A DNA stretch of 64,000 bases from Escherichia phage slur16. Below the pieces are notes generated by a model that had not been told where the DNA came from, did no database searches, and saw only the letters and a list, made by a program, of their open reading frames with translations. Every line of letters starts with the position of its first letter. Positions within the stretch are counted from its first letter, which is position 1. Shown piece after piece: positions 1 through 64,000 of the stretch. The stretch is from the sequence record NC_028248.1; one strand, written 5' to 3'. The translations under genes and the position numbers were made by a program.

Positions 1-2615
1 AACAAGTCAGTGGTGGCCTTGTTGGTATTGGCAATCAAGGTGTTGAGGTCAGTTTTTGCGGTAGTTATCTTGCCGTCAAGGGTGGTATAGTTTTTAGATA
101 CCGTCGCGTTTGTCTGACTAATCTTTTGATCCAGAGTTTCAGATGTCCTGTTCAAAAGATCCACAGTGGCCTGGTTAGTGCTCAAGATGCTTGCGTCAAG
201 TTCTGTTCTCTGAGTATTGATCTTACCATCCAGAGTTTTATCTCCGGCTAAATACCCGCTCTCAACTCCCTCTATCTGCTCTACCAGCTCACCTTTGGCG
301 GCAACCAATTTCTCATCTAAAGCCTCTGTCTTTTTGTTCAGAAGATCAGTAGTTGCTTTATTGGTTGTCTCAATCAGGGATGCCAATCTTCCACTTTCAG
401 TGTTCAGATCGTTGGTGAACTTGTTCTGTGCAGCAACAAGTTTCCTATCCAGCGCTGTGATATTGCCATTGACATCCTCAAACTTCTGAGTTGTCTCTGT
501 AACTACCGCACCTATTCTGTCTCCAAGTTGCTGGAATGCCTCATCTACCCTACCATCCATGTACCTGTTAAGTTCTGTGACACGATTTTCAACCTCTTCA
601 ATAGAGGAATCCAAAGTGCTCATCAACTCTTTATAAGTTTCTGTCTTTTTGAATTCAGCATCTATCTGAGGCATCAAATCCTCAATAGAGGTGTAGCAGC
701 GTGCAGCGCATTCTACAAACTGAGAACTACCAAAAGCGTTTGTGGTTCGAATATACCAATAATAAACCTTATCGTTCTGCAGACCTTCAGATGTCCAAGT
801 TGAACCAACACCCATACGGGTGGCGTTTGAAGTAACGGTTGCATCACTGGTGTCGGGCAACCTTGTCATACCGGATGTCCAAAAGTCATACTGGGTGCTA
901 ACACTTGCTAAATCCCTACTATGCGGAATCAAGGTGATAGCAAAGTATCCTTGCTTAACCTCTACAGAAACCGGAGCTTCAGGTGCCTGAATGTTAAACT
1001 CACAATACGCTTCTGGAGATACACCACCTTTATAAGATGTTGCAACAACAGTGGCTGTGTAGGAACCTTTAGTCAGACCTTCAACACGGACAAACTGCTC
1101 AACTGTCTGTGCTGTCCAAACAATCTCTCCGTTCTTTCTTACCTGCACAATATTTTGAGCGTAAGTCCCAACGTTGTCCCAGGCCAAAACACCGTGAGTT
1201 ACTTCCCCAGCTTGGAGAACGGAGTATCTGAAGTTTTGCGGCTGAGCTACACCGGACGGGGATATCGGAATATCTACATCGCCGGAATCCGGAAGTTGCC
1301 CTGTGGCATCATTCCACTCTTTAGCATCTTGACGAAGTTTTACCTTGACACCGCCCTTTTTGGTGAACTCCCATTCAAGAACCCTCATTTCTTGGCCCAC
1401 GATACCAATACTTGGGAGGTCCATTGTAACATAACGGCCAGGCTTAAATTTAAAACCTCGCATATTGCAGGTGACTTCAATAATCCTGCCAGCTCTAGCA
1501 CGTCTTAGGAAGATTGCAGAAACACGCTGAGCTTGATAAGGACTGGTAACAAAGCGATAATCTATATCGATTATCTTTCTTTCTCCATCCTTCTCTATCC
1601 ACTCTGGGACAAACACTGATGGAAAATCTGTTTCAGAATACCCTTTGGTCGGGCTAGTGAATCTGCCAGTTATTGTGTTGGATCTTTTGTCAAATGAGGC
1701 TTCCGGATAGATCTTAACCTCACCACAGACACAGTCCTCACTAAGTGTCATTGTTGCTGGGCCATAGTATGCACCAACCAGCAAACCATACTTACCAGCA
1801 ACATAACTAAGATCTGCACCGCAAGCTTTCAGCATTTCTGCCATAATACTTGCTGGGGCCTCATCCATGTCAAACTCACCGTTAATGGTGTAACGGCGCT
1901 CACTGGTTCCGTCTGCGTTTTTTACCGCCTCGTCGCATATGTTGGCAGCCTCCTTGAAGGACTCCCAGTTGATGGTTTCGTCAGGACATTTAAGGTACGT
2001 TCTTAAATAGTCTAGGATCACCAAGGCAGCGTTATTGGTGTACACCTCTTTACTGATACGAGGATCATAGCATTTTTTACCAATCTTGACGAGTGTAACG
2101 TTTGGCAACCCAAAAGGAAACTTGTTAGGGTCAAACCTGAAGCTGGCACGTAGCCAACTGATCCCTCTACCTATCATGTCAGGTGACCATGATGGGCAGT
2201 GTGTACCCATGAAAGGATCAGATGTTTTTCTGTCGTTATGTAGCTCCCACGATACCAGATCTCCATACGAGGAAATAGGATTACCGTCGATAAGTATATC
2301 TTCTATACCTTCCAGAGGGTGATTGGCAAGAACAATAGCACAATGGAGGGTTCTGTCGCTATCCTGCTCCAAAAACGCAAGCAATCCAGATGTGCGTGTC
2401 TTTCCATACACTACAGAGCAAGGTGCAGCAGAAGATCTGAGAAGCTTTTGTCTATCTTGCTGACTTCTGTAAGATTTGTTGCCCTCAAAAATCTTATCCA
2501 AAGTTCTGGTGGTCACAGTGTTCAGGCTGTCAGCCAGAGCTGCCTTGGATGCGTTCCAGTCATAACTTGAAGATCTTGCAGAAGCAACGATGTTATCAAT
2601 CATTGCAATTGGCAT
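1..2615 (-). CDS. Host-specificity / central tail fiber protein, lambda gpJ-like (partial; N-terminal ~870 aa in window, C-terminus beyond position 1)
   Basis: Minus-strand frame is open from ATG (revcomp of cat at 2613-2615, overlapping the stop of the upstream gene) to the window edge; spot-checked codons at 3-59, 900-959, 1440-1499 and 1983-2039 contain no stops. Not in the ORF track because it has no stop in the window. Translation contains GYFAITLIPH...YDFWTS...YYWYIRTTNAFGSSQFVE, which matches my recollection of the lambda J central region; the C-terminal part has tandem TN(K/Q)AT(T/V)DLLN repeats. Confidence 0.55.
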   Translation of the reverse strand, partial: MPIAMIDNIVASARSSSYDWNASKAALADSLNTVTTRTLDKIFEGNKSYRSQQDRQKLLRSSAAPCSVVYGKTRTSGLLAFLEQDSDRTLHCAIVLANHPLEGIEDILIDGNPISSYGDLVSWELHNDRKTSDPFMGTHCPSWSPDMIGRGISWLRASFRFDPNKFPFGLPNVTLVKIGKKCYDPRISKEVYTNNAALVILDYLRTYLKCPDETINWESFKEAANICDEAVKNADGTSERRYTINGEFDMDEAPASIMAEMLKACGADLSYVAGKYGLLVGAYYGPATMTLSEDCVCGEVKIYPEASFDKRSNTITGRFTSPTKGYSETDFPSVFVPEWIEKDGERKIIDIDYRFVTSPYQAQRVSAIFLRRARAGRIIEVTCNMRGFKFKPGRYVTMDLPSIGIVGQEMRVLEWEFTKKGGVKVKLRQDAKEWNDATGQLPDSGDVDIPISPSGVAQPQNFRYSVLQAGEVTHGVLAWDNVGTYAQNIVQVRKNGEIVWTAQTVEQFVRVEGLTKGSYTATVVATSYKGGVSPEAYCEFNIQAPEAPVSVEVKQGYFAITLIPHSRDLASVSTQYDFWTSGMTRLPDTSDATVTSNATRMGVGSTWTSEGLQNDKVYYWYIRTTNAFGSSQFVECAARCYTSIEDLMPQIDAEFKKTETYKELMSTLDSSIEEVENRVTELNRYMDGRVDEAFQQLGDRIGAVVTETTQKFEDVNGNITALDRKLVAAQNKFTNDLNTESGRLASLIETTNKATTDLLNKKTEALDEKLVAAKGELVEQIEGVESGYLAGDKTLDGKINTQRTELDASILSTNQATVDLLNRTSETLDQKISQTNATVSKNYTTLDGKITTAKTDLNTLIANTNKATTDL

Positions 2616-3052
2616 TAATACCTCCAGACATCAACAACGATAGAATCTTTCATGTCGAACATAAAGACCCCTTTATCACCTTTCGCCCAAATCTGGTTGT
2701 TCCAGAACACACCAGCGGTGAGCCCGTTCAGACCTTCGAAAATAACAATATCGCCACGCTGAACCTGTTTAGGAGTATCCAGTCGAGTCATAAAGAGATC
2801 AAAAATAGTAGGCAGGTGTGTAGTTTTGAAACGAAGCATGCACCATCTTTTGCTTTCCAACTCTGTTTTATACGTTCCTTCGAAGTTGGAAAGAAAATCT
2901 GTTCCGTATTGGGCATCAACACACTTAGCCGCAAAGGTGCAACAATCGTGGAATCCCCATTCAAAAGGTATGGTGGCCTCTTCGTCAAACACTTTCCACA
3001 ATCTTTCTTGCCAATCCACTAAACGAGGGTGTGTGCTCATTAAACCTCCCAA
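2615..3052 (-). CDS. Tail tip-associated protein, hypothetical (Cys/His-containing; possible NlpC/P60-like fold, lambda gpK-like position)
   Basis: 145-aa ORF immediately upstream of the J-like gene with a 1-nt stop/start overlap; FHDCCTF motif. Position and weak motif only. Confidence 0.3.
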   Translation of the reverse strand: MGGLMSTHPRLVDWQERLWKVFDEEATIPFEWGFHDCCTFAAKCVDAQYGTDFLSNFEGTYKTELESKRWCMLRFKTTHLPTIFDLFMTRLDTPKQVQRGDIVIFEGLNGLTAGVFWNNQIWAKGDKGVFMFDMKDSIVVDVWRY

Positions 3053-3606
3053 ATGATCGGGCGGCTCGCCACCTGATCCACATATTTAAAAAATCTGTCA
3101 TTATCGTTTCTTGAGCTGTGGCTTTCCTCCGTGTACCGATAAGGAAAACCTCTTAACCAACTGTTGAAGATGGAAGAGATGGATATGGACAGAGCACTGT
3201 TCTCACCTGTCTGAATAGCCATATCTGTTATAAGGCCGTCAAACAAGCCATTAGTTGTAACAGGCAGACCATTCTCCATAGCGGTAATATACAACGTGGC
3301 ACGACAACCAGAATACTCCGTCTTCAGTAGATCACCAACATACTTAGGATCAAACCCGTTCAATGTTGCTACCACAGATCCGAAGTTGGTGGCATCTTTC
3401 TCAGACACAGCAGTTAATGTTGCTGATCCACCTATCCCTATAAAATGTTGCCCCTCAATTACTACAACACCAGTGCCTGAGCACACCCTGACAGTTCCTG
3501 TCGGTAGCTCCAGCTTTGCAGCAATTAAGATCTCAACACCATCAAGCTCCAGCTTTTCAAGAAATAAATTATCTAATGGCGCTCTGATCATCTTAGAAAT
3601 CCTCAA
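3040..3606 (-). CDS. Hypothetical tail assembly/tail tip protein
   Basis: 188-aa ORF, co-oriented and overlapping its neighbours in the tail tip cluster. Confidence 0.3.
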   Translation of the reverse strand: MRISKMIRAPLDNLFLEKLELDGVEILIAAKLELPTGTVRVCSGTGVVVIEGQHFIGIGGSATLTAVSEKDATNFGSVVATLNGFDPKYVGDLLKTEYSGCRATLYITAMENGLPVTTNGLFDGLITDMAIQTGENSALSISISSIFNSWLRGFPYRYTEESHSSRNDNDRFFKYVDQVASRPIIWEV

Positions 3607-4183
3607 AGAAGTTGATAACTATATTATCACCTTTTTGCATAGCATCGACTTTTTGCTTAATTTTATAAATATCTCTGATATGAAACCTACCCTTCGGGGA
3701 TTGAGTTATTATCTTCATAGTGTCCCCTGCGGCAATAGGTTTTCTAAGTCTTGGAGATATGCTTATAACAGCAGACCCAACACCATCGCTACGCACTGGA
3801 GCTGTTACCACTTTCAATTCATCATTGACAGATATTTTATCCCCAGCTCTAGCTATATCCCTGTTCGGCTCCCAACCAACCGTCTTCAAAAAATCGTCGT
3901 TACCAGTAGGCCCAAGGGCGATTGGCTCATTAGCTGTAACTGAGTGACCGTAAGTTTTAATAAGAAAGATGTTTCCATCTTTATACACCTGATCAACAAA
4001 GCTCTTAAGCTCTAGCAACTGTGACTCGCTGATATTGGAAACCGTCAAAGTGCCTTTCCAGTTAGGTGTGGCATAGGTTACTTTTTGCGTTTTACCTGTA
4101 AACGGACTTTTAAACGTAACAATATCTGCCAGCAGCTCCAATCTAATATCTGGAAGGTATCTAGGCCTTTCCCATAAAAACAT
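3593..4183 (-). CDS. Hypothetical tail protein
   Basis: 196-aa ORF, first gene after the terminator at 4244-4275; no recognizable motif. Confidence 0.3.
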   Translation of the reverse strand: MFLWERPRYLPDIRLELLADIVTFKSPFTGKTQKVTYATPNWKGTLTVSNISESQLLELKSFVDQVYKDGNIFLIKTYGHSVTANEPIALGPTGNDDFLKTVGWEPNRDIARAGDKISVNDELKVVTAPVRSDGVGSAVISISPRLRKPIAAGDTMKIITQSPKGRFHIRDIYKIKQKVDAMQKGDNIVINFFEDF

Positions 4184-4243
4184 TGTGCCTCCAGGTTAAA
4201 CAATCATGATAGCTATTTTACCAGATTTTGAGTTAATACGCAA

Positions 4244-4275
4244 TACAAACAAAAAGCCCCCGCCGAAGCGAGGGC
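4244..4275 (-). terminator. Rho-independent terminator downstream of the long tail fiber gene
   Basis: Minus-strand hairpin GCCCUCGC-UUCG-GCGGGGGC (plus 4256-4275) followed by UUUUUGUUUG. Confidence 0.6.
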
Positions 4276-4282
4276 AGAACAG

Positions 4283-7200
4283 TTACTTCAGTTTCTCTTG
4301 CAATCCAGTAACAACCTCTGTCAATTTTTTAACCTGCTCCTCAAGGGCGGTTATTTTATCGTCCTGTTCCCTGCAAACCTGGACAAGCAAGCCTGTTACA
4401 GCTGCGTAGTCAACGTTATAGAACCTTTCCTCGGTCATCAGAGGAATACCGTCTTGAGTAGGACCTTCTATTTCCTTCCTTTTCACGAAAGATCCTACTG
4501 CCTCTGGCAATGCTTCCATAACCTCTTGAGCAATCACGCCTGCATAAGGCATACCATTCTCTTTCAAGGTGTAGGTATAGCCTTTCATCTTTCTAATTGC
4601 TTCCAGAGCGTTAGGTATGACCTCTATATTATCCTTCAGGTCTCTATCGGAACTTTGGCTAACAGTGGTACATTCTACCGTGCCGTTGACAGCAAAATAT
4701 CTTGATTTAGCCTCATCTGTCTTAGCTCCGCAGTGGAATACCCAGCTGGCGGCTGTTGAGTTATCACTTATCTGAAACTCAAGCACATTCTTCCTATCAG
4801 CGCCATTACCCCAATAGTACAACCTGCCTGTATTAGAAGGCATGTTCGAAGTGTTGGTAACATCAGCACCACCACCTGTGTGTATTGTGAACTCAGGTTC
4901 AAGATTGGACCCTTGAGTTTTTAAAGTGATACCCTTACCGCCAAGCTGCTGCCAATGGCCCCATGTGAAAACACCACCTATCGTTGTTCCATAACGCAGG
5001 AATTTTTCTCCAAGATATGTTGTATATTCCTGTACGCAACTCTCTGGAACGTTGGCATAGTTTCTATAGACAAGGAGAGTACCTGCCTGAGAGCATGGGT
5101 AGTTTCTATCAAGTGCGGCTTGAGCATTGGTCTCCTGATGATAAAAACCCTCTCTATCTCCTTTGTAGTCGTTAAGGTCATTAGTTCCCAACCCTTGACC
5201 ACGGTGCTGAATAACTTTGTTCCACGCTCTGTGGTTTCCCTGCTCTATGGAACGAGTGTACAGCTGGTCTAAACGACCTGCCATCTGGAAAGCGTAGTTT
5301 CCAGAAAAACCAACCGACAACCCTGCTACAACCATGGAACCTTCAGGTCCGTTGACGTTACCAGCCATTATTTTAGAAGGGTTGTTATTCCCGAACTGGT
5401 TGTTCCAGTCTGCACCTGTGTGGCATACAAAACCACCAGGAGCTGAGAAAGTGCCATCTTTGTTGAAGTTGTAGAATCTGTGAGCAGAACCTACAACATC
5501 ACGAACAATAACTTGACCAGCCTCTGGAGTAGATCTGAACTCTGCCTGACCTTTGAGACCAGCACCATTACCGCATTTAGAGGTAAACGTACCGTTAGTC
5601 AGATCCTCTGTCCCATCTGATGCACACTGGAAGCCTGCATTAGAGAATAACGCCTTTCTAGGACTGCCGTAGCACAAATAGTCAAGACCGTCTGCCCATA
5701 GCTCGACTTTTGGCATATTCATTTTGCTCATCACAGCATAGCGTTCAGCAGTGCCTATATAGTGCCACTGTGTGCCGCCACCAGTGTAGAACCCTGAAGT
5801 ACCTTTGAAGTCAACAATAGGTCTGGTATTGGTGTTATTATCTCCAAGAATAGCAAGATTCAAATCTGCTGACTGAAGAGGTGCAACGAACTTAACCCCA
5901 TCCTGATTGTCTGTTACAGCCCCAACCTGGTAATCTTGCTCTCTGGTAAACACTTCGACAACATTTCTACTTGCGTATATGCTGACAGGGAAAGCACGAG
6001 CCTCCACATAGAAAGCAACATACTCTTGTTTACCCCTTGTTGGAGCAATCATCCCAAGAAGTGCTTTTTCATTCTGGTAGAAATTTACTACCCCGTAGAA
6101 AGAGTCTCCCCTGTCCGTCCAGCCGCCAGTTCTATAGTGACACTGCAGGGTGGCACAGTTCATAGGGTCATTTCCAGATGAAGACCTGGTGACTATAGTA
6201 ATATCTGTACCTGTCGAAGGGGCGTAATACGGATCTGTTCTAACGATGATTGGGTAGTATTTCCCATCTTCCATCCCTGCGGTTCTTGGTAGTGTTAAGA
6301 AGTCTTTTACACCTGCTGCTATAGGAACTTTGAACAGATTCTGAGCATCTGCTAAAGTTGTAGCCCCGGTGCCACCTGCGGCTTGAGGTAGAGGTTCCCA
6401 CTTGGCCTTCCGGTTGTTATAAACACCCCATTCCAGAGTGCCGTTACCGGATTCGTCCATCCCACCATCCCAGATAACCATCTTGGCGGCTTTCTTGGAC
6501 CCCCAGAAGCCTCTTTCTGCTCCTGAACTACGAATCCACTCTCCAAGTCCCCAGTTTGTCAGCTGACCAGTAAGATCCCCAACCTGCATGTATTTAGGGC
6601 AGTCTAACACGCCGTCTTCGCGGAAACCTAAATATCTATGGGTTTCAGATCCTTTTGCACCTTTGTGCAGGTGGATTGTCAACCAAGCCTTATTGTCGTT
6701 TCTTACCTCAGAGTAGATCCTATATCCATGCTCAAGGACACCGTCAGCGCTGTATTTGTCCCCGTTAACAATACCTGATGCTGACTTAACATCAGCAGAA
6801 CTTTGAGACAGGTAAAGGTGCCCGAAGGTAGGGGAGTTTCTAGACCCGAGACCGATGTGCGATCTAAAGGTATCATCGTTACGAGGTCTGACCATTGGCT
6901 GCCATGCAGTCCACTGGTTTGTGTTGGCCTGATAGGTTCTCAAATACCAAACATCCACGTTAGAGAATGGATAGTATTCCTGACGACAACCTGTACCGCC
7001 GTTAGCATTGTTCTGCCAAACAATCAAGTGACCAGCACCAGAACCTGCAGGGTAACCATTTGCCTCAGTTGCATAAGCAGTCATCGGCTGGTAGTATACA
7101 CCATCCTGATTACCAGTCAAGTTATTGATATTGAAATTTGGCTCAAGGGCTGCACGTTGCTTATAGAAAGCCCCGATATTGATACGGACTCCAGCGGCAT

Positions 7201-8083
7201 CTCTGGCCCCCGTACCGCCTTGCTCTATAGCAAGAGGTTGCCACGAGGCTGTTTGTTGGTTCCACATGCCCCAACGGCCTGTTGCGTCAAGCTGCAAGTA
7301 CCCTGCCGTGTTTAAATCATCTCCAGCACGGATAACTGTTCTTGTTGGGTTGTTTGCCTCCAGGCGTTTAAATTCATCACGAAGTGCTATTCTTTTTGTT
7401 GTTGCTACACCGTTGGTTACTGCGATGGTATACATGGCTCCGGATGTAGCGCCACGGAAAATACCATCAACAGTTGTAGTATCACGACGAGATACCACAC
7501 CGTTCAGAAATTTTTCACCAGCTGCTACAGAAGGGTAGTTGGTGGTTCTTCCCTCTTCAATAACTGCAGGACCCACAAAGTTATCAAGGTGAATAACATC
7601 ACCTACAGTGTGCACCGTACCAAAATCTACACGCTGTGCAAGTGCTTTAGCATCGTTAGCTGTCTGAACAGTAACATCCATTACATCCTGGACAGACTGC
7701 CCTTCGGCTGTCATGATCATAGATGCGCCAATGGTAGATTCCAGCTCCTCCCTTAGGGACGGGTCAGTATATACCATCCATGCAGCGTCAGTAATCCCAC
7801 CATCGGAGTACGGTGAAGATAGTGCAGGAACAGTGTGTGGAAATTCGCCTTTCCAACGCAGGTAGAGATCTTCCTCTTCGAAATAGGCAAAATCCATTGG
7901 GCCGTTTAACTTACCACCTTCCTTAAAGGAGATTACATGAGAAACAGTCCCATCCACATGGACAACATCGCCAATTTTTACACGACGGGTCAGGTCTGGT
8001 TGTTGAACAACCAGGTAATCATCCTCTGTCACTGCGGTAGTGGCAGGAAGAGATTCAATTCTGACAACTTTAATATCAGCCAT
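4283..8083 (-). CDS. Long tail fiber protein with C-terminal intramolecular chaperone (peptidase S74-like) domain
   Basis: 1266-aa ORF. C-terminus SDRDLKDNIEVIPNALEAIRKMKGYTYTLKENG...ERFYNVDYAAVTGLLVQ plus terminal coiled coil matches the autoproteolytic chaperone domain of endosialidase / T5 L-shaped fiber type. N-terminal ~100 aa are paralogous to the 222-aa protein at 10718-11386. RBS AGGAG precedes the ATG. Confidence 0.75.
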   Translation of the reverse strand: MADIKVVRIESLPATTAVTEDDYLVVQQPDLTRRVKIGDVVHVDGTVSHVISFKEGGKLNGPMDFAYFEEEDLYLRWKGEFPHTVPALSSPYSDGGITDAAWMVYTDPSLREELESTIGASMIMTAEGQSVQDVMDVTVQTANDAKALAQRVDFGTVHTVGDVIHLDNFVGPAVIEEGRTTNYPSVAAGEKFLNGVVSRRDTTTVDGIFRGATSGAMYTIAVTNGVATTKRIALRDEFKRLEANNPTRTVIRAGDDLNTAGYLQLDATGRWGMWNQQTASWQPLAIEQGGTGARDAAGVRINIGAFYKQRAALEPNFNINNLTGNQDGVYYQPMTAYATEANGYPAGSGAGHLIVWQNNANGGTGCRQEYYPFSNVDVWYLRTYQANTNQWTAWQPMVRPRNDDTFRSHIGLGSRNSPTFGHLYLSQSSADVKSASGIVNGDKYSADGVLEHGYRIYSEVRNDNKAWLTIHLHKGAKGSETHRYLGFREDGVLDCPKYMQVGDLTGQLTNWGLGEWIRSSGAERGFWGSKKAAKMVIWDGGMDESGNGTLEWGVYNNRKAKWEPLPQAAGGTGATTLADAQNLFKVPIAAGVKDFLTLPRTAGMEDGKYYPIIVRTDPYYAPSTGTDITIVTRSSSGNDPMNCATLQCHYRTGGWTDRGDSFYGVVNFYQNEKALLGMIAPTRGKQEYVAFYVEARAFPVSIYASRNVVEVFTREQDYQVGAVTDNQDGVKFVAPLQSADLNLAILGDNNTNTRPIVDFKGTSGFYTGGGTQWHYIGTAERYAVMSKMNMPKVELWADGLDYLCYGSPRKALFSNAGFQCASDGTEDLTNGTFTSKCGNGAGLKGQAEFRSTPEAGQVIVRDVVGSAHRFYNFNKDGTFSAPGGFVCHTGADWNNQFGNNNPSKIMAGNVNGPEGSMVVAGLSVGFSGNYAFQMAGRLDQLYTRSIEQGNHRAWNKVIQHRGQGLGTNDLNDYKGDREGFYHQETNAQAALDRNYPCSQAGTLLVYRNYANVPESCVQEYTTYLGEKFLRYGTTIGGVFTWGHWQQLGGKGITLKTQGSNLEPEFTIHTGGGADVTNTSNMPSNTGRLYYWGNGADRKNVLEFQISDNSTAASWVFHCGAKTDEAKSRYFAVNGTVECTTVSQSSDRDLKDNIEVIPNALEAIRKMKGYTYTLKENGMPYAGVIAQEVMEALPEAVGSFVKRKEIEGPTQDGIPLMTEERFYNVDYAAVTGLLVQVCREQDDKITALEEQVKKLTEVVTGLQEKLK

Positions 8084-8118
8084 TCTTTCTCCTGAAAGGG
8101 GGCAAACAGCCCCCTATG

Positions 8119-10716
8119 TTAAAGGTACAATCCACGGTATTGAGCATAAAGGCCCAGACCGCGAAGGATTTCGCCAGAGTGATAGCCCACCGGATCAGAA
8201 ACTGCCCAGCAGCCGTTTAAAACATTATCCCCATTGATGAAGTGGTGCTTTTGCAGTAGCTTCATACAGGCTTCTACAACAATGTCTATTTGAGGTATTG
8301 TCTCTGAATACCCGCACAGACCTAGCCAGCAGCAACCTGCAAGCCATTCACCTACCACCCACATCCTGTCCCCCCTGTCTTGATAAGAATATCCCCCAGA
8401 GGTGTTAAAGTCTGTAGGCAGATTTCCTGAATGAGATGACTGGAATCTGTTGAGGAACCATGCCCATTTCTGGCAGAACAGGAATAATCTTTCATCAACA
8501 GGTTCTTTATGTTTCTTGAGCTCATAGATTGTGCGGCACGCAGCAACAAAAGATCTTGACTGGAGCTTAGAGTTATCTACCATCTCCCACCAACCAGTCA
8601 GCCCTTCATTACCTCTCTGCCATACATAACGCGAGGCAACTGGACCCTCTGTCTTAAATGTATTATTATACCAGACTTGAGCGTCATACAGAAAGCCTAT
8701 TGTATTTGACAATCTATGGCGATCTATGTTTTCTGCACCCATGCAGTATACTGCTGGGTATTGCATGCCAGGGTAGGGCCAATTTGGCTTTTCCTCTAAG
8801 AGATAGTTTTCCTTATCTATCACCTTTCCGGCAGGGAACACACCTGGTGTGTGCCTGTATGCACCTTGCTTGTAGTTTCTGACATAGCAATCACCAACCT
8901 TAGCGGTTGATTCTGTCTTGCTTGCCATCCATACGCTAAACCATATTAGATAAGCATCCCTATCTGCAATATAGAACTGCGGCAGCGTGTTTACGCAGTA
9001 CAGATCAAACAAGCCATTACCTATCTGCCTGTCGCTTAGGCTGAAATCTACAGAGGTGAGCCCCTTAGGATTAGCAAAGAAAGGTTTAATCTCTTCTTCG
9101 GTGTGATGAGGTTGTGTCGGATCTAGTTTGAAATCTCCTAGAGTAAGAGTTTCTGTTATCCATTGTCCATTAGTGGCATATAGATCAGCATACCATAACC
9201 ACCTATCTTTGTCAAGAAATTTGACCCTTACCATCTCATCATCTGATCGATAAGTTACTGAGTTTAAAGAAATCTCTCTCCCAAAATTGAAAGTTACTTT
9301 ACCTCTTGCTATATTACAACGGGTGAAGTTGTCAGAGTGGTTGTAAATGTCGGTATCATACTGCATACTAACACTAGCGCCACCGCTTACGACAATGTTT
9401 TCCTCTTTAGGTAAGAGATACGGATTACCGTCTTTACCAACTACCTCTACGAAATCAGTAACCTTGGCAACTATTTCTGTTACCTCTGCCCCTCCAAAAG
9501 GAACCCCTATCCTGTACTGTTTTTTGTTATTGTTGCCATCATTAAGGATGAAATGTGGCTGGAACAGAACCCCTTCTCCTCCGAAATTCATAACAATTTC
9601 AGCATCTCTGCCTATTTTGTATGTAGTCCCTTTTTGAATTATTTCGCAAGGCTGGCGTGCGTTCATTCTAAAATTGATATACCCGTCACTGTCCCTGCTC
9701 ATGGCAGGAACTGTTCCTGCAACAAGGCAAGTACCATCTGTAAACGGTGCCTTAATCAACGTGGTCTTCCTAAACAGTTTGTCGTAGGCGTTTATATCAC
9801 TGAAATTAAGCAATTTGTTGTAAGACTGTTTAAACGCGGTGTAATACTTTTCCTCACCTGTCAAGGTGTAGAGTTGATAACAAGCGTCACACCACATTTC
9901 TTCCCCGTCCAACTCTGGGGCCTGATTATCTGCAACCACGTTTATAGGATTTACAATTACAGGGGATCCTGCAGGTATCACCGATCCGCCCTGCTCTTGA
10001 GGTAATCTTACACAATAGGTCACCTTGTGGCTGCCTGTAACACCCTTATCTTGTAATTGGATTGTGCCGAACTCTACAGACGTATGACCACTGTCGGCTA
10101 TGCTACCGTTAGCCCAATAGCGGTTACCATCCCATGCTATGTACCACTCAACCCACCAACTTAATCCGGATGTTGTCCAATCTGGGTTAGCATCTGTGCC
10201 ACCGTAAACATCAGAGTCTACAGTGTTTCTTCCTAACACACCGTTATACGCTTGGAATGCCTTGTCAAGGTATTCTCCCCATGTCGGAGATCCAGCTGGG
10301 ATTTTTCCTCTACCGTTGGTAAAAGACACCACCACATCTTTAAACCCACCATGTGATGGAACCCCATCTGTGGATAGGGGGTAGTGGGACAATCTTTGCA
10401 TTTTACTTTCTACTGCATATGCACCCAGAAGATGGCTATTGTAAGCTTCCCAAGCATCTTTTGCCCTACCCAGATAGAAATCGCTTTTCGATGCCCTGTA
10501 TGCTTCAATGTATCCCAGAATCAACACAGCTTGGGACTCATGCATTGCCCAATCATTATTTATCTTATTACCTGCCCACCCTGCAGCTATAAGACCATCA
10601 GGGTTTACTAGCTTATTTTGTGTAGGGGTGTTGGTAATACCTGTGTTGTTATCGAGGCACTTCCTGTGCCCCTCAATCATCTGAAATACGTTATCAATGT
10701 TATGTTGAATACGCAT
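8119..10716 (-). CDS. Large tail-associated protein, putative tailspike / receptor-binding protein (possible carbohydrate-active domain)
   Basis: 865-aa ORF between the two fiber genes; Trp/Tyr/Gly-rich, no anchor domain. Enzymatic function is a guess. Confidence 0.4.
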   Translation of the reverse strand: MRIQHNIDNVFQMIEGHRKCLDNNTGITNTPTQNKLVNPDGLIAAGWAGNKINNDWAMHESQAVLILGYIEAYRASKSDFYLGRAKDAWEAYNSHLLGAYAVESKMQRLSHYPLSTDGVPSHGGFKDVVVSFTNGRGKIPAGSPTWGEYLDKAFQAYNGVLGRNTVDSDVYGGTDANPDWTTSGLSWWVEWYIAWDGNRYWANGSIADSGHTSVEFGTIQLQDKGVTGSHKVTYCVRLPQEQGGSVIPAGSPVIVNPINVVADNQAPELDGEEMWCDACYQLYTLTGEEKYYTAFKQSYNKLLNFSDINAYDKLFRKTTLIKAPFTDGTCLVAGTVPAMSRDSDGYINFRMNARQPCEIIQKGTTYKIGRDAEIVMNFGGEGVLFQPHFILNDGNNNKKQYRIGVPFGGAEVTEIVAKVTDFVEVVGKDGNPYLLPKEENIVVSGGASVSMQYDTDIYNHSDNFTRCNIARGKVTFNFGREISLNSVTYRSDDEMVRVKFLDKDRWLWYADLYATNGQWITETLTLGDFKLDPTQPHHTEEEIKPFFANPKGLTSVDFSLSDRQIGNGLFDLYCVNTLPQFYIADRDAYLIWFSVWMASKTESTAKVGDCYVRNYKQGAYRHTPGVFPAGKVIDKENYLLEEKPNWPYPGMQYPAVYCMGAENIDRHRLSNTIGFLYDAQVWYNNTFKTEGPVASRYVWQRGNEGLTGWWEMVDNSKLQSRSFVAACRTIYELKKHKEPVDERLFLFCQKWAWFLNRFQSSHSGNLPTDFNTSGGYSYQDRGDRMWVVGEWLAGCCWLGLCGYSETIPQIDIVVEACMKLLQKHHFINGDNVLNGCWAVSDPVGYHSGEILRGLGLYAQYRGLYL

Positions 10717-10717
10717 C

Positions 10718-11386
10718 TTAGATAGCTCCTGCGATAATCAGTGCCCCGTACCAAGTTAACCCGTTGTCGTAGGTTTCCAACTTGAAAATATCTGTTGCAC
10801 CAGCTGTAAATGTTAGGATAGGATCTCTTCCGTAGGACCATTTAACATTACCAGGCCAATAGACTTTGTTGCCGCCAGAGGTCTGAGTAATGCATACGGT
10901 TATAGTTCTCGCCACTCCTTCAAGACCTTCTGTTTGATTTTCAAAAGAGATTGTGGTATTTGAAGTTAGTCGAACCTTAAAGGTATCCGCAACTTCAAGA
11001 TCCATATCAAGCTGACCACCGATAGATCCGTAATCAACTATTCTGCCAGAAGAAGTTGCAGCAAGCTCACCAAAAACAGACCAGGCATTTGCAGACACAC
11101 CCCCAGCACCCTCTACAGTGGAGTCTGGGAGGATTATTTTAGGATAATCCCCGTTCCACGTGTAGTAGCGCTTAGTTTCTGGGTCATAAGCAAAGTCCTT
11201 CTTGCTCTTAAGATAACCACCCTCTGTGAAATAGACTATCTTAGTAATGCTAAGATCGTTGACAACATCGTCAATCTTAGCCTTTCTTGTCCCATCAGTC
11301 TGGTTGACAACCAAGAAGTCATCACTCAAGACTGTTTCTGCATCTTCAAGATCTGGAATTGGTATTGTAGGATAAGCTACAGCCAT
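10718..11386 (-). CDS. Short fiber / adaptor protein carrying a tail fiber N-terminal anchor domain
   Basis: 222-aa ORF. DDFLVVNQTDGTRKAKIDDVV...FTEGGYLKSKKDFAY...ANAWSVF aligns with DDYLVVQQPDLTRRVKIGDVV...FKEGGKLNGPMDFAY...DAAWMVY at the N-terminus of the 1266-aa fiber. Confidence 0.5.
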   Translation of the reverse strand: MAVAYPTIPIPDLEDAETVLSDDFLVVNQTDGTRKAKIDDVVNDLSITKIVYFTEGGYLKSKKDFAYDPETKRYYTWNGDYPKIILPDSTVEGAGGVSANAWSVFGELAATSSGRIVDYGSIGGQLDMDLEVADTFKVRLTSNTTISFENQTEGLEGVARTITVCITQTSGGNKVYWPGNVKWSYGRDPILTFTAGATDIFKLETYDNGLTWYGALIIAGAI

Positions 11387-11395
11387 GATTTCTCC

Positions 11396-12112
11396 TTAGT
11401 TAACATCAATAGCACGACCAGACTGGTTGGCAATAGCCTCATCATTGGAGGTAGCAATAACACCAGAGTATTCGCGCTCATCTGGAGCAAGCGTCCAGGT
11501 ATTGCGGTTAATGGTTTGTTCTGCCTCAGTCATCAGCAGATCTTTATCCTGAGTCAACAGAGAGCCTACAGGGATCGGGTTTTCCATCTCAGGGCCAGCA
11601 TACTGGTTCCACCATGTGGCATCTCCTGTTCTAGGCAATCTGAAGTTGATCAGATAGTACAGTTTATTAGCCCACTTAATCCAACCCTCATCATCACAGA
11701 GAGAGGTTGTCCCAGAATCAGGCTGTGGGTAGGTGAACTGATCAAGACCTACGAAAGCCAGCCTTACAATCTCGTTCTCTTTGGTAACAACCTCGAAGAA
11801 CGCTTGGTATGTTCTCGATCTTCGGTCCATGGTAGACTGGAAGTTTATGATGTTTAGCACATCCGGCTCTTGTCTTGCCACTTCCATGATCTTGTTATCA
11901 AGAACAGTCTTCATGACCTTCTTGCTGAGAAAGTCCATATAAGGGAAGCCAAACAGCTCGTCAAAGTACCAGCTCCCCTTCCACGTATTAAACCTCATCC
12001 ACAAGCGCTGGCGCAGACTTACCTGGTTTGAATCTATCAACTCAAGACCTTTGTCTATCGCCAAATCGCCTGTCTGTGGGTCCATCAATATATCACTATA
12101 AAGCGTAGCCAT
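11396..12112 (-). CDS. Baseplate protein, hypothetical
   Basis: 238-aa ORF in the baseplate cluster downstream of the tape measure gene; position only. Confidence 0.3.
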   Translation of the reverse strand: MATLYSDILMDPQTGDLAIDKGLELIDSNQVSLRQRLWMRFNTWKGSWYFDELFGFPYMDFLSKKVMKTVLDNKIMEVARQEPDVLNIINFQSTMDRRSRTYQAFFEVVTKENEIVRLAFVGLDQFTYPQPDSGTTSLCDDEGWIKWANKLYYLINFRLPRTGDATWWNQYAGPEMENPIPVGSLLTQDKDLLMTEAEQTINRNTWTLAPDEREYSGVIATSNDEAIANQSGRAIDVN

Positions 12113-12124
12113 GAAAGCCCTCTA

Positions 12125-12802
12125 TTAGTGCGGTCCACTTGTCTCGCCATCAGGGCAAGAGTGGGTATGACCTTTATATTCTGCATAGAATGAATCCAAA
12201 TCCACGCCAGCAGCAGTTATAATTCTACCAGATGGGTCTATTGTAGCACCATTCATTCTGATATTCCCATCCACAGCAGCTCGCAAATTGGCAGCCCCGT
12301 TAGTGAAAGAAAACTCCCCGCTGCTGTCGCACCGTAATGTCCCACCAGGTGTTTGAAGCTCAAAATCGCCAGAAGGTGTCAGTTTAAAATAAACCCTATC
12401 ATTCCATAACTCTACGTTATCAGGATCGATCTGTAAGGCGTTTGAGTCTGAATGAACAGAGGTGATTGCCCACCCCGGAAACAGGCCGTGAGTTTGTTGA
12501 TCGTCGTTATTGTTTTCATTTCTCTCTGAAAACTGCAATCCTACAACATCTCCAGCCTTAATAGGGAGTGTTAACCTTGCCTTTCCGCTGTTTGCAGACA
12601 TCACCTGAATTGGAACGTCATAGATAAGAGGGTATCTCTCCACATCTCCGTCATCAAACGTAGTTTCAGCTATTGGCTGCACGGCTGCAGAAGGTATACT
12701 GTAGTCTACACTGACAACTCTGGCCCTGATACTGGTGTGGTAGTCCCTCATTATTTTTTCTATAAAAGATCTTACAGCAGCATCTTTCCTATTTATTGCC
12801 AT
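12125..12802 (-). CDS. Baseplate central spike-like protein (gpV-like), hypothetical
   Basis: 225-aa ORF; C-terminal GHTHSCPDG resembles metal-binding spike apex motifs; position in baseplate cluster. Confidence 0.35.
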   Translation of the reverse strand: MAINRKDAAVRSFIEKIMRDYHTSIRARVVSVDYSIPSAAVQPIAETTFDDGDVERYPLIYDVPIQVMSANSGKARLTLPIKAGDVVGLQFSERNENNNDDQQTHGLFPGWAITSVHSDSNALQIDPDNVELWNDRVYFKLTPSGDFELQTPGGTLRCDSSGEFSFTNGAANLRAAVDGNIRMNGATIDPSGRIITAAGVDLDSFYAEYKGHTHSCPDGETSGPH

Positions 12803-13806
12803 TATACCTCCTCAGTTTTGTCAACAACTCCACCCACTGTTTCCCCAAGGCCAAGCTCTGTAGTGTAATCACCACCTTCTATGGTGCCCTTATGATGCAC
12901 CGTGATCACCTTATAGAAGCCTGTATATTGCTTGCTTTTAAGATAAATAGTGGACTCTGGGAGGATAGCTCCGTTAAGGCATGTGGTTACAGTAAGGCCA
13001 ACATCCTCTCTCGGGTTTTTCTTTTTCTTTTTAGATGTCGAACCACCTTTGGCAGCAGCTTTAGCTTTTCGTTTTTTAGCAGGTTCTGGGTTTTTAGGGG
13101 TAGGAGATCCGTGCATCCCAGACTCTGCACTTATTTCAAACACAGAGTCTTTGAACCTTTTTCCAACCTTGGTCCAATACAAAGCCCCATCCTGAACGCT
13201 AAATGTTGAGTTGGTCAGCCTTGCAAACCTGCGGAGGTTCTCTGCAGTGTTTCCAGAGAAAGCCATAGAGTATTGCAAAGTCTGGTTTCCAAAACCAACA
13301 ACCCTACCTTTTGGCAAGTTCATATCCTTCAGTAGGTCATTAAGCACAGAGTTCAGAGGTGTACCTTTCTGATAAGATCTTGTGCTTTGGCACTTAATGA
13401 TGTTCTCAGTGCCATCCCCAAAGATGAACTTAGTTTTTCTGGTCGGACCTTCCCACCTGTCTTCAACAAACTCCACAGTTCCGGAGAATATCAACTGGTT
13501 CTCATTATCATAGCCAGCTTCAAACATAACTGCAAGGGCATCAGCCTGATGCATATCCAGATAGTTAACTGTATCGTCAGACAGGTTGTAAACTGTCACA
13601 TAACCTTTGTTTGGCTCTTTGGTATTGTCCTTTTGTATGTCAAACTCTATATTGGCAGCACCAGTGTCTGAGCTAACTTCATAAACTCCGGAATCACTCT
13701 CCCCTTTCTTTTCAACAGATTTTGGGATATTGGTTTTTGATTTACCGCCATGTTCTACAGGACGACCAAACAATAATCGCCATGTTCTACGTCTGTACTC
13801 TGCCAT
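12802..13806 (-). CDS. Baseplate hub-like protein, hypothetical
   Basis: 334-aa ORF with a Lys-rich low-complexity linker (KKRKAKAAAKGGSTSKKKKK); position only. Confidence 0.3.
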   Translation of the reverse strand: MAEYRRRTWRLLFGRPVEHGGKSKTNIPKSVEKKGESDSGVYEVSSDTGAANIEFDIQKDNTKEPNKGYVTVYNLSDDTVNYLDMHQADALAVMFEAGYDNENQLIFSGTVEFVEDRWEGPTRKTKFIFGDGTENIIKCQSTRSYQKGTPLNSVLNDLLKDMNLPKGRVVGFGNQTLQYSMAFSGNTAENLRRFARLTNSTFSVQDGALYWTKVGKRFKDSVFEISAESGMHGSPTPKNPEPAKKRKAKAAAKGGSTSKKKKKNPREDVGLTVTTCLNGAILPESTIYLKSKQYTGFYKVITVHHKGTIEGGDYTTELGLGETVGGVVDKTEEV

Positions 13807-14186
13807 TATTCTAACCCTTGCTGTTCCTTGTAAAGATCAACCGGGGTGCCGTATACAAGTTGTAGCTCAGATCTCGCCCCAAGGTTATATCTTCCAACCC
13901 TGCCCCAATATTGATCGTCTTTAAACGACAGCGCCATCAATCTACCTTTCGGTAAATCGTCTCTGTAATGCAGTCCGTCTAAAATATCTTGACAAGCTGT
14001 TACTTTTCTGGTTACTAAAGGGCTGTCACCTACCGGACCAAGAGATAACCACCAGGACTCATCCCTCTCATTCCATTGCATACGCATTTCATACGTCTCA
14101 TTGTCTAAAACAACACGCATGGTTTGATCAGGAAAGCCGTCAATGTCCCACACAAAGGTGATTATGCACCAATCTTTAAGTTCCAT
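13806..14186 (-). CDS. Hypothetical baseplate/tail protein
   Basis: 126-aa ORF with start/stop overlap to neighbours. Confidence 0.3.
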   Translation of the reverse strand: MELKDWCIITFVWDIDGFPDQTMRVVLDNETYEMRMQWNERDESWWLSLGPVGDSPLVTRKVTACQDILDGLHYRDDLPKGRLMALSFKDDQYWGRVGRYNLGARSELQLVYGTPVDLYKEQQGLE

Positions 14187-14198
14187 TACACGCTCCCC

Positions 14199-15110
14199 TT
14201 ATTTTCCGTTAACTTTGTTGTAGTTTCCCTGCTCAGATGGGACTATGGTAGAAGGTCTTCCATATTCCTGATAATACCAATCCGCAGCAGATTGAGTAAC
14301 ACCGTTTTCATCCGTCCACATCATAGATTTGTAGGGCTGCCACTCTTCTGCGGCATTTGTTGATGCAGTGTCTGCAAATGCCCCTGTGTCCCTCTTGTTA
14401 CCTACGTTACTGCCATTCTTACAGTCGTTGACAGCACCTTTTTGCTGGGTCTTGCCTACTTTCTTAGGGTTGCTGTATACAGTTGCATTAACAACCTTGT
14501 TCAAGTAGAATGTGCGGAACTCTGTAAGTTCTACATCAAACACCATCGCAGCACCTTCACCAACAGACTTGTTGGCAGAAAGGCTGGTTATGATGTAGTT
14601 CTCAAGGAGTCTCTCCTCGGTAACCAAAGAAACCAACTGGCGCTTATTAATGATCTCAGTCAAAGCCTCCAGTGCAGCGCCTGGTCGCATAGACGCTGCA
14701 GGGTTTTTAGAGTCAGTATTCCTGTCAATGTAGTTTTGCTCATAGATTATATGTGGTGATGTATTTACCCTACCAGTAAAAGAAAATACACCATCTTTAA
14801 TTACAGCGTGGTCTGACAGGGTAGATTTATCTTCCACCGCAAACCCAGTCTTATCAACAGAATGTTTGAAAGAGTAATTCTCAACCTGATCGAAGATGAT
14901 GGCAAGATCGTTAGTAAAGTTTTTACCCTTCATCTCCGTATTGCGACCACCATAGTTAAGACCGCTGACAAACATAGTGTACTTTACATCGCTTTCAGTT
15001 TGCTGTTCTGCCTTTTCAGCCTTTGGAGATTTAACCTCTTGAGGCTTGTACAGGTCTTTTTCATCAACTATATTGCTTGGCATAACCTCTCCAGGACACT
15101 CCGATACCAT
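14199..15110 (-). CDS. Hypothetical tail protein (first gene after the tape measure)
   Basis: 303-aa ORF; the real start may be an internal Met. Confidence 0.3.
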   Translation of the reverse strand: MVSECPGEVMPSNIVDEKDLYKPQEVKSPKAEKAEQQTESDVKYTMFVSGLNYGGRNTEMKGKNFTNDLAIIFDQVENYSFKHSVDKTGFAVEDKSTLSDHAVIKDGVFSFTGRVNTSPHIIYEQNYIDRNTDSKNPAASMRPGAALEALTEIINKRQLVSLVTEERLLENYIITSLSANKSVGEGAAMVFDVELTEFRTFYLNKVVNATVYSNPKKVGKTQQKGAVNDCKNGSNVGNKRDTGAFADTASTNAAEEWQPYKSMMWTDENGVTQSAADWYYQEYGRPSTIVPSEQGNYNKVNGK

Positions 15111-15150
15111 CTAAATATTGTATCATAAAATAGCCGTTTTTACAACACCG

Positions 15151-15176
15151 ATAAAATAAAGGGGGCCGGAGCCCCC
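15151..15176 (-). terminator. Rho-independent terminator downstream of the tape measure gene
   Basis: Minus-strand hairpin GGGGGCUCCGGCCCCC (plus 15161-15176) followed by UUUAUUUUAU. Confidence 0.55.
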
Positions 15177-15189
15177 TATGTGCTGTTTA

Positions 15190-17526
15190 TTACCAAAGAT
15201 CTGTTGACATAAAGTTAATATCTTTGTTATTCTCCCACTCAAGTTTTGCATCAAGTATTTTGCTAAACTCACCCTCATCTATTGAAATCGTGATTTTCCC
15301 ATCACTAATCTCTAAAGGTAGCATTTCCATAGTTCTTAATTGAGAAGCAAAACCAGGGCCACCTGGCAACGGAAGAGTACCGCCCGGTAAGGTGTCCAAA
15401 GGATTAACAAATCCGTTACCTCCCGATATGATATCTTTGCGAATCATATCGCTGATAGTATCCAGCTGCTGATTTCTTTCACTTAGTGGGTTGTAACGGT
15501 CATTAAATAATTCCCCGGCGCTTAGTATTGTACCGATAATACCCAGCTTACCGAGCAGACCAACTTTGCCACCAGGTGTCTTGAGGCCACCTCCCCCTTT
15601 TCCTGCCGGAGCGCCACCACCAGATCCTTCTGTAGTAGCGGCACCTGCTACTCCAGCTGCACCCCTTAGAGAGCTAAGGAATTTAAAGGTTTTTACAAGC
15701 ATAGATGCCATGACAAAACCTTTTGTTAGGGCGTTGACGACCAGCATGATGGCAGCAGCAAACCCTGCCCATTTAGCATAGCTAAAGGTGTCATGGAGCT
15801 CTTCAGAATATTCCTTCGTCTTAGCTGTTATGAACCCCCATTTAATCCCCCATTCAAGGAAAAACATGCGGATCTTGACTATAGTGTTGTTCAGTTCACC
15901 AACTACCCAGTTAAGGCCTCTCACAAACCCGCTAACAAAATCACCAGAGGCATCCCACACAAATTGCAGAGTCTCACCAGTGCGGATTAGTGTATAATAG
16001 AACTCTGTTAGTTCGTCAGACCAACGGGTGAACAGTTTCTGACGAGTCAGTTCGATAAAGGTTTTCAGTCTGTTTTCTGCCAGCACGTTAGACTTCTGCA
16101 TTCTTTCATAACCAGCTGCAGATGCCTCGTTCATGTACTTAGCCACATACTTCATGATCTTGGCTGTTTTAACCTCACCTTTCTTCATCATGTCCATGAA
16201 CTGATCCATGGAGAGTTCAGAAAGACCAAAAGCCTCTTTGGTGGCCTTGATAAAAGGTTCGTATGCACCAGGCAATGCTTCAGCAAGTTGTTGCTTCAGT
16301 TCTTCGGACATTACCTGTCCTTTCCCGAGCATCTGTTGGATTGCCATAATACCGCGCTGGTATTTTACCTCATCGGCACCATAAGCAGCAGCATACTGGG
16401 AGTATGCAGAAAACAGCTCATGCACTTCCTGATTTGTCATCTGGTTTTTGGCGTTTACCGACATCTGGGCGTAACCTTGAAGACCAGATTTGAGATCAAA
16501 ACCAAGACGCATAGCCTCTTGCTGGACAAACGCAACCTCACTGTTGGCTTTGTTTGGATCTCCAGTAACAGCAGTAAGAGCAGCACTTGCCCCCTCCATC
16601 ATGTGACCGGATCTGTTAACCGCAGCAAATCCAGAAAAAGCTGTATACGCAGCTGTTGCATTAATAACAGATCTACGTAAGTCTCTCATGGCATCGCCTA
16701 GTGTAAGCGTTTGGCTGGTGGCGCTTTTAAACCCAGACTGCAGCGCTGACAGGTGGGCGTTAAAGGTTGACTTCTTCATCTCCCCGCGAGCAAACCTGGA
16801 CTCTAACTCTGAGTATCCTGGCAAGCTTCCACGGAATCCGGCCCCATACTTGGCAGAAAGTCTTATCGCGGAGTTGTAGAGGTGGGTTCTCCTTGCCTCA
16901 CGATCCGACATAAGCCTATTATCCATACCAGCTTTACTGTCTCTTCTTAGCTGTCTATGATAACGATTCATAGCGGCTGTCTGAGCTTTCACAAGGTTAG
17001 GGTCGGAAGCCACACCACCCATATTAGGGTTACCGGGGATATATTTGAAAGATTTGGCATTAGCCAAAACTCTTGCCTTAGGTGCCTTATAACCACCGTA
17101 AGACACTGGTGCAGATTTGGCAGCCTTTTTGGCCTCTTTAGCTTGCTGCTGGTAGAACTTACGCATCCTAGCCATTTCTGGATTTTTAGCGGTAAGATTA
17201 CCTACAGCTTGTTTACGTCTCGCATTCTCCCTACGTTCTATTGCAGCCCTTACTGCAGCCTCTTTCTTGGCCTGTGCTACGCTCTCTCTGTGCAGTTTAG
17301 CATTTGCCTGAGATTGCTGTCTGGCAACCCTCTGCATTGTCTGCTGGGTTTTAACAGCTACCGCCTGCCATCTACTCATTGGGTTGGCTGAGTTAAAATC
17401 CTCGCCCAGTTTCCTGAACTCCCTCCCAATACTGCGAATTTTCTCTACAGCTTTTTTGTAGGAGGAGTTCTCTATCTCAAAGCCAATCTTGTTGACTGTT
17501 GTGGCAACTATTTTGTTTGTAGCCAT
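15190..17526 (-). CDS. Tail tape measure protein
   Basis: 778-aa ORF; Ala/Gln/Lys-rich helical N-terminal half, Gly-rich segment (GAAGVAGAATTEGSGGGAPAGKGGGG) and hydrophobic stretch; follows sheath-tube-chaperone genes. Confidence 0.7.
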   Translation of the reverse strand: MATNKIVATTVNKIGFEIENSSYKKAVEKIRSIGREFRKLGEDFNSANPMSRWQAVAVKTQQTMQRVARQQSQANAKLHRESVAQAKKEAAVRAAIERRENARRKQAVGNLTAKNPEMARMRKFYQQQAKEAKKAAKSAPVSYGGYKAPKARVLANAKSFKYIPGNPNMGGVASDPNLVKAQTAAMNRYHRQLRRDSKAGMDNRLMSDREARRTHLYNSAIRLSAKYGAGFRGSLPGYSELESRFARGEMKKSTFNAHLSALQSGFKSATSQTLTLGDAMRDLRRSVINATAAYTAFSGFAAVNRSGHMMEGASAALTAVTGDPNKANSEVAFVQQEAMRLGFDLKSGLQGYAQMSVNAKNQMTNQEVHELFSAYSQYAAAYGADEVKYQRGIMAIQQMLGKGQVMSEELKQQLAEALPGAYEPFIKATKEAFGLSELSMDQFMDMMKKGEVKTAKIMKYVAKYMNEASAAGYERMQKSNVLAENRLKTFIELTRQKLFTRWSDELTEFYYTLIRTGETLQFVWDASGDFVSGFVRGLNWVVGELNNTIVKIRMFFLEWGIKWGFITAKTKEYSEELHDTFSYAKWAGFAAAIMLVVNALTKGFVMASMLVKTFKFLSSLRGAAGVAGAATTEGSGGGAPAGKGGGGLKTPGGKVGLLGKLGIIGTILSAGELFNDRYNPLSERNQQLDTISDMIRKDIISGGNGFVNPLDTLPGGTLPLPGGPGFASQLRTMEMLPLEISDGKITISIDEGEFSKILDAKLEWENNKDINFMSTDLW

Positions 17527-17580
17527 GGTTTCCTCATAATAAAAAGGGCCAGATCCCAGAAAAGGAATCCGGCCCTTAGA

Positions 17581-17829
17581 TTATCCTCTCCTGCGCTTAG
17601 CTTTCGCAGCAGCTGCGGCAGCCTTCTGCTCCCGCTCCATTTCCCTGTTTTGGACGGTATCTAGGAATTCTTCGATATCAAGATACTCACAGAGCTTCAG
17701 GAAATACGCCATATCTGCAAGATTTAGCGATTCAAAATTTTCCCCTTTGAAATTCTTGAGCACCCTGCACCAAAGAAAGTCGAACCAATTGAGTGAACTG
17801 TTCTTGGCTGCCCACTCACTGGCCCTCAC
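17581..17829 (-). CDS. Tail assembly chaperone-like small protein
   Basis: 82-aa ORF with GTG start and its own AAGG RBS, directly upstream of the tape measure gene. Confidence 0.35.
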   Translation of the reverse strand: MRASEWAAKNSSLNWFDFLWCRVLKNFKGENFESLNLADMAYFLKLCEYLDIEEFLDTVQNREMEREQKAAAAAAKAKRRRG

Positions 17830-17840
17830 AACAACCTTGC

Positions 17841-18314
17841 TTATTCCTGCTCTTCCGGAGTCTGATCCAGATTGTTCACCTGCTGAATCATACCCATCTG
17901 CTGTAACATCTCCAGAAGGCTTCCTAAACCGTCTTGTGTGAAAAAACAGCCGTAGTTAACCTCCAGAACCTTACCTGCCAGCTTAATCATCTCCAGCAGA
18001 TGCCCTGCAAACACAACATCCGGGTTAAGCCTATCCACACCATCTACGGTAATATCTTCGAACAAGATTTTAAATAGCTCTTCAATGGAGTTATCATCAA
18101 GTTCTTGGAACAGGTAAGCCAGGGCTGTAGGAAGGACCTCTGCCATATTCTGACCACCTGAGAGAATAGATCCACCGATAGCACCTAGCGGGACAGCCAC
18201 AATCTTACCGATTTTAGGCATGTTTTTCATTGCTTTCATCGGCCCCCAGTGGGTGATCACAAAGTTGTGCCCTGCTAAATCAATCTCTGTTGTAGGTCTA
18301 AAGTTTACAGCCAT
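17841..18314 (-). CDS. Tail assembly chaperone-like protein
   Basis: 157-aa acidic ORF between the tail tube and tape measure genes. Confidence 0.4.
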   Translation of the reverse strand: MAVNFRPTTEIDLAGHNFVITHWGPMKAMKNMPKIGKIVAVPLGAIGGSILSGGQNMAEVLPTALAYLFQELDDNSIEELFKILFEDITVDGVDRLNPDVVFAGHLLEMIKLAGKVLEVNYGCFFTQDGLGSLLEMLQQMGMIQQVNNLDQTPEEQE

Positions 18315-18426
18315 TTTATAGCATCCTTATTAGTCATGTTGTGCACCATATTTGTGTATTTTACCATGATTATGGTGCATTGTCAATTTAACCTTTCAAG
18401 CAATTCAAGAACGTGTGTCAAAACCA

Positions 18427-18458
18427 TAAAAGCAAAAAGCCCCACCCGAAGGTGAGGC
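18427..18458 (-). terminator. Rho-independent terminator downstream of the tail tube gene
   Basis: Minus-strand hairpin GCCUCACC-UUCG-GGUGGGGC (plus 18439-18458) followed by UUUUUGCUUUU. Confidence 0.6.
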
Positions 18459-18476
18459 TTATGCTAAAGTGTGCCC

Positions 18477-18950
18477 TTAGATAATACCTGCAAGACCTGC
18501 GAGGCCAGTAAGAGCACCAGTGATGTTATCACGGTTGAGCCATGCATCCAGAATACCGATATCCCAGTCCAGCTGACCTACTTCGGTTCCGTAAGTCAGG
18601 TCAGGCTGTTTCTGGATCCAACCAATTGTGGAAATACCAGGGCCCTGGCTACCTTCCAGCAGAACCGGGAAGAATACCAGGCCAGTAATCGATGCCTGTT
18701 TCTGCCAGTCAGAAAGGTAAGCGTTCCATACAGAAGTGTTCTGCAAAGATACAGTCATAACACCAGATTGGTTACGAGACAGGGCAGCAGACATTTCGCC
18801 ATCCACACCAACGTGAGGGTAGATGTTGTCTTCGTTTCTTGAAACAACGATCTTGGTGTCAGCAGCGAAGCCAGTGACACGCTGCTGCATCAGATACAGT
18901 TTGACCTTTTTAGGATCATAAGCATAAGGAGTTAAAATTTGAGTTTCCAT
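18477..18950 (-). CDS. Tail tube protein (contractile-tail type)
   Basis: 157-aa ORF directly downstream of the putative sheath gene; size and position typical of myovirus tube proteins. Confidence 0.5.
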   Translation of the reverse strand: METQILTPYAYDPKKVKLYLMQQRVTGFAADTKIVVSRNEDNIYPHVGVDGEMSAALSRNQSGVMTVSLQNTSVWNAYLSDWQKQASITGLVFFPVLLEGSQGPGISTIGWIQKQPDLTYGTEVGQLDWDIGILDAWLNRDNITGALTGLAGLAGII

Positions 18951-18960
18951 CTAGTCTTCC

Positions 18961-20337
18961 TTATTCAGTCATTGCAACAGCATTGGTGGATTTAGAACCA
19001 ACTTTGTCCAGAAGGACGTTGATCCGGATACGAACGAAGTGCAGGGCGTTGTTATACACCAGTTCTACTTTCACACCTTCCAGAACACGAGCAGCCAACT
19101 GATTGGTTGGAATCTCTGCACGTTTAGGAACTGTGATGATCGGGTCGTAGAACACATTGTTGTCTTCGTCAAAACCTGTCAGGATCGCACCATTCTTAAT
19201 GCCAGTGTTGATTGGGTTGTTCATCAGGACAGACTTGATAACCGGAAGATCATCATCAGACATCTTCATGCTTAAACCCATGTTGGAGCGACGATGCATG
19301 TACCCAAACATAGATTCTTCAGATCTGAACTTGATCCAGTGTGCAAAACGAATAGCGTCTGCATACTGACCTGAAGCACACTTACCTTCCCAGAAAGCGC
19401 CAACACCGTTAATCATTCTGTAGAAGTTAACGTGGTTTTCCCAAATAGCCATACGCTGAGTTAAAGTCAGAGACGGTGCAATCACACCTGGCATCTGTTT
19501 TAAGTGCAAGCTGTCGCCGTAGGACGGATCGTTGGATGCCATAGCACCTATGATACCACCCTCCGGGAAGTCCTTATCTGCACGAGGATCGTACATGCCA
19601 ACACTGTCATATTGTGCAGCTTTCAGTTTGGTAGCGATGTTACTATCTTTGCCAGTCACATCTTCTGCAGTAGAGTAGACGTGCAGCTTGTAGTTGGCCT
19701 GAGCCCACTTAGCACATGCTTCAATGTCGGTGTGGTCTTCATGGCACAGGAAGTACCAATTGTCCCGCTCAGCATTGATCTTATCAACTACTGTAGAAGG
19801 TTTTTCAGCATTGGCGATATTTTTAATTGTATAGTTACCAGTATGATAACCTACAGTGCAGTCACCAGTGATGGTGATAACACCGTCTTCAGCCGCTACA
19901 GTGATATCGTCCAAGTTATCATCTGCTTCGATTTTAGTCTTCATGGACTCTGCGATCTGAGTTGCAGCTGTCCCACCAGAGATAGGAACTATCAAAGAGG
20001 TATTGTAGCCACCTTTTGCAATAGTCATTACTACATCGGTATCAGCTGCGGCAGCAATACCTTTAAAATCTACAGTGGTTTTTTCTTTGGCCTGTCTGCC
20101 GATCATAACATATTGTGGAGGGAATACACCACCAAAAGCTTTTGCTGCAAACTCATACGCTGCAGAGCCTTGTGCGAAACCATCTTCCACCATCTGATCC
20201 AGCTCCGCATATACGCGAGCTCGCTCAGTAAAGTTGTTGTGGATAGCGATGAACAGGGGAGTTTCGAAACCTACAGTGTCAATAGGTTGGGTTCCGAGGT
20301 TAACTGTAACATCTACCACTTTATCTAAATATGGCAT
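18961..20337 (-). CDS. Tail sheath protein (putative)
   Basis: 458-aa ORF preceding the tube gene; assignment by size and gene order. A siphovirus-type major tail protein cannot be excluded. Confidence 0.45.
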   Translation of the reverse strand: MPYLDKVVDVTVNLGTQPIDTVGFETPLFIAIHNNFTERARVYAELDQMVEDGFAQGSAAYEFAAKAFGGVFPPQYVMIGRQAKEKTTVDFKGIAAAADTDVVMTIAKGGYNTSLIVPISGGTAATQIAESMKTKIEADDNLDDITVAAEDGVITITGDCTVGYHTGNYTIKNIANAEKPSTVVDKINAERDNWYFLCHEDHTDIEACAKWAQANYKLHVYSTAEDVTGKDSNIATKLKAAQYDSVGMYDPRADKDFPEGGIIGAMASNDPSYGDSLHLKQMPGVIAPSLTLTQRMAIWENHVNFYRMINGVGAFWEGKCASGQYADAIRFAHWIKFRSEESMFGYMHRRSNMGLSMKMSDDDLPVIKSVLMNNPINTGIKNGAILTGFDEDNNVFYDPIITVPKRAEIPTNQLAARVLEGVKVELVYNNALHFVRIRINVLLDKVGSKSTNAVAMTE

Positions 20338-20409
20338 TTGTTTCCTCTTAATATCTGTGCACGGATATCAAACACGCAGTGTAATCATTACACTACACAA
20401 TTATAACGA

Positions 20410-20961
20410 TTACTGACCACTGTCTGTAACCGATTTATCAGAATTGGGTGAAGGGAAGTGTGTGGTTATTTCAGCCTTAATTCCCTGAAGATCCTCAAAA
20501 GCCCCAATGTCTGTCTCAACAAACCTTACGTTAAATGTCAGCATTACCGTGGCTCTATTTTCATACGTCTGCTTATTCAACGGCACTCTTTGAGGTGAGA
20601 TTGTTGAATTGTTAGAGTAGGCAAAGCACGATCCCAGAGGGAAATACTTGTCATAAAACATTGGAAGGTTTATTGCTTGCAATACTCTGCTAAGTGCAGC
20701 ATATGCCCTGCCGCGATAAGCTGTTAACAGATAAGTAACAGTGTAACTGTGGGTGACGTAAGCATTACCTTCCGCATCTTGAAACTCATTATCTTCCCAA
20801 GTGGTGGGATTGATCGCCAGGGTTTGCAAAAGTACAAACTCACCTTCCGGCTTCGGTATGGTAGAGCTTTCTGCCAGAACTACAGTTCTTCCTGTGGCAA
20901 CCTTGACAAGCTTAGCGATGGTTGTTTCAAGATCAGAAAAAACTTTTTCGAAAGCTTCCAT
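20410..20961 (-). CDS. Hypothetical structural protein (neck / tail completion region)
   Basis: 183-aa ORF between head and tail modules. Confidence 0.3.
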   Translation of the reverse strand: MEAFEKVFSDLETTIAKLVKVATGRTVVLAESSTIPKPEGEFVLLQTLAINPTTWEDNEFQDAEGNAYVTHSYTVTYLLTAYRGRAYAALSRVLQAINLPMFYDKYFPLGSCFAYSNNSTISPQRVPLNKQTYENRATVMLTFNVRFVETDIGAFEDLQGIKAEITTHFPSPNSDKSVTDSGQ

Positions 20962-21386
20962 CAGTTTTCTCCTTCAGGCTCTTCTACCACAAAAAATCTA
21001 TATCTTCCACCACCAGACGTGACATAAGCATCACATTTTAAAACGGTAAACCACTTCAGGTCACCACGGATGTCAGGCAGTTGAATTTGATCAGCCATTG
21101 CATATGTTCCTTCGTCTGGACTATACAACTTGGTTGAGGAGTAAACTGTAAAAGCCTCGTACTGTCTGTCACCCTCAGGATTTATCTGGGAGGAGTAATC
21201 TTTAGCTGCCCTTCCTGTCAACGGCTGCACAACACACTCTAAGACATCAAACTCTTCATACTCAAGTTCTAACCCCTCGTTGGCAAAAGGGCCACCAACT
21301 GTTTTGTTATACACTCTGTGGCGACCTTTGAATGTTTTACGAGGTATTAGTCTGTTCTTTCCTATCAGCTTATAACCTGCTGCCAC
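20961..21386 (-). CDS. Hypothetical structural protein (head-tail joining region)
   Basis: 141-aa ORF with 1-nt overlap to neighbour. Confidence 0.3.
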   Translation of the reverse strand: MAAGYKLIGKNRLIPRKTFKGRHRVYNKTVGGPFANEGLELEYEEFDVLECVVQPLTGRAAKDYSSQINPEGDRQYEAFTVYSSTKLYSPDEGTYAMADQIQLPDIRGDLKWFTVLKCDAYVTSGGGRYRFFVVEEPEGEN

Positions 21387-21402
21387 TCAACCCCCCTTAT
21401 TT

Positions 21403-21873
21403 TTACTGTCCGATTTTAAAGGTTGCAGATTCAAGCAGCACATCGTAATGCCGCATAGCCTCGTTGAAGCCTTTCTCTTGTGCCCACTGCTCGCTAACAG
21501 TAGGATTACTAAACTGCCCAGCCTCAATAACAAACTGGATAGCTTTGGCCCCTGTGTCCCCCATCTGCTTAAGAATAGCCTCTGCACTCGATCCCCTAGC
21601 CATAGCTCTCAACAATTTTTCTGTCAAGGTCTGTAGTTGAGTACTATGAAATGCAAAAGCTGTCTCCATGAAATTGCGAACAGGCAGCCCGTTCCAACCG
21701 AAGTTGTGAATGGCTGCCAATGTTGCCATATTTAAGCCTGACGGGTGAGGTTCGTCATAAAAGCCGTAGGTTATTGTTTTACTTTCAAGTCTCACAAGCT
21801 CTTTGTAGAAGCGATCTAAACGCTTTAGGTTGAACCTTGTTTGACATTTAACCTTTAGCATTATATCCCTCAC
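21403..21873 (-). CDS. Hypothetical structural protein
   Basis: 156-aa ORF. Confidence 0.3.
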   Translation of the reverse strand: MRDIMLKVKCQTRFNLKRLDRFYKELVRLESKTITYGFYDEPHPSGLNMATLAAIHNFGWNGLPVRNFMETAFAFHSTQLQTLTEKLLRAMARGSSAEAILKQMGDTGAKAIQFVIEAGQFSNPTVSEQWAQEKGFNEAMRHYDVLLESATFKIGQ

Positions 21874-21914
21874 TAATGTATTTTACCACAAAGATGCATC
21901 AAAAGCAACAATTT

Positions 21915-22592
21915 TTAAAAACTGCGTTTGCGTCTTGGGTGGCGAGGAGGTTGGTTATTTAGACCACTGATAGGTGTAATCCCCTGGACATCGAACGGTC
22001 CGTTGCTGTTTTCATTAAATTTAACCCGAATTCCTTCGTCTACACGAACACCACCAATGATAATCATTCTGCTGTAAGCATCTAACTCAGAATCTACATA
22101 GTCTGGGTGTGCCAGCAGCCAATCAAGAAAATCCTTCCATTGGGCGTAGGAAGATCCACCACGAATCTCTATGGTCTCATCACCTATTTTTTCCAGACGG
22201 GAAGTTATACTTGCATTACCACTGGACACTTCCTGCATCATCAGCCACCGCACAAGTTGCACAAGAACATTGTACTTAAGCAGCGGTAGCTTATCAGGAT
22301 CTGCCGGATAATTTAGTTTCAACTTCTCCATGTCAAGGAATGTTTTAATTACCTCATCAGGGAGAGTTTCCTCATCAACATTGCCAAGCAATAACCTCAT
22401 AATATCAATAAGAGGTTGGTCTGGATCAGGTTCCGGAGGCACAGGATCTTCTTTTGGTGGTTCTTCTGGGGTATCGACTACACCATCATGGTTAGGCGGT
22501 GACGGGATAATCTCTTCATCTTCATACCATGCCATTTGAAAATACCTCGTAAAAATAAAGCCCCATTCCTGATTTGGAAGGGGCCTTAACAA
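21915..22592 (-). CDS. Hypothetical structural protein
   Basis: 225-aa ORF with acidic/Pro-rich N-terminus. Confidence 0.3.
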   Translation of the reverse strand: MLRPLPNQEWGFIFTRYFQMAWYEDEEIIPSPPNHDGVVDTPEEPPKEDPVPPEPDPDQPLIDIMRLLLGNVDEETLPDEVIKTFLDMEKLKLNYPADPDKLPLLKYNVLVQLVRWLMMQEVSSGNASITSRLEKIGDETIEIRGGSSYAQWKDFLDWLLAHPDYVDSELDAYSRMIIIGGVRVDEGIRVKFNENSNGPFDVQGITPISGLNNQPPRHPRRKRSF

Positions 22593-22594
22593 AA

Positions 22595-23422
22595 TTATGC
22601 CAGTGCAGCCTCAAAATCTTTCATCATATTTTGGAAAGTTTTTGCCTTACTTAAGGTAACACCGTACTCTTTAGCGAAGGTTTGGAGTGCATCTTTTGAA
22701 CCACTTTTGTCATCTTCGTTGTTAAGAGCTGCGGCCTGTTTAAGGATTTCATCCTTATTCTCAACGGCTACAAATGAGGAAGAGGATACAGTCACATCTT
22801 GCGGATCTGCTACAGTAACTTCACCGTCACCACCAGGTTCAGTAGGACCTACAGGTGGCTCCGGCTCTGGTTCAGGCGGTGGAGCTATCGTAGAGACCAG
22901 TCCAAGATTTACAACCTGAGAACGTTTCTTAGGCCACTCAATGGTGAAAGTTTGGGTATCTTCTTCATAAACAATGTTGCATTGCTCATCGTTTATGGTC
23001 ACTTTTTTAGGCATCCCTACAGGGTCCCATAGATGGCCCTCTGCCACGGAAACTTGGAAAGCCGCATCTACCTCTTTAAACACTGACGGGGTGAGTGTGA
23101 TATTGACATCCCCGCTTTGCAGTGTTAAAGTGCTTTCATCAAGGTTCTCTGTGAAGAACAGAAGAATAACACCCATACGGATAGTTGAAATACCAGTATC
23201 AATTGGCAGGCCTGTGTGTTTTGCAATCTTCTCGAAGAAGTCTACAATCGTTCTGCACGGATAGTGAACACTGCCAATAACGAATTCTGTTGGTGGCAGC
23301 AGGGCTGATAAACCAACATTGATTTCTGGATTGTATTGTGATAAAAATTGATAAAAACTTAACTGATTGTTGAAAACTCTTAATAGAGGATCATACTCGA
23401 CTGGATATACAGCTCTCTTCAC
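22595..23422 (-). CDS. Hypothetical structural protein
   Basis: 275-aa ORF with a PPPEPEPEPP linker; downstream of the capsid gene and its terminator. Confidence 0.3.
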   Translation of the reverse strand: MKRAVYPVEYDPLLRVFNNQLSFYQFLSQYNPEINVGLSALLPPTEFVIGSVHYPCRTIVDFFEKIAKHTGLPIDTGISTIRMGVILLFFTENLDESTLTLQSGDVNITLTPSVFKEVDAAFQVSVAEGHLWDPVGMPKKVTINDEQCNIVYEEDTQTFTIEWPKKRSQVVNLGLVSTIAPPPEPEPEPPVGPTEPGGDGEVTVADPQDVTVSSSSFVAVENKDEILKQAAALNNEDDKSGSKDALQTFAKEYGVTLSKAKTFQNMMKDFEAALA

Positions 23423-23445
23423 GGGACACTCCTGTTAAACCCTAA

Positions 23446-23478
23446 TAAATAAAAAGGGGAGGGGAGAACCCCCTCCCC
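23446..23478 (-). terminator. Rho-independent terminator downstream of the major capsid gene
   Basis: Minus-strand hairpin GGGGAGGGG-GUUCU-CCCCUCCCC (plus 23456-23478) followed by UUUUUAUUUAUU. Confidence 0.65.
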
Positions 23479-23502
23479 ATATGGGATGAATCACCTTAGT
23501 GA

Positions 23503-24510
23503 TTATTCACTTTTCAGAGTTACTTTAACAACCAGCTCTGGACGGGTGTTAACTGCCAGCATAGAAGTTTCAGATTCAATCTTCTCTTCACGCAGGTATG
23601 CAGAGTGTTTATACCACATGTACAGTTCCTGTGCTGGAGTGTTTGCTTCGTTAACATCGTCTGCCGGAGCAAAGTGCAGCTGGAACATCTGATCAATACC
23701 CATCGGCAGAATGCGAGCTTCTTTCTTAGGAATATTGCCAGAGATATCTTCGATAAAGGTGATACCTTTATGCTCAAACACACGGTATACGCTGTCTTGA
23801 CCGCCAGCACCCAGACGGCGACGCAGAGGTTCCTGAGCAGAGCCGTAATAGGTGTATGCCAGTTCTACCAGCGGGTGATGAGTAACAGCACTGAAGAACT
23901 CCGGTGAGCACAGGGCTACAATGCGATAGCCAGCTGCGTTATCACCAGCTTGCAGTGCGATGTGCAGACGAGCTTCTTCCAGAACCTCCATAGGATCCTG
24001 ATCTGCTTTTGCAGGGTCGATCTCAACAGACTTCTGAGACACACCCCACAGAGTGTAGTAATCATACTGGCAGGTAGCGTCACCAGGTGCATAGGATTTA
24101 CCCAGAATAGCCTGGAACAGCGCTTTCTCACGCAGTGCTTCATGGGAAACACGGATACGGCGAACAACGCGGGTCACTACGTCCTGAACAGTTTTCGGAG
24201 CATCAGGGGTGAAGTAACGACGGAAGTTCTGGACATCTGCAGCAGTGATGCCTTTATCCAGAGGGAAGAACGGGATGTTCAGGTTTTTAACCTGAGCACG
24301 TTCATTACCAACGTAGTTACGCTCACCACCACGACGGCGTGCTGGAATGTCGGTTACAACTTCATCAACACGCTCAATCTGAGCAATTGTTGAGGTGCCG
24401 AGACGAGTTTCGAACAGATCCATACCGGTAATCAGGCGAAATTGACGCGGAACAAGGTCCAGAGTAGCACCTAAATCGACAATGCCAAATTCATCTTTAC
24501 GAGTAATCAT
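23503..24510 (-). CDS. Major capsid protein
   Basis: 335-aa ORF downstream of portal-protease-scaffold-small head protein, followed by a strong terminator. Confidence 0.6.
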   Translation of the reverse strand: MITRKDEFGIVDLGATLDLVPRQFRLITGMDLFETRLGTSTIAQIERVDEVVTDIPARRRGGERNYVGNERAQVKNLNIPFFPLDKGITAADVQNFRRYFTPDAPKTVQDVVTRVVRRIRVSHEALREKALFQAILGKSYAPGDATCQYDYYTLWGVSQKSVEIDPAKADQDPMEVLEEARLHIALQAGDNAAGYRIVALCSPEFFSAVTHHPLVELAYTYYGSAQEPLRRRLGAGGQDSVYRVFEHKGITFIEDISGNIPKKEARILPMGIDQMFQLHFAPADDVNEANTPAQELYMWYKHSAYLREEKIESETSMLAVNTRPELVVKVTLKSE

Positions 24511-24562
24511 TTATTTCTCCAAAGTAAAACTTAAATATTTTTCCCGAACAATTTAGGGCTTA

Positions 24563-24949
24563 TTATTCACCAATAGTCTGGACGTGAACTTTGTTACCTA
24601 AAGCTTCCAACTTATCCAGAATTCTTTGGTCTGCTTTAGCTCCATCTGCACCTAACAGCATGTCTTTTGCAAAGGTGACACCATGGACGGCAACAACCAG
24701 GTTATAGGATTGTCCTACTTCTAACGGTTTTGCAAGATGAACCGTACCAGCATCTTTGACAAGAGCACGGTCAACAAGAACGCCGTACACATCAGAACCG
24801 TCTGCGTTAGCGATGGTCCCGGTTTTTGTTACAACAGTGCCAGCGTGGTGATGCTCTGTCAGTGTTACCTTAATCTCTTTAAAATTGTAGCCAGCATCGC
24901 TAGAATCAACTTTGCCGAGCACGATATCAGAATATTGAGCGGTAATCAT
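24563..24949 (-). CDS. Small head protein (decoration-like), hypothetical
   Basis: 128-aa ORF between scaffold and capsid genes, the position lambda gpD occupies. Confidence 0.35.
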   Translation of the reverse strand: MITAQYSDIVLGKVDSSDAGYNFKEIKVTLTEHHHAGTVVTKTGTIANADGSDVYGVLVDRALVKDAGTVHLAKPLEVGQSYNLVVAVHGVTFAKDMLLGADGAKADQRILDKLEALGNKVHVQTIGE

Positions 24950-24969
24950 TTATTTCCCCCGTTAATGTC

Positions 24970-25947
24970 TTATTTGTTAGATTCTGCACGTGCACGAGCA
25001 AGTGCTTTTGCAACGTTTTCAGCAAGAATTTCTTCTGCGGATTTTGCAATATCATCCACAACAGGTTCGCCATCATTACCATGTTCAGTGGTGGCAAACT
25101 CTTCTTTGGTTTTATGCACCTCTGCTTCCAGCTCTTCAATTTTTGCTTGAGCTTTCTCCAGCATAGCTACGATAGGTTCGTTAGCTTTTTCCAGCATGAA
25201 GTCAACTAGGGTTGCATGATCTTCTTCACCAACAAAGCTTAAAGCTTGAGCCTTAGTCAGCATTTTAGCTTTTTCAACTTCAACCTGGGCCTTGATGATT
25301 TCTTCAGCTTTACTCTGGGTTGCTTTCAGCTCTTCTACTTGCTTCAGCAGATCCAGATACTCTTTAGTTTTGGTTACGTCCACCGGATTCTCCTCGGTAT
25401 TTGCGGATTTTGCAACATCATCCACCTCGGCAGTTTTATCCACCTCAGCAGGTTCCTGTACCGCCTTGATCAGGTTCCCTTCTTTATCGAAGAGATCAGC
25501 GGTTACTTGTTCAAAAATCTGTTGTGTTTTTAACAGGCTGTACTGATCTACCACGCTAAGCTGCTTACCTTCTTTTGCAGCTTTATGAATGGTCACGTTA
25601 TCACAACGCTCTTCCAGCCATGCAATACAAGACTCTGCGTCAGCTTGCGCCCATTCCCAATCAGGATGCTCTTTGGCCCAAGCCTCCTCTTCAATCTCAA
25701 AACCAAGCATGTGTGCAAGTGCTTTAGCATCATCATACCACATATCGAAGAAACGACGCAGGTATTCTTCAAAACTAAGCTCCACAGTAACTTGGCGAAG
25801 TGCCTTAACAATATCGTCTGTTAACTGCTCAGGCTTAAGATCACTCTTCATCAAAAGAGATACAGGTCTGTTGTTAGCGCTATAGCCTTGCGCCTTATGG
25901 CACAGGGCAATCCCCTTCTCTTTAATAGTAATCGTTTTTTCAGACAT
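24970..25947 (-). CDS. Scaffolding protein (putative)
   Basis: 325-aa acidic protein with a long Glu/Lys/Ala-rich coiled-coil C-terminal half, between protease and capsid genes. Confidence 0.45.
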   Translation of the reverse strand: MSEKTITIKEKGIALCHKAQGYSANNRPVSLLMKSDLKPEQLTDDIVKALRQVTVELSFEEYLRRFFDMWYDDAKALAHMLGFEIEEEAWAKEHPDWEWAQADAESCIAWLEERCDNVTIHKAAKEGKQLSVVDQYSLLKTQQIFEQVTADLFDKEGNLIKAVQEPAEVDKTAEVDDVAKSANTEENPVDVTKTKEYLDLLKQVEELKATQSKAEEIIKAQVEVEKAKMLTKAQALSFVGEEDHATLVDFMLEKANEPIVAMLEKAQAKIEELEAEVHKTKEEFATTEHGNDGEPVVDDIAKSAEEILAENVAKALARARAESNK

Positions 25948-26378
25948 TATTCATTGCCCTCTTCTACAACACTGATCCCGAAGTTTACGTTGGTAATTTC
26001 ACCAGTTTCTTCATCAACATTACCTGTTGCCTGAATGCTTAGGCCACCAACAATGCCAGCCTTCTTAGCTTCCCATAATTCAGGATTATTGTATTTAACT
26101 TTAGCAACCCAAGAGCCAGCCTTGATGACCTGCTCAGTGCCAATTACTACAACATCAAACTCTTCTTGAATCCACGTCTTTTCAATAGTGAAAGCATCTG
26201 TAGAGGTCAAGTGAAAAAGGTTTTCAGAAACTAGGCCTGCGGCGTATGCTGCGTCCCAGTTATCTTTAGCCTTTTTGATGGTGTCTTTACTCATCCACTC
26301 ACCGTGAGCATCTTTAGTGTCAGGCTCGTAGATGATTTCGTAGGAAATCATTTCTTCCTGTGGCATCTTATTCCCCAT
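25947..26378 (-). CDS. Prohead protease-like protein (XkdF-like), start trimmed to internal Met
   Basis: Track ORF 25947-26522 overlaps the portal 3' end; the internal ATG at 26378 gives a ~143-aa protein (EPDTKDAHGEWMSKD...) in the protease position of the head module. Confidence 0.4.
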   Translation of the reverse strand: MGNKMPQEEMISYEIIYEPDTKDAHGEWMSKDTIKKAKDNWDAAYAAGLVSENLFHLTSTDAFTIEKTWIQEEFDVVVIGTEQVIKAGSWVAKVKYNNPELWEAKKAGIVGGLSIQATGNVDEETGEITNVNFGISVVEEGNE

Positions 26379-26433
26379 GTGGATTATTTTATCACGCCAA
26401 AGGAGGTTTTGCAACCCCCTGTGTTGATAATTT

Positions 26434-27990
26434 TTAATTTTCCATGTTGGATATGGAATTATCTCTGGTTGATGACATCTTAGAAGTGCCGTTGCCAGTG
26501 GATCCTGCAGCCATTCCATCACCAGCCCTACTAATGTCCTGGCCCAAGAGCTTCATCAGCTCTTCCTGATCCATGTCCTCGTCAAATCTTTCATCAAACC
26601 CGCCTACTTCAAGAATCTTATTAATTACTGCAGGAGTTTTTGGCAAGTAACCTACAGCACCGATCCTCTGGACAAACTTGGAGAAGCTCTCCATATCCAC
26701 TTCTTCAATCAGACCAGGTTTCAGTTTAGGCATATCATCATCTTCAAGGATGATACCATTCAATGCCAGAAGCTGCGGAATAAGATCTTTATTGAAGGCC
26801 TCAGTGATAATATCTATATCACGCTGAACAAAATGACCATGGATAGACTGTTTTGACTCAGACAGAGAGAAGGACCCAACGTTATCGTTACCGAGGTTAA
26901 TAAAGCCAGCACCGAAACGGTCAAGAATCGCCTTCTTACGGGCATCAATCAAATCTTTAGTGGAATACTGCTTACCCATACCGTCAACCCCCTTCAGGGT
27001 CATGGAGTAAAGCTCTTTACCAGACTTATCTCTATCAGACGGAAGTATAAAGAAACTTTGCTCACCACTATGGGCGTTTGCTGCGTCAAGCATAAGGTCT
27101 GCAACCATTCTCCCTTCCATTGAATTCGGGTCAATGCTGGCCTTGTTCAAAATATTGGAAGGAATTTTCAGCTCAAGCACACCACCAAGGTCTTTGGAAC
27201 AGCCAACAACCTCAAGGTTTTCAATCAGAACTTTCTCACGGAAAGATCTGTAGCAACCTATCATCGGTGACACACCTGCAGGGTTAGATTCTGTTCCTGA
27301 CAGGGTCATGAGCATAAGCTTTTTAGCAGGGATGAAAATTTCAGGCTCATTAAAGCCTTTTGAAGGCATTGCAGCAAGAGGTCCAGCCCAGCGTGCATTC
27401 TGAGTGTTTAGAAATGCATTAGGTGATTGATAAATACCTGTCAGTGTTCTACTATTCTTGTCAAAGACAAACGGCTCTGATCTGGACAAACTGGCCTGAG
27501 GTCGGAATGCAATTTTATCAATAAGAAGCATCCCGGCATATTTACCTTCTTTCTCTCTGCGGTATACTTTCTCAAACAGTGAAAAACCATACTCGTTAAA
27601 GGTAGCTGCACTTCTTGCAATATCTCGAAGAGTTTGTTGGTTTGCCAAATTACGCAAAGAATACTCTATAAGCTCGGCAGCTTTCTTAGAGTCTTCACTT
27701 TTAACATTATAAAGGATCTTAAAATCATTAAATGCTTTCGTGATGAAAACATATTTTGTATCTAAGGCAGTAGCAACTGTGGAATCACATTTCATAGTCT
27801 CCACTGTAGCAATCAGCTGAGGCCAACGCAATTCCTCAACCATCATAGATTGCGATTCTGCCATAATTTGGGAAAGTGCGCCAGAACCGATCTCACTCAT
27901 ACGAACATTATGAGTTGGTGCGCCTGCGTTCCCAGATTTATTCACAGTTTTGGCTGTGGCGTTGTGTTTCCTGCGGTTCTTTTTGGACAC
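26434..27990 (-). CDS. Portal protein
   Basis: 518-aa ORF immediately downstream of the terminase large subunit gene and upstream of protease/scaffold/capsid. Confidence 0.6.
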   Translation of the reverse strand: MSKKNRRKHNATAKTVNKSGNAGAPTHNVRMSEIGSGALSQIMAESQSMMVEELRWPQLIATVETMKCDSTVATALDTKYVFITKAFNDFKILYNVKSEDSKKAAELIEYSLRNLANQQTLRDIARSAATFNEYGFSLFEKVYRREKEGKYAGMLLIDKIAFRPQASLSRSEPFVFDKNSRTLTGIYQSPNAFLNTQNARWAGPLAAMPSKGFNEPEIFIPAKKLMLMTLSGTESNPAGVSPMIGCYRSFREKVLIENLEVVGCSKDLGGVLELKIPSNILNKASIDPNSMEGRMVADLMLDAANAHSGEQSFFILPSDRDKSGKELYSMTLKGVDGMGKQYSTKDLIDARKKAILDRFGAGFINLGNDNVGSFSLSESKQSIHGHFVQRDIDIITEAFNKDLIPQLLALNGIILEDDDMPKLKPGLIEEVDMESFSKFVQRIGAVGYLPKTPAVINKILEVGGFDERFDEDMDQEELMKLLGQDISRAGDGMAAGSTGNGTSKMSSTRDNSISNMEN

Positions 27991-28009
27991 AAGCTTTACC
28001 CCTCAAAAC

Positions 28010-28043
28010 AGTATAACAAAATAGCCCTCGTGTTAGAGGGCTA
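28010..28043 (-). terminator. Terminator-like hairpin between terminase and portal genes
   Basis: Minus-strand hairpin UAGCCCUC-UAACAC-GAGGGCUA (plus 28022-28043) followed by UUUUGUUAUACUGUUUUG. Confidence 0.45.
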
Positions 28044-28092
28044 GTATCTCCGATTACTCTATTCTACCACATCTAATTAAGATTGGCAACAC

Positions 28093-29199
28093 TTAGATAA
28101 AACGCTTGAACATAGAAGGTGATGAGATTGATGGAATCACACAAGGAAGTGCTACTTCCTCTTTCTCCAGGAAATTAATAGCAGAAGCTACACAGTCAGC
28201 CCAGTCGTCTTTTCTGTTAAATGTTGATCTTTCCCCGTTGAATTTTTCAAGTTCAGTCAGAAATGCTTCCAGAGTATCAGGATGGAAACTGGATTTTACA
28301 ATCCTCACCATTCCTTGTTGGGCAAGATTGGCAAAAGGTGAGAACCTTGTCAGTTTAGATTTGTTGGAAGGCATTGGGTCTTCTTCAACCCTAAACCCTT
28401 CGGCAAGCAAGGATCTGGAGGAGGTTAAGAACTCACTCTTACCTGCCTGACCGGGGTCCACAGAGAATACGATTATACAATCATCACCATCAAACTGCGC
28501 CTGTTTCCTGATGATCACATCTCGTTCACCAGCCTTTTTACAGAACTTGCCTTCTAGACCTGTGGAATACCTCCCGTCATCCACGTTCTCAGGACAATAA
28601 TCACCGGACAGGTAATAAAAGCCGTCGCTATCTTTACTTACCTTAACACTGGCGGTAAAGTCAGGAAATTTATTACCGGAAGTTCTCTCGGTTCCTGCCT
28701 TATCCCATGCCCTGCAAGATACTGATCCAAGGGGTACTCTATCGGCATCACGAAGGAAAGATCTTTGAAAATAGTTTGCGCCCTCAGGCTTTGCAAACCA
28801 GTTACCATGAAGAAGCTGAGCTTTTTCCAGTTCCGGCAGACCTTCAAGGAAAGCAAGGTATTCTGGGTTGTCTCTTAAGCAAACAGGATTATCGAATATT
28901 GTTGCGCCTATAAACGAGAATGACAACGGTCTTGGCTTGATCTCCACACCAAGTCCGTTAACCGTGGTGTATTTCTCTATCAACTCTTCTTTAGAGTCCC
29001 CCCAGATAAATTCACCGTCGCGTCGGATAAAATATCTTTTCTTACCGCATTTCTCCGGATCTGGATACCCTTCATCGTCCAACCACCACCTAACCAGTTT
29101 GGCAAGCATGTGTTCTGAATCGGGGTTACAGCTGATAACCATTCTTGATGGATACTTTGACTGAGATCGCAGACGAGACATCAGATAGTCTATCTGCTC
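28093..29199 (-). CDS. terL: Terminase large subunit, exon 2 (nuclease domain)
   Basis: Downstream frame open from ~29214; RMVISCNPD motif-III-like segment and C-terminal nuclease-type region (GNWFAKPEG...DDWADCVA). The 5' boundary is approximate and depends on the intron 3' splice site. Confidence 0.75.
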   Translation of the reverse strand, partial: EQIDYLMSRLRSQSKYPSRMVISCNPDSEHMLAKLVRWWLDDEGYPDPEKCGKKRYFIRRDGEFIWGDSKEELIEKYTTVNGLGVEIKPRPLSFSFIGATIFDNPVCLRDNPEYLAFLEGLPELEKAQLLHGNWFAKPEGANYFQRSFLRDADRVPLGSVSCRAWDKAGTERTSGNKFPDFTASVKVSKDSDGFYYLSGDYCPENVDDGRYSTGLEGKFCKKAGERDVIIRKQAQFDGDDCIIVFSVDPGQAGKSEFLTSSRSLLAEGFRVEEDPMPSNKSKLTRFSPFANLAQQGMVRIVKSSFHPDTLEAFLTELEKFNGERSTFNRKDDWADCVASAINFLEKEEVALPCVIPSISSPSMFKRFI

Positions 29200-29533
29200 C
29201 CATTCGAATTGTGTCGTTTATGTTCGGGCAAGGTCGCTAGTCTTGCCCCGCCATTTTCAGGCAGCTGCATGTCTCCATGCAGACCAGACTATATCTTATA
29301 AGCGACAACAACCGCTTATCCTCCCGTTTCGAATCGCTTGATTCTACGTCTTTCGACTAGTCGTTGAACGTTCATCCTCTCGGATGCTTCGCTGCGGATT
29401 ATCTAAATTAACACACTGTTACCATACCTTCGATCTCTCTTCGAAGCCTCTATCATGTTACCATGACAGGTTGGTGGTATTAATAGTAAAGATTTCCCCG
29501 CAATTAGGGAGGTTTTACGAGAGCTACAAATTA
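29200..29533 (-). ncRNA. Group I self-splicing intron (ORF-less) interrupting the terminase large subunit gene
   Basis: Minus-strand RNA contains the canonical group I core elements in order: P AAUUGCGGGGAAA (plus 29503-29516), Q AAUCCGCAGC (29391-29400), R GUUCAACGACUAGUCGAAAG (29350-29371), S AAGAUAUAGUCUGG (29284-29297). Exon 1 ends ...GAU GAG GGU immediately followed by an in-frame UAA; no ORF inside. Splice junctions estimated to within ~15 nt. Confidence 0.8.
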
Positions 29534-29959
29534 ACCCTCATCGAAGCAAACCATGGTGTACTCAAGCCCTTGATGGTTAAGCTTATCTTGTACATACTCC
29601 ATGTGGCAGTATTTTACAACAGCTCCCTTTTTGCTTCTATCCCACTTGCCAGTGTTCGGATCAAACCGTGGAAAAATGAACTTATGATCCTTCTCTCTGA
29701 ACTTTGGCTTAATGTTTTCAGGCAGATCACTATAAATAGCTACCGCTTTAGGCCATAGTCCACCCTCACCTTCCAACTGCGGGGTTGTTCTTCGGAACAT
29801 AACCACAGAGCTGTGGGGGTCATCAATAATTTTAAGTGGCATCAATTGCAAGAGGAACGACTTGCCAGACCCTGCGGCACCGCCGATTACCAAAATATCT
29901 GCATCGTTTTCGAGGATCATCTTCTGCTTTTCAGAACACGGTCCGTAAATCTTAGACAT
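29534..29959 (-). CDS. terL: Terminase large subunit, exon 1 (ATPase domain)
   Basis: Walker A GGAAGSGKS and Walker B MVCFDEG; the frame is closed by a UAA that is the first codon of the intron. Confidence 0.75.
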
Positions 29960-30246
29960 TAACCGCTCTCCTTTGGAAACAGTGTTCTAATATAGTCTTG
30001 CAAAATGATCAATTTAGCTCTATCATTGCTACAAGACAGATTATTATCCCTCATAATGCCAGAATTCACTGCATCTGGCGCACCTTTCTTCAAAGGCATA
30101 GCTTTAGCAGGTGGTTTCATGGCACCTTCCGGGGGTTTAACAATCAACCTTCCTACATCCGGAGGGTCAATCTTGTATTCTCTCTCAACGTTGGTTGCAC
30201 ACCCACATAATAACAAGCACACAATAAACAGTGTAGCAACTCTCAT
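29959..30246 (-). CDS. o-spanin-like outer-membrane lipoprotein (Rz1-like)
   Basis: 95-aa ORF with signal peptide plus lipobox-like LLLCGC, Pro-rich mature part, 4-nt ATGA overlap with the upstream i-spanin-like gene. Confidence 0.5.
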   Translation of the reverse strand: MRVATLFIVCLLLCGCATNVEREYKIDPPDVGRLIVKPPEGAMKPPAKAMPLKKGAPDAVNSGIMRDNNLSCSNDRAKLIILQDYIRTLFPKESG

Positions 30247-30641
30247 CGATCCTCCTGATTGATACTCTCATTATAAATATCTATAAGCTGATCAGGGAGT
30301 GTTGACTTCTTGCCTTCAGGTGACTGGAGGTAGATAATCTGCTTTTCTTTACCTGCCTTCTCAGCCATATTTAATTTATCCTGCAGATCAGAAAGGGATT
30401 TTTCAAGGTTTTTAACCTCCTCTGCGTGGCCCATTTTAATTTTGTCGGCCTGCTTTTGTTGCTGATCAAGGATCCGTTCCCACTTTAACTCTGTTGCTGA
30501 CACACCCTCTTGGTAGGCTTCATTAAGCTTAAAGTTAAACCAATATACGGCTCCAAGATAAGCTGTACCTAGCGCAGCTGCAAAAACTAAACCTTTTATG
30601 ATCCCTCTATACCTACTCAGCCATGTTAAAACTGAAATCAT
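30243..30641 (-). CDS. i-spanin-like protein (Rz-like)
   Basis: 132-aa ORF: N-terminal transmembrane helix (IIKGLVFAAALGTAYLGAVYWF) followed by a charged coiled-coil periplasmic domain. Confidence 0.55.
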   Translation of the reverse strand: MISVLTWLSRYRGIIKGLVFAAALGTAYLGAVYWFNFKLNEAYQEGVSATELKWERILDQQQKQADKIKMGHAEEVKNLEKSLSDLQDKLNMAEKAGKEKQIIYLQSPEGKKSTLPDQLIDIYNESINQEDR

Positions 30642-30649
30642 TTTAAGGC

Positions 30650-30690
30650 TCCAGAAACGAAAAAACCCCGCAGCTATACAGCTAACGGGG
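30650..30690 (-). terminator. Terminator at the 3' end of the tRNA operon
   Basis: Minus-strand hairpin CCCCG-(15-nt loop)-CGGGG (plus 30666-30690) followed by UUUUUUCGUUU. Confidence 0.45.
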
Positions 30691-30746
30691 CGGGTTAAAA
30701 TTGAGTAACCTAAATAGATCGAAACTAACTAAAAGGAGACTAATAC

Positions 30747-31016
30747 TTATCGAGGCACTCGGTGGATGATTCTAACAGTAACTGCATTTTCATTCATCAA
30801 GTATGCATCTACATCTCTGTAAATATAAAACTTCTGCTCACTATCAACAACACAAGCTACCGCCCCTTCAGAGTTGTCTTCAAAAAAGACCACCACTGCA
30901 TCGCAGCTGAGTTCATGATATGACTCTCGAAGATTTACAGCCAGAGGATTGAAATCGTCACGAAAATCTACGGTATGGGTTGGATTTACACGCTCTACAA
31001 TTTTAAGTGTATACAT
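30747..31016 (-). CDS. Hypothetical small protein downstream of the tRNA cluster
   Basis: Track ORF 30747-31106 trimmed to the internal Met (MYTLKIVERV...) because its N-terminal extension overlaps tRNA-Pro. Confidence 0.4.
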   Translation of the reverse strand: MYTLKIVERVNPTHTVDFRDDFNPLAVNLRESYHELSCDAVVVFFEDNSEGAVACVVDSEQKFYIYRDVDAYLMNENAVTVRIIHRVPR

Positions 31017-31062
31017 TTTAAAGGTTCCTTTTGTTTGTATATGTTTAAAGTATAACTGAAAG

Positions 31063-31139
31063 TGGTCTCCACGGAGTGATTCGAACACTCGACCTCCTGA
31101 TCCCAAATCAGGCGCTCTACCAAGCTGAGCTACGCGGAG
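31063..31139 (-). tRNA. tRNA-Pro (anticodon UGG)
   Basis: Folded by hand: acceptor CUCCGCG/CGUGGAG with C1:G72, anticodon stem CCUGA/UCAGG, loop UUUGGGA with G37, T-loop UUCGAAU, encoded CCA. Confidence 0.85.
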
Positions 31140-31150
31140 TATTTATTATT

Positions 31151-31225
31151 TGGTGGCCCTGGGTGGAATTGAACCACCGTCTGGCGATTATGAGTCGCTT
31201 GCTTGAACCTTCCAGCTACAGGGCC
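31151..31225 (-). tRNA. tRNA-Met (anticodon CAU; elongator type, tRNA-Ile2 not excluded)
   Basis: Acceptor GGCCCUG/CAGGGCC, anticodon loop CUCAUAA, T-arm GGUGG-UUCAAUU-CCACC, encoded CCA; G1:C72 argues against initiator. Confidence 0.8.
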
Positions 31226-31226
31226 A

Positions 31227-31302
31227 TGGTGCTGATGGCAGGACTTGAACCTGCAACCTATTGATTACAAATCAATTGCACTACCAATTGTGCTACATCA
31301 GC
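31227..31302 (-). tRNA. tRNA-Thr (anticodon UGU)
   Basis: 76-nt cloverleaf: acceptor GCUGAUG/CAUCAGC, D-stem GCAC/GUGC, anticodon stem AUUGA/UCAAU with loop UUUGUAA, T-arm GCAGG-UUCAAGU-CCUGC, CCA. Confidence 0.85.
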
Positions 31303-31308
31303 AAAAAA

Positions 31309-31407
31309 GGTGCTAGGTGATGGAATCGAACCACCTATGTATTCAACGACTACCTCGTCTATTTTCAGGATTAAAAATCCTCGCCCTTGCCAAAGGGCTT
31401 ACCTAGC
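31309..31407 (-). tRNA. Aberrant tRNA-like element (99 nt; possible tRNA-Lys UUU derivative with ~26 extra nt)
   Basis: Perfect 7-bp acceptor pairing GCUAGGU/ACCUAGC, D-arm GCCC-UUUGGCAA-GGGC, T-arm GGUGG-UUCGAUU-CCAUC, 3' end ...ACC followed by UUUUUU (no encoded CCA). The anticodon position is a palindromic hairpin AGGAUU-UUU-AAUCCU (alternatively a 4-bp stem with UUUUUAA loop, anticodon UUU), and ~30 nt lie between it and the T-arm. Confidence 0.35.
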
Positions 31408-31505
31408 TCAGTATGTTGACCATGTTGCTAGTCGGCGATGACGACTGTAACATTTGATAATCCGGTTCTGCTTCCGGCTTTCGCTTAATTACAAGGTCAA
31501 CAATA

Positions 31506-31596
31506 TGGCTGAGGGTAATGGAATCGAACCATCATCGAGTCATCCTCAACGGGACGGTTTTCAAGACCGCTTGAGCACCATTGCTCCCTACCCTCA
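31506..31596 (-). tRNA. tRNA-Ser (anticodon UGA)
   Basis: Type II tRNA: acceptor UGAGGGU/ACCCUCA, anticodon arm GCGGU-CUUGAAA-ACCGU, long variable arm (UUGAG-GAUGA-CUCGA), T-arm GAUGG-UUCGAUU-CCAUU, CCA. Confidence 0.8.
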
Positions 31597-31710
31597 TTTA
31601 TAAACAATACTGATAATGACACTGATTTTCGAGCAGTTAGTGACTAGTATAAACGACGATAAATATCAATGCCATTATCTGTATGATTTATGCATTTAAA
31701 ACTATAAATT

Positions 31711-31797
31711 TGGTGGGGAGTGGTGGAGTCGAACCACCCGAGTCGTAATGACAATAGATTTACAGTCTACACCGCTACCTCTACGGGATAACTCCCC
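31711..31797 (-). tRNA. tRNA-Tyr (anticodon GUA)
   Basis: Acceptor GGGGAGU/ACUCCCC, anticodon arm GUAGA-CUGUAAA-UCUAU, long variable arm, T-arm GGUGG-UUCGACU-CCACC, CCA. Confidence 0.8.
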
Positions 31798-31801
31798 AAT
31801 T

Positions 31802-31876
31802 TGGCACCCCGTACTGGACTCGAACCAGTGTCAACGGCTTAGAAGGCCGCTGCTTTATCCACTAAGCTAACAGGGC
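31802..31876 (-). tRNA. tRNA-Arg (anticodon UCU)
   Basis: Acceptor GCCCUGU/ACGGGGU (G-U wobbles), D-stem GCUU/AAGC, anticodon arm GCGGC-CUUCUAA-GCCGU, T-arm CUGG-UUCGAGU-CCAG, CCA. Confidence 0.8.
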
Positions 31877-31933
31877 ACTGGGTGGCTTTCTTTTACACCT
31901 TAGCCGCCAGAAAAGGTGGGAGACCATGTTTAC

Positions 31934-31962
31934 AATATTACACTGTTAAGCAAAGTTTGTCA
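31934..31962 (-). promoter_or_regulatory. Sigma70-type promoter driving the tRNA operon
   Basis: Minus strand TTGACA (plus 31957-31962), 17-nt spacer, TAATAT (plus 31934-31939); located ~55 nt upstream of tRNA-Arg. Confidence 0.55.
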
Positions 31963-31972
31963 AGAAAATATT

Positions 31973-32313
31973 TTAGCTATTGCTAACAGGTTGTATTTCT
32001 GTGGTAAATGGCATAAAAGGTGCTGGTTTTTCAGCCTCTTCTACTACCACCTCTTCCTCTTCACCAAACATCTCATCATATTCTTCCTGCATTCGGTCTG
32101 CCTTATCAAGAACATACTCTGCAATGCTTTGACGAATATTTTGTTTGGTTTTCGGGTCCAACATCAGCTCTCTTAGAACTTTGTGAGCTTCTGGAACCAT
32201 CGCTATAAAAGATTCCTTCATATCGAGGATGTTCTTCTCTAGCTGAATGGCGTTGGACTCCTCTTTCAGAGGTCTGCCTCTACGGCGACGCTTTTTAGTT
32301 GTATCCGCCATGT
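31973..32313 (-). CDS. Small basic protein with AT-hook-like motif (KRRRRGRPLK), hypothetical DNA-binding
   Basis: Start set at the Met of MADTTKKRRRRGRP, preceded by GGAGGAAAC RBS; the longer track ORF extends into a GC-rich non-coding island. Confidence 0.4.
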
Positions 32314-32659
32314 TTCCTCCATTATCACGTGATAGGTGGATTTTATCATAGCAAATACTGATTGTCAAGTTCGCCGCAGGGTGGTATTCCCTGCGACTTG
32401 TCCAGCGTCCTGGACCAGCAAGACCCAACAAGTGGGTTTTCCAGCTATACCCATTACCGCGCACAGGCTCGACCTTATTACAGGTTGGCTGGGGTCACAT
32501 CGTCATGTGCTGGCTGCCCCTACCATTTTAAGTGTGGTGCACTATCAAGCCCTCTAAGGGGAACTCAGCTTTCTCCGAACCCTGTTTCAAAGCATCCGGA
32601 GATAAAGCCATCAAATTCATCTTTAAATTGGATATTCATCATGATACACGAAAACAACC

Positions 32660-32902
32660 TCATTGTAAAGCACAAATAAATAAAACATACTTGATTTGTT
32701 TGTTATCGGGCTCAGGGTAGAAGTAGAAGATCTTGCTATCACCGATCTGAACACCACCATCCCAACAGCATAGCCCATAACCCGTATTCATACAAGCTAA
32801 GTCGTTGGCAAAATCTATTGCATCATCCAGTGCACGAAATTCACCTTCATCTTCTAAATAATCCTCATTCATGGAACGAAAAACGAGCTTAACCTTAAAC
32901 AT
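32660..32902 (-). CDS. Hypothetical protein
   Basis: 80-aa ORF, acidic. Confidence 0.3.
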   Translation of the reverse strand: MFKVKLVFRSMNEDYLEDEGEFRALDDAIDFANDLACMNTGYGLCCWDGGVQIGDSKIFYFYPEPDNKQIKYVLFICALQ

Positions 32903-32978
32903 AGCATTACCTGTAGACCTCGTAAGTTAAAATTGTATCACATCATATTGCAGATCTTATCAGGTAACATTATTTTTG

Positions 32979-33188
32979 TCAACAGATTCCGGCCTTATCC
33001 CTCCTGTCTGCGTATTCTTTAATCGCAACCTCATCTGCATTGGTGACTAAATCTTCAAAGTAACTCTCAAGCTCCTCGTCAATGTCAGGAAACCAACTCT
33101 TTTTCCTGTCAGTGTGAATCGCAGACTTGTTGAATTTATTACAGTTCTTTGCTACCGGATTGTTCATTAATCGCCCCTCAGCGTTCAT
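32979..33188 (-). CDS. Hypothetical protein
   Basis: 69-aa ORF. Confidence 0.25.
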   Translation of the reverse strand: MNAEGRLMNNPVAKNCNKFNKSAIHTDRKKSWFPDIDEELESYFEDLVTNADEVAIKEYADRRDKAGIC

Positions 33189-33756
33189 AGTAAATCTTAT
33201 TTAACATTACCTCATCCTTTGCAGAAAGAATACCGAGATATGCATCACCGAACCTACCTGCAACAACCTCTACATGATACATAACTTCGTTAATATCGTC
33301 AAGAGTGATAACTGGATGACCGTACCTCTCTGAGTATTGTCTCAGAGTGCGATGTAGGGAATCATCATCGTAGGCAGACTTTTTAATATCACAAACACGA
33401 CGAATAGCCTTGATGTCGAAAAACCCTGTGCGATACCAACCAAGAAAAAGGTTTCGTACAGTGTCAACACCTACATCAACACCGTCAAGAACCTTATCTA
33501 CAAGATAGCTGTCATCCTTTGGACCTGCTTCCTTAGTTCGAATGTAGTTGCCATCTTTTCCTGGTGACAGCTCCTTCTCATCACCAACCTGAATGCCATC
33601 ATTTGGCGGTGTTAACCACTTATCCGGATGCTTACGATCACGAGCGTTAGAATGATTACGCTGGAAACCTGGCTTCCACTTGAAAGTTTTCTCCATCTGT
33701 TCTTCATTCTGATAACGTTTTGCAATCTTTTCACGGTCATCTTTGCGTGGACTCAT
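33178..33756 (-). CDS. Hypothetical protein
   Basis: 192-aa ORF, charged N-terminus; no recognizable motif. Confidence 0.35.
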   Translation of the reverse strand: MSPRKDDREKIAKRYQNEEQMEKTFKWKPGFQRNHSNARDRKHPDKWLTPPNDGIQVGDEKELSPGKDGNYIRTKEAGPKDDSYLVDKVLDGVDVGVDTVRNLFLGWYRTGFFDIKAIRRVCDIKKSAYDDDSLHRTLRQYSERYGHPVITLDDINEVMYHVEVVAGRFGDAYLGILSAKDEVMLNKIYYER

Positions 33757-34262
33757 AGCTGCCTCCTCTTCAAGTTATAGAAAAACTCACTGTATCGCTT
33801 TGTAACGAGCTTTTCTATCAAACTGGTGCGATTGCCTTACCTGGTATAGTTTATATAGCTGTGGAGCGATTTAGGGGCCTTCTTGTCCGTTTCCACACAT
33901 AAACTTCATCCAAGCTCGCGCGGGAGACTCTCAACCGACTCCTTACGGCGCTGGCAAGCTTTCGTCGGTGGTCCACATCAGTGCTCGGCCTTTGGCCTGC
34001 GCTATCGCTTCGCTCCCACACATGTTAACAGACCTTCATGTATGCACTTCTGTTATTGTGTGCACCAAGGAGGCCCGGCATCTCGCCCCTCGTAGGCGAG
34101 TGCCAATGAAGGGCCGACACTACCTATAGTAAGTAATAAATTTAAAACATGGTACTTAGGATCTAGTATATTCTACATAAGTTAAGTATATGTATTTAGT
34201 ACCATAAGTACTAGATCTTTTATTTTTTTTATTATTTAGTTATTTTAGTTATATTCTTTATG

Positions 34263-34343
34263 TGTCCGTATCACGGACAGTTAGTGTCCGTATTACGGAC
34301 AGATGTGTCCGCGTGACGGACAGTAGTGTCCGTATCACGGACA
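34263..34343. repeat. Four tandem, phased 17-bp palindromic sites (TGTCCG-N5-CGGACA) - operator/iteron array
   Basis: tgtccgtatcacggaca (34263-34279), tgtccgtattacggaca (34285-34301), tgtccgcgtgacggaca (34306-34322), tgtccgtatcacggaca (34327-34343); centre-to-centre spacing 21-22 bp; flanked by an AT-rich tract at 34140-34260. Confidence 0.7.
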
Positions 34344-34418
34344 GTTACTAACCTCTGTTCCAGAGTGAACATAAAACATACGAATCCTTATAGTACAGAT
34401 ATTTAAGTTTTTACTGGT

Positions 34419-34769
34419 CTAACCAGTTGTTGACATTCGAATAACTTCTTCTGGTGGCAAAACTTTGGAAAATGTGCATCTTTTACCTCTCCCTTGTGTG
34501 GATATTTCAACCACTCCTGCACATTCTAAAGTTTTAACGCACGCTGCTGCTTTTGTTTTCTTTATCCCAATATCTGCTGCAATTTTCCTTGTGCTGGGCG
34601 TGAAGCGTGAATTTCCTCCAAGCTTATACCAGTTGTGCAGGTAGCAGTATACGATCTTGTCATATAAGTCAAGAACAACAACCTCACCAGTTGTGTCATT
34701 CAAAACTTTTGACATAGACAGTATTTCAAGGGGGACTTTAAGATATAGCAGCTTATCCCCATCTTTCAT
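34419..34769 (-). CDS. Hypothetical protein, possible HTH DNA-binding protein
   Basis: 116-aa ORF; segment STRKIAADIGIKKTKAAACVKTLECAGVVEI resembles a helix-turn-helix; lies ~75 bp from the palindromic repeat array. Confidence 0.3.
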   Translation of the reverse strand: MKDGDKLLYLKVPLEILSMSKVLNDTTGEVVVLDLYDKIVYCYLHNWYKLGGNSRFTPSTRKIAADIGIKKTKAAACVKTLECAGVVEISTQGRGKRCTFSKVLPPEEVIRMSTTG

Positions 34770-34816
34770 ATCTCCTGATTCTCCTTGTGTGGCAATTTTC
34801 TTTAAAATAGCAGGGA

Positions 34817-35371
34817 TTACTCCACGCTGTCAATAGCAAGACTCATTGCAATACGGTATGCCTCTTCTAATGGTAAGAGTCTCCCCCACACATCCCAACC
34901 GACATCAAACTGCCTGCCAAACAACTGCTGTGTGGTTCCGTGAGCATGACCGAACAGTTGGACCGATCCGTGAGGCTTTCTGTTCCACTTTGCAAACTGG
35001 TAATGGCTCATACAGATCAAATTCTTGTTGTGGCGAAGCTCGTAATAATCTACAACCTCATGACCGAACTCTTTCATAATTCTGACAGTCGTCCTTGTGT
35101 CATGGTTACCACGAACAAGAATAATATGTCCGTTCAACATATTTAGAACATCTGGGAGCAATTTGTTAATATTCTTATCATTAGTGCACGCAATATCTCC
35201 TAAGTGAAACACAGTGTCTGCAGGTGACACAACAGAGTTCCACTTGGTGATGATCCCCGCATTCATACTGTCAAGATTGTGATCATACTGAGATCTGTGT
35301 TTTTGACATGAGTCAAACTCCATGACCCGCTGGTGGAGAAAGTGTGTGTCGCTTGTTACAAAGTATTTCAT
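34817..35371 (-). CDS. Calcineurin-like metallophosphoesterase (putative polynucleotide 2',3'/3' phosphatase)
   Basis: Start trimmed to MKYFVTSDTHF; metallophosphoesterase motifs DTHF, HLGDI, VRGNHD, GHAH. Confidence 0.65.
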   Translation of the reverse strand: MKYFVTSDTHFLHQRVMEFDSCQKHRSQYDHNLDSMNAGIITKWNSVVSPADTVFHLGDIACTNDKNINKLLPDVLNMLNGHIILVRGNHDTRTTVRIMKEFGHEVVDYYELRHNKNLICMSHYQFAKWNRKPHGSVQLFGHAHGTTQQLFGRQFDVGWDVWGRLLPLEEAYRIAMSLAIDSVE

Positions 35372-35378
35372 ACATTCC

Positions 35379-35789
35379 TCATTTAAGTTTAATGCAGTTT
35401 TTAAGCTGGCGTTCCATACGATCCACAACCCTGTCTGGAACATCATGAATGCTTTTACTACCATGGCGGTTTTCAACCACGATTACGGTATAACTATACC
35501 TATGACTGATCGCCATGTCAATATATTCTTGCACATATTTTTCTTTTGTAAATGTATTACTTACCACGATACGGTCGTATCCCATACGCATCATATCTTC
35601 TACGTTATCTTTGCACCATTTTGCTGCAAGTGTTACTTTACTTGCATCCCAGTTGTAATTTCCATCATCGTCGTACCAGAACATGTCGTTCTCAAAATGT
35701 GGATACAGACCTTCTAAAGATAGCGCACTTGCCAGTGTTGATTTGCCAGACCCTGGTAGACCACGCACGATATATAGCATTTTAGACAT
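35379..35789 (-). CDS. P-loop polynucleotide 5'-kinase-like protein (T4 Pnk kinase-domain-like)
   Basis: Start at MSKMLYIVRG preceded by GGAGG RBS; Walker A GLPGSGKST, downstream VVSNTF, resembling the T4 Pnk kinase domain layout. Confidence 0.55.
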   Translation of the reverse strand: MSKMLYIVRGLPGSGKSTLASALSLEGLYPHFENDMFWYDDDGNYNWDASKVTLAAKWCKDNVEDMMRMGYDRIVVSNTFTKEKYVQEYIDMAISHRYSYTVIVVENRHGSKSIHDVPDRVVDRMERQLKNCIKLK

Positions 35790-35889
35790 AGTAATCCTCC
35801 GTTTTAATTTCAACGATAGTATACCTAACTGTTTTGTTAATTTCAAGTGTTGACACTAGGTTATTTGTGTGGCAGGATAGACTGACAAA

Positions 35890-36825
35890 ATGACAAATGA
35901 GGAACGTATGATGAAGTATTTTAATGCAGACGACCTAGTTGACAAAGGTCTTGTAACCAGCAGATATCACCCAGACCTTGGGTTAAAGATCTATAAATAT
36001 GCCAGAAAAGTATTCTACAACAACTTATGGCATTTGTCTCCTCGATTACTGGAGTGCCGAGGCATTGTTGTCGGTAATGAAGGAAATGTTGTGGCATGGC
36101 CCTTTACAAAAGTGTTTAACTTGGGAGAAAACTCCACCAACCTGCCTGACAATAAGCTTGTGACGGCGGTAGAGAAAAAGAACGGATTCCTTGGTGTGGT
36201 GTCATCTCATAAAGGTGAACTATTGTTCTCAACAACCGGGTCTCTTGATTCTCCATATTGTAACCTTGCAAAGGAAACCATCCAGGAGCAATGTGGTAAT
36301 TTAGATCTTATCAAGAAGGTTATGGGCAATGAAAATATGACATTCATGTTTGAAATTTGTCACCCCTCAGATCCGCATATTGTTCAGGAAGATCATGGCG
36401 CATATTTGATAGGTTGCAGATATAATGATTCTGGAATAATGCTACCAGAAGCAGCTTTAGATGGGATTGCCAAATACCTTGGTGCAAAACGTCCTCACAC
36501 TGTGCGTGAAATTCCGTTCAGTTATGCAAAAGAATTAGCTGCAGAAACAAGAGGTGAAGGGTATATGATTCGTAAGCCTTACTACCCTTATGATCTGCAG
36601 CTGAAGATTAAGTCTCCATACTATCTGGCACGGAAGGCCGTAATGAGGGGTAAAGCTTGGAAGATTTGGGATGATGATATCTTTAAACGTGTTGACGAAG
36701 AGTTTTACGGCATGGTAAACTTCATTCGTAACAACTACACAGAGGATGTATGGAACTGCCTCCTGGAGCAGGAACGCCGTGAGATACTCGATTACTATTT
36801 CCACAACGAGAACTATATGCAATGA
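35890..36825 (+). CDS. ATP-dependent RNA ligase-like nucleotidyltransferase (putative Rnl)
   Basis: Ligase motif I KxNG (VEKKNGF), motif III-like FMFEI, motif IV EGYMIRK, motif V LKIKSP; 311 aa without a DNA-ligase OB domain; a separate DNA ligase exists at 39297. Start may be the downstream ATG pair with GAGGA RBS. Confidence 0.5.
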   Translation: MTNEERMMKYFNADDLVDKGLVTSRYHPDLGLKIYKYARKVFYNNLWHLSPRLLECRGIVVGNEGNVVAWPFTKVFNLGENSTNLPDNKLVTAVEKKNGFLGVVSSHKGELLFSTTGSLDSPYCNLAKETIQEQCGNLDLIKKVMGNENMTFMFEICHPSDPHIVQEDHGAYLIGCRYNDSGIMLPEAALDGIAKYLGAKRPHTVREIPFSYAKELAAETRGEGYMIRKPYYPYDLQLKIKSPYYLARKAVMRGKAWKIWDDDIFKRVDEEFYGMVNFIRNNYTEDVWNCLLEQERREILDYYFHNENYMQ

Positions 36826-37172
36826 AGAAGTTGATTGTGTGGCTAGATGACTTGAGAGATCCGTCAAAGTACGGGCTCCAAGACGCTGTTTGGCTAAAGA
36901 ATTCCTCCGAGTTTATAGATTTTATTAACGATAATAGAAAGCTCTACAGACGCGTTTCTGAGTGGCATATGGACAACGACCTTGGAGAGGTATTCGAAGG
37001 GTACGATTGCCTATCTATGTTGGAGGAAAAATTTGTATTTGGTAAGCCTCCTGTAGTTGACAACGTGAAGATTTTCGTGCATACTTCTAACCCATCAGCG
37101 GCTCGTAAATTCATGCTTGCAGCTGACTCGTTTAAAAAGTTTGGAATAGAGATTAAACAAAACATCTACTGA
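36822..37172 (+). CDS. Hypothetical protein
   Basis: 116-aa ORF with 4-nt overlap to the upstream gene. Confidence 0.3.
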   Translation: MKKLIVWLDDLRDPSKYGLQDAVWLKNSSEFIDFINDNRKLYRRVSEWHMDNDLGEVFEGYDCLSMLEEKFVFGKPPVVDNVKIFVHTSNPSAARKFMLAADSFKKFGIEIKQNIY

Positions 37173-37180
37173 GGACACTT

Positions 37181-37942
37181 ATGCGACGACTGATTATTAT
37201 CTCCGGTGCTGGTTTGAGCGCTGAATCTGGTATTCCCACTTTCCGATCTGGTAGCACTGCAATGTGGGAGAATTTCAGCATCGATGAGGTGTGCAACATC
37301 CACACCTTTGCCAAGAACTACTATAAGGTGCATGACTTTTACAATGCACGTCGTGTAGCTTTAGGCAGTGTTGAGCCTAACCTTGCACATCTTCGGATCG
37401 CTGAGTGGTATTCCCGCTGGTCTGGTCGTGTGATCAACCTTACCACCAATGTAGATGATTTGCTGGAGCGTGCTGGTGTAAAACATGAAGATATTTTACA
37501 TGTCCACGGGTATTTGCCAGAAATAGTCTATGAGGACGATGAAGGAAGTGACGTCATTAAGGACATTGGATACTCTGAGGTAGACGCAGGAAAGTATACC
37601 TGGGTTAAGCCTAATGTGGTGTTCTTCGGAGAAGTAGCTCCGAAGTATACAGACATGTATGACCTGTTGACTTCTCTTACGAGCAATGATATGGTTATCC
37701 TTGTAGGGTGCTCCAACACAGTTATCAATTTTAACTGGGAGCTATTCCCTGCCTGCAATAAGGGAACCAAACTACTGATCGTTAATAAATACGACTCACA
37801 GCATCTAGAGGAGAATGGCATTTCACGTAGTGATATTTACCAGTATGAGGATCGTGGCATCCCAGTTTGGTTTAACGGTGCGGTTGATGCCTTCTCTGAT
37901 AAAACATTCATTGAGACTGTAGAAAACTTTATGGAACTTTAA
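37181..37942 (+). CDS. Sir2-family (sirtuin-like) NAD-dependent protein, zinc-less
   Basis: Sirtuin motifs GAGLSAESGIPTFR, TTNVDDLLERAG...HVHG, VVFFGE; no CxxC...CxxC zinc-ribbon insertion. Confidence 0.7.
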   Translation: MRRLIIISGAGLSAESGIPTFRSGSTAMWENFSIDEVCNIHTFAKNYYKVHDFYNARRVALGSVEPNLAHLRIAEWYSRWSGRVINLTTNVDDLLERAGVKHEDILHVHGYLPEIVYEDDEGSDVIKDIGYSEVDAGKYTWVKPNVVFFGEVAPKYTDMYDLLTSLTSNDMVILVGCSNTVINFNWELFPACNKGTKLLIVNKYDSQHLEENGISRSDIYQYEDRGIPVWFNGAVDAFSDKTFIETVENFMEL

Positions 37943-37955
37943 AAGGAGACCTTTA

Positions 37956-38669
37956 ATGCTGAATACTAAACTGATCGACAACCTGGAAAAACTGTCTCAG
38001 CCTGAAAACTACCTTTGGTCTGCCAACTGGGTGGAAAACTGGAACCGTGTGGCAGCTAAAGTGAAAAAATCATACACACCATTCGAATTACAGCTTAGCT
38101 TCATTGAGGAAGAGTTCAATGAGGTTTTGGAAGAGCTGGAGAAAGGTGATGGTGGAGATCACCTGCTAAAAGAGGCCTGCGATCTTCACGTTGTCACAAG
38201 TTATGCCGCTTATCTTGTTAATGATAATCACGAAAAGTGGTCAAACCTGTTTGATAATCCACGAGGTCTTAAGTTCAAGATCGGTGAGTTCTATGATACA
38301 CTGATCGCTGCGAAAAACACATCCAAGCAAAGAGCGTCAGCTTACCGTTTAGCTGAGTTGTCAACAGCTTTGCTGTTCCAGCTTCGCGGCGATGTGTGCG
38401 GGATGATGCGTAAGGTTCTCAAATCGAATGACAGCAAGTTTGCACGGGTCAACCATCTACGGTATTCACACGGTGCCAGTGCAGATATGCCTGCTGAACA
38501 ACTCATAGAGTTGGAGATTAAAGATCTTGAGCGACGCTTTGATGGTCGATATGAAGGTTTTGTTGCTAAGGAAGAATTCTACAACGGTAATAAAGTTATC
38601 ATATTCCTTGACAGTAAAGGTAAGATCATGAAGCCTTCGAGCTTCAAGGATGTAGCAGAGTATATTTAA
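37956..38669 (+). CDS. MazG-like all-alpha NTP pyrophosphohydrolase (putative)
   Basis: EEEFNEVLEELEKGDGGDHLLKEACD fits the EExxE...E..D metal-binding pattern; weak. Confidence 0.35.
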   Translation: MLNTKLIDNLEKLSQPENYLWSANWVENWNRVAAKVKKSYTPFELQLSFIEEEFNEVLEELEKGDGGDHLLKEACDLHVVTSYAAYLVNDNHEKWSNLFDNPRGLKFKIGEFYDTLIAAKNTSKQRASAYRLAELSTALLFQLRGDVCGMMRKVLKSNDSKFARVNHLRYSHGASADMPAEQLIELEIKDLERRFDGRYEGFVAKEEFYNGNKVIIFLDSKGKIMKPSSFKDVAEYI

Positions 38670-38677
38670 CAACATGG

Positions 38678-38700
38678 CCGGGATTACCCGGCTTTACTTG
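38678..38700 (+). terminator. Rho-independent terminator
   Basis: Hairpin GCCGGG-AUUA-CCCGGC followed by UUUACUUGUU, directly after the stop at 38669. Confidence 0.5.
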
Positions 38701-38702
38701 TT

Positions 38703-39041
38703 GTGGAAAGTATGCAAGTGAGGCAGATAGTTATGTACAAGCACTCTAGAGATCTTGAAAACGATGCTGTGTTTGGGGATCAGATGAAAGAGTTGGTTAA
38801 ACTTATAGGCAGGATAGAGGATAAGTTTGACACTAAGATCTACATCGACAGCAAAGTATTCAACCACAAAATATGGACAAATCTGTGTGTTGGACTACAT
38901 GGAGATAAAGATGTGGTAAATTTAGTTGTAATTAAGTTCATAGTGTGGCAGAATAAAACTATAAATTATTACGATCCACACCTGCTTGTTTACCCAATAA
39001 AAGATCTATTAGATAAGGAGGACTGCAATGCCGTTATTTAA
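38703..39041 (+). CDS. Hypothetical protein
   Basis: 112-aa ORF; start uncertain (GTG or internal ATG). Confidence 0.3.
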   Translation: MESMQVRQIVMYKHSRDLENDAVFGDQMKELVKLIGRIEDKFDTKIYIDSKVFNHKIWTNLCVGLHGDKDVVNLVVIKFIVWQNKTINYYDPHLLVYPIKDLLDKEDCNAVI

Positions 39042-39297
39042 TCTTGCTAAACCTGTAGAAGCACACCAGTTTGACGGAAGCTCTTCATCAGTATCTGATC
39101 TGCAACGGTGGATTGATACAGGTGTGTTTACATCGTCACCTGTTCGGACCAGAGATCTTCGTCGCATGTGTGAGCTTGTAGAGCCGTTTGGTAACCTAGT
39201 CTTGTACCAGGGTGATTGGCTTGTTGATTTTATGGGGGACTGGTTGGTAATGAGTAAAGAAGAGATGTTTAAAATTTTTAAGGAAGAGGCCGAGTAA
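39028..39297 (+). CDS. Hypothetical protein
   Basis: 89-aa ORF. Confidence 0.3.
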   Translation: MPLFNLAKPVEAHQFDGSSSSVSDLQRWIDTGVFTSSPVRTRDLRRMCELVEPFGNLVLYQGDWLVDFMGDWLVMSKEEMFKIFKEEAE

Positions 39298-40580
39298 TGC
39301 ATCAAATCAAAACAACACTGTACGCACTGAACAAAGATGGCAGCTACCAACAGTGGAAAGTATTCACGGATGGTGATAAGGTTATCGTAGAGTTTGGCAA
39401 GCTTGATGGTAAACTGCAATACAAAGAGACGATCTGCACACCTAAGAACGTGGGTCGCGCCAATGAAACTACAGCTGAGCAACAGGCCGAGCTGGAAGCG
39501 ATCAGTAAGTGGGAAAAACAGGTCCGACTCGGGTACGTGGAGAGTATGGAAGATTGTGAGCAAGGTGTTGATCTTTTACCCATGTTGGTGCATGACTACC
39601 TGAAGCGTGGCAAGGCACTTAAATTACCTTGCTGGATCTTGCGTAAGTTAGATGGCCTTCGTCTACTTGTTGTTTTCCAGAATGGTGAGCCTAAATTTAT
39701 TTCCCGTGGTAATAAGTCCTACCCTATTCAAGGAAAGCTTCTGGAGCAACTTCGCTCTTTCCACCTAACCACCGGGATTAAACAGCTCGACGGAGAGCTC
39801 TATATTCATGGTCTACCTCTGCAGAAAATAGTGTCTCTTGCTAAACGGTGGCGCACACAGGAAGAAATTCAGGCCGAGATCGATAAAGACTACAAGGCAG
39901 ATAAAAAACGCCGTCAGGCTGCGATTAAAGCAGGTTTAGCAACATACAAAAACTTCAACAAGGTGGACATTCCTGTTGATGTTGAGCCTGTTCGTGATGA
40001 TTTGCGTTACGGAGGGTACTGCAGCTACGACTTAGAGTATCATATTTTCGATATTCCTAGCGATAAGGTGTGGTGGGATCCTGAAACAGAGTCTGGTCGC
40101 TGTAAGGATCTTATGGAGGCAAACGGTGCTATTACTTCTTTGATGCTTGATCATATTAAGGTTGTTGATGCAGAGCTTGCATATACGGTTGATCGGTGCG
40201 AAGAGTCTGTTGGTATATTTATGTCTGAAGGATATGAAGGTACCATTATGCGTAACTTCTGTGGTAAATATGAGTATGGTCAGCGAACATCTGAAGCATT
40301 GAAATGGAAAAAGTTCAACGACGCAGAGGTGAAAGTTATTGACGTTGAGAAAGATAAGAATGATGAAGGTGTTCTTATCTGTGTTGACAAGGAAGGTGTT
40401 GTTGTTAAAATGAAGATGAAAGGCACGCACGAGGAGCGTAGCTATGACAGGATGCAGGAAATGATCGGCAAGTTTGTCACCTTCAAATATCAAGCAAGGA
40501 CAGAAGACAACAACTACCAATTCCCTGTCGGTATCTGCGTCCGAAATGTTAACCCAGATACTTGGGAGGTTCTGGAATGA
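39297..40580 (+). CDS. ATP-dependent DNA ligase
   Basis: Motif I KLDGLR (adenylation lysine), motif IV EGTIMR, motif V ALKWKKF; 427 aa. Confidence 0.75.
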   Translation: MHQIKTTLYALNKDGSYQQWKVFTDGDKVIVEFGKLDGKLQYKETICTPKNVGRANETTAEQQAELEAISKWEKQVRLGYVESMEDCEQGVDLLPMLVHDYLKRGKALKLPCWILRKLDGLRLLVVFQNGEPKFISRGNKSYPIQGKLLEQLRSFHLTTGIKQLDGELYIHGLPLQKIVSLAKRWRTQEEIQAEIDKDYKADKKRRQAAIKAGLATYKNFNKVDIPVDVEPVRDDLRYGGYCSYDLEYHIFDIPSDKVWWDPETESGRCKDLMEANGAITSLMLDHIKVVDAELAYTVDRCEESVGIFMSEGYEGTIMRNFCGKYEYGQRTSEALKWKKFNDAEVKVIDVEKDKNDEGVLICVDKEGVVVKMKMKGTHEERSYDRMQEMIGKFVTFKYQARTEDNNYQFPVGICVRNVNPDTWEVLE

Positions 40581-40704
40581 TGTAGGATGGTTTAGTAGGT
40601 AACGGTAGCCAATTGAATGATGGTTTTTCAATTGGCACCTACATAACCACACTATGCAGTGTTGTTGATCGGGTTAGTTATGAGCAAACTGGAGAGTATG
40701 AAAA

Positions 40705-41175
40705 ATGAAACTTGATAAAAATGTTCAACGAAAAGCTTTCTTGGATATGATCGCATATTCGGAAGGAACAGATAATGGTAGACAACCTACCAAGGATCGG
40801 GGGTACGATGTCATAGTCGGCGGCAAGCTGTTCAGCGATTACAGCAAGCATCCAGGTGTTTACGTTAAGCTAAATGCTAAACTTACCTCCTCCGCTGCTG
40901 GTCGTTACCAGGTTTTGGAGAAGTTTGCTAAACACTACATGAAACAGTTAGGATTACCAGATTTTGGCCCTGCCAGTCAGGACAAGATTGCGTTGCAACT
41001 GATCCGTGAGTGCAAGGCTCTCGCCGACATTGACGAAGGGCGTATCCACGAAGCTATCCGCAAATGCCGTTCCCGCTGGGCTTCGTTACCCGGCGCTGGA
41101 TATGGTCAGCATGAACAGAAGATCGAGAAGTTGATCGAGGTGTTTAAAAAGGCAGGCGGCATTGTCCTGGATTGA
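40705..41175 (+). CDS. Endolysin, lambda R-like lytic transglycosylase
   Basis: Near-collinear similarity to phage lambda R as I recall it: QRKAFLDM(I/L)A(Y/W)SEGTDNGRQ, GYDVIVGG, AGRYQ, WASLPGAGYGQ(H/F)E, F(K)(K/E)AGG. Confidence 0.85.
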   Translation: MKLDKNVQRKAFLDMIAYSEGTDNGRQPTKDRGYDVIVGGKLFSDYSKHPGVYVKLNAKLTSSAAGRYQVLEKFAKHYMKQLGLPDFGPASQDKIALQLIRECKALADIDEGRIHEAIRKCRSRWASLPGAGYGQHEQKIEKLIEVFKKAGGIVLD

Positions 41176-41223
41176 TCATTGACATAACCACACGGACGTG
41201 GTATTGTTACCTCATAAAATGTT

Positions 41224-41445
41224 ATGGAGTGTTTAACCATGAAAGATTTTCTGTTGGCAATTTTGTTCATGGCAGCATGTCTGGCCTGTGGTGTCGTGTT
41301 TGCAGGTGAAACAGCGTATCTTGTCGATGTGTATCGGGACAATGGTAAACGTATTTGCCTTTATGAGACAAGCCAAGGTGAGCTCTACGAGCTTGTGAAA
41401 CAAGGTGAGGCAGGTTCCTGCCCTCGCACCCATTTCTTTGAATAA
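41224..41445 (+). CDS. Small secreted/membrane protein (possible lysis accessory), hypothetical
   Basis: 73-aa ORF with hydrophobic N-terminus FLLAILFMAACLACGVVFAG, directly after the endolysin gene. Confidence 0.3.
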   Translation: MECLTMKDFLLAILFMAACLACGVVFAGETAYLVDVYRDNGKRICLYETSQGELYELVKQGEAGSCPRTHFFE

Positions 41446-41454
41446 GGGGGATAC

Positions 41455-41919
41455 GTGGAAGACGGACGTTTAATGAGGTCTGAACGCAGGCTTATTGTGC
41501 AACTGATCCCAGAAACAGCTTGGTATAATAACCTCCGAAACGCTGTGAAGAAGAGTGAGTGGGATAAGATCCGTAAGAAGTGCTACAGAGAGGCAAACTA
41601 CACTTGCGAGGTGTGCGGCGGTAAAGGCAGCAAACATCCAGTGGAGTGTCATGAACTTTACACTTTCGAAGAGGGAGTGATCCGGCTTGTCGGACTGATA
41701 GCGTTGTGCCCAGATTGTCACACATCGGTACATCCTGGATTAGCAAATATCCGTGGAAAGTATGCTCAGGCAGTTAATCAGTTGGCTAAGGTGAATAAGA
41801 TCACCAGAGGTATGGCAGAGGCGTATTACCGAGACTGCTTTGCAGAGTGGCGCGAGCTTAGTAAAGTTCCAGAATGGAAGACTGACTTTTCGTGGATAGA
41901 GGGTTACCTTGATGGCTAA
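41455..41919 (+). CDS. Zinc-binding protein, possible HNH-like nuclease
   Basis: CEVCGG...HPVECHE...CPDCHTSVH Cys/His arrangement; weak. Confidence 0.3.
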   Translation: MEDGRLMRSERRLIVQLIPETAWYNNLRNAVKKSEWDKIRKKCYREANYTCEVCGGKGSKHPVECHELYTFEEGVIRLVGLIALCPDCHTSVHPGLANIRGKYAQAVNQLAKVNKITRGMAEAYYRDCFAEWRELSKVPEWKTDFSWIEGYLDG

Positions 41920-42202
41920 GAGATCTGTAAAAGAGAAATTCGATAAGACAGCTTTTGTATTCGATACACCTCTGGACGATATCATCAGGGGTATGCAAGC
42001 CTTGTATCGGAAGGCTGAATCTGAGCAGTTGTCTGAATCAGAACTTTACTGGCTTGGTTGGTGGGAGTTAAACCTGCCTAAAGCTGAAAGCTCTTGTCTG
42101 AGAACTGTTAAAACGTGCGCCCAAGAAAACGCTGCACTTGGAATCTACCACAAAAGGAAAAGATCAACAAAAAGCTCTCCAAGAAAGACTAAAAAGTCTT
42201 GA
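41909..42202 (+). CDS. Hypothetical protein
   Basis: 97-aa ORF, basic C-terminus. Confidence 0.3.
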   Translation: MMAKRSVKEKFDKTAFVFDTPLDDIIRGMQALYRKAESEQLSESELYWLGWWELNLPKAESSCLRTVKTCAQENAALGIYHKRKRSTKSSPRKTKKS

Positions 42203-42228
42203 CAAAAGTGTTATTAATCTGATATTAT
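42199..42228 (+). promoter_or_regulatory. Sigma70-type promoter
   Basis: TTGACA (42199-42204), 18-nt spacer, TATTAT (42223-42228), ~35 nt upstream of the gene starting at 42262. Confidence 0.45.
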
Positions 42229-42261
42229 CGGTCAGATATCTATAAACTAGGAGAACTAGGT

Positions 42262-42570
42262 ATGCTTAAAATTTTTATTGTTGAAGATAAAGATATTGTC
42301 CAGTTGTATGCAAACGAGAATCATAAAGGTATGATTCTGAAGAAGGCAAGCAACCTTCATGAAAACACAATTCAACCTGGCGATGTAATTAAGATCTGTG
42401 GTTATATGATACCAGACTCCTTGATGAAAATAACCCACCACTGGGGGTCTAATCCGTTCCTTTTTGAAAAGTATTGGGATGTTGAGTCACTTATTGCAGA
42501 GAGTGATGATGCATTCCATTACAGCATCCAACCATCTTGCAGAATAACTAACAGGAGGGTCTTTGAGTAG
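42262..42570 (+). CDS. Hypothetical protein
   Basis: 102-aa ORF with AGGAG RBS. Confidence 0.35.
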   Translation: MLKIFIVEDKDIVQLYANENHKGMILKKASNLHENTIQPGDVIKICGYMIPDSLMKITHHWGSNPFLFEKYWDVESLIAESDDAFHYSIQPSCRITNRRVFE

Positions 42571-43702
42571 AGAATATCCACTTATTGAGTCCATAGATTG
42601 TCTGGCTGATCTTCTTGAACCTGACGCTATAGTTTATTATGACTTCGATCAGGTTGCATATCAAGCTGCAGCAAGTTGTGAAAAAAGGACAATTGAGGTA
42701 ACACACAAAGCCTCCGGACGTAAGAAGATGTTTAAAACACGAACAGAGTTCTGGGGGCGGCAGAAGAACACCGTTGGTGGTTGGCTAAAAGCTGAGAATA
42801 CCAACCGTGAAGCCGCATGTAAAAAGTCTGGTAAGGAGTTTATTCCGTGGACACGTGAAGATTTTGATGTCTTGGATATCCAAACACCTGACCCTGTAGA
42901 GAACTGCTTGCACACAATAAAATGTAAGGCAAATGCAGTTCTTAACTATCTTGGTATTCCGGAAGAGCGATGTGTCGGGGTGTTGGGAGGCACAGGTAAC
43001 TTCAGACTAGATCTTCCAATGCCGGAAAGATACAAAGCCAACCGTAACAATACTCTTCGACCACTGCTGCTTGGAGATGCAAGACAGTATCTCCAAAAGC
43101 AGTATAATGCTCAAGTGATCAACGGTATCGAGGCTGATGACTGGTTAGCTATCCAGCAATTTGAAGGTTGGAACCACTACCAAAAAACAGGTAAGTTCAA
43201 CAAGTTTATTATCTCTATTGATAAGGACCAAAGAACACTACCGGGGCTTGTGTTCGATCCCATGCGAAACGATAAGGGAGATTTTGTAAGGGAAACCCCT
43301 ATGCTGATCGATAACGGTATGGGGAACATCTTCATGAAGCCTAATGGAGAGGTTGGTGGTTACGGAATGCTGTTCTTCGGATACCAAATGCTGTGTGGTG
43401 ACTCTGCTGACAACATCAAGCCGTATCAAGGACTTATCGGTAAGGGTAAGTTCGGAGATGCCTCAGCATTCTACCTACTGTCTCAGTGCAGCACTCCAAA
43501 GGAGATGTGGGTGGCTATTATTGATCAGTACAAGAAGTGGTTCCCGAAAGGTGTTGTTAAGTATACTGACTTCAATGGTATTGATCGTAGAATCTCCGTA
43601 GGTCAATGGATGAGTATAATTTTTGACTGTTTGTATATGAAGCGAACATTCAATGATCAAACAAAACTTGTTAACGTTCTTAGAAATGTTGGAGCAATTT
43701 GA
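42563..43702 (+). CDS. 5'-3' exonuclease / flap endonuclease (FEN, T5 D15 / T4 RNase H family)
   Basis: Motifs GIEADD, ISIDKD and LCGDSADNIKPYQGLIGKGKFG, characteristic of the 5'-nuclease family. Confidence 0.6.
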   Translation: MSREYPLIESIDCLADLLEPDAIVYYDFDQVAYQAAASCEKRTIEVTHKASGRKKMFKTRTEFWGRQKNTVGGWLKAENTNREAACKKSGKEFIPWTREDFDVLDIQTPDPVENCLHTIKCKANAVLNYLGIPEERCVGVLGGTGNFRLDLPMPERYKANRNNTLRPLLLGDARQYLQKQYNAQVINGIEADDWLAIQQFEGWNHYQKTGKFNKFIISIDKDQRTLPGLVFDPMRNDKGDFVRETPMLIDNGMGNIFMKPNGEVGGYGMLFFGYQMLCGDSADNIKPYQGLIGKGKFGDASAFYLLSQCSTPKEMWVAIIDQYKKWFPKGVVKYTDFNGIDRRISVGQWMSIIFDCLYMKRTFNDQTKLVNVLRNVGAI

Positions 43703-44034
43703 TGACTAAAAATTCTGTAGATAACGCAATTATGGAAGCTGTTTTTGAGGATGATCACACAACAGGGACACTTAAAACAAAAAATACATTCGTTGTTGCC
43801 ACAGGTATGTGGCGGTTGTATGAAGATGACACCATTTCATACATCCTGTACACGGATGATTACGCAGATGACCGTGTATGGTCTGCTGTTTTAAAAGAGG
43901 ATTGTGAGCTGATTGAGGGCGAGCGGTTATGCATGTTCACCAGTGTGGAAACAGATGTTAAGCTTTGCTCTCTCGTATTGTTCAAAGATAAGGCTTATGC
44001 TCCTGATGAAGGAGAGGAGGATGAGGAAGCATGA
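43699..44034 (+). CDS. Hypothetical protein
   Basis: 111-aa acidic ORF. Confidence 0.3.
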   Translation: MMTKNSVDNAIMEAVFEDDHTTGTLKTKNTFVVATGMWRLYEDDTISYILYTDDYADDRVWSAVLKEDCELIEGERLCMFTSVETDVKLCSLVLFKDKAYAPDEGEEDEEA

Positions 44035-44660
44035 GAGAGCGTCTATTATCCATAGACCAGTCGTTGACACACACAGCTTGCGTTGTATGGGACGATGGAA
44101 AGCCTGTTCATAAGGTTGTGTTACGAACTCAAAGCTCATCTGCAAAAGAGAAGAAACCAGGGACGGTTTCTTTTGCAACAGCTGCTGAGCGTATTGACTG
44201 GATCTGCAAACAGGTCAGATATTATATCCACACGCACGGCGTTGACACTGTAGTTATGGAAGGGCTTTCCTTTGGATCACGCGGGGATGCCACACGTGAA
44301 CTGGCTGGGTTGTTTTACGGTCTTGAAGTTATGCTTTGGGATGCCTTAGCTGATTGTGAAAATGACGGCCTGTTTAAGGTCCACACAGTGACACCAACAA
44401 CTGCCAAAAAGTTTGCTCGTGGTCATCTTCCTGAGGAACTTGCTTTCGAGGAGAAGAAAAAGCTTGACAAAAAGACAGGTAAAGAGCATACTGTGAAGAA
44501 ACCTGTTACGATGGATAAAAAGTTGATGGTTAAGGCCTGCGAAGTATCTGAACCTGGGTTCCTAGATGGGATCAATTTGGTACAAGGTAAGGCCGATCTC
44601 GCAGATGCTTATTGGATAGGCAGGGCGCATCTGGAGGGATTATCGCAAAGCGTAAAATAA
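44031..44660 (+). CDS. RuvC-like Holliday junction resolvase (putative)
   Basis: N-terminal SIDQSL..ACVVWDDG and VVMEGLSFG arrangement resembles RuvC-fold resolvases; weak. Confidence 0.35.
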   Translation: MRERLLSIDQSLTHTACVVWDDGKPVHKVVLRTQSSSAKEKKPGTVSFATAAERIDWICKQVRYYIHTHGVDTVVMEGLSFGSRGDATRELAGLFYGLEVMLWDALADCENDGLFKVHTVTPTTAKKFARGHLPEELAFEEKKKLDKKTGKEHTVKKPVTMDKKLMVKACEVSEPGFLDGINLVQGKADLADAYWIGRAHLEGLSQSVK

Positions 44661-45217
44661 GAAAGAAAGCTGTCAAAGCCCCCGTTCATAACGGGTGGTT
44701 AAAAGATTCTAAGGACATAGCCAACTTTCGAAAAGAATTGTCAGAGGAGCAGGATGGTCTTGATCCTATCTTGTGCGAGCCACTTCGTAAGCCTTGTTTG
44801 GATCATGACCATCTGACTGGTCGTTGCAGGGGTGTTTTGTCCCAATGCACTAATACCTTTGAGGGGTATGTGCTTAAATACTGGATGAAATACTGTAACG
44901 AGTATACAGATTGCAGTTTATCAGAGGCGTTGCGCCGGATGGCTGACTATTTGGAGAAAGACTACAGCGACTTCCCGCTCCACAAAAACTACAGAGATGA
45001 TATGACAAAGTTCTTGAGGAGATGCTCTAAAGCTACGATCATTGCACGAGCAGAATCAGATCTCAATCTTGTCATTAATCCGGAGTGCACCAAGCATGAG
45101 GCTATTGAGTTCTACATGCAGGAGTTTATAAAGAAAACTGAGGAGAGAGATTTCTATGGGGATGAAAAAGGTATTCAATCCTTGCGATTCAGTTCTGATC
45201 AGGATGAAATACCGTAA
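44612..45217 (+). CDS. Endonuclease VII-like / HNH-fold nuclease
   Basis: CLDHDHLTGRCRGVLSQCTN matches the T4 endonuclease VII-type DHDH..G..RG.L..CN motif; TTG start overlaps the upstream gene. Confidence 0.55.
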   Translation: MDRQGASGGIIAKRKIRKKAVKAPVHNGWLKDSKDIANFRKELSEEQDGLDPILCEPLRKPCLDHDHLTGRCRGVLSQCTNTFEGYVLKYWMKYCNEYTDCSLSEALRRMADYLEKDYSDFPLHKNYRDDMTKFLRRCSKATIIARAESDLNLVINPECTKHEAIEFYMQEFIKKTEERDFYGDEKGIQSLRFSSDQDEIP

Positions 45218-45377
45218 CTGGAAAGGTGTTGTTGCAGATCGCTGCGTTACTGAGCCTAATTTATGGTTTGGCTCTACAGAGTATCATAAAGAAGAGCAGT
45301 GGTTGATGCGTGCCTTCGATGTAGACAAGGGCGAATATCGTGACTTCGCTTTAAAAGACATTCTTCAGTTTTACTAA
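45156..45377 (+). CDS. Hypothetical protein
   Basis: 73-aa ORF. Confidence 0.25.
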   Translation: MGMKKVFNPCDSVLIRMKYRNWKGVVADRCVTEPNLWFGSTEYHKEEQWLMRAFDVDKGEYRDFALKDILQFY

Positions 45378-45389
45378 GGAATCTTAACG

Positions 45390-46373
45390 ATGATGACAAA
45401 GTTAACTCTTGAGCAAATTTTAACACTAAAGCAACAGGGATACACTAATAGACAAATTGCTCGTGAATTTTTAGGCCGTGAGTCACGTGAGAGCTGGATC
45501 CGACTACAGCTTAAACGTGCACAAGAGAATATGTCAGAGATTGTAGGAGAAGCAACGGAGCGCTTCCTTGAAGAGCACAAAGGTGCTAAAGTTTGGGTGT
45601 ATGATACAGAGACATCTCCAACAAACGGCTGGTTCTTTGGGCACTATAAGACCAACATTCAAACCTGCGGTATTGAAATTATGCCCTACATGCTAACTTT
45701 CGCAGGTAAGTGGTTAGACAGTCCTAGTGTGGTTGACTGCGCTCTTCCTGATTACAAAATGTGGGATGAGGATATTCACAATGATCTCGAATTGATTCAG
45801 GATTTGTGGTATTATCTGGATAAATGTGATGTCGCAGTAGCCCACAATTCAGGTTTTGACTGTGGGTGGGCCAACCAACGATTTGCATTTCACGGATTGC
45901 CTCCAACAAGCCCCTACAAAGAGGTTGACACCCTTAAAATGATCAAGAAGGCATTCCGTTTGAATGCAAACACTTTGGAGTATGCATGCAAATACTTCCA
46001 ACTTGCCCGACAGAAACTGATTGACCACACATTTGAAATGTGGATCAAGTGTGTTCACGGTGATCTTGAGGCGTTTAAACAGATGCGGGAGTACAATGTT
46101 GGCGATATCCTATCTCTGGAAGGCCTGTATTTGCTGGCTCGCCCGTTTGCTAAGCAGCACCCCAACATGTCATTGTACTACCAGGATGAGGAGCCAAAAG
46201 TTCGTTGCCCACGCTGTGGTGGAGAACACCTTCACGAGGAAGAAGCTTTGGCGTATACTCAACTGAGTGCATTTAAAACATACCGCTGCGAAGGTTGTGG
46301 ATCTGTTGTTCGTGACCGTAACAACATCCGCACCAGAGAAGAAATGAAAAATACCCTGATTCAGATAATCTAA
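45390..46373 (+). CDS. DnaQ-like (DEDD) 3'-5' exonuclease with N-terminal HTH and C-terminal zinc ribbon
   Basis: HTH-like LKQQGYTNRQIAREF; Exo I VYDTETS, Exo II HNSGFD, Exo III YNVGDI; C-terminal CPRCGG...CEGCG. Confidence 0.55.
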   Translation: MMTKLTLEQILTLKQQGYTNRQIAREFLGRESRESWIRLQLKRAQENMSEIVGEATERFLEEHKGAKVWVYDTETSPTNGWFFGHYKTNIQTCGIEIMPYMLTFAGKWLDSPSVVDCALPDYKMWDEDIHNDLELIQDLWYYLDKCDVAVAHNSGFDCGWANQRFAFHGLPPTSPYKEVDTLKMIKKAFRLNANTLEYACKYFQLARQKLIDHTFEMWIKCVHGDLEAFKQMREYNVGDILSLEGLYLLARPFAKQHPNMSLYYQDEEPKVRCPRCGGEHLHEEEALAYTQLSAFKTYRCEGCGSVVRDRNNIRTREEMKNTLIQII

Positions 46374-46381
46374 CAATTATA

Positions 46382-46409
46382 GGGAGGCTTGCGCCTCCCT
46401 TTTCCTTTT
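46382..46409 (+). terminator. Rho-independent terminator
   Basis: Hairpin GGGAGGC-UUGC-GCCUCCC followed by UUUUCCUUUU, directly after the stop at 46373. Confidence 0.6.
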
Positions 46410-46418
46410 GGAGGCACT

Positions 46419-47237
46419 TTGAGCAAGAAAGAGTCCAACGACAAATACTACACAAACCCTGAGTATGCAGAATATCTTGTTGGTAAAGTAAAAGATAAGT
46501 ATGGGAATTGTGCATACGTTGAGCCTTCTGCTGGAAGGGGTTCTTTTTCAAAACTATTTTCAGAGATACTGTCGTACGATTTAGTACCAGATCCTGAATT
46601 TGAAGGACCAACACCGTGCATTCAGGCAAACTTCTTGGAGGTGCATCCCAAGGCAGATGTCTTCATAGGTAACCCACCATTTGGCAAGAATTCATCCTTA
46701 GCTTGCAAATTCTTTAACCATTGTGCATCATTGCTAGAGCTTGGAGGGGCTATAGCCTTCATCTTGCCACGGACATTTGAAAAAATATTTTTTGCAAACA
46801 AACTGGACATGTCGATGCACCTTGTCTACAGCGAAAGGTGCCCTAAGAATTCGTTTTTACTTAATGGCAAACCTTATGACGTGCCATGTGTTTTCCAAAT
46901 TTGGGAGAAAAAGGCGTGCAATAGGGATCCTGTAGAGATTGGAGAGAATAAGTTATTTTCTTTTAGCACACCAGATGACTACGACTTCTGTGTAAGACGT
47001 GTTGGGTATAATGCTGGAAAAGTATTGGGGGATGATGACCCAAAATCTGAAGAATCAACATATTTCATAAAATCTTTAGTTAACGGTGTTGACAGAGTGT
47101 TTGCTGAATGCTATTCTTCTTTTCAAGAAGAAGCAGGTAAGACTGCTGGAATGAAGAGTATAGGTAAGAAAGAACTACAATACATTTTGGAGACCAGGTA
47201 TGATCAAAAGCATAGACTTGACCAAAGAACTTACTGA
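46419..47237 (+). CDS. N6-adenine DNA methyltransferase (NPPF motif)
   Basis: YYTNP, motif I-like VEPSAGRGSF, motif IV FIGNPPFG. Track start 46389 lies inside the terminator hairpin; in-frame TTG at 46419 follows a GGAGG RBS, so the start is uncertain. Confidence 0.6.
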   Translation: MSKKESNDKYYTNPEYAEYLVGKVKDKYGNCAYVEPSAGRGSFSKLFSEILSYDLVPDPEFEGPTPCIQANFLEVHPKADVFIGNPPFGKNSSLACKFFNHCASLLELGGAIAFILPRTFEKIFFANKLDMSMHLVYSERCPKNSFLLNGKPYDVPCVFQIWEKKACNRDPVEIGENKLFSFSTPDDYDFCVRRVGYNAGKVLGDDDPKSEESTYFIKSLVNGVDRVFAECYSSFQEEAGKTAGMKSIGKKELQYILETRYDQKHRLDQRTY

Positions 47238-47658
47238 TGCAAAAGCTTTTGGTGAGACAGCGGTACAAAGAGGACAGGCGATGGGACTGGCACTACCTTT
47301 TGTCTTAAAAGAGCACTTTACAGATTTTCAACTTATCAAAGGTGATAAGGGAATGCTTATCCTGGAGCATAAGTTGAGTAAGAAACGCTATAAAGTCGTT
47401 TTTAATTCTAAAGCTCCAACAAAACTGGGATTCAGAACTTACAATCTTAACCCATCCTACACTAAGGGTGTTGGAAGGGTAGAACAACAGCATTTCAGTG
47501 CCAGAGCTTCTTTAGCCCCTTTGATGCTAAATTTCTCAGGGGTGGCTTTAGGATACCTTGATAAGAAAAGGGTTCTTCATGTTCGTTTCACAGACTTTGT
47601 AACGCTTTTAGCTAACAACGAGGTTGATGAGAAGGGACGTGTAAAAACAAACTTCTAA
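47200..47658 (+). CDS. Hypothetical protein
   Basis: 152-aa ORF. Confidence 0.3.
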   Translation: MIKSIDLTKELTDAKAFGETAVQRGQAMGLALPFVLKEHFTDFQLIKGDKGMLILEHKLSKKRYKVVFNSKAPTKLGFRTYNLNPSYTKGVGRVEQQHFSARASLAPLMLNFSGVALGYLDKKRVLHVRFTDFVTLLANNEVDEKGRVKTNF

Positions 47659-47673
47659 TAACGCATAGTATGA

Positions 47674-47877
47674 TTGGAGACCGAAATGACACTAGAGTTA
47701 ACAATTCCAGACAGCTTTTCAGAAAACTTTATCCCAGAAATGATGAGTAAGATGCGATCATTGCTTGATCAGATTGAGGAGGCTGTTTGGGAAGACGATG
47801 CTGTAGTGGCTAACGAGCTGGTAGATAAGTGTAAAAGTATTATTGATGCAGTTGAAGAATACCACGGAGGTTTTTAA
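47674..47877 (+). CDS. Hypothetical acidic protein
   Basis: 67-aa ORF. Confidence 0.3.
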   Translation: METEMTLELTIPDSFSENFIPEMMSKMRSLLDQIEEAVWEDDAVVANELVDKCKSIIDAVEEYHGGF

Positions 47878-48491
47878 TGGATATTATTGTTCTTAACGCC
47901 CCACCCAGCAGTGGTAAGGATCACATTGCAGATCTCTTGTTGGAAGCTATTCCTAACTCACACCACCGTGAGGTTAAGGAAATGCTCTTCAGTGTGGCAA
48001 TTAAGGCAGCTGGTGTAACTCCTCAACTCTGGAATGCACTTTATGACCGCCACTACAAAGAAGAGCCTTGCCCTTTCTTAATGATAGACGGCAAGCATGT
48101 TTCTCCGCGAGAATGGATGATCCATTGTAGTGAAAATCTGATTAAACCTATCTTTGGTGAAGATGCTTTCGGTAAAGCCGCAGTCGCATCTTTGAAGAAA
48201 GATTTCCCTGAAGGTAAAGGGGTTATTGTTTACTCCGATGGGGGATTCAAAGAGGAGCTGGCATGCCTTAGCGAGTACGCATACAGCACAGGTGGAGATC
48301 TGTTGTTGTTCCGTATTCACCGTGTAGGATATGACTGGGGAAATGATTCCAGAACCTATCTAAGTCTGGAAAAGAACGGAATAAAAGGGGTTGAGTTTGA
48401 TGTTGTAAACCCTGAAGGCGCACCTTGGGAGTGTGCATCGGAGATTGTGTGCAAGTATATTGATGCTAAAGAGGCCCAAGAAGAATGTTAA
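47877..48491 (+). CDS. P-loop nucleotide kinase-like protein (possible dNMP kinase)
   Basis: P-loop-like LNAPPSSGKD near the N-terminus; weak. Confidence 0.3.
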   Translation: MDIIVLNAPPSSGKDHIADLLLEAIPNSHHREVKEMLFSVAIKAAGVTPQLWNALYDRHYKEEPCPFLMIDGKHVSPREWMIHCSENLIKPIFGEDAFGKAAVASLKKDFPEGKGVIVYSDGGFKEELACLSEYAYSTGGDLLLFRIHRVGYDWGNDSRTYLSLEKNGIKGVEFDVVNPEGAPWECASEIVCKYIDAKEAQEEC

Positions 48492-49078
48492 TCGGAATTG
48501 ATGTAGATCTGACACTGGTAGATTCAGGAACAGCATGGTGGGAGTGGTTGGAGCGTTTGTATGGTCCAGCCAGTAAGACAGTAGCTAAACCTTCTAATGG
48601 GCTAATGTATTACGATCTGTCAAAGTATTGGCCTGATCGTCCCAAAGAAAACATCATAGGACCTTTTGATTTCTGGAGTGATCCGTTCCTCTACGACTTC
48701 CTTAAGCCTGAAGAGGGGGCTATTGAGGTTATGAAAGATTTGGTGGCTCGTGGTCACAAGCTTGCATTTATCTCGGTATGCAAGAAAGGTCACCTTGCAT
48801 CTAAATCAAGGTTCTTAAAGCGTTGGACCAGTGATTTTATGGATCTGGACGATCACACCCAGGGCCACGGCTTCTACGCCACACATTTCAAAGGGAATGT
48901 GGCTGTAGATGTTATAATTGACGACAGGCATGAATACCTGAACCAATTCGCTTCACGACCTGAAGTTATTAAAATCCTAAAAGATACACCTTATGAGCAA
49001 TTCGAGGAGTTAAAGGTCAGTGTTGACTATACCGCTAATAGCTGGTATAAAATAGGAAAATTTTTAGAAGGTATTTGA
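48485..49078 (+). CDS. HAD-superfamily hydrolase, 5'-deoxynucleotidase-like
   Basis: HAD motif I GIDVDLTL (DxDxT) at the N-terminus and a downstream DD motif (VIIDDRHEY). Confidence 0.45.
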   Translation: MLIGIDVDLTLVDSGTAWWEWLERLYGPASKTVAKPSNGLMYYDLSKYWPDRPKENIIGPFDFWSDPFLYDFLKPEEGAIEVMKDLVARGHKLAFISVCKKGHLASKSRFLKRWTSDFMDLDDHTQGHGFYATHFKGNVAVDVIIDDRHEYLNQFASRPEVIKILKDTPYEQFEELKVSVDYTANSWYKIGKFLEGI

Positions 49079-49079
49079 A

Positions 49080-49280
49080 ATGGGCAGATGTTCTAAAGGT
49101 GGCGATCCTGTAGTCAGATACGGTGACTGGCTAGAGGTGTATGATCTAGGAGGTAAGCTAGTGTATGCCTCTAGGATCACCCAAGATATGTGCTCTGACA
49201 TGTTCAACAGATACCTTGCATTTAAGGCCAACATAAACCCAGACGAAATTTCCAAAATTAAAACAAGGAGAGCTAAATAA
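49080..49280 (+). CDS. Hypothetical protein
   Basis: 66-aa ORF. Confidence 0.3.
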   Translation: MGRCSKGGDPVVRYGDWLEVYDLGGKLVYASRITQDMCSDMFNRYLAFKANINPDEISKIKTRRAK

Positions 49281-50263
49281 TGCTAAAACTGTGCACTGCA
49301 AAGATTATTGCTGACAGCATTTCCGAGAAAGGTAAGCGTATCACCACTTTTGAACTAGAGTATCCTCGAATTATTCACTCAGAGCTTATGACGCACCGAG
49401 TGTTCAGCCGAAACGCCATGTCTTCCCGTGCAGTACCTGTCGGCAAGATGCTGCAACAGATTGTGGAGAATCCGGCAATGCCAGTTCGCTTCGGTGTAAA
49501 TAAGCGAGGAATGGAAGATGGTGGGGAACACGATCAAAAGATCCGTGTAGAGTACACTGACATGGAGCTAACTCCTGAAGAGTTTTGGAAAGAAGCTGCA
49601 AAAAACGCCGCTTGGCATGCAGAGAAGTTCGCCCTTGCTGGTTACCATAAGCAAGTATGTAACCGCTTAGTGGAGCCGTTCCAGCGCATGAAAACAGTTG
49701 TAACAAGCACCGAGTGGAATAATTTTTTCCACCTCCGTTGCTGGCACGATGCGGATCCTACGATTCAGATGTTAGCTAATTGTATGTGGGAGGCTCTTGA
49801 GAATAGCACTCCTGAAATCCTTAAACCGGGTCAATGGCACACCCCATATGTAGAGCACGTTTATTTGGACGGAGAGTTTAACTACGCTGTACGTGACACA
49901 GAAGGAAAGCTCTGCATTCTCGATACTAAAGAAGCTCTGTCTATCAGTGCTAGTTGCTGTGCACAAGTATCTTATCGAAATATTGACAGCACGTTTGAAA
50001 AGGCAGATAGTGTGGCTAAAAAATTGATTGGTGGGGATCGTATTCATGCAAGCCCTTACGAGCACCAGGCAACACCTATGGATCACGATAACGCAATGGA
50101 ACGTTTAAACTACTACCTGTCTTCATGTGAAATCACACAAGACATCAGTACTTGGCAGGAAGGTGTAACCCATCAAGACCGTGATGGTAAATTCTGGTCT
50201 GCCAACTTTTGTGGGTGGGTTCAGCACAGACAACTGCTTAATAACCACTTCGTGAAAGGTTAA
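49280..50263 (+). CDS. thyX: Flavin-dependent thymidylate synthase (ThyX-like)
   Basis: ELMTHRVFSRNAMSSRAVP approximates the ThyX signature (R)HR-x7-S; context among nucleotide metabolism genes. Confidence 0.5.
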   Translation: MLKLCTAKIIADSISEKGKRITTFELEYPRIIHSELMTHRVFSRNAMSSRAVPVGKMLQQIVENPAMPVRFGVNKRGMEDGGEHDQKIRVEYTDMELTPEEFWKEAAKNAAWHAEKFALAGYHKQVCNRLVEPFQRMKTVVTSTEWNNFFHLRCWHDADPTIQMLANCMWEALENSTPEILKPGQWHTPYVEHVYLDGEFNYAVRDTEGKLCILDTKEALSISASCCAQVSYRNIDSTFEKADSVAKKLIGGDRIHASPYEHQATPMDHDNAMERLNYYLSSCEITQDISTWQEGVTHQDRDGKFWSANFCGWVQHRQLLNNHFVKG

Positions 50264-50292
50264 TCCTATCACAGCGATAGGTAACTTTTGTG

Positions 50293-50321
50293 TTGACTAA
50301 TAGTATTAGATAATCTATAAT
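50293..50321 (+). promoter_or_regulatory. Sigma70-type promoter
   Basis: TTGACT (50293-50298), 17-nt spacer, TATAAT (50316-50321); preceded by a hairpin CCUAUC-ACAGC-GAUAGG after thyX. Confidence 0.5.
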
Positions 50322-50349
50322 AATGGCTCACTTTGTTGGTGAGCCAGAA

Positions 50350-50823
50350 ATGGAGACAGATATGAGTAATGTTATGATTCCTAAAAAGACATTTATTTCA
50401 GTTACTTTAGATTTTCTATCTACCGTCCCTGGGTTTAACGTTCGCACACGAAACGGTCTCCGAGCTGCACTCTTTGCCGTAGGGTTTGATTTAAAAAGTA
50501 TTGATGTTCTTCGTGGAAAAAACGTTCGATGCAAAAATAAGCCAACACATTATCGAAAGGCAGATGTATTTGCTGGTGTCATGCGTGCAGACTTTAGATA
50601 CCCACAAATGTATAACGGTGTAGATATTTTAGATGTAGATAAAGCACCTGGTGAGGCAATGCTTGTTCAAGATCTCCCGTATGATATCCCTGTAGAGGAT
50701 CGTGTTAATGTAAGAAAGTATACAAAACAATCTGAAAAGGCTGAAGATATTCATATTGTTGATGAACCTTTCAATTTTGAAGATCTGCATCGCCTGGAAA
50801 AATTATTCGGTATTGAAAGCTAA
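50350..50823 (+). CDS. Hypothetical protein
   Basis: Track ORF 50323-50823 trimmed to the internal ATG at 50350 because the -10 element ends at 50321. Confidence 0.35.
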   Translation: METDMSNVMIPKKTFISVTLDFLSTVPGFNVRTRNGLRAALFAVGFDLKSIDVLRGKNVRCKNKPTHYRKADVFAGVMRADFRYPQMYNGVDILDVDKAPGEAMLVQDLPYDIPVEDRVNVRKYTKQSEKAEDIHIVDEPFNFEDLHRLEKLFGIES

Positions 50824-50833
50824 GGTGGTGAAG

Positions 50834-51064
50834 ATGAGTCATAACTCCAAGTGGAAGGATCTTGGTTTTGCAAGTCGGGCAGAGTATGTTGGTTGGCTTT
50901 GGTTCAATGGCCTGACAAACGATATTAAAATGTATGATGATGTCTATTATGACGAGTATACAGGTAAAATTATAAATATCTCTGTAGAAGAGGATACTTT
51001 TATCCAGCAAGATACTGATACCTGTCTTGATAAATACGTTAGTGAAGTGGAGGAAGCAAATTGA
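50834..51064 (+). CDS. Hypothetical protein
   Basis: Start at ATG 50834 preceded by AAGGTGGTGAAG RBS; the track ORF 50756 start overlaps the upstream gene. Confidence 0.35.
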   Translation: MSHNSKWKDLGFASRAEYVGWLWFNGLTNDIKMYDDVYYDEYTGKIINISVEEDTFIQQDTDTCLDKYVSEVEEAN

Positions 51065-53376
51065 TCACCAAGGTAATTAAAAGCAACGGATGTGAAGTGG
51101 CATTCGATCCAGAACGTTTAAATAAGGCAGCTATTTTCGGTGACGATGGTAACGGCAATTGGTCACATATTGCACTGGATGCCTACAAGCGGTTGTATGA
51201 TGGATGTACAACCAAAGAAGTTAACCAAGCTATTATAGACTCTTGTGTTAGCCGTAAAGACGAAGCACATTCCCGTATGGCTGGTCGTGTTCTCATTGGT
51301 CAGATCTATAAAGAGGCTTTTGGAGGGTTTACAAAGATCCCTTCCTTACCATTATTTTACAATGACATGGTTGAGAAAGGTTATTGGGAGGATATGGGTT
51401 ATAGCTTTACCGAGCTAAACACTTTAGACGCTGTTATTGACCACAGTAAAGATCTCGGTTATGGCTATGCAGTCCTTAAACAGTTTCGCGACAAATACGG
51501 GATCAAGGATACTCTTAAAGACACCTTGTTTGAATCTCCCCAGATGATGTTTATGGGGATAGCAATGGCTGTCATGAAGAATATGCCGAAAGAACGTCGT
51601 ATCAACGATGTTGTAAAATTATACACTTATCTGTCCGACTTAAAGATCAATGCCCCAACACCGTACTTAAACGGGCTGCGCACAGGTAAGACAGGGTATG
51701 CATCTTGTTGTGTAATAAAAGCTGACGATACAGCAAAATCTATTGGTGTGGCACGTGAAGTTGCGTACACAATGACGGTTAACCAGGCAGGTATCGGCTA
51801 CTATTTATCCTCAAGATCTGCAGGCGATGGTGTTCGTGGTAACACTATTAAACATATGGGTAAGATTCCATATTATCGAGGTATTGATGCTGGGGTTAAG
51901 GAGAACAGACAACAATCACGTGGCGGTTCTGCAACAGTATCATTCCTTGCACTGGATCCGCAGATTGATGAGCTAATCCGTTTGAGAAACCCTATGACTG
52001 TTGCTTCAAAAAGAATCAACACCATGGACTACTCTATAGGTATTAACAGGTCGTTTATCAACCGTGTGGCTAAGAATTTAGATTGGATGCTTGTTTCTTA
52101 TAAGCACGCGCCTCAACTGCATGAGGGTATCTTCACCATGTCTATGGAGGAGTTTGATGCAGAGGTTGATCGTATCGCTAAAGATGACAGTATTCCTAAA
52201 ACATGGATCCGAGCTAGAGATCTTGCTGTTGAACTGCTCACGCAGCGTACTGAGGTTGGAAGGCTGTTCGTATACTGGACAGACGAGATGAATAGACATA
52301 CACCTTTTAAAGATGTGATCTATTCAAGTAACCTGTGTGCAGAAATAGCCCTCCCGACAAAAGGCTATTCAGATATGCGTAATATCTTCAAGCACGATGT
52401 TGATGATGGCGAAGTTGCATTGTGCTTCCTGTCATCCCTTGTAGCTGGAAGGGTTACCCCAGAGGAGTATGAGGATGTTGCATATTACACTGTGCTTATG
52501 ATTGACAATGTTATGGAAATCATGACATATCCGTATGAAAATATGGAGAGCACTGTTAAAAAACGCAGATCCATCGGAGTTGGCCTTACCAATGTTGCAC
52601 ATTTTATTGCCAGCCACAAGGTTACTTACGGATCTCCTGAAAGTAAACAGCTTGTTCACGATCTTGCAGAACTTCACAGCTACAGTTTGCATAAGGCAAG
52701 TTTACGATTGGCAAAAGAGCGTGGTGTCTGTGAGTGGATGCATAAAACAAAATACCCGGAGGGTTGGTTACCAATCGACACCTATAACAAAGAGGTCGAT
52801 AGCGTGGTGAAAGATCCTTCTCTTAAACAGGATTGGGAAGGGTTACGTAAAGAAATCATTGAAAATGGTGGGCTACGTAATAGCGTTCTTGAAGCATATA
52901 TGCCTAATGAAAGCTCTTCGCTGGCAACAAACACCACTAACGGGGTTTATCCTGTCCGTGAGCACATTATCTTTAAAAAGTCGCCACAAGGGCAGGTGCT
53001 GTTTATCGTTCCTGACTATGATGAGTTGAAAGAGTATTACACTTCGGCTTGGGACGTTGATACTAACGACATGATCGATATGTATGCTGTGATTCAAAAA
53101 TTCACAGGTCAGGCAATCAGCGCGGATTTATACATAGACTACACCAAGTTGAAAGATGGTAAAATTTCAATGAAGGAGCAGCTAGGGTACCTTATCCGTG
53201 CCACTAAATTCGGGATGAAGACATGGTATTATTTAAACTCTAGGGTTGGTGCTGGTGACTCCTTGGCAGAGGAACTTCATGCCAAGAAACAGGCTGAAGA
53301 TGAAACCAGAAAGAACTACCCTTTGATTGCAGATAGTTCAGTTGAAGATCCGTATTGCGAAAGCTGTGCACTATAA
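51061..53376 (+). CDS. nrdA: Ribonucleoside-diphosphate reductase alpha subunit (class Ia)
   Basis: 771 aa; N-terminal ATP-cone, active-site SSNLCAEIALPT, C-terminal CESCAL; TTG start with GAGGAAG RBS. Confidence 0.9.
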   Translation: MITKVIKSNGCEVAFDPERLNKAAIFGDDGNGNWSHIALDAYKRLYDGCTTKEVNQAIIDSCVSRKDEAHSRMAGRVLIGQIYKEAFGGFTKIPSLPLFYNDMVEKGYWEDMGYSFTELNTLDAVIDHSKDLGYGYAVLKQFRDKYGIKDTLKDTLFESPQMMFMGIAMAVMKNMPKERRINDVVKLYTYLSDLKINAPTPYLNGLRTGKTGYASCCVIKADDTAKSIGVAREVAYTMTVNQAGIGYYLSSRSAGDGVRGNTIKHMGKIPYYRGIDAGVKENRQQSRGGSATVSFLALDPQIDELIRLRNPMTVASKRINTMDYSIGINRSFINRVAKNLDWMLVSYKHAPQLHEGIFTMSMEEFDAEVDRIAKDDSIPKTWIRARDLAVELLTQRTEVGRLFVYWTDEMNRHTPFKDVIYSSNLCAEIALPTKGYSDMRNIFKHDVDDGEVALCFLSSLVAGRVTPEEYEDVAYYTVLMIDNVMEIMTYPYENMESTVKKRRSIGVGLTNVAHFIASHKVTYGSPESKQLVHDLAELHSYSLHKASLRLAKERGVCEWMHKTKYPEGWLPIDTYNKEVDSVVKDPSLKQDWEGLRKEIIENGGLRNSVLEAYMPNESSSLATNTTNGVYPVREHIIFKKSPQGQVLFIVPDYDELKEYYTSAWDVDTNDMIDMYAVIQKFTGQAISADLYIDYTKLKDGKISMKEQLGYLIRATKFGMKTWYYLNSRVGAGDSLAEELHAKKQAEDETRKNYPLIADSSVEDPYCESCAL

Positions 53377-53383
53377 TTTTAAA

Positions 53384-53403
53384 GGGGCTTCGGCCCCATT
53401 TTA
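53384..53403 (+). terminator. Hairpin between nrdA and nrdB (weak terminator/attenuator)
   Basis: GGGGC-UUCG-GCCCC followed by AUUUUA. Confidence 0.35.
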
Positions 53404-53414
53404 GAGGTAGAATA

Positions 53415-54503
53415 ATGGCTGTATTTAATGCTGAGAACACCGCTCATAAAACTGGTGACTATCCGCTGTTTCTGGGACAGCAAATGGGTATGTACGACTC
53501 TATCAACAAAAAATATCCACAACTGTTCGAACTGTACAAAAAACAAAAAGAACAAGACTGGGCAGAGGATGAAGTGGATTTGTCGCAATCTATTTCAGAT
53601 TTTGTAACATGCTCCAAGTCAACTTATGATGTGATGGTGCAGACCTTGATGTGGCAATGGGAGGCTGATAGCGTTGCGGCAAGATCGATCATCTGCCTCT
53701 TTTCACCATTCATCACTAATAGTGAGCTTTTCACTCTATTGATGAAACAGTCAGAGATTGAAGTTCTTCACGCACTAACTTACTCAGAGATTGTTAGACA
53801 ATGCCTCCCCAATGCCCGTGAGATTATAGAAGAGATTCAGGAAAACCAAAACGTTCTGAGCAGATCTGGCGTTATTGTCAAATACATGCAAGAGCTTGAG
53901 GTTATTGGTGCAAAATACCGACTGGATCCTTCTAGTGTTGAAGAGGATATTGTGCGGAAATGCATTCTTAGAGCGCTTTTTGCACTTTTAGCCCTGGAAA
54001 GTATTGAGTTTATTGCAAGTTTTGCATGCACTTTCGCAGTAGCTGAACAGGGTATTTTTGTTCAGGTGGCGCAGCTTGTTCAAAAAATCATGCTTGACGA
54101 AATGCTACATTCGAAAGGTGATTTTGCCATCATTGATATCCTGCTTAATGATCCGGCATGGGAGAAAAGCTTCCTTGAGATAAAAGGGGAGTTAAAAGAG
54201 ATTCTTGATGAAGTACGAACCAAAGAGTACGGTTGGAGTGACTATATTTTCAGCGAAGGAAGAGCGATTATAGGTCTTAACTCACCGTTGCTTAAAGAAT
54301 GGGTTGACTATAACTGCTCACCGATTTATGATTACTACGGCATCGACAAAGACTTTGTGCCGCCAACAAAGGACCCTCTACCGTTTATGCAGGTGTGGAT
54401 GAAACCTTCATTGCAACAGACGGCGAACCAAGAAATGTCGAACACTGACTACCGCGTCAACACAACTGTTAATGACGCTGAAGAAGAAATTTGGGAGTTT
54501 TAA
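53415..54503 (+). CDS. nrdB: Ribonucleoside-diphosphate reductase beta subunit (class Ia)
   Basis: Start at ATG 53415 after AGAGGTAG RBS (the track start 53355 overlaps nrdA); ferritin-like helical protein with acidic C-terminal tail ...DAEEEIWEF; directly downstream of nrdA. Confidence 0.8.
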   Translation: MAVFNAENTAHKTGDYPLFLGQQMGMYDSINKKYPQLFELYKKQKEQDWAEDEVDLSQSISDFVTCSKSTYDVMVQTLMWQWEADSVAARSIICLFSPFITNSELFTLLMKQSEIEVLHALTYSEIVRQCLPNAREIIEEIQENQNVLSRSGVIVKYMQELEVIGAKYRLDPSSVEEDIVRKCILRALFALLALESIEFIASFACTFAVAEQGIFVQVAQLVQKIMLDEMLHSKGDFAIIDILLNDPAWEKSFLEIKGELKEILDEVRTKEYGWSDYIFSEGRAIIGLNSPLLKEWVDYNCSPIYDYYGIDKDFVPPTKDPLPFMQVWMKPSLQQTANQEMSNTDYRVNTTVNDAEEEIWEF

Positions 54504-54506
54504 TAC

Positions 54507-54785
54507 ATGAGCTGTGAAAAATCTTTTTTCTTTATTATTTACGGTAAAGATAACTGCCCACATTGTGTAAGAGCAAAAGAATTTGCAGTCAGTAAAGGTC
54601 TGCCTTTTGTATATAAGACACTTGGCGAGGGTTACACAAAAGAAGAGCTTATTGAGAAGTGCAGTCCAATCGTACCCAGAACGTTGCCGCAGATCTTCTT
54701 AGAAAGCAATCTTGAAAGTGTCCATATAGGCGGTGCCGACGATTTCATCTCTTTTGTTAAGAATGGTTTTGGAGAGAAAAAGTGA
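54507..54785 (+). CDS. Glutaredoxin-like protein (NrdH/Grx)
   Basis: 92 aa with CPHC redox motif (YGKDNCPHCVRAKEF), between nrdB and nrdD. Confidence 0.6.
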   Translation: MSCEKSFFFIIYGKDNCPHCVRAKEFAVSKGLPFVYKTLGEGYTKEELIEKCSPIVPRTLPQIFLESNLESVHIGGADDFISFVKNGFGEKK

Positions 54786-55642
54786 AAGTTGTAAAACGGG
54801 ACGGTAGAGAAGAGGTCTATAACGGAATTAAGGTGATCAAGGCGGCAGAGTCCGCCTTACTTGAGTCTGGACATACTGAAGAAGAAGCTTACCGGATCGC
54901 CTGTGCGGTTAATGAAGTTGTTGCTAACAATCTACCAACCGATCAGTGCACGATCTCTGTAAAAAATATCCATATCCTTGTTGAAGATGCTCTTATGGAT
55001 ATGGGTTTAAAATGTGCAGCCAGAGAATACATCCAGTATAGGCAGACAAGAGATAATAACAGAGAGGCAGGTGGAAAACTGCTTGCAGATATTAGTGGCT
55101 TCTTGGATCGCACTTGTGATGAATTTACAAAAGAAAACGCAAATAAGCCTACCAATCATGTACACACTCATCGTGACCTGCTTGCAGGCATCCTTAGCAA
55201 ACACCTTGCATCAACACAGATCCTGCCAGACCGTGTCTCAGAAGAGCACAATAAAGGCTTCATCCATGTGCATGATCTTGACTACTTGATCAGTCCGTTA
55301 ACAAACTGTTGTTTGGTAAATTATCCAGATATGTTGGAAAACGGATTCAACATTGGCAACGCCCATGTCAGTAAGCCGAAGTCAATAGGGGTTGCAACAA
55401 CAATCCTTAGCCAAATCTCTAGTGCGGTAGCTAGTGCTCAATATGGTGGTCAGACTATGAGCCATATTGATCATTATCTGGCACAGTATGCTGAAGCAAC
55501 CTATGAGAAGAACCTTAAATTTTGCCAGGAACATTGGTTGCCGGATGCTGAAACTGTTGCAATGCAAATGACAGATAAAGACGTATTTGACAGCATGCAG
55601 ACTTTGCTCTATCAAATCAATACGTTAACTTCTGTCAACGGT
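54782..55642 (+). CDS. nrdD: Anaerobic ribonucleoside-triphosphate reductase, exon 1
   Basis: GTG start with RBS; N-terminal ATP-cone-like region; frame closed by UAA immediately after ...AAC GGU, the same arrangement as the terminase intron junction. Confidence 0.75.
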
Positions 55643-56430
55643 TAACAAACTGGCCGTTGTAAAACTCTCCTAACCTCATAAGAGGGGTCGGTAAATCCGG
55701 CTAACGGGGAACGCTAAGGCGAAAGCTATGCCAATCCCGTGACTAGTTCTTACAGGAGTTGGAACGGTTGTAACGACTAACGAAAGGCAGAGATGCTTGA
55801 CAAACATTTCTGAACCAAGTAGTGTAGGGGTTAGTTGAAATACTAACTTCGAAATGGAGAGGCTCTATGAAAAAGATCATTCTTAATGGTGAAGAATCAA
55901 ACTATGTGATTGATGAAGTTGGAAACGTATACGGAAAACGTGGAATGCTGCACCCAATATTGTGGGGAGGTTATGGAAAAGGTAATAAGCATGTTAAACG
56001 CCGTTATATGTACTCTTTCAACCACAAAGGTAAAAAGATTCGAATCCAAACCTCAAGGGTTGTTGCCTTGTATTGTTTGCCAGATGTCCCAGAAGACCCT
56101 GAAAACTGGGAAGTGAATCATAAAGATGGCAATACATTGAATGATCATCCGTCTAACCTAGAGTGGGTTTTGCCGGAAGATAATAAGAGACATGCTTTCC
56201 GAACAGGACTTTGTCCAGGTAAGTGCTATAGGAAAGTGCAGGCATACAAAGGGAAAATCTTGGTGGGTGAATATCCTTCACTCTACGCCTGTGCAAAAGC
56301 CTTAAATTTGAACGTAGGTAACGTTCACAGGGCTATCGAAGGAAATGCCGAAGGTAAGCATCTCACAATAAAGGGTTATTATCTTATTGAAGTAGAGTAA
56401 GAGATAGTCTGGCCCTGTGGAAACACAGGG
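55643..56430 (+). ncRNA. Group I intron interrupting nrdD, carrying an HNH homing endonuclease ORF
   Basis: P/Q-like pair UAACGGGGAACG / AAUCCCGUG (55692-55740), R element GUAACGACUAACGAAAGG (55776-55793) and S element GAGAUAGUCUGG (56401-56412) flank the HNH ORF; nrdD frame resumes after the intron. The 3' boundary is estimated. Confidence 0.7.
55867..56400 (+). CDS. HNH homing endonuclease (intron-encoded)
   Basis: 177 aa; HNH motif EVNHKDGNTLNDHPSNLEWVLPEDNKRH; C-terminal helical DNA-binding-like segment; preceded by GGAGAGG RBS. Confidence 0.75.
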   Translation: MKKIILNGEESNYVIDEVGNVYGKRGMLHPILWGGYGKGNKHVKRRYMYSFNHKGKKIRIQTSRVVALYCLPDVPEDPENWEVNHKDGNTLNDHPSNLEWVLPEDNKRHAFRTGLCPGKCYRKVQAYKGKILVGEYPSLYACAKALNLNVGNVHRAIEGNAEGKHLTIKGYYLIEVE

Positions 56431-57702
56431 AGGAGACAGCAGACTCCATTCATCACATTGAGTTTAGGACTGGATACCTCGGTCTTTGGTAGAATGATTA
56501 CCAAAAACTACCTGAAAGTCCACAAAATGGGTCTTGGTGAAGAACGTATCACACCTGTGTTCCCTAAAGTGCTGTTCTTCCTGGAAGAGGGTGTCAACAT
56601 GAACCCTGGGGATCCTAACTATGATTTGAAACGATTAGCTCTGGAATGCTGTGCAGAACGTATCTATCCTGACTTCGTATCTGTACCACTAAATAGAAAA
56701 GTGACAGGCTCGACAGATGGCAAAGTAACTAGCATGGGTTGCAGGAGTTTTCTTAGCAAATACAATGACTTGGAAACAGGCGAGGAGAAATACCTTGGCA
56801 GATTTAACTTAGGCGTTGTTAGCCTTAACCTGCCAATGATTGCGGCAAAAGCCAAGACGGAAGGTGTTGATTTCTTTGCAGTTCTTGACGAATACTTGGA
56901 TCTTGCATACGAGGCTCACCTTGTAAGGGTTAATCGTCTAAAAGGAACAAAGGCAGGGCAGAACCCCATCATGTGGTGTGAAGGCGCTCTTGCTCGCCTG
57001 GATCCTGAAGAGAGTATTGATAAACTCTTCTATGACGGGTACGCTTCCATCAGTATTGGGTATATCGGTGTGTATGAAACCTGTCAGATTTTGGGCAGAG
57101 AGGGTGACAAGGCTTTAGCTCTTGGAATCCTTCAGCACATGAGAGATGCTTGTGAGCGATACAAGAAGGAAAGTAGACTAGCATTTAGCTTGTACGGCAC
57201 TCCTTCTGAGAGTCTATGCTATAAAGCTGCAACCTGTCTGGATCGTGAATATCCGGAAGTGTTGAAGCACGAGCATGAATATCTCACCAACAGTTTCCAT
57301 CAGCCAGTATGGATAAATAGCTCTCCTTTTGATAAGTGGGAGTATGAGGAAGGTTTTGCTATAATCTCCTCTGGTGGCAACATCGGATACGTAGAAACAC
57401 CTAACCTGAAAAACAACCTGGATGCTTTAGAGGCTCTTGTTGACTTCGGGTATAAACACATTATGTATTTTGGTATTAACCAACCTGTGGATAAATGTCT
57501 CAAGTGTGGTTTCTCTGGTGAGTTCAGTGCAACAGCTAAAGGCTTTGTATGCCCAGAGTGTGGAAACCATGAAGAGGGAACGATCAGTGTAATTCGACGT
57601 GTGTCTGGATACCTTTCCAGTCCTAACTCCCGTCCTTACAATAAAGGTAAGCAAGCGGAAGTTATCGAGCGAGTTAAGCACTACGGAAGTTGTGGTTGCT
57701 GA
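56431..57702 (+). CDS. nrdD: Anaerobic ribonucleoside-triphosphate reductase, exon 2
   Basis: Contains SMGCRS active-site cysteine motif, glycyl-radical motif RRVSGYL near the C-terminus and Zn-site CPECGNHEE; 5' boundary approximate. Confidence 0.75.
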   Translation, partial: RRQQTPFITLSLGLDTSVFGRMITKNYLKVHKMGLGEERITPVFPKVLFFLEEGVNMNPGDPNYDLKRLALECCAERIYPDFVSVPLNRKVTGSTDGKVTSMGCRSFLSKYNDLETGEEKYLGRFNLGVVSLNLPMIAAKAKTEGVDFFAVLDEYLDLAYEAHLVRVNRLKGTKAGQNPIMWCEGALARLDPEESIDKLFYDGYASISIGYIGVYETCQILGREGDKALALGILQHMRDACERYKKESRLAFSLYGTPSESLCYKAATCLDREYPEVLKHEHEYLTNSFHQPVWINSSPFDKWEYEEGFAIISSGGNIGYVETPNLKNNLDALEALVDFGYKHIMYFGINQPVDKCLKCGFSGEFSATAKGFVCPECGNHEEGTISVIRRVSGYLSSPNSRPYNKGKQAEVIERVKHYGSCGC

Positions 57703-57765
57703 TTCTTGACAAAAGCCACAAGGATGTGGCATATTATTGACACACAGTGAGCTAGGAGGTGCAGT

Positions 57766-57882
57766 ATGTCATCAGGTATTTATAAAATTTGCAAGTGCGG
57801 CTGTAGTTGTAATCTTCGTTGGTGCAAGGCACTAGACGATTTTATTTGGCATTGCCCTAAATGTGATGCGGAGTATCTATGA
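57766..57882 (+). CDS. Tiny Cys-rich protein (38 aa), hypothetical zinc-ribbon
   Basis: Not in the track (<60 aa). AGGAGGT RBS 7 nt upstream of ATG; MSSGIYKICKCGCSCNLRWCKALDDFIWHCPKCDAEYL; ATGA overlap with the nrdG start. Confidence 0.3.
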   Translation: MSSGIYKICKCGCSCNLRWCKALDDFIWHCPKCDAEYL

Positions 57883-58352
57883 ACATTGCTGGATACACAG
57901 AAATATCTTACACCGAAGGACCAGGTATTAGAACTGCCTTGTGGGTATCTGGGTGCCCACACGCTTGCCCTGGTTGCTTTAATCAGGCATTTTGGTCAAA
58001 AGATAAGGGGAGGAAGTTCACTGAAGAAGACTTGCAAAAAATCTTGTCAGATTTAGATAACCCGTCTGTGTGCGGTATCTCTCTACTGGGTGGAGAACCC
58101 TTAGCATACTATAATGAGCCAGATATTATTAGCCTGATGGAGAAAATTAAGGAAAAATTTGGTGACAAGAAAACTATTCTTGTATATACTGGGTTCACAT
58201 TTGACCATATCTCTAGTGATGTTCTTAAACTGGCTGATATCATCATTGACGGTAAGTATGTAAAAGATTTACCAACCAAGAAACCGTTCCGAGGCAGTGA
58301 TAACCAAAGAATGTTTAAAAAAGTATCAGGCGGTTGGGTTCAGGTAGACTAG
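57879..58352 (+). CDS. nrdG: Anaerobic ribonucleotide reductase activating enzyme (radical SAM)
   Basis: 157 aa; radical-SAM cluster motif GCPHACPGCFN near the N-terminus; follows nrdD. Confidence 0.8.
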   Translation: MNIAGYTEISYTEGPGIRTALWVSGCPHACPGCFNQAFWSKDKGRKFTEEDLQKILSDLDNPSVCGISLLGGEPLAYYNEPDIISLMEKIKEKFGDKKTILVYTGFTFDHISSDVLKLADIIIDGKYVKDLPTKKPFRGSDNQRMFKKVSGGWVQVD

Positions 58353-58355
58353 TTG

Positions 58356-58385
58356 TTGACAAAGCTTTGTTGAGTTGGTTATAAT
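58356..58385 (+). promoter_or_regulatory. Sigma70-type promoter
   Basis: TTGACA (58356-58361), 18-nt spacer, TATAAT (58380-58385). Confidence 0.5.
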
Positions 58386-58414
58386 TGCCGTAATGAAAGC
58401 AGAGGAGGTGCCAA

Positions 58415-58528
58415 ATGGCTAAAAAAGCCTTGAAGAAGGCGTACAAGAAAGAGATTGCGCTTGAGCTTAAGAAAAAACACAAGCGTGAAAAGAAACATCA
58501 TGAAGATGAAGAGGGGGTGCAACAGTGA
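58415..58528 (+). CDS. Small highly basic protein (37 aa), hypothetical
   Basis: Not in the track. GAGGAGGTG RBS then ATG; MAKKALKKAYKKEIALELKKKHKREKKHHEDEEGVQQ; GTGA overlap with the next ORF. Confidence 0.25.
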   Translation: MAKKALKKAYKKEIALELKKKHKREKKHHEDEEGVQQ

Positions 58529-58875
58529 CACAAGAACGTATCGATTTGGCTAATAAGTTTGTAGATCTCATTTTGCCACGGTTAGTTACTCAACATGCAG
58601 ATGCTATTTCTACTAATCTTGATGGCTTACGCCTAATGCTGAATCGCACAGATGACCCTCGTATTCGGGCTGATTTAGAAGCCTCTGCCAACAAACTGGA
58701 AAAGTTCTTGCAAGTAGACACGCAAGAAGCCTTGCACAAGATTATGGTGGAAGGTTTCTCTAAAGAATTTACCATTAAAGAGCTTAAGGAGCTGATCCAC
58801 CAAGAAGAGATGAATATCCGAGTTCAGGCTGTTGCAAGCAGCATGGAAGCGGCTATTGAAAAACTGTTGCAGTAA
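58525..58875 (+). CDS. Hypothetical protein
   Basis: 116-aa ORF, GTG start. Confidence 0.3.
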   Translation: MTQERIDLANKFVDLILPRLVTQHADAISTNLDGLRLMLNRTDDPRIRADLEASANKLEKFLQVDTQEALHKIMVEGFSKEFTIKELKELIHQEEMNIRVQAVASSMEAAIEKLLQ

Positions 58876-58913
58876 AAGTACTTGGCACATCTCAATCTGA
58901 AAGGAGTCCCAAC

Positions 58914-59702
58914 ATGGGTCGAGCTAAAGAAACAAAACGCATGCGTGATGAAGCTAGAGAGGCTCGCAAATCTGATCGCCTGCGTAAGGCTGCTGAGAAA
59001 TTTGCTGACGAAAGAGAGCACACCGCTCCAGCTCTCCGACCAATGAATAAGAAGCAGCAAAAGTATCTTGATTATCTAGGGTCACGTAAGATTATTATTG
59101 TAAACGGTGTGTTTGGATCCGGTAAGACATTCATGGCATCTGCATATGCAGGTGATCTTCTGCGTAAGAACGAGATTGATAAGATTATTGTTGCACGTCC
59201 TTACGTTCAGACAGGAAAGACTTCAGGATTTAAACCTGGAAATGCAATGCAGAAACTGTGGCCCTATCTTCGAAGCATGATGGACACGATTTGTCGTCGT
59301 GTTGGCAAAGGTGCTTTTGCCGCAATGCTGGGAGACGGTCAGAACAGCCGTATCGAGATTTGTGAAGTTGAAAGCATTCGTGGTCGTAGTTTCGATGAGC
59401 GATGCTTTGTCCTGATTGACGAGGCACAGCAAACTAACCCTGAAGAAATGTTGTCAATTATCACAAGGATCTCTGATCAAGCCACCCTTGTAATTATGGG
59501 TGATAATAGCCAACGTGACATCCCTGGTAAATCTGGCCTTGCATGGGTGACGGATTTCTTTACTCGTCATCCAGATCCTGAGGTTGGAATGATCAGCTTT
59601 GATAGTCCAGACGATGTCGTTCGTTCTGGGTTGGGTCGTCAGATCGCACTCAATCTTATTGAGGATCGTGCAAATCATATTTGGACCCCTGTTTCCGAGT
59701 AA
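58914..59702 (+). CDS. phoH: PhoH-like ATPase
   Basis: 262 aa; Walker A GVFGSGKTF and downstream PhoH-type motifs (VLIDEAQ, IMGDNSQRD). Confidence 0.8.
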   Translation: MGRAKETKRMRDEAREARKSDRLRKAAEKFADEREHTAPALRPMNKKQQKYLDYLGSRKIIIVNGVFGSGKTFMASAYAGDLLRKNEIDKIIVARPYVQTGKTSGFKPGNAMQKLWPYLRSMMDTICRRVGKGAFAAMLGDGQNSRIEICEVESIRGRSFDERCFVLIDEAQQTNPEEMLSIITRISDQATLVIMGDNSQRDIPGKSGLAWVTDFFTRHPDPEVGMISFDSPDDVVRSGLGRQIALNLIEDRANHIWTPVSE

Positions 59703-59746
59703 TACAGAAGGGTGGTTATTCCACCCTTAAATATCTAAAACAGTTG

Positions 59747-59775
59747 TTGACAAATAGGTAAGCTTTAGATATTAT
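59747..59775 (+). promoter_or_regulatory. Sigma70-type promoter
   Basis: TTGACA (59747-59752), 17-nt spacer, TATTAT (59770-59775); upstream hairpin GGGUGG-UUAUU-CCACCC after phoH. Confidence 0.5.
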
Positions 59776-59803
59776 TATCGGACAAAACAGAGAGAAGGAC
59801 AGT

Positions 59804-60115
59804 ATGGCTACAATACAAGAGAAACTGAATAAAATATACTGCCTGTTTGTCTATAACGGCGAGACAATTTTGGCAAATAAGGGATCCAAGAATGTGTGGA
59901 CCAAGGACAGCGGTGGTAATATAATTAACTTAGCGTTGCTACGTGAGCGCCGACACAGATTCTTTATCGAGTCTCGAATTATTGAAAGCAGCACTTGCTA
60001 CAGAACAGGCGATAAAGTAATTGTTGACAATGATACGTGGTATGTGGTAGACTGGCAATCATTGAGCTGTGATGCTTCTGACAATCGTAAGTATTCCATA
60101 GTGATTGCTAAATAA
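59804..60115 (+). CDS. Hypothetical protein
   Basis: 103-aa ORF with AGAGAAGGA RBS. Confidence 0.35.
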   Translation: MATIQEKLNKIYCLFVYNGETILANKGSKNVWTKDSGGNIINLALLRERRHRFFIESRIIESSTCYRTGDKVIVDNDTWYVVDWQSLSCDASDNRKYSIVIAK

Positions 60116-60175
60116 AGGTAAATGTGAATCAGGTTTAAATAAATAGCTTTCAACTTCCAATATTAAGGATTTCTC

Positions 60176-61225
60176 ATGAATTTAACACCTCGCAGAACCA
60201 TGGTACACGGCATGAAAGAAAAACAGAACGGTTTCGAACCTATGAGTAATAAAATGTTTGGTATGCCGGGCGGTATCATGGAAACATACAGCTACCCAAC
60301 ACCTGTTGTTGACCACGTTCTTTATATCGACGATTTGGAAGACTTACAAGATCATATGTCTCGTCTGCAGACGATCCGTATGGCTCAGCCGGAAGAAAGC
60401 ATTCGGGTGATCATCAATAGCCCTGGGGGTTGCGTGCACATTGCAATGGCTTATCTGCAGGCATTCCGAGAGTCTCAGGCAAGCGTTGTTGCACATGCTG
60501 AAGGGATGTGCTGCTCTGCTGGAACAATCTTATGGCTTGGTTGTAAAGAACGTACTGTGGCTCCGGACACAGAGTTTATGTTCCACTACTATCAAGGTGG
60601 CACTTATGGTAACGGTGTGAACATGAATACTCAGGTCAGCTACTGGAAAAAACGTTTTGAACGCCTGATCGAAAAATACTACGGTGGGGTGCTGACAGAA
60701 GATGAGATCGCATCCATCACAGCTGGTGGCGAAGTGTGGTTGGACGGAGAAGAGCTGGCAGCACGCACTGGAGCTATTATTCTGGATGAAGGCAACATAC
60801 AACGCATCCAGAACGGACAAAAACCGAAAAAGCTTCTGGCAAAAGGTGATGAAGAAGGCGTGTTAGGTGAAGCAGGTCTTCCGGAGATTCACCAGTGCAC
60901 ATCTTTAGATGAGTTAGTTCATGCTGTTGAATCTGCAAAAGCGGGTGGTTCGAAAGGTGATGTTCACACTGTGTTCCTGAATCTGCAGATGGAAAGTGGC
61001 GAGACCGTCAGAATTGCCCTGAGTGAGATTACTTCAGAAGATCTGCAGAGATTCTCTGTCGTTGAACTTCAGGATATTCTGTCTCAATTGAAGACTACTC
61101 TGAACGGCGGTGAAGAGGTTAAGGTGAAAGATAAGACTCGCAAGCGTCTGGTGGACAATATTATTAAAACAGCAAAAGAGCTCAATGAAAAAATCCTGGG
61201 TGCAGGAATTGTCGAAGAAGCTTAA
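60176..61225 (+). CDS. ClpP-family serine protease-like protein
   Basis: 349 aa; ClpP signatures INSPGG and active-site-like GMCCSAGT, plus a C-terminal ~120-aa extension. Confidence 0.55.
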   Translation: MNLTPRRTMVHGMKEKQNGFEPMSNKMFGMPGGIMETYSYPTPVVDHVLYIDDLEDLQDHMSRLQTIRMAQPEESIRVIINSPGGCVHIAMAYLQAFRESQASVVAHAEGMCCSAGTILWLGCKERTVAPDTEFMFHYYQGGTYGNGVNMNTQVSYWKKRFERLIEKYYGGVLTEDEIASITAGGEVWLDGEELAARTGAIILDEGNIQRIQNGQKPKKLLAKGDEEGVLGEAGLPEIHQCTSLDELVHAVESAKAGGSKGDVHTVFLNLQMESGETVRIALSEITSEDLQRFSVVELQDILSQLKTTLNGGEEVKVKDKTRKRLVDNIIKTAKELNEKILGAGIVEEA

Positions 61226-61236
61226 ACATTAATTCT

Positions 61237-61262
61237 AAAGCCCTCTTCGGAGGGCTTTTATG
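61237..61262 (+). terminator. Rho-independent terminator
   Basis: Hairpin AAAGCCCUC-UUCG-GAGGGCUUU followed by UUUUA. Confidence 0.55.
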
Positions 61263-61276
61263 ATCTGGAGATTTGC

Positions 61277-61810
61277 ATGACTTGTGCTAGAAAACCTGAT
61301 GAACAACGTAACGCCTACGATGAGTATGTGACACCGGAGTGGTGTGCAGAAGGGCTGTATGACCTTATTCCGTTCCCAGAAGACTGGACCTACTTAGAGC
61401 CTTGCAGGAATAGTGCCTCAGGTGTGTTCTACTCCCGTATGCCGTTAGGATCTGCATGGGGAGAAATACAAGAAGGTGTTGACTATCTGAATACAGAATA
61501 CAACCATGTTGACTGTATTATCACCAACCCACCATACAGCCTGGCTCGTGAGTTTGTAGACAAGGCGTTGAAAGATGCTGACGTAGTTATTATGCTTTTG
61601 CGTCTTAATTTTCTGGAAAGCAAAGCCAGATTTGAATGGTGGCTTGATAATGCACCTACTACTGTGATCACAATATCTAAGCGTCCATCATTTCAATCAA
61701 ACGGCAGAACTGACGGGCAAGCATATGCATATTTTGTGTGGGATAAGAAAAACCGTTTAGACTTGCCGCCGTTTATGTGGTTGGCACCCCCAGAGGTAGA
61801 CCTGAAATGA
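61277..61810 (+). CDS. Small DNA methyltransferase (NPPY motif; N6-adenine or N4-cytosine)
   Basis: 177 aa; catalytic motif IV CIITNPPYS. Confidence 0.55.
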   Translation: MTCARKPDEQRNAYDEYVTPEWCAEGLYDLIPFPEDWTYLEPCRNSASGVFYSRMPLGSAWGEIQEGVDYLNTEYNHVDCIITNPPYSLAREFVDKALKDADVVIMLLRLNFLESKARFEWWLDNAPTTVITISKRPSFQSNGRTDGQAYAYFVWDKKNRLDLPPFMWLAPPEVDLK

Positions 61811-62091
61811 AAATGAGTGCTAAGGACAAATTACACCAGCTAGCGCTAAAACGCCCTGTAACGCTCCCTGACGAGCTTAACTCCATTTATGATGCGATTG
61901 TAGGGGAGATACAAAATAAAGCGTTAGCAGGCTTTCTGGGGTGCGGATTTTCGATAAATCTACCCTCGCATCTCTCAGATTACTTCCCGCACATTGTTGG
62001 AGATTTAAGGGCAGGAGGTCTGCAGGTAGATGTTGTTGGCATCTCCCCAGAGAAAAATAATACGGTTGCCTACTTGACAGTAACCTGGTAG
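61777..62091 (+). CDS. Hypothetical protein
   Basis: 104-aa ORF; start uncertain. Confidence 0.3.
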   Translation: MVGTPRGRPEMKMSAKDKLHQLALKRPVTLPDELNSIYDAIVGEIQNKALAGFLGCGFSINLPSHLSDYFPHIVGDLRAGGLQVDVVGISPEKNNTVAYLTVTW

Positions 62092-62367
62092 TTGTGTATT
62101 GTTGTTTTCAACAAGAGGGGGTCATTTATGTACAAGTCATTTTCAATCTACTCAAGACAGGCGAAACACTACACAGAGATCCTGATCACTCAGAAAAAAT
62201 CTGTGGAAGGTGAGTGGGAATATCACCATAAAATGTTGCGTCCAGACTGGGTTTTTGATAGACTTATTGCTATGATCCCTCTCGGAGAAGTATACCCTCT
62301 GACAGCCCATCGCGATGCTTGGGATTTAATTGATTACATAGATTCATTTAAGGAGCCTAGATTATGA
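62092..62367 (+). CDS. Hypothetical protein
   Basis: 91-aa ORF. Confidence 0.3.
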   Translation: MCIVVFNKRGSFMYKSFSIYSRQAKHYTEILITQKKSVEGEWEYHHKMLRPDWVFDRLIAMIPLGEVYPLTAHRDAWDLIDYIDSFKEPRL

Positions 62368-62762
62368 AGATTGAGATTACTAAAGAAGGTAAGAAAGTGT
62401 CCGGCAACTATGCAACAGTAATTCGGGATTTAATGTTTGAAGCCACCAAGATCGGTACATCTAAAGTTGGTCAAACTGTTAGTGTGAAAAGTAATATCTC
62501 CACAGGAGAGAAGGTATTCATTGTGGTCAAAGGGCAGGATCCCGTGGAAGGAACAGTGGGCCGAGGTGGCTACCTGTGCATTTCTGAAGAGCCGCGTATG
62601 TTAGTGGCTGACGCTACTATGGGTGGGAAACGTGTGTGCGAGGCGGATGAGGTAATGATTATCCAACCTGTTGATCCAGATGACCCAGCAACTTGGGTGG
62701 TAGGAAATGAAATCTTCTCTTTAGAAGAGTTATCCTTCCCAGCACCGCGCTCTGTTCAGTAA
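62364..62762 (+). CDS. Hypothetical protein
   Basis: 132-aa ORF with 4-nt overlap to the upstream gene. Confidence 0.3.
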   Translation: MKIEITKEGKKVSGNYATVIRDLMFEATKIGTSKVGQTVSVKSNISTGEKVFIVVKGQDPVEGTVGRGGYLCISEEPRMLVADATMGGKRVCEADEVMIIQPVDPDDPATWVVGNEIFSLEELSFPAPRSVQ

Positions 62763-62799
62763 TAATTTATCTTACCAGGGACGGTAGGTAGGAGGTAGC

Positions 62800-63033
62800 A
62801 TGAAAGTTAAATTTCTTACAGATTTAGGGTACCCTTCCTTGGTTGACTGTGTTGGTAAAATTGTGGAAGCAAAACGGCTATCTGCAAACGAGAATGTTGT
62901 CCTGGTTAAAGGGAAGGATTTACTAGCTGCAGGTGCAGAGTCTGGCAGGATCTCTCCTGATTATATGTATTACCTATCTTTAAGTAATCTGCCAGAGCGA
63001 GGCGGTAAAGGCCTTGAAGTTGTGGAGGAGTGA
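62800..63033 (+). CDS. Hypothetical protein
   Basis: 77-aa ORF with GGAGG RBS. Confidence 0.3.
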   Translation: MKVKFLTDLGYPSLVDCVGKIVEAKRLSANENVVLVKGKDLLAAGAESGRISPDYMYYLSLSNLPERGGKGLEVVEE

Positions 63034-63563
63034 CAGGTATGCTTCTGATTAACTGGGAAGACCTCTATGGGGACAAAGACCCTGTTGCGTTTGTTGATCG
63101 TAGGTGGAGATACACTGAAGAACAACTGGCGGCAAAAAATTTAACTGCAAAACGCAGAAAGATCATCCAGTGCAAGTACAAATACGCACAGTTTGCTGCA
63201 AAAGTGTCTCCACAAATCGAGAGCTTTGTGCTTAAATTGTATGACGAGTACCTCAAATTCAAATTGGATTTTGTGCAGGTGTACCGTGCACAGGTACGAC
63301 CAGATACCAACATATGTAGATGGAAGGTTGTTTGTGAAGGTAAAGATTTGCCGCTCAGCTTGACAATTGAGTGGCGTTATGGGTATCATGAGTGTGGTCT
63401 GTATGATATTTGGGATGTCATTGTAGATCCTGCTAAGCATCTGAACACAGAGGAGCTGGAATATATCAATAAGGTTATTCTCGATATGTTTTTCAGCTAC
63501 ACACATGAAAACTCTGAGAAAGAACGGGATAATTTTCTTGACACCCTCAGCGACCATTTGTAG
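63030..63563 (+). CDS. Hypothetical protein
   Basis: 177-aa ORF. Confidence 0.3.
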   Translation: MTGMLLINWEDLYGDKDPVAFVDRRWRYTEEQLAAKNLTAKRRKIIQCKYKYAQFAAKVSPQIESFVLKLYDEYLKFKLDFVQVYRAQVRPDTNICRWKVVCEGKDLPLSLTIEWRYGYHECGLYDIWDVIVDPAKHLNTEELEYINKVILDMFFSYTHENSEKERDNFLDTLSDHL

Positions 63564-63593
63564 TATACAATTTAACCTACAAAGGGAGGACCA

Positions 63594-63821
63594 ATGAGTA
63601 TAAATGTTGTGCTAATAGGTTACCTGGTAATGTCCGTTATAACAGCGGTATTCTTGACAGGTGTATGCATCGTGTCCAGACGAAGGGTGAAGTTTGATGA
63701 TTTTATCACCATCATCACTGCTGCACCTTTTTGGCCTGTTGTTATCTTCATCGTAATAATGTGCCTAGTTGATTACTACAAGAATATCAGGAAGGAGAGT
63801 AGGGATGGAGACCGCACCTAA
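63594..63821 (+). CDS. Small membrane protein with two predicted transmembrane helices (holin-like topology), hypothetical
   Basis: 75 aa; hydrophobic segments VVLIGYLVMSVITAVFLTGVCIV and IITAAPFWPVVIFIVIMCLV; GGAGG RBS. Confidence 0.3.
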   Translation: MSINVVLIGYLVMSVITAVFLTGVCIVSRRRVKFDDFITIITAAPFWPVVIFIVIMCLVDYYKNIRKESRDGDRT

Positions 63822-64000
63822 AACTATCTATACTGTTCTTAAAGAGATTGCGTTCTACGCAGATCTTAGCCAGGCACCTTTATGGGAAAAGAGCATGTAT
63901 TTAAAATGGTGCGTTAATTTAGGGAGACCTTCCAGTGTTTCAAGCCATGTTTATTGAGATGCTATCTGGGATATTGTTACTGGTAGCCATCTTAGGTGGT

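Follow-up and report, generated by a model that had tools for sequence, protein, structure and literature searches.

Defences that cleave tRNA, including PrrC, RloC, PARIS and retron/PtuAB-type nucleases, form a major arm of anti-phage immunity. The only well-studied phage repair counter-measure is, to our knowledge, that of phage T4, in which Pnkp (PseT) and Rnl1 (gp63) answer the PrrC anticodon nuclease by a logic shared with the locus described here: a 5'-kinase, removal of the 2',3'-phosphate and Rnl1-type sealing. A second gene set was described by Iyer, Burroughs, Anantharaman and Aravind (2022; PMC9503650) as a predicted, sirtuin-centred 'type 2' RNA-repair neighbourhood, with Escherichia phage V5 and Proteus phage Mydo as prototypes and with genes for a T4-like tRNA ligase, cREC, a kinase, MazG, Sir2 and a calcineurin-like phosphoesterase. 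The V5 prototype is the same locus as ours in a near-identical phage, and the cassette is known: it is already annotated in GenBank and already interpreted in print (Iyer et al. 2022). What we add is confirmation, corrected details and a sharper definition of its conserved core. Our literature searches returned no biochemical or genetic data for any component of the cassette, nothing relevant on an RNA ligase and polynucleotide kinase of rV5, and no relevant experimental work on a phage metallophosphoesterase (MPE) together with Pnk and an RNA ligase; the main text of a HIDEN-SEQ preprint on the Vequintavirus Bas54 did not report on the cassette genes.

Layout of the locus

The window that we analysed is a stretch of 64,000 nucleotides from Escherichia phage slur16 (NC_028248.1). 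A 2.8-kb query around the cassette (34400-37200) was 99.9% identical to rV5 isolates; the phage is rV5-like and a member of Vequintavirus. A sequence-only reading of the window had placed an RNA end-healing and sealing cassette of kinase, MPE and ligase genes at 34817-36825, and all three ORFs were present there, each with significant family matches (Table 1). Their extents had to be corrected, as the mechanical ORFs were overlong: the ligase ORF from 35890 encodes 311 amino acids, and the likely gene encodes 305. Shine-Dalgarno sequences precede the revised starts of the kinase (GGAGG) and the ligase (GAGGA), and the revised coordinates of the MPE, kinase and ligase are those in public annotations. 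The limits proposed for the cassette were also too narrow, because the ligase operon continues with cREC, Sir2 and MazG-like genes; the six genes all lie within 34817-38669. Within this operon, the ligase stop and the cREC start overlap by 4 nt (ATGA), which couples cREC translation to that of the ligase, and gaps of 8 and 13 nt precede the Sir2 and MazG-like genes, respectively.

Table 1. Positions of the cassette genes and of neighbouring features in the window
Feature	Position	Strand	Length	Basis or remark
tRNA cluster, seven genes	31063-31876	-		ARAGORN, Rfam
Metallophosphoesterase (MPE) gene	34817-35371	-	184 aa	Pfam, PHROGs
P-loop kinase gene	35379-35789	-	136 aa	Pfam, PHROGs
Divergent intergenic region	35790-35907		118 bp	kinase-MPE unit and ligase-cREC-Sir2 unit on its two sides
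Rnl1-family ATP-dependent RNA ligase gene	35908-36825	+	305 aa	Pfam, PHROGs
cREC (cyclic-phosphate-processing receiver-like) gene	36822-37172	+	116 aa	Pfam PF20274
Sir2-family gene	37181-37942	+	253 aa	Pfam SIR2, phrog_2162
MazG-like nucleotide pyrophosphohydrolase gene	37956-38669	+	237 aa	phrog_671
Separate ATP-dependent DNA ligase gene	39297-40580			DNA_ligase_A_M and OB domain (Pfam)

Reading of the intergenic region revealed strong Shine-Dalgarno sites for both flanking genes. A promoter and terminator scan, whose matches are at the level of consensus only, found a minus-strand sigma-70-like site (35846..35818, TTGAAA-17-TATACT) pointing toward the kinase and, on the plus strand, a perfect TTGACA at 35850-35855 without a good -10 partner. 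The sign of the GC skew also switches at this region. The divergent arrangement described earlier is real here, but it is limited to rV5-like phages, as the distant loci considered below are co-directional. Similarly, the cassette had been set next to a tRNA operon. Seven tRNA genes (Pro, Met/Ile-CAU, Thr, an atypical Lys-UUU, Ser, Tyr and Arg-UCU) do lie 2.9 kb from it, on the same strand as the kinase and MPE genes, but this proximity is not conserved: a tRNA gene was found within 5 kb in 10 of 60 distant loci. The tRNA cluster is lineage-specific context and does not belong to the conserved cassette.

The RNA ligase

The motifs KKNG, EGYMIRK and LKIK can be read in the translation of the ligase, which matched RNA_lig_T4_1 in Pfam above the gathering score (E = 6.3e-15) and PHROGs (E = 7.7e-67). 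Searching the PDB by phmmer from one ligase or kinase sequence was uninformative, and we used family profiles instead; T4 Rnl1 was the sole PDB match of the ligase profile (E = 1.9e-14). Across 34 homologues, K90-x-N92-G93, F148-E149, E217-G218 and K233-x-K235 were invariant, and these motifs aligned with K99, G102, E159, E227/G228 and K240/K242 of T4 Rnl1. We also found that R51, K68 and F70 were invariant and aligned with T4 R54, K75 and F77 of the Rnl1-type N-terminal sub-domain, in which the equivalents of Arg54, Lys75 and Phe76/77 contact ATP (PMC6379707). That the nucleotidyl-transfer residues are invariant across homologues of 37-50% identity argues for selection on catalysis.

In its AF2 model, the overall fold of the ligase was nearest to T4 Rnl1 and not to DNA ligases, capping enzymes or Rnl2-5. 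Fold and profile evidence together led us to reject a DNA ligase or a capping enzyme as the identity of the 305-aa protein, a possibility raised along with the original proposal; the separate DNA ligase at 39297 was confirmed by the domains listed in Table 1. The 305-aa protein falls within the broad Pfam family, but with 39.3 bits against TIGR02308, the NCBIfam equivalog for T4 RnlA (cut-off 242), it is not an RnlA orthologue. It lacks the T4-type C-terminal domain (~120 aa), which confers specificity for breaks in the tRNA anticodon loop, and has ~65 helical residues after motif V, roughly half the extent of the C-domain of T4 Rnl1, so its specificity for tRNA is putative. The ligase was found in 678 of 50,697 phage records, from phages of Escherichia, Pseudomonas, Vibrio, Klebsiella, Acinetobacter and Streptomyces. 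Public records also label it 'RNA ligase 1 and tail attachment protein'.

The kinase

The kinase, in whose translation the P-loop GLPGSGKST can be read, matched AAA_33 in Pfam (E = 3.4e-9) and PHROGs (E = 4.5e-57). Both the P-loop and D35, the equivalent of the general-base Asp35 of T4, are invariant in the family, and the profile alignment placed Asp35 on the RDD motif of Pnkp1. The best full-length PDB matches of the profile were PSTK, Pnkp1, T4 Pnk and the Clostridium Pnkp kinase. In the fold ranking, polynucleotide kinases were nearest, with the T4 Pnk kinase domain as the closest structure. Given this modelled T4 Pnk kinase-domain fold, we consider the protein a candidate RNA 5'-OH kinase. 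We also considered whether it might act only on nucleotides: it was closest to polynucleotide and tRNA kinases and not to NMP kinases, and the fold ranking, along with its fusion to the ligase in other phages, led us to reject a dNMP kinase.

Two elements of T4 Pnk are absent from this protein. The position of Arg38, which reportedly binds the acceptor, is occupied by Trp here and by Phe in the family consensus, and the R122/R126 pair, said to be the lid arginines of T4 Pnk (RxxxR), is absent; the invariant lid sequence is ENRHG, with a single Arg. Acceptor binding must therefore differ from that of T4 Pnk. In addition, the 136-aa protein is a single domain without a fused C-terminal HAD (DxDxT) 3'-phosphatase domain, and the public label '3'-phosphatase, 5'-polynucleotide kinase' is an over-annotation. 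Iyer et al. (2022; PMC9503650) named it merely a 'nucleotide kinase'.

The metallophosphoesterase

The MPE matched Metallophos (E = 5e-6; 27.5 bits against a cut-off of 21.5) and Metallophos_2 in Pfam, as well as phrog_547 (E = 5.6e-52). Of the two motifs previously assigned to it, GNHD is present, accompanied by GHAHG, but a literal GDxxD is not: the sequence reads HLGDIACTND. The metallophosphoesterase signature was nevertheless found in full (D-x-H / GD / GNH / H / GHxH), and among 32 homologues H10, D59, N89/H90, H123 and H142/H144 were invariant and D8 was nearly so. Among solved structures, its nearest relative is Aquifex aq_1665 (1xm7), matched at E = 7e-11 with the single sequence and at 1.1e-22 with the profile; aq_1665 itself has no known function. 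No sequence match to the clade of Clostridium Pnkp and lambda phosphatase appeared at E <= 0.1. The best 120 homologues contained no fusion proteins, all being stand-alone proteins of ~180-210 aa. NCBIfam returned weak matches, among them one to the nuclease PdeM. We regard the MPE as a candidate end-healing enzyme for 2',3'-cyclic phosphates and 3'-phosphates.

Conserved linkage in distant phages

To define which genes accompany the ligase, we collected 85 distant phage loci in which it is 37-49% identical to that of the window and surveyed the flanks within 5 kb. The MPE was present in 68 of these loci and the kinase in 67; at least one of the two was found in 79 and both, always on the ligase strand, in 56. 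The median gap between ligase and kinase was 73 bp, and the usual arrangement was a co-directional MPE>Rnl>kinase operon. In 11 loci, kinase and ligase are fused in a single ORF of ~420 aa. The N terminus of the 737-position profile phrog_8238 was matched by the kinase and its C terminus by the ligase. Beside the fusion genes, a Pfam search of the ORFs of locus L049 found no non-orthologous phosphoesterase, only DUFs and a DNA ligase. A reciprocal check that started from the MPE found an AAA_33 kinase and RNA_lig_T4_1 nearby in two of three long contigs. The association of kinase, MPE and ligase is far beyond chance. The kinase and MPE families, with at least ~7,700 matches each, are far larger than that of the ligase, with 555, so both occur in other contexts too.

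The cREC, Sir2 and MazG-like genes

The cREC protein scored 56.5 bits against PF20274 (cREC_REC; cut-off 27), and its residues D9/D10 (DD), DND 51-53, H87/S89/N90/P91 and K96 are invariant; its profile gave no credible match in the PDB, even at E <= 10. Sir2 matched SIR2 in Pfam (E = 3e-27) and phrog_2162 (E = 9e-110) and lacks the zinc-ribbon cysteines, with no Cys between HVHG and FFGE. It is a possible NAD+-dependent partner and was proposed as an analogue of KptA/Tpt1 by Iyer et al. (2022; PMC9503650), in whose account the roles of cREC and of this Sir2 clade are predictions. The MazG-like protein, a possible accessory member, matched phrog_671 (E = 5.1e-22) and had no match in the Pfam search.

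In six related loci, cREC sits between ligase and kinase, with Sir2 immediately after the kinase. Among the 85 distant loci, however, cREC was found within 5 kb of the ligase in 10 and Sir2 in 9, as against 68 and 67 for the MPE and kinase; a MazG-like gene was present in 10, the same set that carries cREC and Sir2. These counts define MPE, ligase and kinase as the conserved core, and in most phages this core would do its work with neither cREC nor Sir2. In the rV5/phi92 group the ligase operon has acquired cREC, the cysteine-less Sir2 and the MazG-like protein as additions, which probably handle extra end chemistries, namely 2'-phosphate and ADP-ribose by-products, or conflicts linked to NAD+.

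Proposed pathway and alternatives

Homology, predicted fold and conserved linkage all uphold the idea of an RNA end-healing and sealing cassette, although details of the sequence-only reading were wrong or incomplete. Family membership, predicted folds, conserved catalytic residues, and gene linkage and fusion make it likely that the cassette carries out T4 Pnkp and Rnl1-like RNA end healing and sealing with separately encoded enzymes. The small T4-Pnk-fold kinase would phosphorylate the 5'-OH, and the stand-alone binuclear MPE, in place of the HAD-type phosphatase domain of T4 Pnkp, would take off the cyclic or 3'-phosphate to leave a 3'-OH. The ligase would adenylylate itself on Lys90 of KKNG, transfer the AMP to the 5'-phosphate and then seal the break. 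Most plausibly the substrate would be host-cut tRNA. We also infer that tRNA-cleaving defence systems may be what the cassette counters and that MPE and cREC may divide the labour.

The interpretation published for phage V5 is different (Iyer et al. 2022; PMC9503650): NAD+-dependent repair centred on the sirtuin, resembling Trl1 plus Tpt1, with the MPE as an accessory. Here cREC would generate a 2'-phosphate by opening the 2',3'-cyclic phosphate, the kinase would phosphorylate the 5'-OH and the ligase would seal; Sir2 would then strip the 2'-phosphate by ADP-ribosyl transfer from NAD+, like KptA/Tpt1, and MazG and MPE would clear by-products. The tight operon of ligase, cREC, Sir2 and MazG-like genes favours this pathway, as do the six related loci with cREC and Sir2 around the kinase, the receiver-type acidic, Ser/Thr and Lys residues kept in cREC, the lack of zinc-ribbon cysteines, which fits a non-canonical role for Sir2, and the KxNG of ligase motif I, as in Trl1. 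We nevertheless judge it rather unlikely, given the scarcity of cREC and Sir2 beside the core genes in distant loci, the predicted nature of their roles, and the ligase family profile, which reaches T4 Rnl1 by sequence and found no Trl1 sequence even at E <= 10. A related suggestion, which we think doubtful, is that the ligase clade seals in a 2'-phosphate-dependent manner like Trl1/AtRNL, by a 'eukaryote-style' route with the cysteine-less Sir2 as a non-homologous Tpt1. The 2'-phosphate/3'-OH end would come from cREC or the MPE, and Sir2 would remove the junction 2'-phosphate with NAD+. The 2'-phosphate site proposed for Chaetomium Trl1-LIG combines Asn of motif I with a His located nine residues past the motif III Glu and an RxxR at nine and twelve residues past motif V (PMC6379707). 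Invariant counterparts in the phage clade are Asn92 of motif I, His157 (eight residues past Glu149), and Lys243 and Arg247 (eight and twelve residues past Lys235). T4 Rnl1 has Asp, Ile and His/Ser at those places. Because Trl1 was not matched by the profile, the evidence for such a site is the motif spacing, and these residues occur throughout the clade, yet Sir2 and cREC are found in only ~1/9 of the loci.

Two further explanations do without RNA repair by the ligase. T4 Pnkp is also active on DNA ends, and the kinase and MPE might mend 5'-OH/3'-phosphate DNA nicks for a nearby DNA ligase while replication or recombination proceeds, the RNA ligase being incidental. In 28 of the 85 loci, as in the window itself, a homologue of the window's DNA ligase does lie within 5 kb of the cassette, but the flanks of the other 57 lack one, and both the close adjacency (median 73 bp) and the 11 in-frame fusions involve the Rnl1-type ligase; we consider DNA-end conditioning improbable. 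It is very improbable, in our judgement, that there is no repair pathway and that early-gene clustering merely brought together a tail-fibre attachment factor like T4 gp63 and a kinase of nucleotide or NAD salvage. The tail-attachment wording of the public ligase label, the 'nucleotide kinase' of Iyer et al. (2022; PMC9503650) and the missing Arg38 equivalent could be read this way. Against it stand the invariance of all nucleotidyl-transfer residues of the ligase at 37-50% identity, the existence of kinase-ligase fusions, the closeness of the kinase fold to polynucleotide kinases and the position of the cassette outside the tail module.

Comparison with known systems

T4 Rnl1 is both the closest structure to the phage ligase and its only sequence relative in the PDB. 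The two differ in motif I, which is KxNG in the phage protein and KEDG in T4 Rnl1, and at Lys119 of T4, which is replaced by Thr. T4 Pnkp has a fused HAD phosphatase, whereas the phage kinase is stand-alone and without an Arg38 equivalent; the role of the HAD domain is presumably filled here by the unrelated binuclear MPE.

The cassette had also been called bacterial Pnkp-like, a description that holds as a functional analogy only. With the bacterial Pnkp/Hen1 systems (Clostridium thermocellum Pnkp; Capnocytophaga Pnkp1-Rnl-Hen1) it shares a kinase, a metallophosphoesterase and an ATP-dependent ligase, and the profile of the phage kinase matches the kinase domains of Pnkp1 and Clostridium Pnkp. 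However, Clostridium Pnkp is one polypeptide with a lambda-phosphatase-like MPE and an Rnl4-type ligase, whereas the phage has three proteins, an MPE of the aq_1665-like clade and no Hen1 annotated in the window.

Fungal and plant Trl1/AtRNL (LIG-KIN-CPD), which act with Tpt1, have KxNG in motif I in common with the phage ligase, and cREC and Sir2 are the proposed analogues of CPD and Tpt1 (PMC9503650). By contrast, the phage set lacks the C-domain of Trl1 (Rnl6), its kinase is T4-Pnk-like and its CPD counterpart is not of the 2H type. Iyer et al. (2022) put Sir2 at the centre of their account and call the MPE 'occasional'; viewed from the ligase, MPE and kinase are the regular partners, and cREC and Sir2 are lineage-specific. 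This predicted split module of MPE, ligase and kinase has a far wider distribution than the T4 form.

Conserved linkage of the three genes

The window contains the three open reading frames of the proposed cassette (metallophosphoesterase, MPE; P-loop kinase; Rnl1-type ligase) with the motifs quoted for them in the sequence-only reading, one detail of the MPE excepted. The strongest evidence that they form a cassette is their linkage across phages. In all five contigs with ligases 42–48% identical to that of the window, MPE, ligase and an AAA_33 kinase lay in a co-directional cluster, and in four of the five they were tightly packed neighbours. We extended the survey by an IMG/VR scan and then searched each of the 85 distant loci (phage loci with ligases 37–49% identical to the window's; 75 distinct ligase sequences) by tblastn, taking the proteins of the window as queries. 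A kinase or MPE lay within 5 kb of the ligase in 79 of these loci (kinase, 67; MPE, 68; both, 56). The partner genes were all on the ligase strand, with a median ligase–kinase gap of 73 bp. Several gene orders were found: MPE>Rnl>Kin (n = 28), Kin>Rnl>MPE (n = 12) and Rnl>Kin>MPE (n = 3), where Rnl is the ligase and Kin the kinase. Linkage was thus kept despite varied order, which argues for selection on the linkage itself rather than shared ancestry of a single arrangement. Starting reciprocally from MPE homologues, we found kinase and ligase nearby in two of three long contigs.

Kinase and ligase formed a single open reading frame of ~420 aa in 11 of the 85 loci, and the 737-position profile phrog_8238 is matched at its N terminus by the kinase and at its C terminus by the ligase. 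The fusions, in which the kinase is joined in frame to the N terminus of an Rnl1-type ligase, come from metagenomic viral loci (L046–L050, L052, L053, L055 and L057–L059; for example, L049:4563–5825). No recognisable MPE or other phosphoesterase lay within 5 kb of these 11. A separate 3.5-kb NCBI contig (L004) carries the ligase–kinase pair twice, inverted around a central 157-aa open reading frame, and the inverted copies are probably a palindromic assembly artefact.

The divergent layout described earlier is seen in the window, but inversion of the kinase–MPE pair relative to the ligase occurs only in the rV5-like lineage; it is therefore a rearrangement local to the strand-switch point of the genome.

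Coordinates of the cassette and neighbouring features
Feature	Position	Strand	Remarks
Atypical tRNA	31309–31407	-	
Stretch lacking annotated genes in rV5 records	33757–34418		~660 bp; short GTG/TTG ORFs only
Small HTH protein	34419–34769		matches PHROG 'replication initiation protein'
MPE gene	34817–35371	-	184 aa; boundaries agree with public annotation
Kinase gene	35379–35789	-	136 aa; GGAGG six bases 5' of ATG; boundaries as in public annotation
Ligase gene	35908–36825	+	305 aa; GAGGA 5' of ATG; boundaries as in public annotation
cREC	36822–37172	+	116 aa
Sir2	37181–37942	+	
MazG-like protein	37956–38669	+	
ATP-dependent DNA ligase	39297–40580		ordinary type, separate from RNA ligase (Pfam)

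Family assignment of the proteins

Profile searches gave significant matches in Pfam and PHROGs for all three proteins, in agreement with the families proposed: Metallophos for the MPE (E = 5e-6; PHROGs, 5.6e-52), AAA_33 for the kinase (3.4e-9; 4.5e-57) and RNA_lig_T4_1 for the ligase (6.3e-15; 7.7e-67). Public labels are 'phosphoesterase' for the MPE, 'polynucleotide kinase' or '3'-phosphatase, 5'-polynucleotide kinase' for the kinase, and 'RNA ligase' or 'RNA ligase 1 and tail attachment protein' for the ligase.

Although a literal GDxxD is absent from the MPE, the full metallophosphoesterase signature is present, with all metal-ligand motifs conserved. Among solved structures, the only one close to it is that of Aquifex aq_1665, an uncharacterised protein (1xm7; profile E = 1.1e-22); weak matches to GpdQ-type and YfcE-type enzymes follow, and NCBIfam PdeM and YfcE were sub-threshold. 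Gene context suggests that the MPE is a putative 2',3'-phosphate-removing enzyme. There is precedent in Clostridium Pnkp and CpdB, MPE enzymes that hydrolyse 2',3'-cyclic and 3'-phosphates.

Two features of the kinase count against strict T4 Pnkp membership: the position equivalent to Arg38 holds Trp or Phe, and its lid is an invariant ENRHG in which the T4 Arg pair is replaced. As a protein with no phosphatase domain, it is over-annotated by the label '3'-phosphatase, 5'-polynucleotide kinase'. GenBank records (LR694165, MT884008 and others) are inconsistent, also using 'ATPase AAA' and 'nucleoside triphosphate hydrolase'.

We rejected the 305-aa protein as a DNA ligase or capping enzyme, the identities that would speak against the cassette: comparison figures were at most 11.8 and 9.4, respectively, against 17.1 for Rnl3, 14.6 for Rnl5 and 13.8 for Rnl2. 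It is also, as had been claimed, distinct from the DNA ligase of the window. It is not a strict RnlA orthologue; it scored 39 bits against the NCBIfam RnlA equivalog (cut-off, 242 bits). The ligase clade spans 678 phage records and is widely annotated.

An extension of the cassette

The cassette reading was essentially right but incomplete, having missed a cyclic-phosphate-processing receiver-like protein (cREC), a Sir2 and a MazG-like protein. The cREC start overlaps the ligase stop (ATGA), and the protein matches Pfam PF20274 at 56.5 bits; Sir2 follows after 8 nt and the MazG-like protein after a further 13 nt. Six ~146-kb phages have the order MPE ... Rnl>cREC>Kin>Sir2>DNA ligase, placing cREC between ligase and kinase. 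The conserved acidic pair D9/D10, DND motif, HTSNP motif and a Lys of cREC recall the active-site pattern (DD / D / T / K) of receiver domains such as CheY. Sir2 keeps the GAGxS and HG motifs, but its segment from HVHG to FFGE, which in sirtuins normally holds a CxxC...CxxC zinc ribbon, is free of cysteines. This cysteine-less sequence fits what Iyer et al. 2022 (PMC9503650) called a 'distinct sirtuin clade'; they proposed that the sirtuin strips 2'-phosphates in KptA/Tpt1 fashion. cREC was defined by Iyer et al. 2021 as a predicted RNA-ligase-linked enzyme processing 2',3'-cyclic phosphate or cyclic ADPR (PMC7824862).

Surroundings of the cassette

The 2.8-kb cassette region matches Escherichia phage slur12 at 100% identity and over 100 rV5-like phages (Vequintavirus) at 97–99.9%. 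Eighteen 'Campylobacter phage' records (host given as Campylobacter jejuni) also match window positions 34400–37200, one listed at 97% identity, which suggests mis-assigned hosts or contamination.

Minus-strand tail and head genes give way to a tRNA cluster and small genes, then to a strand switch at ~35.85 kb, past which the plus strand carries nucleotide- and DNA-metabolism genes. GC skew flips at ~35800–36000, exactly at the kinase/ligase intergenic region (negative before ~36 kb, positive after), coinciding with the genome-wide coding-strand switch. Given this and the adjoining HTH gene, a replication origin may lie nearby. The gene-poor stretch beside that gene had no Rfam match at E ≤ 0.01.

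Proximity to tRNA genes holds in the window, where seven lie 2.9 kb away on the minus strand, like the kinase and MPE genes, but is not a conserved feature, since only 10 of 60 distant loci had any tRNA within 5 kb. One atypical tRNA has the anticodon loop UUUUUAA (anticodon UUU, Lys) and a variable region of ~27 nt that forms an additional stem-loop of 5 bp (MFE -34.2 kcal/mol, z -3.7). Misread by ARAGORN as '???/atcc' and scored at just 35.5 bits by Rfam, it is listed as tRNA-Lys in the BASEL record. Anticodon nucleases classically target tRNA-Lys(UUU), so this tRNA could be a nuclease-evading replacement.

Possible mechanisms

We consider a T4-like heal-and-seal pathway built from separate parts the probable mechanism: the kinase would act on the 5'-OH, the MPE on the 2',3'-cyclic or 3'-phosphate, and the Rnl1-type ligase would seal. 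The published sirtuin-centred route, in which the cyclic phosphate is opened by cREC and the resulting 2'-phosphate removed by Sir2, is an unlikely rival as main route or, compatibly, a second branch. The MPE–ligase–kinase triad is the conserved core, standing without cREC or Sir2 in ~88% of distant loci, which favours the MPE as general healing phosphoesterase and cREC, Sir2 and MazG as additions specific to a lineage. A DNA-ligase function often accompanies that of the RNA ligase, with an ATP-dependent DNA ligase gene within 5 kb of the cassette in 28 of 85 distant loci as well as in the window; conditioning of DNA ends for that neighbour is nevertheless a weaker explanation, as the fusions and tight adjacency involve the RNA ligase instead.

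More speculatively, the phage ligase could be 2'-phosphate-dependent. The proposed 2'-phosphate site of Chaetomium Trl1-LIG combines the Asn of motif I with a His nine positions past the motif III Glu and an RxxR nine and twelve past motif V (PMC6379707). By motif spacing, it is resembled by residues invariant in the phage clade: Asn92, His157 (Glu149 +8), and Lys243 and Arg247 (Lys235 +8 and +12). However, these residues are clade-wide whereas Sir2 and cREC are not, and Trl1 was out of reach of a ligase profile search.

Relation to known systems

The observation is real, and the ligase-carrying module is very widespread. This type of locus has already been described computationally and read in print as an RNA-repair system (PMC9503650); our literature search found no experimental work on the cassette. 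The likeness to bacterial Pnkp stands by analogy only, as neither single-sequence nor profile comparisons linked the MPE to its lambda-phosphatase-like counterpart in Pnkp. With respect to T4 Rnl1, the phage ligase has only ~65 helical residues past motif V, whereas the T4 C-domain has ~120. That domain is the source of tRNA specificity in T4 (PMC6379707).

Follow-up and report, generated by a model that had tools for sequence, protein, structure and literature searches.

A cysteine-less sirtuin encoded in an RNA-repair gene cluster of an rV5-like coliphage and its possible role in RNA end repair

Results

The window, by which we mean the whole 64,000-nucleotide stretch of Escherichia phage slur16 (NC_028248.1) that was analyzed, comes from an rV5-like phage and is 100% identical to Escherichia phage slur12. 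It carries a sirtuin gene as the third gene of a compact unit that encodes an RnlA-type RNA ligase, a cREC protein, the sirtuin and a MazG-like pyrophosphohydrolase. The four-gene unit is divergent from genes for a polynucleotide-kinase-like P-loop protein and a calcineurin-like phosphoesterase, and all six genes lie within positions 34817-38669. The features are:

31063..31876, minus strand: cluster of phage tRNA genes (7 called by ARAGORN), roughly 3 kb away from the module
34817..35371, minus strand: calcineurin-like metallophosphoesterase, 184 aa, directly downstream of the kinase gene (Metallophos / Metallophos_2, 27.5 bits; PHROG 547, E=6e-52)
35379..35789, minus strand: P-loop polynucleotide-kinase-like protein, 136 aa, divergent from the ligase, with Walker A motif GLPGSGKST (Pfam AAA_33, 37.6 bits; PHROG 2071 and PHROG 505, "polynucleotide kinase")
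35890..36825, plus strand: T4 Rnl1 (RnlA)-type ATP-dependent RNA ligase, 311 aa, first gene of the unit (Pfam RNA_lig_T4_1, 56.1 versus 28.3 bits; PHROG 562, E=8e-67; "RNA ligase" in related records)
36822..37172, plus strand: cREC (cyclic-phosphate processing receiver domain) protein, 116 aa (Pfam PF20274, 56.5 versus 27 bits; PHROG 1479)
37181..37942, plus strand: Cys-less class III-like sirtuin, 253 aa, ATG start, with the GAGLS...FR NAD loop (residues 9-22), FYNARR containing the YxxR anion pocket (53-58), TTNVDD (88-93; Q to T), catalytic His109, a Cys-free small module (111-143), VVFFGE (146-151), GCSN (176-179) and Asn202
37956..38669, plus strand: MazG/HisE-superfamily (all-alpha NTP pyrophosphohydrolase)-like protein, 237 aa, last gene of the unit (PHROG 671, E=5e-22)
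38676..38693, both strands: GC-rich hairpin with a 6-7 bp stem and 6 GC pairs, 7 nt past the MazG-like stop codon
39297..40580, plus strand: ATP-dependent DNA ligase, 427 aa, two small genes downstream of the unit

The start of the cREC gene overlaps the ligase stop by 4 nt, the cREC gene ends 8 nt before the sirtuin ATG, and 13 nt separate the sirtuin from the MazG-like gene. The earlier note had placed the sirtuin between an RNA-ligase-like and a MazG-like gene; the downstream neighbor is as described, but the gene directly upstream encodes cREC and the ligase lies one gene further. The hairpin, which comes from a consensus scan only and has a weak T-tract, is a probable terminator that would close the unit. 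For the kinase-like protein, we used the ATG start annotated in the related record OR062943. The acidic residues DD...D of cREC are conserved in an alignment of cREC proteins. The window copy of the MazG-like protein had no Pfam match in the profile search; its homolog at L087:14256-14984 passed the Pfam PRA-PH cutoff (26.3 versus 21.3 bits). Asking if the ligase is T4- or Trl1-like, we searched the PDB by sequence with the RNA ligase, kinase, cREC and MazG-like proteins, with no usable match. A DNA ligase accompanies the sirtuin in all of the lineages that we grouped as class A, and accompanies cREC, phosphoesterase and MazG in L087.

Profile searches matched the protein to the Sir2 family far beyond chance. 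Pfam SIR2 (PF02146) matched with E=3e-27 and scored 96.2 bits (cutoff 24) over profile positions 1-178 of 180, and PHROG 2162 ("Sir2") matched with E=9e-110; by Pfam, the protein is a single domain. Thus, the Sir2 assignment made in the earlier note held in profile searches, and the motifs that it listed are all present: GAGLSAESGIPTFR at residues 9-22, TTNVDDL at 88-94 followed by HVHG at 107-110, and VVFFGE at 146-151. Across an alignment of 54 clade sequences (mean column identity 59%), 44 columns are invariant. Among these are S16, F21, R22, Y54, R57, R58, N90, D92, H109, F148, F149, E151 and N202, and the stretches G9-A-G-L-S13...F21-R22 and H109-G110 are unchanged. The catalytic His and Asn, which the earlier note took to be retained, are invariant in this clade (His109 and Asn90, together with Asp92), and the His is kept in 143 of 143 Sir2 representatives. 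The gene product is a folded sirtuin and very probably NAD+-using and catalytically competent.

By sequence and modeled fold, the protein is a true sirtuin of the CobB/SIRT5/Sir2Af type, and its motifs place it in the CobB/SIRT5 (class III-like) lineage. FYNARR is identical to the E. coli CobB motif, and YxxR occurs in 24 of 24 viral lineages, including all 22 Cys-less ones. Each residue lining the CobB acyl-lysine tunnel is kept or conservatively swapped (CobB to sirtuin: F60 to F21, A76 to C38, Y92 to Y54, R95 to R57, I131 to V91, H147 to H109, V187 to V146 and F190 to F149). With E. coli CobB and human SIRT5, the window sirtuin shares the GAGxS...FR loop, YxxR, xNxD, the catalytic HG, the FGE loop and the late Asn. 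It differs from them in lacking the zinc Cys, in having about 45 additional aa at the C terminus and in its overall identity of about 27%. Moreover, it departs from canonical deacylases at three positions clade-wide: TQN is TTN, GTS is GCS or GSS (GCS here), and the Pro of the VYP substrate strand, otherwise strictly conserved in canonical deacylases, is lost (V181-I182-N183 here). All NCBIfam CobB/deacylase equivalog models scored far under cutoff, the best at 122.7 versus 243. The sirtuin is acidic (pI 4.81; clade median 5.14), as is CobB-S (5.4), while the pI of E. coli KptA is 9.37. We rejected an "IGY" motif as a phage-specific determinant because zinc-binding cellular relatives share it.

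The sirtuin contains only three Cys (38, 177 and 192). None falls within residues 111-143, which align to the zinc module that bears the Cys in E. coli CobB and human SIRT5, and the absence of Cys pairs at the zinc-ribbon position reported in the earlier note is thereby borne out. The module is present rather than deleted, with 33 residues against 36 in CobB. An AlphaFold (AF2) model (pLDDT 90.6, pTM 0.88) renders it as three beta strands (110-118, 124-128 and 142-146; pLDDT about 95). The best Foldseek match of the model was E. coli CobB (E=4e-18; TM 0.74 query-normalised, 0.83-0.84 target-normalised). As modeled, the small domain keeps a ribbon-like beta module in which the Cys4 zinc site is no longer used. 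The segment holds 0-2 Cys in 22 of 24 viral lineages, compared to at least 3 in CobB, SIRT5 and 90 of the 143 representatives, and the Cys-less trait covaries with the change from TQN to TTN. The Cys-less clade, to which T5.102 also belongs, stems from zinc-binding sirtuins of cells; its closest zinc-binding relatives are housekeeping genes of cellular organisms, and one of these adjoins a lipoate-protein ligase gene.

The gene is labeled Sir2/CobB in more than 100 rV5-like records. The same set of RNA-repair genes surrounds the sirtuin at about 13 IMG/VR loci, which represent 6 Sir2 lineages with Sir2 identities of 45-58%. The phages of the class A lineages are related to each other, so their shared gene order is in part a product of common descent and not of independent selection. 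The linkage is also uneven: the RNA-repair genes adjoin the sirtuin in rV5/Mydo-like phages, lie 25 kb from it in Phapecoctavirus and are limited to HAD_SAK_2 in T5; elsewhere, the sirtuin is close to NAMPT. In T5-like phages (6 lineages), the sirtuin belongs to a single early operon that also encodes a HAD_SAK_2 ("Swiss-army-knife RNA repair") phosphatase, which lies on either side; RNA ligase, cREC, kinase and MazG are all missing from T5. In Phapecoctavirus ECO340P2, the full cREC-phosphoesterase-RnlA-kinase-MazG cluster is intact and the sirtuin lies outside it, with an Acb2/Tad1-hairpin sponge gene 4 kb upstream of the sirtuin. In lineage L061, the sirtuin is two genes from NAMPT, and in 8 of 24 viral lineages its neighbors are unrelated to RNA repair, with hhalign probabilities below 6%.

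The recurrent sirtuin neighbors of phAPEC8-like phages (PHROGs 9509, 8514 and 16551; DUF7275/7277; a methyltransferase-like protein) were considered as cryptic relatives of the RNA-repair module and rejected, as hhalign against cREC, HAD_SAK_2, kinase, phosphoesterase, MazG and RnlA gave probabilities below 6% throughout. To ask if KptA replaces the sirtuin at cREC loci that are without it, we scanned IMG/VR around cREC; only 11 loci were recovered, nearly all of them from the same phages. A phmmer search with E. coli KptA detected no homolog in the window, and none was detected in a whole rV5-like genome, ECO340P2 or T5. The only macro-domain-like gene of an rV5-like genome, a weak Pfam match below cutoff, lies about 87 kb from the sirtuin.

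Discussion

Our literature search found two papers on phage sirtuins, both in silico, and no experimental work. Iyer, Burroughs, Anantharaman and Aravind (2022; Viruses 14:1977; PMC9503650) described a phage sirtuin RNA-repair system, "type 2", with Escherichia phage V5 and Proteus phage Mydo as prototypes. Its gene set of sirtuin, T4-like tRNA ligase, cREC, nucleotide kinase, MazG and calcineurin-like phosphoesterase is that of the window. These authors presented the RNA-repair association as a common thread of phage sirtuins and predicted a KptA/Tpt1-like RNA 2′-phosphotransferase role for the type 2 sirtuin (section 3.7.3); their text does not include the loss of the zinc ligands. In our survey, by comparison, RNA-repair adjacency is missing from 8 of 24 lineages and T5 lacks an RNA ligase. 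Skliros et al. (2016; PMC5107563) reported that Sir2/CobB of the Vibrio schizoT4-like phages phiSt2, phiGrn1 and KVP40 lacks the zinc ligand while keeping the His and the acetyl-lysine tunnel, listed T5 as a carrier, and proposed that the phage enzyme deacetylates and thereby activates host Acs. A third paper, on NARP3 (PMC13464706), uses "phage Sir2" for the anti-phage Sir2-HerA. Thus, the gene, its zinc loss and its RNA-repair cluster were already known. Since the gene, its zinc-less state and its neighborhood stand in the literature and in GenBank annotations, finding them in a genome scan adds little. New here are the covariation of the Cys-less trait with the change from TQN to TTN, the invariance of YxxR and the catalytic His, the origin from cellular zinc-binding sirtuins, the uneven link to RNA repair and the acidic pI.

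The local context of kinase, phosphoesterase, RnlA-type ligase and cREC points to healing and sealing of RNA (or nucleic-acid) ends. The model that we tentatively prefer, following Iyer et al. (2022), is that the sirtuin quite possibly serves as a functional KptA/Tpt1 analogue within such a pathway. A host anticodon nuclease or another metal-independent RNase would leave 2′,3′-cyclic-phosphate and 5′-OH ends; cREC and/or the phosphoesterase would open the cyclic phosphate, the kinase would phosphorylate the 5′ end, and RnlA would seal the break. The residual 2′-phosphate would then attack C1″ of sirtuin-bound NAD+, with departure of nicotinamide, and the ADP-ribose 2″-OH would attack the phosphate with His109 as general base, giving 2′-OH RNA and ADP-ribose 1″-2″ cyclic phosphate, to be broken down by cREC and the MazG-like enzyme. 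The phosphate would be held by the invariant Tyr54/Arg57 pocket, which in SIRT5 and CobB binds the carboxylate of succinyl or malonyl groups. The phage tRNAs at 31063..31876 are plausible clients of such a repair system.

In sirtuin and Tpt1 reactions alike, an oxygen nucleophile first expels nicotinamide from C1″, and the ribose 2″-OH then attacks. KptA/Tpt1 and the sirtuin, as proposed here, would thus share an NAD+-dependent C1″ attack with subsequent 2″-OH transesterification, and an association with genes for RNA ligase, kinase and cyclic phosphodiesterase. They differ in that KptA/Tpt1 has the ADP-ribosyltransferase fold, which is unrelated to the Rossmann sirtuin, and in that KptA is basic and the window sirtuin acidic. 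As support for the KptA-like role we counted the family, fold and catalytic residues, the tight operon, the conserved neighborhood, the T5 linkage to HAD_SAK_2, the cluster in the same genome in ECO340P2, the lack of a detected KptA homolog, the published prediction and the parallel chemistry. Counted against it were the acidic pI, adjacency that is not general, the retention of all deacylase features and the partly inherited class A synteny. In addition, the T4-type Pnkp/Rnl1 pathway leaves no 2′-phosphate, so it needs no removal step, and to our knowledge an RNA-acting sirtuin has never been shown. We regard as more doubtful the full proposal that the Cys-less phage sirtuin is the first nucleic-acid-acting enzyme of the sirtuin fold. 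On that proposal, NAD+-dependent removal of 2′-phosphate from repaired tRNA or RNA would have converged with Tpt1/KptA by reusing the class III Tyr/Arg "succinyl" pocket for phosphate, with cREC and the MazG-like enzyme clearing the ADP-ribose cyclic phosphate, and would complete a yeast-type heal-and-seal pathway in bacteriophage.

Possibly, the sirtuin is instead a canonical NAD+-dependent protein lysine deacylase of the CobB kind, or a lipoamidase. Early in infection it would then alter the acylation of host (or phage) proteins and might, for instance, switch on acetyl-CoA synthetase or further adenylate-forming enzymes. An ordinary deacylase fits the sequence equally well; the CobB tunnel residues are all conserved or conservatively replaced, and the YxxR pocket would make a preference for acidic acyl groups (succinyl, malonyl) probable. 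The best sequence and structure matches, CobB, SIRT5 and Sir2Af, are experimentally proven deacylases. The housekeeping nature of the closest zinc-binding relatives, the CobB-like acidity and the heterogeneous genomic contexts agree with this reading, as does the role that Skliros et al. (2016) suggested for related phage sirtuins. The macro-domain gene could consume O-acyl-ADP-ribose. Siting beside RNA-repair genes would then reflect shared early timing only, yet RNA-end-processing genes are tied to the sirtuin in three different configurations. The low equivalog scores and the clade-wide loss of TQN, GTS and the VYP Pro also count against a deacylase, and CobB is already supplied by the host.

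Less probable is ADP-ribosyl transfer, SirTM-like or SIRT4/6-like, to some protein or nucleic-acid acceptor that is not a 2′-phosphate, such as a host translation or defence factor or 5′-phosphate ends. The sirtuin fold supports this chemistry, as is well established (see also PMC9503650), the substrate-binding strand and small domain are altered, and the genome holds a macro-domain gene; however, we can suggest no target. SirTM-type enzymes have a replaced catalytic His and an operonic pairing with a macro domain. The window sirtuin keeps His109, as do all Sir2 representatives, and has no adjacent macro-domain gene, the candidate being about 87 kb away.

A role as NAD+ glycohydrolase, NAD-pool modulator or counter-defence enzyme acting on NAD-derived immune signals appears improbable. 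The NAMPT-linked lineage and the sponge gene in ECO340P2 would suit it, as would the investment of T5-like phages in NAD+ restoration (PMC13464706). However, a phage that relies on NAD+, such as T5 with its NAD-dependent DNA ligase, would suffer from its depletion, and the kept acyl/anion pocket argues for a specific acceptor. The earlier note had likened the protein to NAD-degrading defence effectors and suggested that it modulates host NAD or counters defence. Its reading of a phage Sir2 with intact motifs, lost zinc ligands and this gene context stood; the defence-NADase likeness did not, and for the NAD or counter-defence role nothing specific emerged from a context made up of RNA end healing and sealing genes. 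We rejected a defence-type SIR2 NADase, to which the sirtuin is not specifically related: the sole PADLOC match was a 34-residue stretch (E=0.0076), and ThsA, DSR and Sir2-HerA structures were all absent from the top 50 Foldseek matches. Defence SIR2 NADases (ThsA, DSR1/2, Sir2-HerA, SPARSA) belong to the same broad superfamily and are not known to carry a Cys4 zinc ribbon either. The window sirtuin differs from them in being phage- rather than host-encoded, in lacking a partner or sensor domain and any fusion or operon with SLOG, HerA, pAgo/APAZ or a DSR sensor, and in its RNA-repair neighbors.

Cys-less sirtuins are carried by three large, much-used groups of coliphages (rV5-like, T5-like and phAPEC8-like). 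If the KptA-like prediction is true, the chemistry of sirtuins would reach beyond protein acyl-lysines to RNA phosphates, and the enzyme would explain how these phages complete the repair of tRNAs that host anticodon nucleases have cleaved. Such a counter-defence would bear on the host range of phages and on phage therapy. If the protein is an ordinary deacylase, phages would have in it a means of altering the acylation of host proteins, and it would illustrate zinc-free folding of the sirtuin small domain in nature. The sirtuins of phiSt2, phiGrn1 and KVP40 have the zinc-ligand loss in common with the window sirtuin; they come from another phage group and an NAD salvage context, comparable to that of L061 with its NAMPT gene, and they keep the substrate-strand Pro (INP) that the rV5 clade has lost.

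A zinc-less sirtuin in an RNA-end-processing gene set

The ORF at 37181-37942 (+) starts with ATG and encodes 253 amino acids. It matches Pfam SIR2 over the full domain (E=3e-27; 96.2 bits against a 24-bit cutoff) and PHROG 2162, "Sir2 (NAD-dependent deacetylase)" (E=9e-110), and sequence comparison with solved structures puts SIRT5, E. coli CobB and Archaeoglobus Sir2 closest (E ~2e-21). NCBIfam CobB/deacylase models match far under their curated cutoffs (best 122.7 against 243). The earlier note had recognized a Sir2-family protein without zinc-ribbon cysteines from motifs that are all present: GAGLSAESGIPTFR (residues 9-22), TTNVDDL (88-94), HVHG (107-110) and VVFFGE (146-151). That observation is confirmed, as no Cys occurs in residues 111-143, the stretch aligned to the cysteine-containing zinc module of both CobB and SIRT5; the protein's three cysteines are at 38, 177 and 192. 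The interpretation placed on it is partly supported.

The surrounding genes and elements are:

31063-31876, cluster of seven tRNA genes
34817-35371 (-), calcineurin-like phosphoesterase, divergently transcribed
35379-35789 (-), P-loop polynucleotide-kinase-like protein (AAA_33; GLPGSGKST), divergently transcribed
35890-36825 (+), RnlA-type RNA ligase (Pfam RNA_lig_T4_1, 56 bits)
36822-37172 (+), cyclic-phosphate processing receiver domain protein, cREC (PF20274, 56.5 bits), overlapping the ligase gene by 4 nt
37181-37942 (+), sirtuin, starting 8 nt after cREC
37956-38669 (+), MazG-like protein (PHROG 671, E=5e-22), 13 nt past the sirtuin stop
38676-38693, GC-rich hairpin after the MazG-like gene
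39297-40580, ATP-dependent DNA ligase, downstream with two small genes between

Thus the gene described as lying between an RNA-ligase-like and a MazG-like gene does directly precede the latter, but cREC intervenes before the ligase. Gene spacing indicates that the sirtuin is probably co-transcribed with the RNA ligase, cREC and the MazG-like enzyme, a homolog of which passes Pfam PRA-PH. Within the tRNA cluster, ARAGORN calls a 99-nt tRNA-like gene (31309-31407, -) that has a four-base anticodon, atcc, and to which it assigns no identity. Candidate explanations are a tRNA that is degenerate or carries an intron, one resembling a frameshift suppressor, or a false call.

The region matches Escherichia phage slur12 at 100% identity; 118 other records, almost all of them from rV5-like Vequintavirus, match at 90-99%. 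These records label the gene "cobB NAD-dependent protein deacylase", "Sir2-like protein" or the like. In 2016, Skliros et al. (PMC5107563) used CobB as the template for models of the Sir2/CobB proteins from the Vibrio phages phiSt2 and phiGrn1, reported that they and the KVP40 protein lack the zinc ligand, proposed deacetylation of host Acs as their function and named T5 among other carriers. Iyer et al. (2022; PMC9503650) described the neighbourhood with this phage group as prototype and proposed KptA-like removal of RNA 2′-phosphates, without discussing zinc. Our literature search turned up no experiments on any phage sirtuin. The feature is real and of biological interest but not new: annotators routinely label the gene, the lack of zinc ligands was pointed out in 2016, and a paper of 2022 covered both the neighbourhood and a specific mechanistic hypothesis.

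Similarity to CobB

We mapped residues against CobB of E. coli K-12. CobB F60, A76, Y92, R95, Q129, N130, I131, D132, H147, V187, F190 and V219-Y220-P221 correspond to sirtuin F21, C38, Y54, R57, T89, N90, V91, D92, H109, V146, F149 and V181-I182-N183, respectively. The two proteins share the NAD pocket, the catalytic His and the Asn/Asp pair, as well as a hydrophobic tunnel for acyl-lysine and a class III YxxR anion pocket, whose FYNARR sequence is the same in both. Clade-wide departures from CobB are TQN to TTN, GTS to GCS or GSS, and loss of the Pro from the substrate-strand VYP. The 54-sequence clade alignment (mean column identity 59%) has 44 invariant columns, including Y54, R57, N90, D92, H109, F148, F149 and E151, so that the catalytic His and Asn are both kept. 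The sequence is that of a protein under purifying selection, in which the apparatus for NAD+ binding and catalysis is complete and the YxxR pocket for anions is present.

An AlphaFold2 model built on the same alignment was confident (pLDDT 90.6, pTM 0.88) and predicts a folded protein. The zinc-ribbon position is still present as the usual small three-stranded module (strands 110-118, 124-128 and 142-146; pLDDT ~95), with a segment of 33 residues compared to 36 in CobB. Foldseek against the PDB placed E. coli CobB at the top (E=4e-18; TM 0.74 query-normalised, 0.83-0.84 target-normalised), followed by Archaeoglobus Sir2, SIRT5 and SIRT2. The protein is a genuine sirtuin of the CobB/SIRT5 type from which the zinc ligands have been lost.

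The suggestion that the protein belongs with NAD-degrading defence effectors does not fit this assignment. PADLOC defence-system models gave nothing meaningful, and ThsA, DSR2 and Sir2-HerA chains were absent from the top 50 PDB matches, ruling out a defence-type SIR2 NADase.

Loss of the zinc-module cysteines

Exhaustively searching 1.84 billion cluster representatives yielded 5682 relatives, 75 of them at E <1e-30; 143 of the best 150 were long enough for scoring. All 143 have the catalytic His. Zero or one Cys occurs in the module of 49, of which 36 carry Thr in place of the TQN Gln, while 76 of the 90 with at least three Cys keep Gln and mostly GTS, a covariation that is inflated by relatedness and so is descriptive. 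Two of the closest zinc-binding relatives sit in ordinary cellular contexts, one adjoining purine-biosynthesis genes and another beside a lipoate-protein ligase on a Mycoplasma-like contig. Cys-less proteins with T(T/S)N and YxxR make up 22 of the 24 viral lineages; the two most divergent (L062 and L064) have canonical 4-Cys/TQN/GTSG proteins. The phage clade thus derives from housekeeping CobB-like sirtuins, the zinc ligands having been lost once, early on.

On contig L079, which carries the Mycoplasma-specific family MpPF1 and lipoate-protein ligase, translating the gene for the close zinc-binding cellular relative P0136 (4714-5427) with table 11 does not reproduce the query, which fits genetic code 4.

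Gene neighbourhoods of viral sirtuins

Scanning IMG/VR with the clade alignment gave 64 loci (39-95% identity), to which encoding-contig look-ups added three; sirtuins were dereplicated to the 24 lineages and neighbours were clustered. Class A (6 rV5- and Mydo-like lineages) has phosphoesterase, kinase, RnlA, DNA ligase and MazG-like genes, with cREC in most. Class B (6 T5-like lineages, including T5 gene T5.102) has a short early operon of sirtuin and a HAD_SAK_2 "Swiss-army-knife RNA repair" phosphatase, on either side of the sirtuin, with NrdD, PhoH and NrdA in the vicinity. In the 8 class C lineages (Phapecoctavirus and related phages), the genes adjoining the sirtuin encode nothing but proteins without known function and a methyltransferase-like protein; profile-profile probabilities, all <6%, ruled out that these are cryptic relatives of module proteins.

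Whole-genome searches placed cREC, phosphoesterase, RnlA, kinase and MazG of the class C phage ECO340P2 in one cluster at 100.7-106.4 kb and its sirtuin at 131.4 kb, and found no RnlA, cREC, AAA_33 kinase or MazG-like protein in T5. Class C contigs L087 (9971-14984) and L089 have cREC, phosphoesterase, two small ORFs, ATP-dependent DNA ligase and a MazG-like gene, with no RnlA or kinase detectable within 10 kb. Thus, cREC and MazG also travel with DNA ligase, raising the possibility that DNA ends, and not RNA ends alone, are healed by the module. In L061, a divergent Cys-less lineage on a 120 kb viral contig, the second gene upstream of the sirtuin encodes NAMPT (nicotinamide phosphoribosyltransferase; 6057-7493), suggesting that nicotinamide release is coupled to NAD+ salvage. 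The jumbo-phage locus L064 has no repair genes near the sirtuin. From these contexts, we conclude that the association with RNA repair is real, but neither universal nor always by adjacency.

The Escherichia phage ECO340P2 record (Phapecoctavirus; L070-L072) has the complete module at 100760-106372 and the sirtuin 25 kb off, at 131374-132189, surrounded by genes of unknown function; a gene of the Acb2/Tad1-hairpin type (anti-CBASS/anti-Thoeris sponge-like) lies 4 kb upstream of it. Endonuclease VII and NrdD genes follow the L061 sirtuin.

Possible substrates

KptA-like and deacylase activities fit the data almost equally. A KptA-like role in RNA repair is, tentatively, the most likely reading, and that the sirtuin fold itself acts as an RNA 2′-phosphotransferase is rather doubtful. 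The RNA-repair reading draws on the linkage to RNA-end-processing enzymes in three configurations, on the genome-level co-occurrence of sirtuin and module in class C, and on the lack of detectable KptA in the window, an rV5-like genome, ECO340P2 or T5. Clade-specific changes sit in the substrate strand and small domain, and the reaction chemistries of sirtuins and Tpt1 are closely parallel. However, the module is apart from the sirtuin in class C, T5 is without any RNA ligase, and T4-type healing leaves no 2′-phosphate to remove. The protein is also acidic (pI 4.81; clade median 5.14), compared to 9.37 for E. coli KptA, and its intact deacylase tunnel likewise speaks against the KptA-like reading.

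Ordinary protein deacylation is a serious possibility, as the deacylase tunnel residues are all kept. Other ADP-ribosyl transfer by the sirtuin is improbable, and the NADase, NAD-pool or counter-defence role raised in the earlier note is the least probable.

Annotation and other observations

T5.105 (57588-58094 in NC_005859; L073 17588-18094) is annotated "Sir2 (NAD-dependent deacetylase)", the label also of PHROG 18062. The protein is a HAD_SAK_2 phosphatase, and its homolog at L011:9142-9648 matches PF18143 (71.9 bits). The Sir2 label is a propagating mis-annotation by which T5-like phages appear to carry two sirtuins.

rV5-like genomes encode a small protein of 122 aa that carries a macro-domain annotation and lies ~87 kb away from the sirtuin (Escherichia phage 241Ecol014PP, 125324-125692; L077 25324-25692). 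Its Pfam Macro match is weak (20.3 bits against a cutoff of 22) and covers the C-terminal 19 residues only; the protein could process O-acyl-ADP-ribose or ADP-ribose-1″-phosphate. In the same phage, the anaerobic ribonucleotide reductase gene nrdD is annotated in three pieces (L069 17239-20168), with an HNH homing endonuclease gene between the first two.

Follow-up and report, generated by a model that had tools for sequence, protein, structure and literature searches.

A probable mobile IA2-like group I intron with an HNH homing-endonuclease gene in nrdD of an rV5-like coliphage

Since T4, group I introns that carry homing endonucleases have been known from phage ribonucleotide reductase (RNR) genes, and a phage RNR gene that is found in two pieces around an endonuclease gene raises the question of whether these pieces are the exons of a single spliced gene or two genes for separate polypeptides. 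The question arises for nrdD, which has been reported to be split more often than any other phage RNR gene (PMC3653736), in the 64,000 nt of Escherichia phage slur16 (sequence record NC_028248.1) that were analysed and are called the window here. The phage is an rV5-like Vequintavirus and is named slur12 in the comparisons; features are on the plus strand unless stated otherwise.

All of the computational tests that are available support the original prediction in its main point, the presence in nrdD of a group I intron that encodes an HNH homing endonuclease, and we consider it very probable that a mobile IA2-like intron of this kind interrupts the gene. What had to be changed concerns mainly the 3′ end of the intron and its supposed kinship to a second intron in the same genome.

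The interrupted gene and the fold of the intervening RNA

Exon 1 of nrdD (55642 being its last base, 54782-55642) encodes an ATP-cone domain, matched in Pfam, and the N-terminal part of NrdD, and its final codons are UCU GUC AAC GGU (SVNG). Exon 2 (56440-57702) runs from QTPFITLSLG through the stop codon and contains the MGCRSF and RRVSGY glycyl-radical motifs. The Pfam NRDD profile is split between the two, with positions 1-154 in exon 1 and 155-562 in the second ORF, where the Gly_radical domain is also matched (4.9e-23); joined, the exons give a full-length NRDD profile plus a glycyl-radical domain, as is required of a class III (anaerobic) NrdD. The gene nrdG lies downstream (57879-58352). 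The N-terminal ORF had been correctly delimited as 54782-55642, and next to it stands an in-frame UAA stop (55643-55645) made of the first three bases of the intron, an arrangement that is also present in the terminase intron of the window and in the T4 td and nrdD introns.

When 55643-56439 is removed, a 2124-nt ORF results that is collinear with the nrdD genes of rV5 and rV5_ev156, with the junction SVNG|QTPF and with 2107 of the 2124 nt identical to rV5_ev156 (the uninterrupted rV5 nrdD DNA includes TCTGTCAACGGGCAAACTCCATTC). The intervening 797 nt (55643-56439), an exact insertion relative to uninterrupted alleles, are identified as a group I intron with an IA2-like core and an ORF in P8 by partial matches to Rfam RF00028, by their helices and by minimum free energy (MFE) folds. 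Among 119 related records, 26 have the ORF-containing intron and 14 an ORF-less form of 257 nt, the rest being empty at the site. In the nrdD of some relatives there is also a second, independent intron, at the catalytic SMG|CRS site.

At the 5′ end, P1 (55636-55659) is formed by exon bases CAACGGU and U55643 with the internal guide GGCCGUUG (55652-55659), the strand CAACGGUU making 8 of 8 pairs with it and U55642-G55653 being the wobble at the 5′ splice site; pair 3-26 covaries between exon and guide, from C-G in the HEG+ form to A-U in the ORF-less form. A possible P10 would pair CUG (55650-55652) with the CAG of exon 2 (56440-56442). The 5′ strand of P3 (CUCUCC, 55665-55670) forms 6 of 6 pairs with GGAGAG (55856-55861), is found by MFE folding in two sequence forms and shows a compensatory change from C-G to G-C in the ORF-less form. 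Between it and J3/4-P4 lie two extra hairpins, provisionally named P3.1 (55674-55685) and P3.2 (55686-55702). The P4-P6 domain (55705-55769) consists of P4 (CGGGG/UCCCG, both strings identical in T4 td), P5/P5a (55713-55731), whose sequence resembles the 11-nt GAAA-tetraloop receptor (GCUAAG...UAUGC), and P6/P6a (55741-55769).

The R element GUAACGACUAACGAAAGG (55770-55787) and the S element GAGAUAGUCUGG (56401-56412) are where they had been expected, with the HNH ORF between the strands of P7. Specifically, the 5′ strand of P7 (GACUA, 55775-55779, inside R) forms 5 of 5 pairs with UAGUC (56405-56409, inside S), a placement given also by the Rfam alignment of J8/7-P7, and is invariant across variants. 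P7.1 (55788-55812) and P7.2 (55827-55850) follow with 8 of 8 and 9 of 9 pairs, and the stretch closes at 55855 with CGAAAU before the 3′ strand of P3. The 5′ strand of P8 (GCUCUAU, 55862-55868), which includes AU of the ORF's start codon, forms 7 of 7 pairs with GUAGAGU (56392-56398), which is made of the ORF's last codons and the U of its UAA stop; the substitution G55862A in phage FV3 preserves the P8 pair, changing G-U to A-U. The P9 hairpin (CCCUGUG-GAAA-CACAGGG, 56413-56430) has 7 of 7 pairs and a compensatory change from C-G to U-A in the ORF-less form.

All core helices (P1, P3-P9, P7.1/P7.2) are thus present, including the P3/P7 pseudoknot, and none has a broken pair. Over six variants, pairing is found in 318 of 318 cells (slid controls, 33-55%), and there are four compensatory double changes, in P1, P3, P3.2 and P9, although these six variants represent only two sequence lineages. 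Unconstrained MFE folding of the two divergent forms recovers P1, P3, P4-P6, P7.1, P7.2, P8 and P9 (z=-4.6 and z=-3.4), so that the structure prediction that had been proposed as a check bears out a group I fold, its helices recovered and fully paired.

This core speaks against the alternative that the insertion is an endonuclease cassette that is never spliced out, and that NrdD is made as two assembling polypeptides. Such a case is known from Aeromonas phage Aeh1, where a lytic-phage RNR gene is likewise interrupted by an HNH endonuclease gene (nrdA/mobE), the nrdA insertion is described as staying in the transcript, with two peptides being made for NrdA (PMC7344957), so that functional split RNRs have a precedent (PMC7344957, PMC3653736); moreover, two nrdD coding sequences are annotated in many records, including slur12, FV3 and nom. 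Unlike Aeh1 nrdA, however, the nrdD of the window has a complete, covarying ribozyme core around the ORF, and the U before the 5′ splice site and the G at the intron end stand at exactly those junctions that restore the uninterrupted protein. The ORF-less 257-nt version would be purposeless as an endonuclease cassette, and in the frame of exon 2 the first listed start codon is a TTG at 56458, 6 codons inside the exon, so that a separate polypeptide starting there would lose QTPFIT from the conserved NGQTPF segment. A split gene of this type is accordingly regarded as very unlikely.

In the preferred reading, a spliced group I intron, the intron would be transcribed within the nrdD message, and ribosomes translating exon 1 would stop at the UAA that its first three bases provide. 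The RNA would fold into the group I core, free guanosine would attack after U55642, held in P1 by GGCCGUUG, and the freed exon 1 would then attack after G56439, joining AAC GGU to CAG ACU and restoring NGQTPF.

The endonuclease gene and intron mobility

The HNH homing-endonuclease gene (55867-56400, 177 aa) is looped out of P8, and its product is matched in Pfam, PHROG and PDB. HNH_3 (PF13392) scores above the Pfam cut-off (29.5 bits versus 24.8, 5.9e-7) over residues 78-107 (NHKDGNTLNDHPSNLEW), PHROG 59 is matched at 3.6e-26, and residues 8-160 align to residues 8-159 of I-HmuI (PDB 1U3E) with E=1.8e-4. I-HmuI is encoded in the group I intron of the DNA-polymerase gene of Bacillus phage SPO1 and nicks one DNA strand. 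The two proteins are of near-equal length (174 aa for I-HmuI), collinear over these residues and alike in the HNH motif and, more tentatively, in a C-terminal NUMOD-like helix-turn-helix, for which the Pfam score here (PF22083, the I-HmuI NUMOD-like family; 18.4 bits, 1.7e-3) is under the 27-bit cut-off. They differ in that their identity is low, target gene and host are not the same, and the 177-aa protein has ‘VNH’ where I-HmuI has ‘VDH’ (Asn aligned with Asp). Within the window no paralogues of the HNH protein were found.

The ORF is under purifying selection, since 17 of the 19 substitutions between FV3 and slur12 fall at third codon positions. A search for a sigma-70-like promoter before the ORF found none. 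Its Shine-Dalgarno sequence (GGAGAGG, 55856-55862) doubles as the 3′ strand of P3, with the start codon located in P8; folding of the intron and translation of the endonuclease would therefore be mutually exclusive, and the overlap of P3 and Shine-Dalgarno sequence may regulate the translation of the enzyme.

The protein in the P8 loop, an HNH enzyme of apparent I-HmuI type, is probably a nickase with site specificity. During mixed infections, the enzyme would cut uninterrupted nrdD near the insertion site, and recombinational repair would copy the intron, along with some flanking exon sequence, into the cut genome. Around the site, genomes with the ORF-less form show 15-18 substitutions per 100 nt, where the background is 1-4, and this form is bordered by exon co-conversion tracts.

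Subgroup, extra hairpins and related introns

The covariance-model search that had been suggested gave a mixed answer: in E-value mode the match of the nrdD intron to RF00028 is significant (E=3.9e-5), but at 28.8 bits it stays under the gathering cut-off of 50 bits, and its 5′ half is misplaced inside the ORF. The P4-P7 region gives a sub-hit of 11.3 bits (55704-55780, model positions 60-149), and the ORF-less homologue reaches 29.3 bits (E=1e-5). At the gathering score, RF00028 matches the terminase intron only and no nrdD intron in the window or the relatives searched. The low score is probably due to the insertion of about 600 nt in P8 and to the pair of hairpins that separates P3 from P4 and that the model treats as an insertion.

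The helices P7.1 and P7.2 define subgroup IA2 in the classification of Michel and Westhof, and both are found here between the 5′ strand of P7 and the 3′ strand of P3. The other IA2 feature, a 5′ strand of P3 that abuts J3/4-P4, is missing, as the hairpins at 55674-55702 intervene. These hairpins are absent from the T4 td, T4 nrdD and terminase introns and present in an intron subfamily of viral contigs, where an equivalent hairpin stands directly 5′ of UAACGGGG in 29 of 29 related sequences, with 28 different stems. They are the sole mildly unusual feature of the intron, and one that it shares with this subfamily from uncultured phages. It is possible, if unlikely, that these introns form a structurally distinct and undescribed IA2-like subfamily (without P2, with two covarying hairpins between P3 and J3/4, of which the second always has GU...GC followed by UAACGGGG), common in contigs of uncultured phages and missed by RF00028 at its gathering score. 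A blastn search with one member from the viral contigs gave no match among cultured phages. In the literature, nothing relevant was found under ‘P3.1/P3.2’ as a name for helices in this place, the only precedent found being the ‘noncanonical insertion between P3 and P4’ of yeast aI5beta (PMC2396411).

The Rfam scores under threshold and the uncommon hairpins could also be taken as signs of an intron in decay that has lost splicing, nrdD being effectively a pseudogene because the anaerobic RNR is dispensable. Against this, both exons are intact in 40 genomes and near-identical (94-100%) to uninterrupted alleles, no helix has a broken pair and the changes that occur are compensatory, strong covariation marks the extra hairpins as conserved across the wider subfamily, and purifying selection acts on the endonuclease ORF. 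There is thus little to be said for decay, which we judge highly improbable.

The nrdD intron had been thought to match closely the intron of the terminase gene. Indeed, a second group I intron does exist there (29265-29543, minus strand; 84.3 bits with RF00028), and introns in the terL of rV5 have been published (PMC3606486). Like the nrdD intron, it has no P2 and shows GUAAAA-P3-UAA, the GGU|UAA junction and a GNRA-capped P9; unlike the nrdD intron, it is ORF-less, matches Rfam well, has a different P4-P6 domain and is without the hairpins between P3 and P4. When the ORF-deleted nrdD intron was globally aligned and scored against shuffled sequences, however, z was only 2.3 with the terminase intron, compared with 4.2 with the T4 nrdD intron and 1.5 (slur12 form) or 3.8 (ORF-less form) with T4 td, whereas the terminase intron aligns to the T4 introns with z of about 9.5. 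The U|UAA junction occurs in T4 td (GGGU|UAAU) and T4 nrdD (GAGU|UAAC) as well, as do the R and S strings, and these features are therefore a family consensus. The prediction of two introns in one genome thus holds, but the close match between them is not confirmed, and a special kinship is not supported, the features that they have in common being generic to phage IA2 introns.

The T4 nrdD (sunY) intron, an IA2 intron, shares with the intron described here the host gene, an IA2-type core with P7.1/P7.2, GUAGGG...CGAAAY before the 3′ strand of P3, the lack of P2, GUAAAA before P3 and the U|UAA 5′ junction, and both introns are inserted in the same conserved segment of NrdD. The differences are that (i) the T4 insertion lies upstream by 11 codons (AYEY|EVNTLFSSNG-QTPF versus SVNG|QTPF here), (ii) the T4 intron has I-TevII, of the GIY-YIG family, after P9, and not an HNH enzyme in P8, and (iii) it has no counterparts of the two hairpins P3.1 and P3.2, with overall sequence similarity being weak.

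The 3′ splice site and the annotation of nrdD

While the 5′ boundary (55642|55643) had been placed correctly, as the insertion relative to uninterrupted alleles starts there, the intron had been thought to end at 56430 after about 790 nt, and the C-terminal ORF to span 56431-57702. The motifs and the glycyl-radical domain of that ORF stand, and only its start has to be moved: collinearity with uninterrupted alleles puts the 3′ splice site at 56439|56440, with G56439 as the terminal (omega) G, 9 nt downstream. The in-frame G candidates at 56430, 56433 and 56442 are ruled out as 3′ ends by the same collinearity, and a 5′ splice site after U55643, which pairs in P1 too, was dropped because no in-frame terminal G fits it.

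The earlier position is where the P9 hairpin ends and where the Rfam alignment likewise stops. An intron ending at G56430, with a spliced junction AACGGU AGGAGACAG CAGACU and three additional residues in NrdD (NG-RRQ-QTPF), would have its G in the correct frame, which is open from 56431, but has almost no chance of being right, given that uninterrupted alleles are shorter by exactly 797 nt and not 788, that RRQ occurs in none of the uninterrupted NrdDs, that G56430 itself belongs to the P9 stem, as its final base, that the different 3′ tail of the ORF-less form, GUGGGGACCG, also ends in G at the position aligned with 56439, and that a curated GenBank join has the junction equivalent to 56439.

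This join is found in the BASEL phage WalterGehring (MZ501111), which is 99% identical in DNA across the whole locus and whose nrdD coding sequence is annotated in two pieces around a ‘putative homing endonuclease’; its NrdD (QXV85697.1 / YP_011997805.1) equals the predicted spliced product residue for residue. According to the BASEL paper, comparative genomics served to define the boundaries of introns. The nrdD intron is therefore already annotated, with identical boundaries, in GenBank and RefSeq records of sister Vequintavirus phages, and in the slur12 record nrdD still appears as two fragments, alongside a hypothetical protein. A literature search for the nrdD intron in rV5-like phages turned up only papers on the introns of the terminase gene (PMC3606486) and the statement on annotation in the BASEL paper, and no paper was found that describes the structure of the nrdD intron or tests its splicing.

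As a discovery, the intron is of little importance, and its practical value lies in annotation: a joined nrdD coding sequence, with the junction AACGGU|CAGACU, is warranted in slur12, FV3, nom and many other records. In addition, empty sites, introns without the ORF and introns with the endonuclease gene occur side by side among close relatives, whose nrdD exons are 93-100% identical, and form a convenient natural series for the study of the homing cycle.

The interrupted nrdD gene and its splice sites

The 2921-nt nrdD locus is identical (100%) to that of Escherichia phage slur12 (LN881735.1) and 94-99% identical to those of other rV5-like Vequintavirus genomes, and it lies in the usual nucleotide-metabolism block: nrdB (53355-54503), glutaredoxin (54507-54785), nrdD, a small ORF between nrdD and nrdG, and nrdG (57879-58352). 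Nineteen GenBank 'Campylobacter phage' records (MG0656xx, host Campylobacter jejuni) carry an nrdD 94-99% identical to that of E. coli rV5-like phages, which suggests mislabelled or contaminating coliphages in that data set.

Split phage nrdD genes are well documented (PMC3653736), splicing of HNH-containing introns has been shown by RT-PCR in related Certrevirus phages (PMC7344957), and this nrdD intron is already annotated, by comparative genomics, in the BASEL collection. It is a known, ordinary element, which the original prediction recognised correctly, erring in its 3′ end and in a proposed kinship with the terminase intron. Specifically, the predicted division into an N-terminal ORF and a C-terminal ORF with GCR and RVSGY motifs was borne out: the first ORF (54782-55642), ending in ...TSVNG with UAA immediately after, carries an ATP-cone and positions 1-154 of the Pfam NRDD profile, and the downstream frame carries positions 155-562 and the glycine-radical domain, with the motifs MGCRSF and RRVSGY. 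The predicted HNH ORF is also present (55867-56400; Pfam HNH_3 above the curated cut-off), and the opposite strand of the intervening sequence has no open frame longer than 50 aa.

Among 119 related phage records, nrdD spans 2124 nt when uninterrupted and 2921 nt in the slur12 form (the allele of the window), a difference of 797 nt. Removal of 55643-56439 restores an ORF of 2124 nt whose alignment to nrdD of rV5 and rV5_ev156 is gap-free (2107/2124 positions identical to the latter), with the junction SVNG/QTPF (the slash marks the splice or insertion site here and below); a U precedes the 5′ junction and the final intron base is G56439. As an independent check, the nrdD sequence of phage WalterGehring, read from the start codon used in BASEL and spliced at the corresponding positions, yields exactly GenBank QXV85697.1 / RefSeq YP_011997805.1. 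The predicted end at 56430 is 9 nt off (788 nt implied vs 797 nt from uninterrupted alleles) and would insert RRQ, residues absent from all uninterrupted alleles; 56430 is the final base of the P9 hairpin, where the Rfam alignment also ends. The junction reads GGG CAA in intron-less alleles, GGU/CAG with the ORF-containing intron and GGU/CAA with the ORF-less intron. The exon-end U (GGU, vs GGG when intron-less) is required for the splice-site wobble pair, and the G of CAG presumably extends a 3-bp P10 with CUG (55650-55652).

RNA fold and the region between P3 and P4

A complete set of fully paired helices can be drawn for the intron. P1 pairs exon CAACGGU and U55643 with GGCCGUUG (55652-55659), and P3 pairs CUCUCC (55665-55670) with GGAGAG (55856-55861); 3′ of the P3 5′ strand lie two extra hairpins (55674-55685 and 55686-55702; P3.1 and P3.2), followed by J3/4-P4 (AA-CGGGG paired with UCCCG). 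P5/P5a (55713-55731) contains GCUAAG...UAUGC, which in sequence resembles the 11-nt GAAA-tetraloop receptor, and we infer that it receives the GAAA loop of P9. Beyond P6/P6a (55741-55769), the predicted R and S strings were located at 55770-55787 and 56401-56412, and P7 pairs GACUA (55775-55779) with UAGUC (56405-56409). P7.1 (55788-55812) and P7.2 (55827-55850) precede CGAAAU and the P3 3′ strand; P8 pairs GCUCUAU (55862-55868) with GUAGAGU (56392-56398), and P9 (CCCUGUG-GAAA-CACAGGG, 56413-56430) is followed by a nine-base tail, AGGAGACAG, ending at G56439. The HNH ORF loops out of P8. The P8 5′ strand contains the beginning of its start codon, and the final codons of the ORF, together with the stop codon, make up the P8 3′ strand; the Shine-Dalgarno sequence of the ORF, GGAGAGG, coincides with the P3 3′ strand.

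Covariance-model search and structure prediction had been proposed as checks on a group I fold. At the gathering score, Rfam RF00028 does not report the nrdD intron. In E-value mode it scores 28.8 bits (E=3.9e-5), with J8/7, P7 and P9 placed correctly and the 5′ half forced into the ORF; a separate match covers P4-P7 (55704-55780, 11.3 bits), and the natural ORF-less version (257 nt, phage nom) reaches 29.3 bits (E=1e-5). When the slur12 RNA without its ORF and the nom RNA were folded by minimum free energy (MFE) with no constraints, each independently gave P1, P3 enclosing two hairpins, P4-P6, P7.1, P7.2, P8 and P9 (z-scores of -4.6 and -3.4, respectively, with 0 shuffles folding as well). 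In an alignment of six variants, which represent only two lineages, the 54-pair structure has standard pairs in 318/318 cells. Both partners have changed in four of the pairs, which belong to P1 (including an exon base), P3, P3.2 and P9, one per helix; when partners are shifted by 1-3 columns, pairing falls to 33-55% and at most one compensatory pair remains.

In T4 td, T4 nrdD and the terminase intron, the canonical IA2 examples examined, the P3 5′ strand immediately precedes J3/4-P4, whereas two hairpins intervene in the rV5-type nrdD intron. The P4...P4′ strings, used as a pattern to search viral contigs, gave 82 loci; GCUA precedes ACGGGG in 27 distinct viral-contig sequences and the two rV5-type forms (n=29), and a GU...GC hairpin of 5-9 bp lies directly 5′ of UAACGGGG in 29/29, with 28 different stem sequences, vs only 33% of shuffled controls reaching 5 bp. 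The MFE fold of L021, an unrelated member with no ORF, again pairs the strand 5′ of the hairpins with the one just before P8. The only precedent found in the literature is the sequence inserted between P3 and P4 of yeast aI5beta (PMC2396411). Together with the P8 ORF, these hairpins probably explain the low Rfam score. Many introns of uncultured phages (viral contigs L007-L088) have the arrangement GUGAA-[hairpin]-GU-[GU...GC hairpin]-UAACGGGGAAC, and a smaller group and the rV5-type nrdD intron have the P1 loop UAACAAAAUGGCC in common; within this set, nrdD was matched only by L024, L048, L067 and L072.

The endonuclease and the forms of the intron

The HNH protein (177 aa) matches Pfam HNH_3 and PHROG 59; its residues 8-160 are collinear with I-HmuI (PDB 1U3E), of almost equal length, and its C-terminus has a weak NUMOD-like match under the Pfam cut-off. 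As 17 of the 19 differences between the slur12 and FV3 ORFs fall at third codon positions, the gene is under purifying selection. Among cultured phages, 26 records encode this protein at >=95% identity, every one in this nrdD intron; the next relatives, including SPbeta yosQ (the bnrdF intron enzyme), are at most ~45% identical, except for a single record at 60-80% and a short match of 36 residues at 58%. No paralogue occurs within the window.

The distribution of the intron and its flanking exons point to a mobile element. Among close relatives, whose nrdD exons are 93-100% identical, the site occurs in three states: 26 records have the 797-nt intron with its ORF, 14 have the 257-nt ORF-less intron, and rV5, like most records, has no insertion there. 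The two forms are 87% identical over the first 141 nt and diverge in P7.1-P8, and therefore the short form did not arise from the long one by a recent deletion. Short-form carriers show 15-18 substitutions per 100 nt in the exon sequence flanking the site (positions -57 to +39, approximately), vs 1-4 elsewhere, a peak that would be expected of co-conversion from a divergent donor.

A second, unrelated group I intron (762 nt) interrupts nrdD in some relatives, phiWec191, YP-6, HMD-6, phita32, JEP1, C2 and 241Ecol014PP (loci L094:1462-2223, L002, L092 and L093); its insertion point falls precisely at the Gly/Cys codon boundary in the catalytic SMG/CRS motif (AUG GGU/UGU AGA). Its core appears T4 td/sunY-like, with a different HNH ORF in the P6 region. 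Slur12 lacks it (empty site at 56739/56740). In more distant nrdD homologues, on viral contigs L024, L048 and L067, the interruption falls at roughly this residue. In FV3 (L091), also without the second intron, the exon immediately 3′ of the site (nt ~1100-1240) carries 24 substitutions per 100 nt and has lost 3 nt (SKYNDLETGEE to GKYVTP-GDE), a pattern that may be a mosaic/recombination footprint or an endonuclease-resistant variant. On the 137-kb rV5-like viral contig L072 both introns are ORF-less (L072:1728-1984, 257 nt; L072:2285-2535, ~251 nt), and thus both exist with and without endonuclease genes.

Relationship to the terminase and T4 introns

Rfam clearly identifies the terminase intron, 29265-29543 (-), as group I (84.3 bits). 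It is ORF-less and has a GGU/UAA 5′ junction; it splits the large-subunit gene (flanks 28093-29959) and has P9.1/P9.2-like extensions. Terminase introns of rV5 have been published (PMC3606486), two being reported in terL, one with an endonuclease. A cluster of six tRNA genes (Rfam) lies at 31066-31876 (-), two of them near threshold (29.9 and 35.5 bits).

The suggested kinship of the nrdD and terminase introns was not supported. In global alignment against shuffles, z is only 2.3 for the ORF-deleted nrdD intron aligned with the terminase intron. For the nrdD intron it is 4.2 with the T4 nrdD intron and, with T4 td, between 1.5 (slur12 form) and 3.8 (ORF-less form); the terminase intron aligned with T4 introns reaches a z of ~9.5. 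The U/UAA junction and R/S consensus are also seen in T4 td and T4 nrdD. Given these scores and shared features, the resemblance is at the family level and does not indicate a recent common origin in the genome. The T4 nrdD intron, for its part, has its insertion site 11 codons upstream, within that conserved segment of NrdD (AYEY/EVNTLFSSNG-QTPF), and encodes a GIY-YIG-family enzyme, I-TevII, in a loop other than that holding the rV5-type HNH ORF; the T4 and rV5-type nrdD introns invaded this conserved stretch separately.
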